Positions 1 through 64,000 of a DNA stretch of 64,000 nt are shown here, piece by piece. The DNA is from the human T2T-CHM13v2.0 reference genome, Homo sapiens. The notes under the pieces are model-generated. The model saw only the letters and a list, made by a program, of their open reading frames with translations. It was not told the DNA's origin and did not search any database. The stretch lies in NCBI RefSeq assembly GCF_009914755.1, contig NC_060927.1; one strand, 5' to 3'. Positions within the stretch are counted from its first letter, which is position 1. Each line of letters begins with the position of its first letter. The translations under genes and the position numbers were made by a program.

Positions 1-262
1 GTTGCCTAGGCTGGAGTGCAGTGGCATGATCTTAGCACACTGCAGCCTGCAACTCCTGGGCTCAAGTGATCCTCCCACCTCAGCTTCCTGAGTAACTGGA
101 ATCACAGATATGTGTCAGCACACCCAACTAATTTTTTTATTTTTTTGTAGAAACAGGGTCTTGCTATGTTGCTCAGGCTGGTCTCAAACTCCTGGCCTCA
201 AATGAGACTCCTGCCTTGGCCTCCCAAAACACTGGGATTACAGGCATGAGTCATTGCACCAG
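1..262 (-). mobile_element. Old Alu (AluJ-like), cut by the window edge
   Basis: Diverged antisense Alu body. Confidence 0.85.
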
Positions 263-275
263 GTCTTAACTTTTT

Positions 276-586
<311 letters not shown>

Positions 587-667
587 AACTTTTTAAATCT
601 ACTCTGAATTATTCCCACCTATCTTCCAAGTTTTTGTTTATAGATGTCCATCACATGTTGATTATAA

Positions 668-1578
<911 letters not shown>

Positions 1579-1932
1579 CTTAGCTACATTTTATGTACTA
1601 TTTAGCCCATAAATTGTTTCTAGTTTTAATCATCACATATTCTGTATTTTAGAAGTTATACATTTTTTTCTAATCTTCCTTATCCCTTTTGATAATCTCT
1701 TATACCTACATCATAGTTTCCATAACCTTCTAATTTTTTTAGAACTATTGAGCATACTTATTTAATATTCCACACTGGCCATTCCAAGGCCTATACTGGA
1801 GGTTATTCTCTGCAGTTTGTTATCTCTGCTCATTCTTGCTTATCATGGCTTATTTCTTTGTGTGTTCTATAGTTTGGGATTACGAAATGAGGGTCCTTGA
1901 AATTTTGTATGTGTAAATCCCTTGAAACCTAG

Positions 1933-2379
1933 TGTAGTAGCTTCCTAGGGCTGCCATAGCAAATTAAACTGGAGGGCTTAAACAACAGAAATTTATTCTC
2001 CCACAGTTCAGGAGGCAAAAAGTCTGAAATCAAAATGCCAGCAAGGCTATGCTTCCTCTGACGGCTCTCTGGAGAATCCATCCTTGCCTCTTCCAGGTTC
2101 TGTGGCTCGTAGCATTCTTTGGTTTGTGGCAGCATGATGCTAATTTCTCTGTCCGTCTTCACATGGCCTTCTTTCACAGAGAGGACTCTCTGTGTCCTCC
2201 TTTCCTCTTCTTGTAAGGATGAGGATATCAGTCATAAGGGCCCACTTTAAATCCGGGATGATTCATCTTGAGATCCTTAATTAATTACATCTGCTAAGAA
2301 CCTAGTTCCAAATTAGGTCACATTCTGACGGTGCTGGGTAGACATGCATTTTAAGGAGACACTCTTCAACCCACTACAA
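1933..2379 (-). mobile_element. MLT1-family MaLR LTR
   Basis: AGGGCTGCCATAGCAAA..AAACAACAGAAATTTATTCTCCCACAGTTC..CAACCCACTACA is typical MLT1 sequence. Confidence 0.8.
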
Positions 2380-2517
2380 TGAGGATTAGAATATCTGTGG
2401 CCAATGAAAATTTGTTTTTGCTTTTGGAAATTGGAGGAACTACCAACCTGGAACTGTTTTAACCTAACATTTTGGCTTGGGGTTTTTTTGCTGTTATTTT
2501 TTGTTTTTTGGGGTTTC

Positions 2518-3289
<772 letters not shown>

Positions 3290-3519
3290 TAGATTCTTAA
3301 TCAAAATGCTAATCTATGAAGGACCTCATTTTGTTTTAACTATCCCAACTCTAACCTCACACCTTGCTTGGGATCTAAGCTGTCTCCTGTTCAAAGAAAA
3401 GAAAAGTTTGATTTTAATGCTGAATAACCGTTCTGGTTTCTGATTTTCTTATAGTGTCTTTGCCTCAGAGATTTTCTTCATTTTCCCACCAGCTCAGTCA
3501 TGCATATCAAAAGAAGTTT

Positions 3520-4800
<1,281 letters not shown>

Positions 4801-5200
4801 AAGAGATTTCCTTTCACCCCTGTCCTCCATCTGCTCTGGGCTTCTTACTGTATAACATAAAAATGTCTTCATTATTCAAATCCTGCTAATTAAAGTGTTG
4901 GACCAGCAGCAGCAGCAGGATCTAACAGGTTACTACAGCTTGTCAGAAGTGCAGAATATCAGGTTATGCCCAGATATACTACATTCATACCTGCAATTTT
5001 ATGAGATCCTCAGATAATTCATCCACACCATAAAGTTAGAAAGCCCTAGTTTAAGCCATTGTTATTCAAGTATTCTCTTCCGTGCAGTTGAAAACATTCT
5101 AACTAATATAGACATAGCCAAAAATATCTTTCCCACCCAAGTTATTCATTGACTACTACCTCATATATGTCAGTTTACAGCCTTCTCTTTGCTCAAGCAA

Positions 5201-5204
<4 letters not shown>

Positions 5205-5246
<42 letters not shown>
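5205..5246. repeat. (AC)~21 microsatellite
   Basis: Perfect dinucleotide run. Confidence 0.95.
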
Positions 5247-5248
<2 letters not shown>

Positions 5249-5265
5249 CCTGGGAAGTATGTTTA

Positions 5266-5900
<635 letters not shown>

Positions 5901-6536
5901 GCAAAACCATAGACAGTGGAGCCAGAATACCTGAGTGAAAAACCAAAAATAAAAATTGAGTTTTTAATAGAGCAGTTTCAGGTTCACATCAAAATTGAGT
6001 AGAAAGGAGAGTTTTCATATGGTCTTTGCCCCCACTCATGCACATATATTTTTCCATATACTATATTCTCCACTGTTTAGTTCATTTTGTGCTGCTACAA
6101 CAGAATACCACAGACTGAGTTATTTATTTATTTATTTATTCATTCATTCATTCATTTATTCATTTAGAGACAGGGTCTTGCTCTGTTGCCCTGGCTGGAG
6201 TAAAGTGGTGCAATCATAGTCCACTGCAGCCTTGACCTTCCGGACTCAAGCAGTCCTCTCACCTGAGCCTCCCAAGTAGCTGAGAGACCACAGGCACAAG
6301 CCACCACATCCAGCTAATTTATTTTTATTTTTTTAGAGATACAGCCTTCCTGTGTTGCTCAGTCTGGTCTCAAACTCCTGGGCTCAAGTGATCCTCCTGT
6401 CTCAGCCTCCCAAAGTGCTAGGATTACATCCTCCCACCTCAGCCTCCTAATGTTCAGGAATTAACACATGTGAGCCACTACATCCAGCCCATTTTCAAAT
6501 AACACTGTATCATTTCGCTGGTAATGCAAATGTCTT

Positions 6537-8062
<1,526 letters not shown>

Positions 8063-8718
8063 GCAAATGTCTTATAATAACAAAATATTCCTAATACTTC
8101 CCTCCCATCCCTTGTGTTATTACTGTCATTCCTTCCACTTATACATAAGCTTTAATCATCAAATACATTGTTATTATTTTGAACAAACCTTTTGTTATAT
8201 CAATTAAGAATTTTTAAAAATATGTGTTGTATTTTATCTTCACTTATTCATTCTCTTAAGCTCTTCCTTTCTTTATGTAGATCCGAGGTTTGGACCTACA
8301 TCATTTTCCTTCTCTCTGAAGAATTTCTTTTCACGATTCCTGCAAAGCAATTATACTGGCAACAAATTCCCTCAATTTTTGTTTGTCTAAGAAATTCTTT
8401 ATTTCTCCTTCACTTTTGAAGGATAATTTATCAGGATACAGAGTTCTAGACTCGTGTTTTTTTTTTCTTCAACACTTCATGTATTTCCTTACTCTGTTCT
8501 CGCTTGCATGATTTCTGAGGAGAAGTCAGATGTAATTCTCATCTTTACTCCTTTACAGTTAAGATTTTATTTTCTGACTTCTTTCAAGTTTTTTTCTTTA
8601 CCTTTGATTTTATGCAGTTTAAATATGATATGCCTAGGTATAGTCTCTTTCTTTCTTTTTCTCTTTCACACTTACATTGCTTAGTTTTCTGAGCTTCTTG
8701 GATCTGTGGCTTAGGGTC

Positions 8719-9444
8719 TGCTATGGTTTGAATATGGTTTGTTTGTCCCTGCCAAAACTCGTGTTGAAATTTAATCTTCAATGTGGTGGTGTGGGGAGAT
8801 GGGACCTCCTGGGAGGTGTTTGGGTCAAGGTGGCAGATCCCTCATGAATTGCTTGGTGCTGTTCTTGTGGGTGTAAGTGAGTGCTCACTCTGGCGAGACT
8901 AAATTCATTTTTGAGAAAATGGATTTGTTCCCTCAAAAGTGGGTTATTATAAAGCCAGAATGCCCCTTGGGTTTTCTCTCTGGATGTGTCTACTTCCCCT
9001 TTTACTTTCTCCGCCATGTTATGACACAGTGCAAAAGCCTTTGCCAGAAGCCACACACCCTTAACTTCCTAGCTTACAGAACATTAAGCTAAGTAGGCTG
9101 AGCACAGTGGCTCACGCCTGTAATCCCAGCACTTTGGGAGGCTGAGGCGGATGGCTCACTTAAAGTCAGAGTTCGAGTCCAGCCTGGGCAAGATGGTGAA
9201 ACCCAGTCTCTATTAAAAATACAAAAATTAGCCAGGCGTGGAAGTATGCTCCTCAGGAGACTGAGGCACAAGAATCACTTTAACCGAGCAGGTAGAGGTT
9301 GCAGTGAGCCAAGATCGTGCCTGCACTCCAGCCTGGGCAACAATGTGAGATTCTGTCTCAAAAAAAAAAAAAATTGAGCTAAGTAAATCTCTTTTTAAAA
9401 TAAATTATCCAGTCTGTTATATCAACACAAAATAAACTAAGACA
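8719..9444 (+). mobile_element. MST (MSTB-like) MaLR solo LTR with internal Alu (~9096-9373)
   Basis: Termini TGCTATGGTTTGAATATGG ... AACTAAGACA. Confidence 0.8.
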
Positions 9445-9639
9445 ATGTCTGACATTAACTTGAAGAAATTCTGAGTCATTATTGCTTCAAATATTTCTTC
9501 TGTTTCTTTCTTCTCCTTCTGGTATTCTCATTACACATAAATTACATATACCTTTGTAGTTACCCCACACTTTTTGGATATTCTGTTCCATTTCTTTTTC
9601 AGCCTGGTTCCTCCCTTTTGCTCTATTGCTTCTTCTCTG

Positions 9640-10145
<506 letters not shown>

Positions 10146-10192
10146 AAGCCCTTAGATTATAAATCATAGTTGTTTTAAATTTCCAGTCTGAT

Positions 10193-11328
<1,136 letters not shown>

Positions 11329-13790
11329 AAATTTCCAGTCTGATAATTCCAACATCTGTGGCATATCTGAGTCTAGTTCTAGTGTTTGCATTGTCTCTTC
11401 AAACTGTATTTTTAGTCTTCTAGTATGCCATGCAATTTTTTGTTACATGCTGTATACAATGTAATAGAGAAAATAAACTATGGTAAATAGGCTTTTAGTG
11501 ATATGGTGGTAAGGTGTCGGGAGGGGAAGCATTCTATAGTCCTATGATTAGGTCGCTGATTTTAATGAGCCTATGCCCCTTGGCTAGAAACTTCACAAGT
11601 GCTTCCAGTCCCCCTCTACGTAGGTGGGACAGGATGGTTAAAGGGAGCTGAAGTTGGGTATTTCCCTTCCCCAGTTCACTTAAGCTCCGATAAACCCCAA
11701 TAGGATGATAAAAAATAGTTTCTCTTGAGGGCAGGAAGAAGACCTGATGTATTTAAAAATGATTACGTTTTCCTCCCCTTGCCAGAGCAGTAGGGGATTT
11801 TCCTCTAGTGTTCACTGTGAGAACCTGGCAGAGCTCCTGGAGGTAAACTCACAGAAGTGTGGGTCCTGTAAGACTGAGCCCCACCAACCACCAGGATTTT
11901 TAACTTTCTGACTTTTCCACACTAAGCCTTCAGCAATTTGTGAATTATAGTTTAGGTTTTCCTACCCCAGCACTGGTTCCTGCAGAGGTTTCTGCTTGGG
12001 TTAAGTTGCACTTAATTCTCTGTATTTCCCTGGCTTTTCAAATTCTGGGACAATGGTTTGCCCTGTGATGTTACTTCTCTGATGGACCTAAAAATAATTG
12101 TTAAATTTCAGTTCGTGCAACTTTTCACTTGTTGTTTGACAGACTGGAAACCAGAAGTCGTATCTGCTTTTTCTTTTTAGCTGAGCAAATTAGCTAACTC
12201 TTCTGTGTCTTAATCTCCTTATCAATAAATGACATAATAGCATCTACCCCTTAGATTATATGAGTTAACACATGTAAAGTTCTTAGAATGGAACTAGCAT
12301 TTAGTAAGACATAATGAATGTTAATAATGACTACTACTATTAGTGCATTTGTGATGTAACTTCAAAATAGGAATATATGTATATATATATATACACAGAT
12401 ATAATAAATATTTTATAATATCAATAAATATATATTACTCCTTAATCGCTGCTTTATTAGATCAATGTTTGCTGGATAGGGCTCCAGATTGGGCCAAGTT
12501 AGGATGAATAGCTAACAACTAGTAGTTGACAATGAATGCTTTATGGTAACCATTAATTTCACATAGAATTGCTGCACTTAATTCTCACAAGAAATATATA
12601 AATGCTATTATTATCCTCATTTGATACATGAGGACATGAAGCTTAGGAAGAGAAAGTAACTTGCCCAGAAGTGTGCAGCTAGTAAGGAATGGAGCTAATA
12701 TTTGACCCTAAGAAATTTTACTACAGAACGTGAGCTCATATTTTTCTGCCTTCTAATTTATTATTTTTTAAAAGCTGTATAATATTCTACAATGGTATAA
12801 ATGGTCAGCTGATTTACAACAAATACTAATAATATTCACTGAGAGAAAGATGATCTTTTTAACAAATGGGTTAATTAAATATCCATAGAAAAACATAAAT
12901 CCTGTCCTCTGCCTTTATACCTTACAGGTAAAAATAATCCACGATCGGTTGTAGATCTACCTGTGAAAAATCAAATAATATAGAGTCTAGAACTATGCTT
13001 TCCAACATGGCAGCCATTAGCCCCATGTTACTATTTAAATTAAATAAAATTAAAAATCATTTCCTTAGTTGTACCAGCCACATTTCAAGTGCTCCACAGC
13101 CACATGGGGTTGTTGGACTACCATATTGGATGGAAAAGATATTGAACATTACCATTATCACAGAAACTTCTATCTTTTATTTATTATTTTTATTTTTGTA
13201 GACATAGGGTCTCACTTTGTTGCCCAGGCTAGTCTTGAACTTCTGGCCTCAAGTGATTCTCCCATCTCCTGTCCCAAAGTACTAGGATTACAGGTGTGAA
13301 CCACCATGCCCAGCCCAGACAGCTCTATTGTAAAAGAAGATAAAAGAATTTCTTGAGACCAAGAGGTAGGCAAAGATTTCTTAGACAAAACACCAAACCT
13401 ACTAACCCTGAGAGAAAAGACTGATAAGCTGAATTTCAAAAAAAAAAAAGAAACTGGATCCTTCCAACAATCATGTGAGTGAAACCAGGAGCAGATCTTT
13501 CCCCAGCTGAGCCTTCAGATGAGACCACAGACCTGGGCCAACAATTGATTATAGCCTTGTGAGAGACTGTGAAGCAGAGGGCTCAACTAAGCTATCCCTA
13601 GATTCCTGACTGACAGAAACTATGAGATTATGCATATTATCTTAAGCCACTAAATGTTGGGGTCATTTTTTTTGCAACAATAGATCAGTAATATAAGAGG
13701 TGAGGGAAAGAGGATGGTTTCCACCTAATTTCTGGCTTGAGCAACTAGGTAACTAGAGGTGTCAAGATTCTAGGAGAAAAAATAGATTTC

Positions 13791-13920
13791 AGAGCTTCCA
13801 AATTATTAAATATTCCCACATCCAGAACTTTTAATACAGTGGATTCTCAACGAATTAAAATAAAATGCTAATATGACAATGATTTAGAATATAATTGAAT
13901 TTTAGATGATTTATAAAGCA
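13791..13920 (+). repeat. Local direct repeat copy A1 (paralog 16319-16448)
   Basis: Ungapped manual alignment, 116/130 identical. Confidence 0.9.
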
Positions 13921-14023
13921 TTAAAATTAAGCATTTTTTTTCTATCAGACATCTAAGTGAGACATTGGGTAAGCCATGGGTAAGGGAGTCTAGAAGCCTT
14001 TTCTATAACATTAGAGGATGTAG

Positions 14024-14106
14024 CTCATTCTGTCTTGTCACCACCAGGTAAGAAGTGCCTTTCACCCTCTGCCATGATTCTGAGGCCTCCCCAGCCATGT
14101 GGAACT
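14024..14106 (+). mobile_element. THE1 (ERVL-MaLR) LTR internal fragment, from about the start site to the splice donor
   Basis: CTCATTC..GTAAGAAGTGCCTTTC..GCCATGATTCTGAGGCCTCCCCAGCCATGTGGAACT matches the THE1 LTR consensus as I recall it. It stops exactly where GTRAGT would follow. Confidence 0.88.
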
Positions 14107-15711
14107 ACATGTGCATTGCCATTGTGATTTCTCTTCTCATGATCCTGATATGTGCTATTGGCTACTTACAGAGCATACAAGCAACACATAGCCTAGATCC
14201 TCCCATTCTTCTGTTACCAGATCTTTAATTTTGCCCTGAATACCTTGGTTGCAATCACTGTGCTTGTTTATCCAAACGGCATTCAGGAATACATACGACA
14301 ACTGCCTCCGAATTTTCCCTACAGAGATGATGTCATGTCAGTGAATCCTACCTGTTTGGTCCTTATTATTCTTCTGTTTATTAGCATTATCTTGACTTTT
14401 AAGGGTTACTTGATTAGCTGTTTTGGAACTGCTATCAATGCCAGGAACTCCTCTGATGTCCTGACTTACATTACCAGCAATGACACTGCCCCTGTATGAT
14501 GATACCACTGTGAATGGTGCTGCCAAGGAGCCACCACCACCTTCCATGTCTGCCTAAGCCTTCAAGTGGGCAGAGCTGAGGGCAGCAGCTTGACTTTTAG
14601 GACATCTGCGAAATAGTTCTGTTATTTCACTTCTGCAATGAGCTCTCTGAGCTTGTTTGTTGCTGAAATGCTACTTTTAAAAGTTTAGATGTTAGGTTGA
14701 AGCCTGTAGTTTTTAACGTATGCTTTGCTAGAACACTGTGATAGATTAGCTATAGAATTCTTTCTGTAGGATTGGGGGTGTAACGGGCTTCACTAACCTT
14801 CCCTAGGCACTGAAACTTCCCCCAAATCTGATGGACCTAGAGTCAGAGAAGTCCACTTTTGTACCTGCTGGGACCCAAAGTTGAGCAGTTAGTCACATTT
14901 TTTCTCTCTGTTCCCTCTCTTTTGAAAGTGTAAAATAAAATCAAAAATAGACAACTTTTTCTTAAGCCATTCCAGTGTAGAAAACAAAACCTTATGAAAA
15001 CAGGAATGTCAATTATGTAATCATTATTCTAATTAGTTAAATAGAAGTCCTTATGTATGTGTTACAAGAATTTCCCCCATAACATCCTTTATGATTTAAG
15101 TTCGATGACAGTTTGCGCTTGGTGGTAAAGGATTTTCTCCATGGCCTGAATTAAGACCATTAGAAAACACCAGGCCATGGGAGCAGTAACCATCTGATGA
15201 CTGTTCTTGTGCATCTGGTGTCCAGGGACATGGGCGACGTGCCTCATCTGTGTTAGAGGGTGGAACAGATGTGTTTGGCACTGCATGGGATCTGGTGTTC
15301 CTCTTCTCCTGGATTCACATCCCCACCCAAGGCCCTCTTAAGTGTTCTGCCCTAGCCTGGTTCAAGGAGGTCATCCAACTGACTTTATCAAGTGGAATTG
15401 GGATATATTTGATATACATTTGCCTAACAACACGGAAAAGGGTTTTCCTCCTTCTTTCCCTGCAAGGGACATCCTACTGCTTTGAACGTCCAAGTATGCC
15501 TAGTCATCTTTTAAAATGTAAACGTTTTCAGAGAAATGAGGTTTGCTTTCCTTGTATGTGCTTATTATCTTGACTACCTGAATTGCGAGGGATTTTTATA
15601 TATTCATATGTTCCAAAGTCAGCAACTCTCCTGTTGGTTCATTATTGAATGTGCTGTAAATGAAGTCTTTTGCAACTAAAATGAGATTTGACCACATCCA
15701 AAGAAAAAAAA
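14024..15711 (+). pseudogene. LAPTM4BP2: LAPTM4B processed pseudogene with a THE1-LTR-derived first exon; LAPTM4B sequence from 14107, stop 14555-14557, long 3'UTR, polyA
   Basis: IQEYIRQLPPNFPYRDDVMSVNPTCLVLIILLFISIILTFKGYLISC matches LAPTM4B. Intronless, with frameshifts and a stop. PolyA ~15700-15711. 14-bp TSD ATTAGAGGATGTAG at 14010-14023 and 15712-15725. Pseudogene number from memory. Confidence 0.93.
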
Positions 15712-15858
15712 ATTAGAGGATGTAGTTTTCCACCAATCAGAGCAATCCAAACAAATCCAAAAGTTGAGTTTGGACTCAGTGGAAGGAGGCAGATTAGGCT
15801 TTTTTTTTTGGCTTCAGTGAGGTTCAAGAAAACTGAGTCCTCTCTTTGGTCCATGATT

Positions 15859-15978
15859 CTTTGGTGTTTGAGGCTAAAACCCTGGCTACTAATCAAGTGT
15901 TACTTTGACTCACTCTGCCTTTGTTTATCCTTGTTGCATCTGTCCTCCTAGAGGTAGAAGGGAGGGGGCAAGACAGAG
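15859..15978 (+). repeat. Local direct repeat copy B1 (paralog ~17387-17513)
   Basis: CTTTGGTGTTT..CTACTAATCA.GTGTTACTTT.ACTC..TCCTTGTTG..GGCAAGACAGAG shared; more diverged and gapped. Confidence 0.8.
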
Positions 15979-16477
15979 TTGGGAATGCCTGCTTCTCTGG
16001 GCCACATGTCAACAGAGTGGTGGCCATTTCTAAACCTGAAAGATCTAAACATCATGCCTTAGCCTGGCCTAGTGTTTCTCAACAGGGTCCCACATTGGGC
16101 CAGGATAGTTTTCGTTGTTGGTATGTCCTGAGCATTGCAGGAGGTTTTGCATATGCTAGTAGAACCTGTCAGCCTTCCCACAATTCCAGATGCTTCCTGG
16201 TAGGATGGAACCTTCTCCCTCATCTTTGAGAACTAATGGATTCTTTGCGCTTACTCACCTACAACATGTCCCCCACACTGAACTTGCACCCTGCCATTTC
16301 CTAGATGTCTGCTTGGCAAGAGCTTCCAAATTACTAAATATTCTCATCTCTAGAACTTTTAATACAATGGGTTCTCAAGGAATTAAAATAAAATGCTAAT
16401 ATGAGAATAATTCAGAATATAACTAAATTTTAGATTATTTATAAAGCAACATGGAATCTTGTAGAAACTCAGGGACG

Positions 16478-16777
<300 letters not shown>

Positions 16778-18055
16778 AAACTCAGGGACGTTGTTATAAC
16801 TTAACTAGTGTTCTTTGTTCTGTGGTGTGCTGAAAAGAGAGTTAATGGAGTCCTGGCTGTCAGTTCACCGTGAGTCATAAGAGGATGTGTCCTAATGTTT
16901 CAGATTTGTAACTGGGGATCCCCTGGAAGAATCGTCTGGAAATTACGACCTTCATCTGGCGATTGCAGCTGTTAAAGTCTCCAAAGAAGCCATTCTTACA
17001 TTGTGTTGTGAAATTATTACTCTATCTCAAATCTGTGCCAGAAAGAAAATAAAATGTGTGTTTATGTGTATATTATAAGCTATGTTTTATTGAACTAATC
17101 ATTACAGAACTTTTATTGGGCACCGACTGTGAGCCAGGCACTGTGCTAGTTTCTTTGAAGGCATTATTTAATTTAATGCTCACAAAACGCCTCTGTAGTG
17201 AGCAGTATTGTCATTCCCATTTTGCACGTAAGGAAGTTAAGGCTTAAGAAAGTTGTGCAGCTTCCTCAGGATCACCAAGCCAGTTAAGCACAGTGTCAGA
17301 TTTCAAATCCAAACTTTGAAATTCATTCTCTAATTTCTTCAGACTACATGGATCGGTTCGGTCCAGTCTAGCTGTCCCAAGTTCTACTTTGGTGTTTTGA
17401 GTCTGAAACCCCAACTACTAATCACGTGTTACTTTTACTCGCTTTGCCTTATTTTGCATGTGTCCTTGTTGAATATGTCCTCCTCCAGGAAAAAGGGAGG
17501 TGGCAAGACAGAGGCGGCAATAGGGGTTTATTCAACAGATATTTATTGGGCACCACCACCCGCAGATCCCTGCACTGGGCAAACAGGACAGAGATGTTCC
17601 TGCCTGAAAGGATGTGTGGATAAGTGCACAAATGTGTGGATAGATGGATAAAATAAATAAGGAGGAAGCACATGGAATACATCAACAAATAAGTGAATCA
17701 TGGTATGAGAGAATCAGCGGGAACAGTGGATGGCATGGGTGTGTGAGTGAATGGGGAAGTAAACGAACGAACGAACGAATGAATGAATGAAGTGGTTTTG
17801 AGTCTGAGCTACCAGAAGCCCGAGAGCCTGGCTGCGGGCGGGCGGAGGGGCGGCTACTCCACACAGTACGGTAGGCGCAGGCTGCTCCTCCTGTAACCCA
17901 GCTCTCACCGCCTCCCCCTCCTCTCCTCTCTCTCCTCCTCCTTCGCCGTCGCCGCCGCCGCCGGCCGCCCGCCGGCCGCCACGACCCCAGTCCCCGGCGG
18001 GCGGGCGGAGGAGGCGACCGCCGCGCGCTGCTGCACTCATCCTGCCGCCGCCGCG

Positions 18056-18112
18056 ATGCGCAGAGGGGCCGAGCCGCCTGGGGGCCGCCGCCGCCGCCGC
18101 GCCGCACCATGA
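18056..18112 (+). other. Candidate uORF (18 aa, [18 protein letters not shown]) whose TGA overlaps the GXYLT2 ATG
   Basis: ATG at 18056, out of frame with the main ORF. Open to TGA at 18110-18112 within ATGA. Only meaningful if the TSS lies upstream of 18056. Confidence 0.55.
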
Positions 18113-18383
18113 AGCTCCGCAGCAAGGCGGCGGCGCTGCTCTTGCTCGCGCTGGCCGCGCTGCTGCTGGCGCTGCTGTCCCTGCGCGCTGGCCGCGCTGA
18201 GCCCCCAGCGCTGCCCGCGCGCCCCGCGTCCGCCCCGCAGCGCCACCCCGCGCCTGTCCCCGCGCGCTGGCCGGGGCCGGGCGCCCTCCCCGGGGCCAGC
18301 CCGGGAGTTCGGAGGCGCCGGCCCCCGCGTCCGCGCCCCCGAGCGGGCCGCCGGGGCGCTGCGAGACTGGAGAAGTTGGCGAG
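18109..18383 (+). CDS. GXYLT2: GXYLT2 coding exon 1 (cytoplasmic tail, signal anchor, Pro/Arg-rich stem)
   Basis: accATG at 18109. Encodes [25 protein letters not shown]... (type II membrane anchor). Donor GAG|GTGAGT after 18383. 275 nt, phase 2, joins exon 2 in frame. Confidence 0.96.
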
Positions 18384-19759
18384 GTGAGTCGTGGCAACCC
18401 CAGAATCCCATCTGCGGACCCGTGTCTCGCTCCCTACACCCGTGCCAAGTCCAAGGGAGGCTTTGCGCTGGAGAGACAGATTTCCAAGTTTCACCCACGG
18501 GCTGCCCACTTCTGTTTCTTAACCCGATAGAAAAGAAGACCCACCTTGGTGGAGTCCCCCTAACAGCTCGGTGTTGATAATCACGTACATTTTTTGAAGT
18601 GTCAAGGAAAGTGGTTTCGTACATTACATTTTTTAACTGTCAAGGCAAGGCGTATTTTTGCACTCTTGCAAACATGCACCCTTTGTTTAATTTGTCAAAA
18701 GCCATCACGGTGCAAGAATGTTTTATCTAATTCTCATGTTTCACTGGAGAATTTTACCGAAACCTTAGATATGGTTGAGTTGGAAAAGTTAGATGTTTAC
18801 CAAGGACTGGCAGCCTCTCATTTAACCTCGAGTACCCCCATGCTTAGAACAGAAGGGACACTTGACCTAAGTTTATTAAAAAGAAGTTTTCTCCTTGAAA
18901 GGACTGATGCGTGGCACAGAAAAGACAGAGTGGGGGTTTCCAGATCCTCATTCTGTTTCAGGCTCGAGTGTGGTCAAAGGGTCCTCCTACAAGAAAAACA
19001 ACTTAACCTTCGACCTTCTGTTTGATACTCTCTTTCCCTACACAAAGCCTAACACGCGGAGGCTTTTCATCAGAGAGCTTTATTTTTGGCCTCAGGGTTG
19101 CTGGAACGCCCCGCAGGTTAGGGATTTGAGTTCATTTCCTTTGTTGTGGAGGGCTTTTCAACAATCCCCTTGTCTTGTAGCGAGTCTGTTTCATCTGCCC
19201 TTTCAAAACTGTTGTTTCTAACTGCCATTGCAACGTCCTTGTTTGCTGGGCTCCTTAATTTCAACCTGAAAGGAGTTGAAAAATTATTTTTGACCATAAT
19301 GACTAAATCTCTTTGGTGCCTTTACTGTAACTAAAAGACACGAAACCTCAAGAAGTAGCTGTGTCAGCCTTTGTTTCCCTTCTGTCTCAGTACAAATGGG
19401 TACTGACAAGTTTTAGGGGGAAAAAACCCCAACAATCTGTCGCTTTAAAGTACTTATAACACTTTACAGCCCTTTCTGGATGTATACAGTCTTTAAGGAT
19501 ATCTTTGTTAGGAAATTAATAGGATTTCCCCTCTTCTATACTGGAGTTTCTTGTAAGAGATTAATTAGGGTTTAACTGCAAGTTTAATATGATTGCTAAG
19601 TTTGATGGGACAACTGGTAAGATAATAATAACTGTCATCCTTAACATCGCTAACCTATTGCCAGGGACAGTGCTAACCGCAGTACATACAAATAGTCACA
19701 GTTAACACTTAACATATACAACTACATAATCCACACCATAACCTTCCCCCCCACCGCTG

Positions 19760-20089
19760 TTTTTCTTTTGGTTTTTTTTTTGTTTTTTTTTTTTTTTTGT
19801 GACAAAGTCTTCCTCTGTCGCCCAGGCTGGAGTGCCGTGCTGCGATCTCTGCTCACTGCAACCGCTGCCTCCCGGGTTCAGGCCTCCCAGATTCAAGTGA
19901 TTCTTGTGCCTCAGCCTGCCAGGTAGCTGGCAAACAGGCGTGTGCCACCATGCCCAGCTGATTTTTGTATTTTTAGTAGAGAGACGGGGTTTCACCATAT
20001 TGGCCAGGAACTCCTGAGCCCAGTGATCCATCTGCCTCAGCCTTTCCCAAAGTGCTAGGATTACAGGCGTGAGCCACCGCGCCGGGCCC
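19760..20089 (-). mobile_element. Antisense Alu in GXYLT2 intron 1
   Basis: Alu consensus. Confidence 0.85.
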
Positions 20090-20105
20090 AACCATAACCC
20101 TTTGA

Positions 20106-20290
20106 CAGTGGTTCTCAAAGTGTGGACTTCAGACCAGTGGCACAGGCATCATCTGGGAACTTGTTAGAAATGCAGATTCCTGGGCCCCACCCCAACCCTA
20201 CAGAATCAGAAGCTTTGGGGGGTCAGCAACCGTGTTTTAACACGTCCCTCCCATTGTTTCTCATGCACAACAAAGTTTGAGAACCTGCTC
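20106..20290. mobile_element. MER5A-like hAT-Charlie DNA transposon remnant
   Basis: CAGTGGTTCTCAAAGTGTGG..CTTGTTAGAAATGCAGATTC..TTTGAGAACC with inverted termini. Confidence 0.85.
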
Positions 20291-23200
20291 TGCAAAGTAA
20301 GCACCAATGGTATCCCCACTTTTCAGATGAGGAAAGTATTGCACAAGGGTTAGCAGTTTGTCCAAGGTTCACAGGTAACCTGGTAGAGAAGGATAAAGAT
20401 CCAGGCAGTGTGGGCTCAGGTTGAGCACTTACCTGCTATGCTGATGTCAGGCCATAGACTTGCCTGCAATTCGTAATTTTACTGAGATGTCTTTTAAAGA
20501 AACACTGTAGATTTTTGGATCTGTCTCATTCTTCAAGGTGTCGAGAACAGTGGCGCAGCATCTTTTTGTGTCTATCTGAACAAAGTGTCTCTGACTAGGA
20601 GGAGATCATGAACAGAATCCAAATGGATGTTTTAGGGAAGGAGTGTTTCTATTTCCAGGAGTAACAGTACCCTTGAAGCCATTTTTCTTTTGAACATATC
20701 TCTTAGATTATCGTGGAAATTATGGCCAACACCATAGGAATACAGAACAAAATTTTAAAACTGGGGAAGGAGTAAAAAACAAAAGCCACAGGAAGTCTCA
20801 GGCTCAAATGCATAAACAGTTGACATTTTCTGGGACTTATTTATTGTTTCTCTTGCTACCTCCACAGAAATGGCAACAGAAGATTCTGAAGTTGTGAGGG
20901 AGCAGGAGGAAAGATCTCTGCTCGGTCTCCTTTATTGCTTTCCTAATTCTGCTTGGGTTAAATTTTTGTGGTTTAGGAGGAATTTCATTTAGGGAGGGAA
21001 GAGAAAGCCTCGTGTTTTCAGAAAACGAGTGCTTTAATCTCTTTACATGGCTAGAATCCAGAAGAGATGAAGGCTACGTGATCTCATTTCTCTGGCCTGG
21101 GGAGGGTCAGGCTTGTGGTTGTAGTTAGCTGAGAGCCTGGAGTTGGATGTGACACAGTCCACCACCTGCTTACCATCCACAGCCTGTGCTGCCTCGCCTC
21201 CCACAGGGGGCTGCTGTAAGTGAAATTCTGCCACGTCAACGCAGGAAACATAGCACTCTCCTTCCACATCTTGTTTTCATTTCACAGAAGTTTCCAAGGA
21301 TTTGCCTCGTTAGTAGGCAGACCCTTCAATTTTGTAACTAGTCATTTGTATGCAATCTGCCCTGTGGTGGCCTCCTTCTCTATAAATATAAAGCCAAGAG
21401 GTAAGTAAGGTCTGAGCTTTTCTGTCAAGGGGGGATTTGAAAATGGACACCATTCTGGAAGCAGCAGTCCCAGTGCACAAAACAAATGAAATCTTCCTTC
21501 TATTTTGGCTTATTGGTGATTTACAGCTGGCTGACTTCCAAAAAGAGTCTAAGACAACGTATAGTAAAAGACACATATACAATAAGTCCATTGAAATGGT
21601 ATAAAAAATGAAAAGTCATAAAGAAGAGGGGTAAATAAATACTGTTTGTCAAAAATAAACAGTACCTTTGTTAGTAGGATTAAGTGTTCAATTTAAGCCT
21701 GGCAGCCATTTCAAAAAGGGAACCATGATGGGCTGCCTCATTTTCACTGAACAAGAGGAAAGGTTTATCAAGAGAGATTTTTTTTTTTCATGAAACTGAA
21801 TGATAAAATGAGAATTGTACTTGGGAACAGATTTTAGACATTAGAAGACTCTAGCTTGCTTCTGAAAACTCCTCCTTGAGCCTACATACAGAAAAGGAAG
21901 GTTAACTGCTAATCAGTGCAATATTGAAAAGAATTTGGCATGTGGAGTCCAGCAAATTGGGTTCTAGTCCAAAGCCATTTCACCTTATTTTCTTCATCTG
22001 TGAAATGAGCAAGTTAATCCAAAAGTTGTCTAAGATATCTTCCAGCTCAGACATTTGATGATCCTATGATGAGATCATCAAGTTTAGCAGCAAAATCCCA
22101 ACAATGGTTATTGCATGGCCCTTTGTGCTAACTCTTGCAAAATCACTGTTTCTCATTTATGGGCTCCATCCTAGCGCTCTTACTGATTACTCAACCGCAA
22201 CCCTGTCCTGAACTTTATTCTTTTTTTCTGTGTTGGCCTGGATATTGTTGTTTCTCTTAAAATATGGCTTCTAAGGGAGACTTAAGATACCTCTAAGCCC
22301 TGTAGTTTTCCTCTGCCATTTTATTCCATAGTCATTCAGCAAACGTGATTGCACATTTACTCTGCCAGGCACTCCTGGTACAATGGTGAATGGAGTTGCT
22401 GCCCTCCCAGAATTTGAGGGAAAGGAGACAATACAGAAACACATTACACTTGGCAGCCTCCCCAGCTGCTCCAATGAAAGGAAGCATGTGTCTCATCAAG
22501 AGGCACCATTTCCTGCAGTTCCCTTTAGTGTCTGAGATAAGTCTTCTCAGAGTGTTCAAACCTGAATAAAGGTCTCGCTAAAAAGAGATGGTGTTCTGTA
22601 GCAAAATGCTTCATCTATGGCCATCCTATAATTAGCTAATAGCCCCAGAGCACATTAAAGGTGTCTGGATCTTGAGTACCATCTATGATATTATGTAGTG
22701 TGAGTCTTGATTCTATCCACAATTCATTTTTGTTGATTGGTCCATGAATCCCCTCGATCACCCTCCACACCTACTCAGTCAGTAAGCCCTATTGGTTCTG
22801 TCTCAAAAATATGTCCCCAGTTCCACCATTTCCACTCCATAGTTACTTACTGAGCTCCTAACCACCATCATTCCCTAGCTGGACACCTGCAGGTGCCTAC
22901 TCTCTGGTTTGTGTGGGTCCACTCTAGCGCCCTCTACAGTCCATTTTCCTTACGGCCGCTTCAATAATCTGATAGGTAGACCAGATGGGGTCCACCTATT
23001 TGCTGGTTAAAGCCCTCCAGTGACTGACTTCCTGTCACACTAAGAATAACTTTAAGTTTCCCAGTGTGGCCTTTGAGCCCTTGCCTGATCTCAACTCCAT
23101 TTAGTTTTCTGGCCTCCTCTCCTACCACTCTCCATTCACTTGCTCTGCTTCAGCCACACTGGGCTTCAAATACACCAAGCCCATTCCTGCTTCAGCAGCA

Positions 23201-24394
23201 TGCATCTCTCTGTGCTGGAATGTTTGTGCACATCCTAACACGGCTAACTCCTCCATTTTTTTCAGGACTATGCTCAAATGTTTTCTCCTGAGAGGGGTCC
23301 TGCTAGCCGCTCGAGTACTCCTCTCCATCACTCTCTTCTTCCTTACCCTGTGTAGTCTTTTGTTTTTCACAGCACTCATTGTGTGAATATTGTATGTTAT
23401 TTGCTCCTGCCCCCTCATGTACACTTAACAGTGATCTCCTTAAATCACTGTTTCACTAACTCCTAAAACAGAGATAGATGATCTCATAGCAGATATTCAA
23501 TAAATACTTGTTGAATGAACTAATGAATGGGTGCAGGACCTGCCTGTGCCAGCCGTGTTCCAAGATTTACTTATAGTATTAAGTTCCTTATTATCTAATA
23601 ATATTCAAAATAGTCCCATACCCTTTCGAAGAATAGTGAGGGTCTTTAATAGTAACACCATTAAAAGAGAGGAATGTTTTTCCTTTTAAATAGGTTTTAT
23701 TTTTTATTACTTTTATTATTTGGGTTTTTTTTTTTGAGATAGTGTCTCACTGTGTCACCCCAAGGGAGTGTCTAAGCCCACCATCATGATCCATGCCTTT
23801 CATAGTGTGAGCTTCTTGTATCCAGTACTAAGCCTGTCAATACATTCATTTCTCTGCCAACAGCTATTGGTCCACAGGTATGTCATATGACCCAAACTGG
23901 CCCAATCAGCCAGAAGGAAAGAACTTATTTTACATTATTAAACAAAAGACTCCATCTTCTAGATACAACCAAGGAAATAAATAGCCCCAGCTGCCACCAT
24001 ATTCATAAGGGAATCGCCTTTAGGATGAAGCCATCTGTTTGGGCAGTAGAAAAAGAAAATACAGGTCCTTGAGGACACTGCTGAGTCCCAGAATCAAGGC
24101 ATCCTGAGGTCTAACGTTTCTTGGGCCCTGTGTTGGAGTTGAGGGTTCTGTTACTGCATCCAAAATCATCTTAGCTGAACTAGATGGTTCTTTTAAATCA
24201 AAATCTTGGGACTATTGATGGAGAGAAAGGGGAATAGTTGGGTGGGGGCACCCAGGAAGTGAGCATCCACCACACCCTAGAGCAGCCGTTATGTGCACTT
24301 GACTTTATCAAAACCTGCGGGTGACTTACCAGAGGTAGGTTCCTGAGCAAAATCAGACTTTTCTTAAGGATTTTTAAAAATTGGGATCAGAGAC

Positions 24395-24931
24395 TATATG
24401 GTAAATGTACCTGATAGCAATAGCTTGAGCATACCCTTAGAATGACCCTGCATGCCAGCCGCACCTGAATGTGTGTTCCAACCTAGGGAATCCTGGAGTG
24501 GCCAACCCAGAGAGTCAGTCTTACATTCAGTGAGGAACATCTGAGCCCTCGTCCTGCCCCGTGGAACACGGGCTATACAGGGGATTAAGGCCTTGAGTTT
24601 TGGGTTGCATGAAGATTGCCAGGTGGAGGTTGTTGAGGGGAGGATGGCAAGTGAAAACGCTATAATATGTAAACTGCACACCTTTTGCAAACAATTGTGG
24701 TTCTTCTGCCCAGCCCTTCCCCACTGGGCTGTGCAGTCATCTTGTCCAACCCACTGCCACTGGACTGTATGTAAGGCGGTCCTCCTGCCCAGCCCATTGC
24801 CACTGGACTCTCTCCCCTGTATGGAAGCCCCCAGTAAAACGCCAGGTCTCGTTTGCTGGCTCTGGGTCTTTTCTTCAGCCTCTTGAACCTGGTGCTTTCC
24901 CCATTGAGGTTAATAGGGGTTTGGCACAACA
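24395..24931 (+). mobile_element. Solo ERV LTR (LTR47-like)
   Basis: ACCTGATAGCAATAGCTTGAGCATACCCTTAGAATGACCC.. with a TATA-like CTATAATA, AGTAAA signal and ..CACAACA end. Family from memory. Confidence 0.65.
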
Positions 24932-26167
24932 GAGGGCTAAGGGAACAGCGTAAGGGCAAACTGTTTCTAGTGGCTGAAGCTTTACATTATGCAACTCAGG
25001 GATTGCAACTGTATTTCTGCCAGTGGAGAAGGCTGTTCTGCAATAGGAGCTCATGAAAACCAAGATGATATGGAGAGATGAGAAGTGACGCAGAGCAACC
25101 CAGATGGGGTAGGGCGGAGTGGGGTCAGGTGGGCTGGTGGCGGGGTTGGGGGGCAGCTCCCAACACTGTTCCCAAGGCCAGCTTCTTGCCTTTCACTGGC
25201 TGTGCTGTCTCAACCTTTTCTAGATTCTGTGATGTAATGAGTTCCCCTTTTTTTCTTAATCTAGTTTGACTTGCATTTGTTACTTGCTACCAGAGAGTCC
25301 TGACTAATTTGAATATGTAGCACCTGCTTTTAACACCTTTACTAAATTCAGTAAATATTGGCCATATTGACACGGTTCCTTTTAAAACTCACAGGTGAGA
25401 GTCTTTGGAAGAGAATTTGAGAACAGATTTGTTTTCCTTAGGAATACTTCATTTATAATTCACTGTAAAGAAAAAAAAGACAAAATTTTATGTTGTATGT
25501 ATTTTAGCACAATTTTACAAATAATAAAAAGAAAAGAGACTTCTGTTGAAGATAGAATTCATTTATTCATTTTATGTTTCCCTTAAATATTCCCCAGCAT
25601 TTATTTCAAATTATGAAGTTCCGAAAACTCCTCTTGGAAAAAGAAGTTTTTTGACATGATACCTTCATTGGGAGTTGCTGATTTTGTGCCAGAAAAGAGT
25701 AACCTTGATATATTTCAAGTGACTTTTAGATGATCCCCCATCTCTTTTAGCAACATGAGAGACTGTAATCTCATATGGTACAATTTATAATCCAAGCTTT
25801 ACATAAGACAATAGAGAATACATAATCCAAAATATGGCTCTCTTTTATGAGTCAGAAAACTGAGATCCGAGAGGTGAAATAATAATGTACATAAAGCACC
25901 TAGCACAGTAGATTAGCTCATAGGAGTCACCAAATGATTTGCTGTTCTGGGTACTATTATTATCCATCATTGCATTAGGAATTGAGCCATAACTAGACCC
26001 AGCTAAGTACCCGCGTGACTTTGAACAAGTCGGTCCTCAGCAAATTGTGGCTTTCTCAGAAATAAGCTCAGTGACAAAATGAGACAATGCAGGTAAAGTG
26101 CTGACACCGAACATGCCACACCAGAAACTCCCAGCAAGTGTTAGCAAGGGCTAAGCTACAGATTCAA

Positions 26168-26742
26168 GGCTGGGCCTGGTGGCTCATGCCTGTAATCCCA
26201 GCACTTTGGGAGGCTGAGGCAGGAGGATTGGTTGAGCCCAGGAGTTAGAGACCACCCTAGGCAATATAGTGAGACACCCATCTCTATTTCAGTTTTATAT
26301 CTTTTAAAAAAGATGCAGATTCAAGCAGCCTTTTCTTGTGGGGGTAGGTATGACTTGAGGAAACTGAGACTCAGCTTCTATATATAATAAAGGATACACC
26401 AATCTCAGTCTCCTGGTACTCATTAAAAGCTGAAGGAGTGTGGCCAGGCGCGGTGGCTTAAGACTGTAATCCCAGCACTTTGGGAGGCTGAGGCGGGCAG
26501 ATCGCTTGAGATCAGGAGTTCGAGACCATCCTGGCCAATATGGTGAAACCTGGTCTCTACCAAAAATACAAAAATTAGCCGGGCATGGTGGCAGGTGCCT
26601 GTAATCCCAGCTACTCTGGAGGCTGAGGCAAGAGATATTGCTTGAACCCGGGAGGCAGAGGTTGCAGTGAGCCGAGATAGCGCCACTGCACTCCAGCCTG
26701 AGTGACAGAGTGAGACCTTGTCTCACATTAAAAAAAAAAAAA
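26168..26742 (+). mobile_element. FLAM (~26168-26290) and AluS (~26442-26742)
   Basis: Alu consensus. Confidence 0.85.
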
Positions 26743-27744
26743 TGTTTACTAGCAGTTCAAATCCGTTTTGTAGTAAGGTAGAATGTTGACACATAAAATA
26801 ACATGCTTTTTGCTGCCCTGCCTAGCCTGGTTTTGGCATGGATATAACATATTTAGAGAAAAATGAAGGCTTTTGATGAATGTCATGTTAATAGTAATAA
26901 TGATGATGATAACTAATATTGAATGATGACTTAAAATATGCCACGTACCTTATTAAGCACTTCACTGCATTATTTCACTTAATCTTCATAATAACCTAGG
27001 AGGTAGGAACTCATATTGGATAGGGCAGAACTCTTTCAGTTGCACGTGATAGAATACCAGCTCATCTGTTTGTATCACTTAGTCATAAAAGGGGTTTTAA
27101 CTGGCTCATAAAACTGGAAAGTGCAAAGAGATAAAGCTTCAGTCGCAAGTGAAGCCAGGATTTCTAACAATCTTGCCTCCTTTTAGCTCTGCTTCCTTCT
27201 GTGTGGGTGACACTCTCAGGTAAATTTTCTCCATGTAACAATTCCCAATAGGTCTGGGTGTGCAACCTCCTCTTCTGGTAGCCCCTAAGGGAAAAATTCC
27301 ATCCAGCAAAAGTCCCAGGGCTGCCTCTGTTGACCTCACTTGAATAACATGTGTTTCCAATCACCGATGGCTACAAGTGAAATGTGCTTACAGCTGGTGG
27401 GGTGAGGGGCAGCTCATTCATCCCCTCCAAGCCTCATGGACTGAGAACAGAAAAAGAGTGGTGTCCCCAAAATAAAATTAAGATGCTTTTACCAAAAAGT
27501 CCTAAAAATGGATGCCAGTAAGAAACCCCAAAACCCAAAGCAGATGTCCATTATCAGTGGTATGCCCATTTTACAGATGAGGAAACTGAGGGCTAAAGGT
27601 GGTTAAAGCACTTGCCCAAGATAGGACAGTCAAGTGGCAGGCCTAGAATTTGAAGCCAGGTCCATGTGCTTTTACAGCAAAATTGCTAACCACCATGCTG
27701 TAGCTGAGAACAAATCTCACAATTTGAACCATTTGATAGCTTTC

Positions 27745-27788
27745 TAGAACCTCTCTAGTTTTTTGTTAGAACCTCTCTAGTTTTTTGT
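27745..27788. repeat. Perfect 22-bp tandem duplication TAGAACCTCTCTAGTTTTTTGT x2
   Basis: Read directly. Confidence 0.95.
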
Positions 27789-28466
27789 AATTGTTCAGAT
27801 TTGTAAGGAAAAAAGCAAGGTATGAAAATTATCCTACTTCAAGTTTAAAAGTTTTTATATATTTACATATTTATATACACACACCCACATATATTGGGTA
27901 TAACTCTGGAAGACAGTATACCAAAATTTTAACAGTAGTTATGAAATTGGAATTGAGTGCCCCTCATTTTTGCTAGTGGTATTTAAAATTTTTTCTATGA
28001 TATATGCACTACTTGTATATGCATTAAGCAATTTAAAGTATATAAATTACCATAAAAATTAAAAATCCCTTGATGGCCTGAGGCTTAGGAAGCTGGAAAT
28101 TAGTTGGGGAGACCATTTTTCTTCGTTTCCCCCCTCTAAGCTTTAAAGTCTTTCATGTTCTTTTTCAGGAAATGAGACAGAAATGCCCCTTTGTGAAATA
28201 TGTAATCCTCATCTAATTCTTCTCCCTCGTATGTCAACAGCCATTTATTTCAAACTAGCGCTGCAGATTCATATTTTAAAATCTCAATAACATGTTAATT
28301 TGGAAAGAAGAAGGAGATGGAGAAATAGAATCTCCTATATGTCAGGAACAATCATAAGGGAAAAAATGAAATGAGAATAGTCCAGGTGCCTTCATAGAAT
28401 TCTGGAGGGGGAATAAATCAACACAAATGTGAATAACCTCTGCGAATGGCAGATGGGGTGGGTTAG

Positions 28467-28954
<488 letters not shown>

Positions 28955-30215
28955 TAAAGATTAAAGGCATGGCCTCTTAAGTCCCCCTCTCTGGGTTTGA
29001 ATCCTTGCTGTGACACTTACTAGTTTTAAAGCTTATGTATGTGCACGATGATGTCTAAAAGCAAACACACACACGTATACACATAGCTGTAATTACCAAC
29101 TTTAGGCTCTGAACACCTCCCATGCGTTAGACCTAGACTTTGTTTAAGAATACAGCCTCATTTCAGATATCATGAGCCAAGCTAAATATGTACTATTAAT
29201 AACTAAATGCATTTATCAAATAATGTCATGAAGCCCCCTTCATGGAGTTTTTTGGCACTCTCTTGGCATTATTCATGTAACACCATGACTTCAAGGCAAA
29301 TGCCAGCTCTTCTATCTTGAAAGATTTATGATATTTGATTTAACTCGAAACCATGGGTCATTAAAAGTGATTTAACTGTTAGCAAAGTCCTTAGTGTCAT
29401 GTGTGGGTTCTGAGCGAAGAGTCTAATCATGACGTCAAGGGAGAAAATTTTTGTCGGGATTCATGCTTTCCAAAGCCTGTGGTTTGCAGGGAACTTTAGT
29501 AGTAACTCTCAACTGCCAACACTTGACATGGCTATAATTATCCATCGCCGGACTCTTCTTCTAGGGGCCATATCAAGGTGTTGTTTCTGCTTCCTGAACT
29601 GCCACTCTCTCCTCATTTGCAGACTTTCTCCTTGTTAAAATAGCAAAAACGGTTTCATCTTGCAAAATACTCCACTAGGGAGGGGGACATCACTAATCTA
29701 TTCTTCCCATAAGGTGAGGGTATTCAGCTTCTTAAAATTCATCTTCTACCATTTTTCCCCCACATATTTCTGTTTCCTTCTGTAAGTAAAACTAGTGGCC
29801 AACAGCATGGGTTAGGGCTGTATTTGAAAGAAGTGCGATTTTCCATCCAACTTACCCTGCTAGTCTGTATGGCAGCCTCAGGTTCACCTGAGTTAATTTA
29901 GCTTGACAGTTCAGGAGAAGCGCTGATAAGAGAAGTAGCAGGAGATGGCAGAAAAGAGGGTCTGAGTAGAACCAATTACTCACTTTAATAATTCAGTGTG
30001 TTTTGCAGTAATAGGCTACAAAGTAAATAGCACTACACATAAATGCCGTATTTCATTATTTATACACTCCAGAAATTGAAGTTTAATTAAGTCGCACGTT
30101 TGAGACTTTTAAGCGATTAAGGAGACGCTTGTCTCAGGCACCCTGGAGAGGAAGCATGGAAGTTGCTTCTCCCTCCTAGGCTTCTGTGTTATTCTGAATA
30201 TCATTTTTCATTTGA

Positions 30216-32910
<2,695 letters not shown>

Positions 32911-34617
32911 AATAGGAAAATATTAAAATTCTTAAAAAGCATCAAGCTGAGACTTTATTGTTGTTGGTGTTGTTGAAAAAGCACTGAAAATGGAATAGCT
33001 TTCTCCCTGTGTGACTCAGTGTTATTTGCTGCATTGGAGTCTCAATGTTTACTAGCACCTATGCATCACCCCATTGGAATACATGGAATTAGGAGGCAGT
33101 AGGTCTTACGCAAGACCATTTCCACTTACATAATACAAGTAATCCAGAGATGGCTAGGGTAGTGTTTGTTACGCTTTTTGTTTTCTTCTCATAGTCTGAT
33201 GCTTTCCTTTAGAACTTGGGTAAACTTGAGAAACTATCAAAATTGCTACTTTCTTGAAAGGATCATAGATATTAACCCAGTAATTCCATTTCTGGGAATG
33301 TAAGTCTTAAGGAAAGGAGGAGAGGTGAGATTTGAGCTCAGATCCCTGGTTCCTGACCATAGCTGAACTATGGGTGGTGTGTAGTACAAGTGTGTTAATA
33401 TGCAGACTCCAGGGCCTCACCCAAGACCCATGGAATCAGAATCTCTGTGAGTTGGGAGTCTGCAAAATAACAAACACTGCAGATGATTATGATGCATGGC
33501 CAGGTAGGGAATCCCCTGCCCTACATGGTGTTTGGCATCTCTTCCAGCCACAAAACTGGAAGAATGGTCAGGATTTGGGTAAGGGTCATAGCAGTGAGCA
33601 ACAAGGAGGGAATGGGTTCAGTGGGCATTTCAAAGGATAAATCAGGTGAATATGAGCGAGGCAGGAAGAGTCAAAGTTGATTGGGAACATCTTTTTAGGA
33701 CCTTCGTTACGACTCTTATTTTGATTGCTAAGTTGTAAGTTTGTTTCAAATTGGTTTAAGCAAAAGGGAGTTTATTGGCTTAATAACTAAACTACCTAAG
33801 ATTAGGGTCAGATGCACCTAGATCCAGGTGGTATCACCAGAGATCTGCCCTGCCATCATCTGACTCTGCTTTTCCACTGTGATAAGCTGACTCCTGTTCA
33901 GGCTGTACCAGCATGGTTACCAGGATCGTTGCCATCAGCCCCTGCCTTAGCAACAGGTCCTTAAAATTCCTGGACAGCAAATGTTCACTCCAGTCCCCTT
34001 TTATAAAGTAAAAATAAGAACGTTATTAACCATCAGTCACAGCAGTGCTAGAATTCCCTATCACCCATTCCCTGCCCAATCCTAGTCATTCAAGGGGTTA
34101 AGAAGTCCTAGGTCCCTAGACTGCACTCCTCCCCTGGATCCTCACAATCTTGATTGACATTTGAGAGTGCCATCAGTAGGAGCTGGTGAAAGGCACACCG
34201 TGCCAGTGCCCTTAAACTTTATTATGCATTGTGACTGCACAGCACTAACACTGATTACCTAAAGCCTGAGATTTTTCATGTAATGTGAGAAGTAATAGGG
34301 TGAGGCCAGCAAAGGTCTCATTAAATCCCAACCACTGATACTTGAACTGGCACCAGGAGAGGTTTTATTTTTCTTTAGTACCTGTCACCAGACACTGTGA
34401 ATGATTGTCGTCCCTAGCCCCTGCTTTTTGTACTGTGCAGACCCAAATCACTGAAGCCTGCAAAGAAGAGAAGAGGTGGCCTGCTGTCTTGCAGAACAGT
34501 GCATGCTTTTTTTTTAATTAAAAAAAAAAAAAGTCAAATGGTTTGGGGCCACAAAAAATATAGATAATAACAAAATGAAGTGCCCACCACTTGGCTTAAG
34601 GAATAAGATTTTAATCA

Positions 34618-35370
<753 letters not shown>

Positions 35371-38243
35371 TAAAAACATAGCAAATATATTCACTTTTCT
35401 CCTTTGCATAGTCACTGAAGTTTATTTCCTATTTTTCATTTTCAATAAACAGAGCTGCTGTGAACATTCTTGCATAGGTCTTGTGCAAATGTGCAAGAGT
35501 TTCTTCAGGTTATATATGCAGGAGTTGGACTGCGGGGGTGGAAGGTGTACATCCATCTTCACCTGTGCTCTATGTTGCCAAATGGCTCTCCAAAGTGTTC
35601 AGTCCAACTTACACTGCCCCCACCAGCGCCTGAGCTGTTCCCTGCCCCATATCCACATGAAAGCTCAATATGGTGCAGCTTCTATTTTACTTTGTAGTTT
35701 TTGCCAATCTGAAAATAAAAATAAATCTCTTTATTATTTGGATTTGTACTTCCCTGATTACTAAGATTAAAACTTGTTATCCTTGGCAGAAGCCCAATAT
35801 GTAAAGCTAAACTAGATGGAGTCATTCTGTTTGGGGGCAGGTGAGGGTATTCATATTTAAGATATCTAAGTGATTGCCTTTATGGTGTTAGTCCATTTGA
35901 ATCATATGCATATCCCTAAATATTGGGCATAATTTTTCGTAGTGTATTTCAGCTAGTGTCTTGACTGATTTTTAGAAATTGACTGTCATTTTAGCATTAT
36001 CTTTAACATCTCCACATCCCTTTACATGTGACTTGGGAGTTGACTTAAATAGCAAACATGAAAACCCAACCATGAAGCCAAGGAAGAGACCAGGCCTGTG
36101 AGTCTTGCAGGCGGGGGTCCTCACTTTGTTCAGGAAGATCCCTGATTTAGTGCCTTTGTTCTGCTGTCCCCTCTGCGTGGCATGCTCCTCCCCCTAGACG
36201 TGCACATGGCTCGCTACCTCCCCTCCTGCAGGTCATTTGCAGAGCTCACCTTAGTGCGGCCTTTTCCAACTTGGCACTGTAGGGAATATACTGCCCCAGC
36301 CCGCCAGCCACTCCTGGCACCCCCATCCTGCTTCACTATGTATTACCTTCATAGTACTTATTACTGTCTAGCTTTCTATATAAATTATTTAGTTACCATC
36401 CACTTTGACTCTTACTTATTTTTGTGTTTCCCTTATTCCCTGCAGAACGTAAGTTCTTCCAGTGCAGGCGTCTTTGTTTTGTTCACTGTCTTCCTAGAAT
36501 AATGCCTACACATAACAGTACTTAGTAAAGATTTGTTGATTAATAAATGGTCTGAAGTTAGCAAGGAAAAGAGGGCAAAGAAGAGCATTTCTGAAATAAA
36601 GAGAGACAGGCAATGTATGTGCCAAGACCTGGAGCCAACACAGTGTGGTCACCTGCACTGGAAGTGAAACAGAATATGACTATGATTATGAATGGCCGTC
36701 TCTCCAGGTTGGAGTGCTGTGGGCAGTTGTGAGAGATACAAGTAGGAGCCATAGTCAGCAGCTTGGACTTGATCTTGGGGACAGCGGGGAGCCCTTGCAT
36801 GATTTTAATCAAGAGAATAACACAATCCTATTTGCACTTTAGAGAAACATCACCCTGGCACCAACCAGGAGAAAGCATAGGCTGGGGGTTAAAGATAAGA
36901 TTGGAGACAGGTGGACCACCCAGAGGGCTGTCTCAGTGATCCAAGGGAAGGCAGATGGTGGCCTCACCAGATAATGGCAGGGAGAATGGAGAGAAGTGGA
37001 CAATTTCCAGAGATACTTGGGATGTCTCTACTGTCTTTTCCTGTGATCCCCGAAGTAAATGGAATCCAAGTAACTCTCCGCATCTGGTCTTAGCTGAGCC
37101 ATGAGGCTGTGCTTCTACTAAGCATGCTCATAAGTAATCAAACTGGGAGCCTTTCCAAAATGCTCCACCCACATCTTCAACTTTCCTCCTGGTGAAAGAA
37201 ATCTGGAGCAAGACTGCCATTATTCAACCATGCAGTGAATAATGGAGCAGCAAGCTGATTGAACTCGAAGTTTTTGGAAGGAAGGTAGCATTTGACATCC
37301 AAGTTCCCCTGGTCTCCAAATCTTTTGTGCAAGTAAATTAGTTTCATTTGTCTCAGGGCACCTTTTCCAGGCCAACTTCTTCCAACTTGACTGCAAATGT
37401 TTCTCAGTGGTGTGTTTGAGGCTTGGCTGCATCCCTTCGTCTGGAACAAATCTTTTATTACTAGGAAATAGCTGGATGATGATTCTGGACCCTTGGACCC
37501 TATCCCTCTGTCAGCTGTTGACTCAATATTTGATACCTTGATCATTTTCAGATTAACCTACCCCCTCTCCTGCCTGTTTCTCATTAATGTGAATTTCATA
37601 CTGGAAGATGAATTTCATACCCACCACCTCACCAGTATTGGCGAGACGGTCAGGATTAACACCTGTTTCTTCAAGACTCTCCTGAGATGTCGTCAGGGCG
37701 CATATGTTGTTTTCTTTGCTCACCTCCCAGACTTGCATGACTTGCTTTGGTCCAGTGGTCATGCATTCCACCCCAACCTAAAAACATCCAGATGATGGGA
37801 ATATCATGTTGCTCGTTTCACATGGGAAAGCCACAACCCACACTCCTCTTGTTCAAGTTGCATTCAAATCTAATTTCCACGGCCTGTGCGAGTGGGAGCT
37901 CCACAGCCCTTGTGTCAGCTGTCGAAGTTTAGCAATACTATTTCCAAACATGGGCCAGTAGGCAGCCAGCAGGCACCAGACAGCTGAGTGCTGGCAGAAA
38001 AAGCCTCAGACACCTATAGCAGTCCAAACAGTGACTCATCCTGCTATTGCCAGGATAAATATGGGAATAAATGGTATTTTTCTCTAAGCAGGAAGAATTG
38101 TCAAAATGCTTATCACTTTATAAAATATAACAGATTGTGCCTGATCATGTTTTGAAATGTTCTAACCATTCACTCGCCGGTTTTTTGTTGTTTTTACTTT
38201 TTTGAGTTTAGTAATAGCTTTCACTTGTTTTCCCTCTTTCTAG

Positions 38244-38436
38244 GAGGCCTGGAGAACCCAGGAGTTTCCAAGCTGTGCTGCCACCCGAGCTCTGGATCCA
38301 CCTGGCTGTGGTGGCCTGTGGCAATCGGCTGGAGGAGACGCTGGTCATGCTCAAATCAGCTGTGCTTTTTAGCCACAGGAAGATCCAATTCCACATCTTC
38401 ACTGAAGACTCTCTGAAGCCCGAGTTTGATAAGCAG
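38244..38436 (+). CDS. GXYLT2: GXYLT2 coding exon 2 (start of GT8 catalytic domain)
   Basis: Pyrimidine tract + TAG acceptor (38241-38243), donor CAG|GTGAAT. 193 nt; 275+193=468 nt=156 codons. Encodes [64 protein letters not shown], with the GXYLT-type HLAVVACG motif. Confidence 0.97.
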
Positions 38437-38631
38437 GTGAATTTGCAGAAATCATGGCACAGTGTTTACTAAGTACAAACAGACTACATTTTAGGAACTG
38501 CATATTCTGTTAACTAATGTATTTTGCTGCATGTTCAATTGTGTGACTTTGAACACTTGACTCTGAGCCTCAGTTTTTGGTAAAACAGGGATAATTATAC
38601 CTACCTCATAGAGACATGGTGAGGATTGAAT

Positions 38632-39334
<703 letters not shown>

Positions 39335-40763
39335 TGATTAAATTGTATTTCTTTTACGAAAATCAGGATTGTACTCTGTATATTGTTGTGGAACTTGCTT
39401 TTTGCATTGAAAACTGTATCATCAGCATTGTTCCCAGTCAGTACTCCTACATTCTTACCTCATTCTTTTTGGTGACTACATAGTATTTTATTATGGGGCT
39501 GGGTCCTCATTTATTTGACTATTCCCATACTGAAGAACAGGTAATGAGTTTTTTCCAGTACACAAAAAGAGCTTTGGAAAGGTCTCTTCCCCCAGCGTAG
39601 GTACACACGTGACCTTTGCAGATCAAGCTTTGTTTTCCTTGAGAGTTTTCTCTTGCTGTAAGTTCTCAAATGGTGGCAGAGCGAGAAGCTGGTTTGCTTT
39701 GTGTCTACCAACTTGAGTCAACAGTGCTGTATCCTGTCACCAGGCTAGCTGGACTAATGAGAAATGCCCAAAAAAAGCATGTTGGGCAGAGAAAGGCTAA
39801 TAATAGAAAGATGGAAAATGTGTTATGTTTGAGTAGGAAAAAAAAAGTACCTTGACATCTTTACCAAGAGAAACCATGGAGGAAATAGTCTTGGGGCTTT
39901 GGAATTGATTGGAAAATGCCTTGTAAAGGATCTGAATCAGGGGAAGGGTGAAGGAAAAGGGCTGAAACTCTATATAGTTAGCTCAGAGGGTGAAGTATAA
40001 GGGAAATGATAATGAGAATATATAGCATTTGTTAAGGGCTTATGATTTATGAGTTCATCTCATTTAATCCTCATAATCTTCAAAGGTAACCTTTGAAGAA
40101 GGTAATTATTATGTCCCAATTTTACAGACTGAGATCATTGAGCTTAGAGAATTTTAGTGATTTGCTCCTCAGGGTTCAGGTCAAGTTTATGGCTCACCCT
40201 TCCATGGAATTAATCGATATGCCATACCACCTCCTCAACTAGTAGACAGAAGACTCAAATTCAAAACTCACCTCCACTATGTACTTGCTATATGACCTTG
40301 GGTTAGTCTTTTGGCCTTTTTGAGCCTCAGTTTCCCCATCTGCAACTTGAGGCTAGCGGGTTTGCTAAAAGAGATGGTAGATCTGTAATATGGATAGGTC
40401 AGGTCAGGCTTCAGTAACAACTCCCCCAAAACTCAGACACTTTTCATGTGCCTGCAGCTTGCTTCCCAGGGGACAGAGCCTCCATTCTGTACAGCCTCTT
40501 AGGTTTGGGACGGAAGTAGACTGAGGCTATTCATGTGTTAGCTACACTTGCCAGAGCATTTGACATCTGTAGTTCGTGGGATGCCATGGCAGGAAAGAGA
40601 CTAGAGAGTCATAACCCCGCCTTTCATTCCCTCAGTGTGGCAGTGACACAGGTCTTTCCATGCATGTTTAACTGGCTAGTAGTCACAAGCCCATCCAACT
40701 GCAGGGGACTGAGAAGTGCTCTATGTGGCGGAACAAAGGGAAGCTGGCTATGTGCAAACACTA

Positions 40764-42790
<2,027 letters not shown>

Positions 42791-42871
42791 TATAAATTAA
42801 GAGCTAAATTATATGGGAAAATTATTGCAGATAGTTGTGAAGTTGTGCTAGGTGTTGAATTTTCCTGATGA

Positions 42872-43215
<344 letters not shown>

Positions 43216-43277
43216 TCCTCAGGTTTTTATTAAACCAGTGAAGCTCATCTAATGAAGGAAATTATGACAGGGTGTTA

Positions 43278-47651
<4,374 letters not shown>

Positions 47652-47869
47652 GTTTATATGGTTATATAAACAATATATGTACATTGTAAAAACCAGTAAA
47701 TTCATAAATAATAAATGGAAAAAAAACCCATTACACTAATGCTCAGGGAGAACAGTTTTGGTGTATATATATAATACTTATTTCCATTCCTTTTCTTTTC
47801 ATATCACCATCAGAAATGGGATCTCTTTTATATCACTGATGCTTATATTACTGAGTTTCCTCTAAAGTG

Positions 47870-48190
47870 AGTTGACCAATGTTTCCTGGAAAACGCCAGA
47901 TAGTAACTATTTTAGGCTTTGCAGGCTGTATGGTCTCTATCCCAACTACTCAATGTGCTATTTAGAGTAGAAGCAGCCACAAACAATATATAAACAAATG
48001 GGTGTGGCTGTGTTCTGGTAACATTTTACTTATGGGCACTGAGATTTGAATTTCATATAATTGTCACAAAATATTATTCTTGTTTTGATTTTTTAAAACT
48101 ATTTTAGAATGCCAAACCATTGTTGGCTTGTGTACTCTTTGTGGCAGGCTAGATTTGGCTCTGGTACTACCATAATTTGCTGACCCCAGT
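47870..48190. mobile_element. MER58-like DNA transposon remnant
   Basis: GCCAGATAGTAACTATTTTAGGCTTTGCAGGC..ATTTGCTGACCCC. Confidence 0.75.
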
Positions 48191-48420
48191 TCTATGACAT
48201 TATCACTAATGACTACATTGCATTCTGTTATATAGATAGACTCTGGAGCTTACTTAACCAAACTCTTCTTTAGATTGTTTCTAATTTTTCATTGTTACAA
48301 ACAACACTAAAACAAACAACCTTGTAATAAACAAGTATCCATTTTTGAAATTTTTCCTTAGGAATAATTCTTAGAATTGTTGTAGCAACGGGAAGGCATT
48401 AACTCAAAAAAATTGAGAAG

Positions 48421-50480
<2,060 letters not shown>

Positions 50481-50666
50481 TAAAAGTGTATTTTAAAAAT
50501 TTTGTTATAAAATTAATATATGCAAAGAAAGTAATATATACTCATTGTAAAAATTCTAAAGAATATGGAAATGTAGCCCGAGGAAATGAAACCACCATCA
50601 CCAGCTATAGAGTGCCCACTTTTAATAATTTGGTGCATATCCATCTAGGTTTTTCTTTACATATAA

Positions 50667-51606
<940 letters not shown>

Positions 51607-52081
51607 CCTCTAACGGTACATTATTTTATTATATAGTTCTGTCATACTTAATTGTCCCAATTCCTTATTATTGGACATTTTGATTGTTCCCAAGTTTGTT
51701 GGGTTTTTTTCCTCTTCCAAGCTGCAAAGTTCTCAAGTCTTGTTATTACAAACTAGGTTGTGGTGAATGTCCTTGTACCTCTGTCTTTTGGGGTGTTGTT
51801 ACCAGTTTCCAAGTTAACCTTTTGGAAGTTTGTTCAAATCTATACTCCCCTCTGCAGTTTCTCAACACTGTTGCCAACGGTGAATGTTATTTTTTAAAAT
51901 CTTAGCAATTTTAGTAGGAGCAAATACTCTTTCATTTAGTGAACATTCATAGTGGTGATGAAGTTAGACTTTCTGTGTAAGTTGCCTGAATAATTTCCAT
52001 TTGACCATCCAGAAGCTTCGCAGGCATTTTCCATATTTCCTAGGGCCTAATCACCCTTCCCTTGCTTCCCATGTTTTTCAG

Positions 52082-52213
52082 TTACGCCAGTGGCCTGACT
52101 CATATACAAAGAAGTTTGAGCACAGAATCTACCCCATCACATTTTCTGTTGGAAACCCTCAGGAGTGGAAGAAATTGTTCAAACCCTGTGCTGCCCAGAG
52201 ACTCTTTCTTCCG
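52082..52213 (+). CDS. GXYLT2: GXYLT2 coding exon 3; later exons lie beyond the window
   Basis: Branch-like CTAAT at 52047, TTTTTCAG acceptor, donor CCG|GTAGGA. 132 nt, phase 0-0. Encodes [44 protein letters not shown]. Confidence 0.97.
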
Positions 52214-52668
52214 GTAGGAACACCTGTTTTTAATAAGTTGTAGCTTGCTCCTGGAAATAAGGTAAAATTAGCTGAGATGTGTGTAGAAACATTTAACTTA
52301 ACAGCTGAAAACCTGTGTCTCTTGGATTCTGGAGCTGATGCTCTAAGTCTGCAGCATGTAGAGAGGATCCCTGTGTTCTGGAGGTTGTCATACCGAAAGA
52401 CTGAGGGACTGTAAGCATTCAAATCCTGTCTTGGATCATTGGTCTTTGTGACTATGGTTCCATTATTTACTGGCTCCTGTGAACCTCGTTAAATCCCCCA
52501 ACTTTACTAACTTCAGTTTTATCCATAGGCTTGGCACATAGCTGGCCCTCAATAAATATTAGCCTGGATTATTGTTATTTCTCTTATCACAATAACAACT
52601 ACTAGTTATGGCCATACTAGGCTATCATTCCAAAAGGGTCCAGAATTTTGGTTTAGTCTTTTAGTTTA

Positions 52669-53318
<650 letters not shown>

Positions 53319-53684
53319 TTAAAAATCAAATAATAATAAAAATATTCAATAGAAAAAGATATTTCAAAAGTGAGAATAATATTGCACAGGGATAGCAACT
53401 TTGAATTGTCAGTTGCTGCCTTAATTTTTGTGAGGGATTCATGCCTTCAGTAGACATTTGTTGAGTGCCCACCAGGGTGCTGGGCCCTGGCTCAGTGATG
53501 ATGACATGGTAATAAGACAGCCATGGTCCTGTTTCCTTGAAGCTTGAGTCTAGTAGGGCCTTGAACAAATAATTAGAAGTATGACCAGTACTAAGAGGAG
53601 ATAATCTCATGGATGTATGTAACATGGGGTTCCATCCTGGTCTGAGAGAGATCATAGAAGGTTCTCCTGAGGCAGTGGCATATT

Positions 53685-57116
<3,432 letters not shown>

Positions 57117-58720
57117 AAATTAGTTATAGCTTTAACCTGTAAATGTATTCTGAAAGTTTTCTGACTCCATATTTCCAAGAAACTTGTCCCACTCCTTAAT
57201 ATTTCAAAGGACTACCATGCCAAATAAAGATAAATCTTTATTTTATGTAGTGAAAGCAACAATGTATAATCTTCTCTTTTCTACTTACGGCTTGTTAAAG
57301 AGACCGGTAACTGGTTCTAATGTTTTGAAATCTGCATGCTTACCAATGATGTCTTCATGAGTTAGCTGTAGGCTAATGGAAAAAGGAAGCTTATCATACT
57401 TTTTAGAACTTTTTATAATTAAGGTCAGACCTCTATATTATTATTAATATTACACCTCAGTATTTGCAATTAACATTGAGACATCCTTGCAACAAACCCT
57501 TTGGATATTAACAAATATTGACACACATATAGGAATATATTAAAAATCCTTATTAAGGGGAACATCAATTAGAATCACCATAAATGATGTTTATACATTT
57601 CATCAAGCACCAAGAGGCCATAAATTATTTGGATGAGATTAGCCACCTAAATGATTACATGAAATGACCTTAGATACCAATTTTGTTGAACAAGCTTTCC
57701 ACAGTACTTATCATTTACTCATACACTATTAAAAGTTTGACATTCAGGATATTAGCTACAACTCTTGGTTATATGTGAGAGAAACTCAACTCCAACTAGC
57801 AAAGAAGGAAATTAATTTATTGGCTTATCTAACTGCAAAGTCCACACTGTAGGGCTGATTCCAAGCACAGCTAGATCCAGAGGCTAACATAATGTCATCA
57901 GGACTCTGTCTCTCTCTTTCAGTCCCTTGCAAGGCTACTCCATAAGCATAATGATTGCTCAAAGCAGCCTGAAATCCAAATTCTAGCAGCTTAGCAGCTA
58001 CGGCAGAAAAAGAGCATGGCAAGGTAGCAACTTCCAAAATGGTGACATTAGGAGCCCTGTGGAATTGCTCCCCAGTGAAACAAGCATAACTTGTGAAAAT
58101 AATTTTTAAAATAACTATCTAAATACTTTGGAAATTGTCCTAAGGACCTAGGCAAATGAAGGAACATTTATTCAAGAAAATCTACTAAAACTTGGTAAGA
58201 AGAGTGAGAATCTGTGACATTTGAACCACAGCCTCCCTCCTTCCCCCTTCCAGTTCAGTGTGATAAAAATTCACCTTCTACCTGAAGTTCATTCAAGAAC
58301 ACAGGGATTCCTCTCTCTCCAGCTCCCAGTTGAGGAACATGGTATCTCCTTGGGAGGCACAGGCCATCAGCATTTCTTATTGCTACTAGCTAGCTATGTG
58401 TTGCAGAGCCTAAATTCCATGGAGGTGTGGCCTAGAAGCCAGGGTGTTTCTTAATTAAGAGGAGGCTTGCACCTTAATGAGAACAGCAAGCTAAACCATA
58501 GGCCAGTTAGTTTACAAGGGAGAGCCAGAGGACAATGCAGGTAAAACGTGCCCTCCTGGAGTCATAACAGATATCACAGACTAGCCTCAAAAATTCAAAT
58601 GGTCCTTAATTTAATTGGATCAGACTGTGGGGGCAATTTGTGCTCCACTGAGGAAATAACTCCAAAAAAAAAACCCCATAAAAAAATAAATTAAAATGCT
58701 CTATTAGAAAATATTCACTT

Positions 58721-59592
<872 letters not shown>

Positions 59593-59657
59593 AGAAAATA
59601 TTCACTTAATGCAAAATAAAGCAGAAAAGAAAGAATAGAGGAACAACAAAAATATTA

Positions 59658-60043
<386 letters not shown>

Positions 60044-60180
60044 TCAAAAAAACAAAAAAAAAAAACAGAGTTGCAGTTATAGTTGATAAAGAATACAGTC
60101 GAACTGTGTGCTCTCTATAGGAGGTGTTCATGCCTGTAATTCTAGCTGACGCGGGCAGATCACTTGAGCTCAGGAGTTCA

Positions 60181-60411
<231 letters not shown>

Positions 60412-60436
60412 TCATCAACAGTAGTAGGAGATATGA

Positions 60437-60787
<351 letters not shown>

Positions 60788-61085
60788 TAATGGATTGAAC
60801 AACTAGGCTGAATGTCAACACGGAAATAGAAGAACAACACCATAAACCAGCTGAACCAACCGACTTCTTTAGGACACTCCACCCAACACCAGTAGAATAC
60901 GTTCTTATGAGTGCACATGAAACTTTCTCCAGAATGGACCATATGTTGTACCATAAAAGAAGCTGTAAAAAGCATAAAAGGATTGAAGTTATACAATGTA
61001 TGTTCTCTGACCACAGTGGAATGGAATTAGAAGTCAATAACAGAAAGAAATTTGGGAAGTTAACAAAAATGTAGAAATTAAGTAA

Positions 61086-61238
<153 letters not shown>

Positions 61239-61882
61239 TAGCTGGGACTACAGGTGCCCGTCACCACACATGGCTAATTTTTTGTATTTTTAGTAGAGAC
61301 GGGGTTTCACCATGTTAGCCAGGATGGTCTCGATCTCCTGACCTCGTGATTCACCTGCCTCGGCCTCTCAAAGTGCTAGGATTACAGGCGTGAGCCACTG
61401 CGCCCGGCCTAAGTAACATACTTCTTTCTAAATAGCCAATTGCTTTAAGAAGAAACTACAAGGGAAACTACAATGAAAATGAAGATACAACATACCAGTA
61501 CTTATGGCAGACACCTAACACAGGGTTTAGAGGGAAATTTATAAACTTCAGCAGTACAAATGAGGAAAGGCCTCAAGTCAATAGCCTAACCTTCCACTTT
61601 ACAGCACCTCAGAAGAGCAAACTAAATCCAAGCAAGCAGAAGGATGGAAATAATAAAGATTCAACTGAAAATTAATGATACAGAGAAGAGAAAAAACAGT
61701 AGAGGAGTAACACCAAAACTAAAAATTGGTACTTTGAAAAGATCAACAAAATTGACAAACCTTTAGGTAGACTGAGCTAGAAAACAAGGGAAGACTCAAA
61801 CTACTAAAATCAGGAAGGAAAGAGGGAACATAACTACCAACATTACCAAAATAAAAGGATTATAAAGCAATACTATGAATAA

Positions 61883-64000
<2,118 letters not shown>

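What the first reader, a model, noticed from the sequence alone, without database searches (positions are those of the whole stretch)
14010..15725. Fossil cDNA of a THE1-LTR-driven, spliced LAPTM4B isoform
Seen: a 14-bp TSD (14010-14023 / 15712-15725) brackets both the LAPTM4B copy and the 83 nt before it (14024-14106), so they inserted as one RNA. Those 83 nt are THE1 LTR ending in ...CCATGTGGAACT and joined directly to ACATGTGCATT. The LTR sequence normally 5' and 3' of this stretch is absent. Known: MaLR LTRs have a splice donor at GAACT|GTRAG (an intact one is at 9754-9764 in this window) and act as promoters in oocytes, early embryos, DUX4-expressing cells and tumours. From memory, the fragment starts roughly 25-30 nt after the THE1 TATA-like motif, and ACATGTGC is the first sequence of LAPTM4B exon 3 (the GCCA|ACATG junction). 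Inference: this is a complete, start-site-to-polyA retrocopy of an LTR-initiated chimeric LAPTM4B mRNA, not a 5'-truncated one. To become heritable it must have been expressed in the germline or early embryo of a primate ancestor. I do not know whether this isoform has been described.
Basis: partly seen in the sequence, partly recalled or inferred. Interest (0 to 1): 0.9.

Follow-up and report, generated by a model that had tools for sequence, protein, structure and literature searches.

The report
Retrocopy preserving an LTR-LAPTM4B spliced transcript
This is an old, dead copy of a LAPTM4B messenger RNA whose first 83 bases come from a retroviral-type repeat inside the LAPTM4B gene, so it records an ancient hybrid transcript that was probably started by that repeat.

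Summary
An exact 14-nt direct repeat (14010-14023 / 15712-15725) brackets one poly(A)-tailed insert. The insert is 83 nt of MaLR-type LTR joined directly to LAPTM4B exons 3-7.

The source LTR was found. The best non-self match in the human genome (40 scored of 1804 candidates) lies inside LAPTM4B intron 2, on the sense strand. A canonical GT donor follows it at once. Exon 3 starts just after an AG at the base where the retrocopy switches sequence. Splicing, not template switching, made the junction.

"LTR-driven" is likely but not shown. In 8 of 10 full-matching kin copies a T/A-rich motif starts 28-30 nt before the retrocopy's first base. Against this, a public baboon LAPTM4B prediction uses the same LTR donor as an internal cassette exon.

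In the human parent copy, an Alu piece now replaces the roughly 25 nt that carry this motif in kin.

Age is roughly 25-45 million years: 43 changes on the retrocopy's own lineage in 1081 sites. The family is ERVL-MaLR of the THE1 type. The subfamily could not be named with these tools.

The retrocopy is an ordinary pseudogene, and the isoform it records is interesting.

The parts
14010..14023 (+). 5' copy of the target-site duplication (host DNA). It may start at 14007 if the 17-nt version with one mismatch is the true duplication.
   Evidence: Exact 14-nt repeat of 15712-15725.
14024..14106 (+). 83-nt LTR-derived first exon of the retrocopied RNA (ERVL-MaLR, THE1-type LTR). It ends at the LTR's own splice donor.
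   Evidence: Best non-self genome match is chr8:98932443-98932524 on the + strand, inside LAPTM4B intron 2, at 77 of 82 aligned bases. The parent copy is followed at once by a GT donor. Kin copies continue on both sides.
14107..15701 (+). Intronless copy of LAPTM4B exons 3-7. Approximate exon bounds: exon 3 14107-14181, exon 4 14182-14304, exon 5 14305-14403, exon 6 14404 to about 14485, exon 7 about 14486-15701. The reading frame is broken (host pseudogene). RefSeq LAPTM4BP2 covers only 14107-14754 of it.
   Evidence: BLAST to the parent exons. Splice sites of the parent exons. 128 differences in 1579 aligned sites, K2P 0.087. Frameshifts and stops appear in the translation.
15702..15711 (+). 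[quoted passage not shown] It was added at a proximal LAPTM4B polyadenylation site, about 413 nt before the RefSeq gene end.
   Evidence: Run of A after the last parent-matching base. The parent 3'UTR has ATTAAA about 20 nt before that point. Gene end.
15712..15725 (+). 3' copy of the target-site duplication (host DNA).

Best explanation
Shown: window 14024-15711 is a LINE-1-type processed pseudogene, flanked by a 14-17 nt target-site duplication. Its template was a hybrid LAPTM4B mRNA. That mRNA's first exon is 83 nt of a sense-oriented solo MaLR (THE1-type) LTR in LAPTM4B intron 2 (chr8:98932443-98932524 in T2T-CHM13). The LTR lies about 1.5 kb after exon 2 and 8.25 kb before exon 3. The LTR's own GT donor was spliced to the normal acceptor of exon 3. 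Exons 3-7 followed, and the RNA was polyadenylated at a proximal ATTAAA site.

Inferred: the RNA started inside the LTR, at or within a few bases of window 14024. The LTR therefore acted as an alternative promoter in germline or early-embryo cells of an anthropoid ancestor, roughly 25-45 million years ago. An RNA must be present in such cells for its copy to become heritable.

The LTR exon carries a start codon in frame with LAPTM4B. The RNA could therefore encode a protein that lacks the parts encoded by exons 1-2. An out-of-frame upstream start codon precedes it.

The parent LTR keeps a consensus-type donor but lacks the poly(A)-signal-like hexamer that most kin have just after it. That would favour splicing over early termination.

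In today's human parent copy, an Alu piece replaces the roughly 25 nt that hold the T/A-rich core-promoter motif in kin. This promoter is therefore probably no longer intact in humans.
For: - Target-site duplication and poly(A) tail.
- Parent LTR: it ranks first of the 39 non-self matches scored out of 1804 candidates (126 bits; the next scores 123). It lies inside LAPTM4B on the sense strand. It is the only match to the LTR piece in the 100 kb fetched around the gene.
- Chance of such a copy: the 23-nt stretch has 11516 places in 3.117 Gb and intron 2 is 9830 nt. By my arithmetic, the expected number of sense copies in intron 2 by chance is about 0.018.
- A GT donor directly follows the matching stretch. 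An AG acceptor directly precedes exon 3.
- One site is shared by retrocopy and parent and found in 0 of 7 kin; another is found in 1 of 7.
- Start site: a T/A-rich motif starts 28-30 nt before the retrocopy's first base in 8 of 10 full-matching kin (5 of 7, 3 of 3). An initiator-like match (YYANWYY, recalled consensus) overlaps the first bases.
- The retrocopy holds 32 contiguous LTR bases upstream of the acceptor used in baboon. It was therefore not made from that cassette form.
- The in-frame start codon is seen.
- 15 of 18 kin have a poly(A)-signal-like hexamer within 20 nt after the donor. The parent has none but keeps GT.
- Literature, read as passages only. THE1 LTRs start transcripts in human oocytes, and MaLR consensus LTRs carry a canonical donor (PMC6102241). 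A THE1B LTR starts CSF1R transcripts and contains the donor used (PMC5134097). THE1B-HEY1 chimeric transcripts occur in testis (PMC3836709). Donor and poly(A) signal lie close together near LTR start sites (PMC12999487, section 9 read).
Against: - No direct 5'-end evidence exists. LINE-1-made copies are often 5'-truncated (PMC5470649, passages).
- The T/A-rich motif is not a canonical TATA box in most kin. It is absent at the expected spacing in 2 of 10.
- In the present human parent copy an Alu piece sits only about 17 nt upstream of the base that equals 14024. I could not date it relative to the retrocopy. If it was already there, the start-site argument from kin fails.
- A baboon prediction (P0024) shows the same donor used by an RNA that comes from upstream.
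- A pyrimidine tract followed by AG in the 5' part of the parent LTR could serve as an acceptor for a longer cassette exon (read by eye).
- None of the 99 listed family copies coincides with a RefSeq gene start, so annotation gave no test of the family's start site.
- The subfamily name was not verified.
Confidence: 0.65

Rival explanations
1. Exonised LTR plus 5' truncation. The RNA started at the normal LAPTM4B promoter or another upstream promoter. It included a long LTR-derived internal exon, or retained upstream intron sequence, that ended at the same donor. The LINE-1 copy was then cut short inside that exon at 14024.
For: - Baboon UniRef entry P0024 (240 aa) is otherwise canonical LAPTM4B. 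Between its exon-2 and exon-3 residues it has an 18-residue insert. 17 of those 18 residues equal the window's LTR piece read in the junction frame.
- 5' truncation is common (PMC5470649, passages).
- A possible upstream acceptor lies in the parent LTR (by eye).
- New World monkey entries P0002 and P0009 start with exon-2-like residues before the junction.
Against: - The retrocopy did not use the baboon acceptor. It has 32 contiguous LTR bases upstream of it.
- No RNA or prediction with a longer cassette exon was seen.
- The 5' end would fall by chance 28-30 nt after the T/A-rich motif.
- In the junction frame such a longer exon carries a stop, so the RNA would be non-productive.
Confidence: 0.3
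2. Template switch during LINE-1 reverse transcription. The enzyme jumped from a 5'-truncated LAPTM4B mRNA to an unrelated LTR transcript.
For: Chimeric retrocopies made by template switching exist (PMC5470649, passages).
Against: The junction is at a GT donor on one side and at the first base of exon 3 on the other. The best-matching LTR copy in the whole genome lies in the intron just upstream of that exon, on the same strand.
Confidence: 0.02
3. An LTR fragment was already at the chr3 site and the LAPTM4B cDNA landed next to it. Alternatively, an LTR-element particle made the copy (LTR-mediated retroposition).
For: None beyond the presence of LTR sequence next to a retrocopy.
Against: The target-site duplication encloses both parts. 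The fragment ends exactly at the donor. LTR sequence is on one side only, and the 3' end is a poly(A) tail, which are LINE-1 hallmarks. LTR-mediated copies are flanked by LTR sequence on both sides (PMC5470649, passages).
Confidence: 0.01

Closest known systems
LINE-1-made processed pseudogenes that preserve unannotated or extinct splice forms ('genomic fossils' of the transcriptome; Shemesh et al. 2006, recalled; I did not read the paper and saw the phrase only as a counted match in my search of PMC5470649)
   Same: Intronless, poly(A)-tailed, flanked by a target-site duplication. It records an exon combination that differs from the reference mRNA.
   Different: Here the extra exon is an LTR piece. 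Its source copy can be pinned to one intronic LTR, and that LTR's core-promoter region has since been overwritten in the human parent gene.
THE1/MaLR LTR alternative promoters with an LTR-borne splice donor. Examples: THE1B-CSF1R (PMC5134097), THE1B-HEY1 (PMC3836709), THE1-initiated transcripts in human oocytes (PMC6102241), THE1D promoters in human embryos (PMC10616205). All were read as passages.
   Same: A sense LTR upstream of a host exon, the LTR's own donor joined to a normal host acceptor, and activity in germline-related tissues.
   Different: This case is intronic, so it skips coding exons 1-2. It is known only from a DNA fossil and not from RNA. Promoter use is inferred. No searched paper text names LAPTM4B in this context.
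Baboon LAPTM4B predicted isoform (P0024, UniRef, Papio anubis)
   Same: The same LTR, the same donor and the same exon-3 acceptor.
   Different: In baboon the LTR stretch is a 51-nt in-frame internal exon entered from exon 2. The human retrocopy's LTR exon begins 32 nt further upstream and has nothing before it.
LAPTM4BP1 (chr1), the other human LAPTM4B retrocopy
   Same: Same parent gene and same mechanism.
   Different: It is a canonical exon 1-2-3 form with no LTR exon. It is more diverged (86.9% against 89.6% identity to exon 7) and carries an Alu inside exon 4.

Membership tests
LINE-1-mediated processed pseudogene | Exons joined exactly at parental splice junctions, with no introns | tested here: met
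   Exons 3-7 are colinear with the parent exons. The parent has AG/GT at every boundary.
LINE-1-mediated processed pseudogene | Poly(A) tail downstream of a polyadenylation signal of the parent | tested here: met
   An A run follows the last matching base. The parent has ATTAAA about 20 nt upstream.
LINE-1-mediated processed pseudogene | Target-site duplication of about 7-20 nt flanking the whole insert | tested here: met
   14 nt exact, or 17 nt with one mismatch.
LINE-1-mediated processed pseudogene | Insertion at a T-rich/A-rich endonuclease site (TT/AAAA type; consensus recalled) | tested here: inconclusive
   The 17-nt version of the duplication starts AAC after a T. The resemblance is only loose.
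ERVL-MaLR LTR, THE1 group | Dispersed high-copy repeat on both strands | tested here: met
   5731 forward and 5785 reverse places for a 23-nt stretch at up to 1 mismatch; reversed control 0.
ERVL-MaLR LTR, THE1 group | A unit of about 350 nt with fixed ends, found alone or next to a shared internal region | tested here: met
   Kin share common ends about 345-352 nt apart. 5 of 8 kin continue into a shared sequence more than 300 nt beyond the LTR start. The parent copy is solo, with no second copy in 100 kb.
ERVL-MaLR LTR, THE1 group | Short target-site duplication of the LTR element itself at the parent locus (5 nt; length recalled) | tested here: inconclusive
   The five bases on either side of the parent LTR agree at 3 of 5 positions (by eye).
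ERVL-MaLR LTR, THE1 group | Match to a named family model (THE1A-D as against MST) | not testable with these tools
   No repeat library was on hand. Of 10 unselected kin, only 3 match all 83 nt, so the piece belongs to one subfamily among several.
LTR-initiated chimeric host transcript | Sense LTR upstream of the host acceptor exon, with the LTR's own donor used | tested here: met
LTR-initiated chimeric host transcript | RNA 5' end at the LTR's transcription start | tested here: inconclusive
   A T/A-rich motif lies 28-30 nt upstream in 8 of 10 kin. There are no RNA 5'-end data. An Alu piece now replaces that stretch in the parent.
LTR-initiated chimeric host transcript | Promoter activity in germline or early embryo | not testable with these tools
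   This follows only from heritability of the retrocopy and from what is published for the family (PMC6102241, PMC3836709, passages).
Template-switch chimeric retrocopy | Junction unrelated to splice sites, with a 5' partner from an unlinked RNA | tested here: not met
   The junction sits at a donor and an acceptor. The 5' partner maps to the intron just upstream.
Exonised LTR cassette as annotated in baboon | LTR exon begins at the internal acceptor and is preceded by exon 2 | tested here: not met
   The retrocopy has 32 contiguous LTR bases upstream of that acceptor and no exon 2.

The most novel reading that the evidence does not exclude
The intron-2 LTR of LAPTM4B was a long-lived germline or early-embryo promoter in anthropoid primates. 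It produced an N-terminally shortened LAPTM4B from a start codon inside the LTR. The RNA was abundant enough to be retrocopied independently in the human lineage (this locus) and in New World monkeys: four predicted proteins from three species carry the same junction. In the human lineage the promoter was later disabled when an Alu piece overwrote its core, leaving only the donor, which baboon still uses in a cassette exon. The retrocopy would then be the only record of an extinct promoter of a cancer-relevant lysosomal gene.
Probability: 0.25. Interest if true: 0.6.

Novelty: new member of a known kind. Interest (0 to 1): 0.5.

Why it matters
The locus shows, from genome sequence alone, that an LTR inside LAPTM4B supplied a spliced first exon, and probably a promoter, tens of millions of years ago. 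Retrocopies of this kind can be used as dated records of LTR-driven germline transcription.

It also flags three practical points:
- The RefSeq bounds of LAPTM4BP2 miss the LTR exon and about 950 nt of 3'UTR.
- The LTR's donor is still used in a baboon prediction.
- Human RNA data should be checked for an LTR-containing LAPTM4B form, bearing in mind that the human copy's core-promoter stretch is now replaced by Alu sequence.

As a gene the retrocopy is dead. The value of the locus is historical and methodological.

Tried and rejected
- Template switch, a pre-existing LTR fragment and LTR-mediated retroposition were rejected (see rivals).
- Orthology of the New World monkey proteins with the human retrocopy was not established. 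Several shared changes sit at CpG sites and recur in parallel. All 5 New World monkey entries share one residue that the human parent, the human retrocopy and baboon lack. They are therefore more likely separate copies. Protein data alone cannot settle this.
- Using a histidine/arginine difference in exon 4 to date the retrocopy against the human-baboon split was dropped, because it is a CpG change found on both sides in other mammals.
- The test of the family's start site by annotation failed. 0 of 99 listed family copies lie within 400 nt downstream of a same-strand RefSeq gene start. Neither of the two chr3 hits checked overlaps an exon.
- I did not date the Alu piece in the parent LTR. That would have needed a consensus, which is barred, or other primates, which were not available.
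- Paper searches gave nothing relevant. LAPTM4B with THE1 gave 2 irrelevant hits. LAPTM4B with LTR and chimeric transcript gave 1 hit. That hit is a congress abstract book of which only the first 300,000 characters are held, and those contain neither of the two terms I looked for there, LAPTM4B and chimeric transcript. LAPTM4B with retrotransposon and alternative promoter gave 0 hits. LAPTM4B with transposable element and isoform gave 4 hits: that same abstract book and three papers judged irrelevant from the listing. LAPTM4BP2 alone gave 1 unrelated hit.
- Supplementary tables of the oocyte, embryo and DUX4 papers were closed. They may list LAPTM4B among LTR-initiated transcripts.
- Caps: requests for 20-kb regions returned 10 kb each. 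Both cuts therefore went on the parent gene and LAPTM4BP1, and none was left to fetch a named THE1 copy for subfamily naming.
Full report
OBSERVATION

The 14-nt string ATTAGAGGATGTAG occurs exactly at 14010-14023 and again at 15712-15725. The repeat extends to 17 nt with one mismatch. A run of A precedes the 3' copy.

Two blocks lie between the repeats. Window 14024-14106 is LTR sequence. Window 14107-15701 is an intronless copy of LAPTM4B exons 3-7. RefSeq annotates only 14107-14754 as LAPTM4BP2.

FINDING THE SOURCE

LAPTM4B lies at chr8:98901267-98978513 on the + strand. I searched the whole reference with window 14024-14179. Of 1804 candidates, 40 were scored.

The best non-self match was chr8:98932443-98932524 on the + strand (126 bits, 94% identity). 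It lies inside LAPTM4B. The next 38 matches were LTR copies elsewhere, at 123 bits or less. No second locus matched across the junction, so the genome holds no other copy of this hybrid.

I fetched the gene in two cuts and mapped the retrocopy onto it. The host exons lie at these chr8 positions:
- exon 2: 98930836-98930946
- exon 3: 98940777-98940850
- exon 4: 98941510-98941632
- exon 5: 98944593-98944691
- exon 6: 98950494-98950589
- exon 7: from 98976897

The numbering rests on LAPTM4BP1 on chr1, a canonical retrocopy that carries exons 1, 2 and 3 in order.

The LTR therefore lies in intron 2, about 1.5 kb after exon 2 and 8.25 kb before exon 3. In the parent, the stretch that matches the retrocopy is followed at once by a consensus-type GT donor. 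Exon 3 is preceded by AG and begins ACATGTGC. The retrocopy switches from LTR to host exactly there.

The 23-nt end of the LTR piece has 11516 places in the genome. By my arithmetic, the chance expectation of a sense copy in the 9830-nt intron is about 0.018, before counting that this copy is also the top match.

Retrocopy and parent differ at 6 of 83 LTR positions. By comparison with 7 kin, 4 changes fall on the parent lineage and 1-2 on the retrocopy. One shared variant is seen in 0 of 7 kin.

The junction is therefore a splice. The RNA came from this locus.

THE LTR

The parent copy is a solo LTR. No second copy lies in the 100 kb fetched.

Kin copies share fixed ends about 345-352 nt apart. 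Five of 8 continue into a shared internal region, as expected for an LTR element. Both strands are equally populated in the genome.

Of 10 unselected kin, 3 match the full 83 nt at 84.5-87.8% identity. The other 7 match only the last 35-63 nt. The piece therefore belongs to one subfamily of a larger group.

From recall, the ends and general layout are those of the THE1 group of ERVL-MaLR. I could not test THE1A-D against MST. There is no viral gene here, no envelope, and nothing young or near whole.

WAS THE LTR THE PROMOTER?

Evidence for:
- In 8 of 10 full-matching kin a T/A-rich motif begins 28-30 nt before the base that equals the retrocopy's first base.
- An initiator-like match overlaps that base. 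The consensus is recalled.
- Donor and poly(A) signal close together just downstream of the start is a published LTR layout (PMC12999487, section 9). Here 15 of 18 kin have a GT and 15 of 18 have a poly(A)-signal-like hexamer within 20 nt. The parent copy keeps the donor but lacks the hexamer.
- THE1 LTRs start transcripts in human oocytes (PMC6102241) and testis (PMC3836709). One is the promoter and donor of CSF1R transcripts in lymphoma (PMC5134097). These papers were read as passages.

Evidence against:
- LINE-1 copies are often 5'-truncated (PMC5470649, passages).
- A word search with an open piece of the retrocopy, followed by one with the N-terminal 40 residues of a hit, gave 123 proteins. 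Five of them carry the residues that span the LTR-exon 3 junction.
- One of the five is a baboon UniRef entry (P0024) that is otherwise canonical LAPTM4B. Between its exon-2 and exon-3 residues it has an 18-residue insert. 17 of those 18 residues equal the window's LTR piece read in that frame, within a 32-of-36 local alignment.
- In baboon the LTR is therefore an in-frame 51-nt cassette exon, entered from exon 2 through an acceptor inside the LTR.

The human retrocopy did not come from that form. It carries 32 contiguous LTR bases upstream of that acceptor and no exon 2. Even so, the baboon entry shows that this LTR can be exonised.

I put LTR initiation at about 0.65 and exonisation plus truncation at about 0.3.

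THE PARENT COPY TODAY

A sense Alu piece of about 225 nt interrupts the human parent LTR at about L016:934-1159. It lacks both of its own ends and has no poly(A) tail. It replaces roughly 25 nt of the LTR, and in 6 kin that stretch holds the T/A-rich motif.

If the Alu piece came after the retrocopy, the promoter recorded here is no longer intact in humans. I could not date it.

CODING

The LTR exon has a start codon in frame with LAPTM4B, preceded by an out-of-frame one. The RNA could encode a protein that lacks the exon 1-2 parts, with 155 host residues from exon 3 onward.

The retrocopy itself has frameshifts, stops and deletions. It is a dead host pseudogene.

AGE

Retrocopy and parent differ at 128 of 1579 sites (K2P 0.087). 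At non-CpG sites they differ at 100 of 1521.

With LAPTM4BP1 as outgroup over 1081 sites, 43 changes fall on the retrocopy's lineage, 29 on the parent's, and 4 are ambiguous. At non-CpG sites, 32 of 1020 fall on the retrocopy's lineage.

The recalled human-macaque divergence is about 3.2% per lineage over 25-30 million years. Against that yardstick the insertion dates to roughly 25-45 million years ago, near the base of the catarrhines.

The LTR must be older. It is present in baboon (P0024). Four New World monkey predictions carry the same junction: P0002, P0003, P0009 and P0019. Its insertion therefore probably predates the split of Old and New World monkeys. That fits published statements that THE1 was active early in primates (PMC3836709, PMC5134097, passages).

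All five New World monkey entries share a residue that the human and baboon sequences lack. This suggests they are separate retrocopies made in that lineage. Without their DNA this stays open.

VERDICT

Promoter use is the best reading but rests on inference.

The kind of thing is known: LTR promoters and donors, and retrocopies as transcript fossils. This instance, with its traceable and since-damaged source LTR, appears not to be in the paper texts I could search.

Noticed in passing
window 14107-14754 against 14024-15711: The RefSeq bounds of LAPTM4BP2 cover only 648 nt. They leave out the LTR exon and about 950 nt of 3'UTR-derived sequence that still aligns to the parent at about 90% identity.
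   Followed up: yes
L016 about 934-1159 (chr8 about 98932200-98932425): A sense Alu piece lies inside the parent LTR. It lacks both of its own ends and has no poly(A) tail, and it replaces about 25 nt of LTR. This is not a standard Alu insertion. Its age relative to the retrocopy is unknown.
   Followed up: partly
P0024 (Papio anubis, 240 aa): The baboon LAPTM4B prediction has the LTR stretch as an in-frame cassette exon. Its first 30 residues look Alu-derived (by eye, recalled pattern), which suggests an alternative first exon in intron 1.
   Followed up: partly
P0002, P0009, P0003, P0019 (Cebus, Aotus, Saimiri x2): These New World monkey 'LAPTM4B' predictions of 144-161 aa carry the LTR-exon 3 junction residues. 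They look like retrocopies, with deletions and many substitutions. P0002 and P0009 begin with exon-2-like residues, which I could not explain without their DNA.
   Followed up: partly
L016 about 1259-1280 and 18 kin loci: The parent LTR keeps the GT donor but lacks the poly(A)-signal-like hexamer that 15 of 18 kin have within 20 nt after it.
   Followed up: yes
L020 (chr1:152516343-152518699, minus strand): LAPTM4BP1 is a canonical exon 1-2-3 retrocopy. It is older than LAPTM4BP2 by divergence and has an Alu inserted in its exon 4 part.
   Followed up: partly
window 14305-14403 against 14182-14304: Divergence from the parent is uneven: 1 of 99 sites in exon 5 against 14 of 123 in exon 4. LAPTM4BP1 is also nearly unchanged in exon 5 (98% identity). 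No explanation was tested.
   Followed up: no
window 15640-15711; L019 6790-6835: The retrocopied RNA ended at a proximal LAPTM4B polyadenylation site, with ATTAAA about 20 nt upstream in the parent. This is about 413 nt before the RefSeq gene end.
   Followed up: yes
It is flanked by Alu sequence on both sides. I read it by eye only.
   Followed up: no
human LAPTM4B exon 4 (chr8:98941510-98941632): The human parent protein differs from baboon, other mammals and both retrocopy readings at two exon-4 residues. These are parent-lineage changes after the retrocopy split, and at least one is at a CpG site.
   Followed up: no
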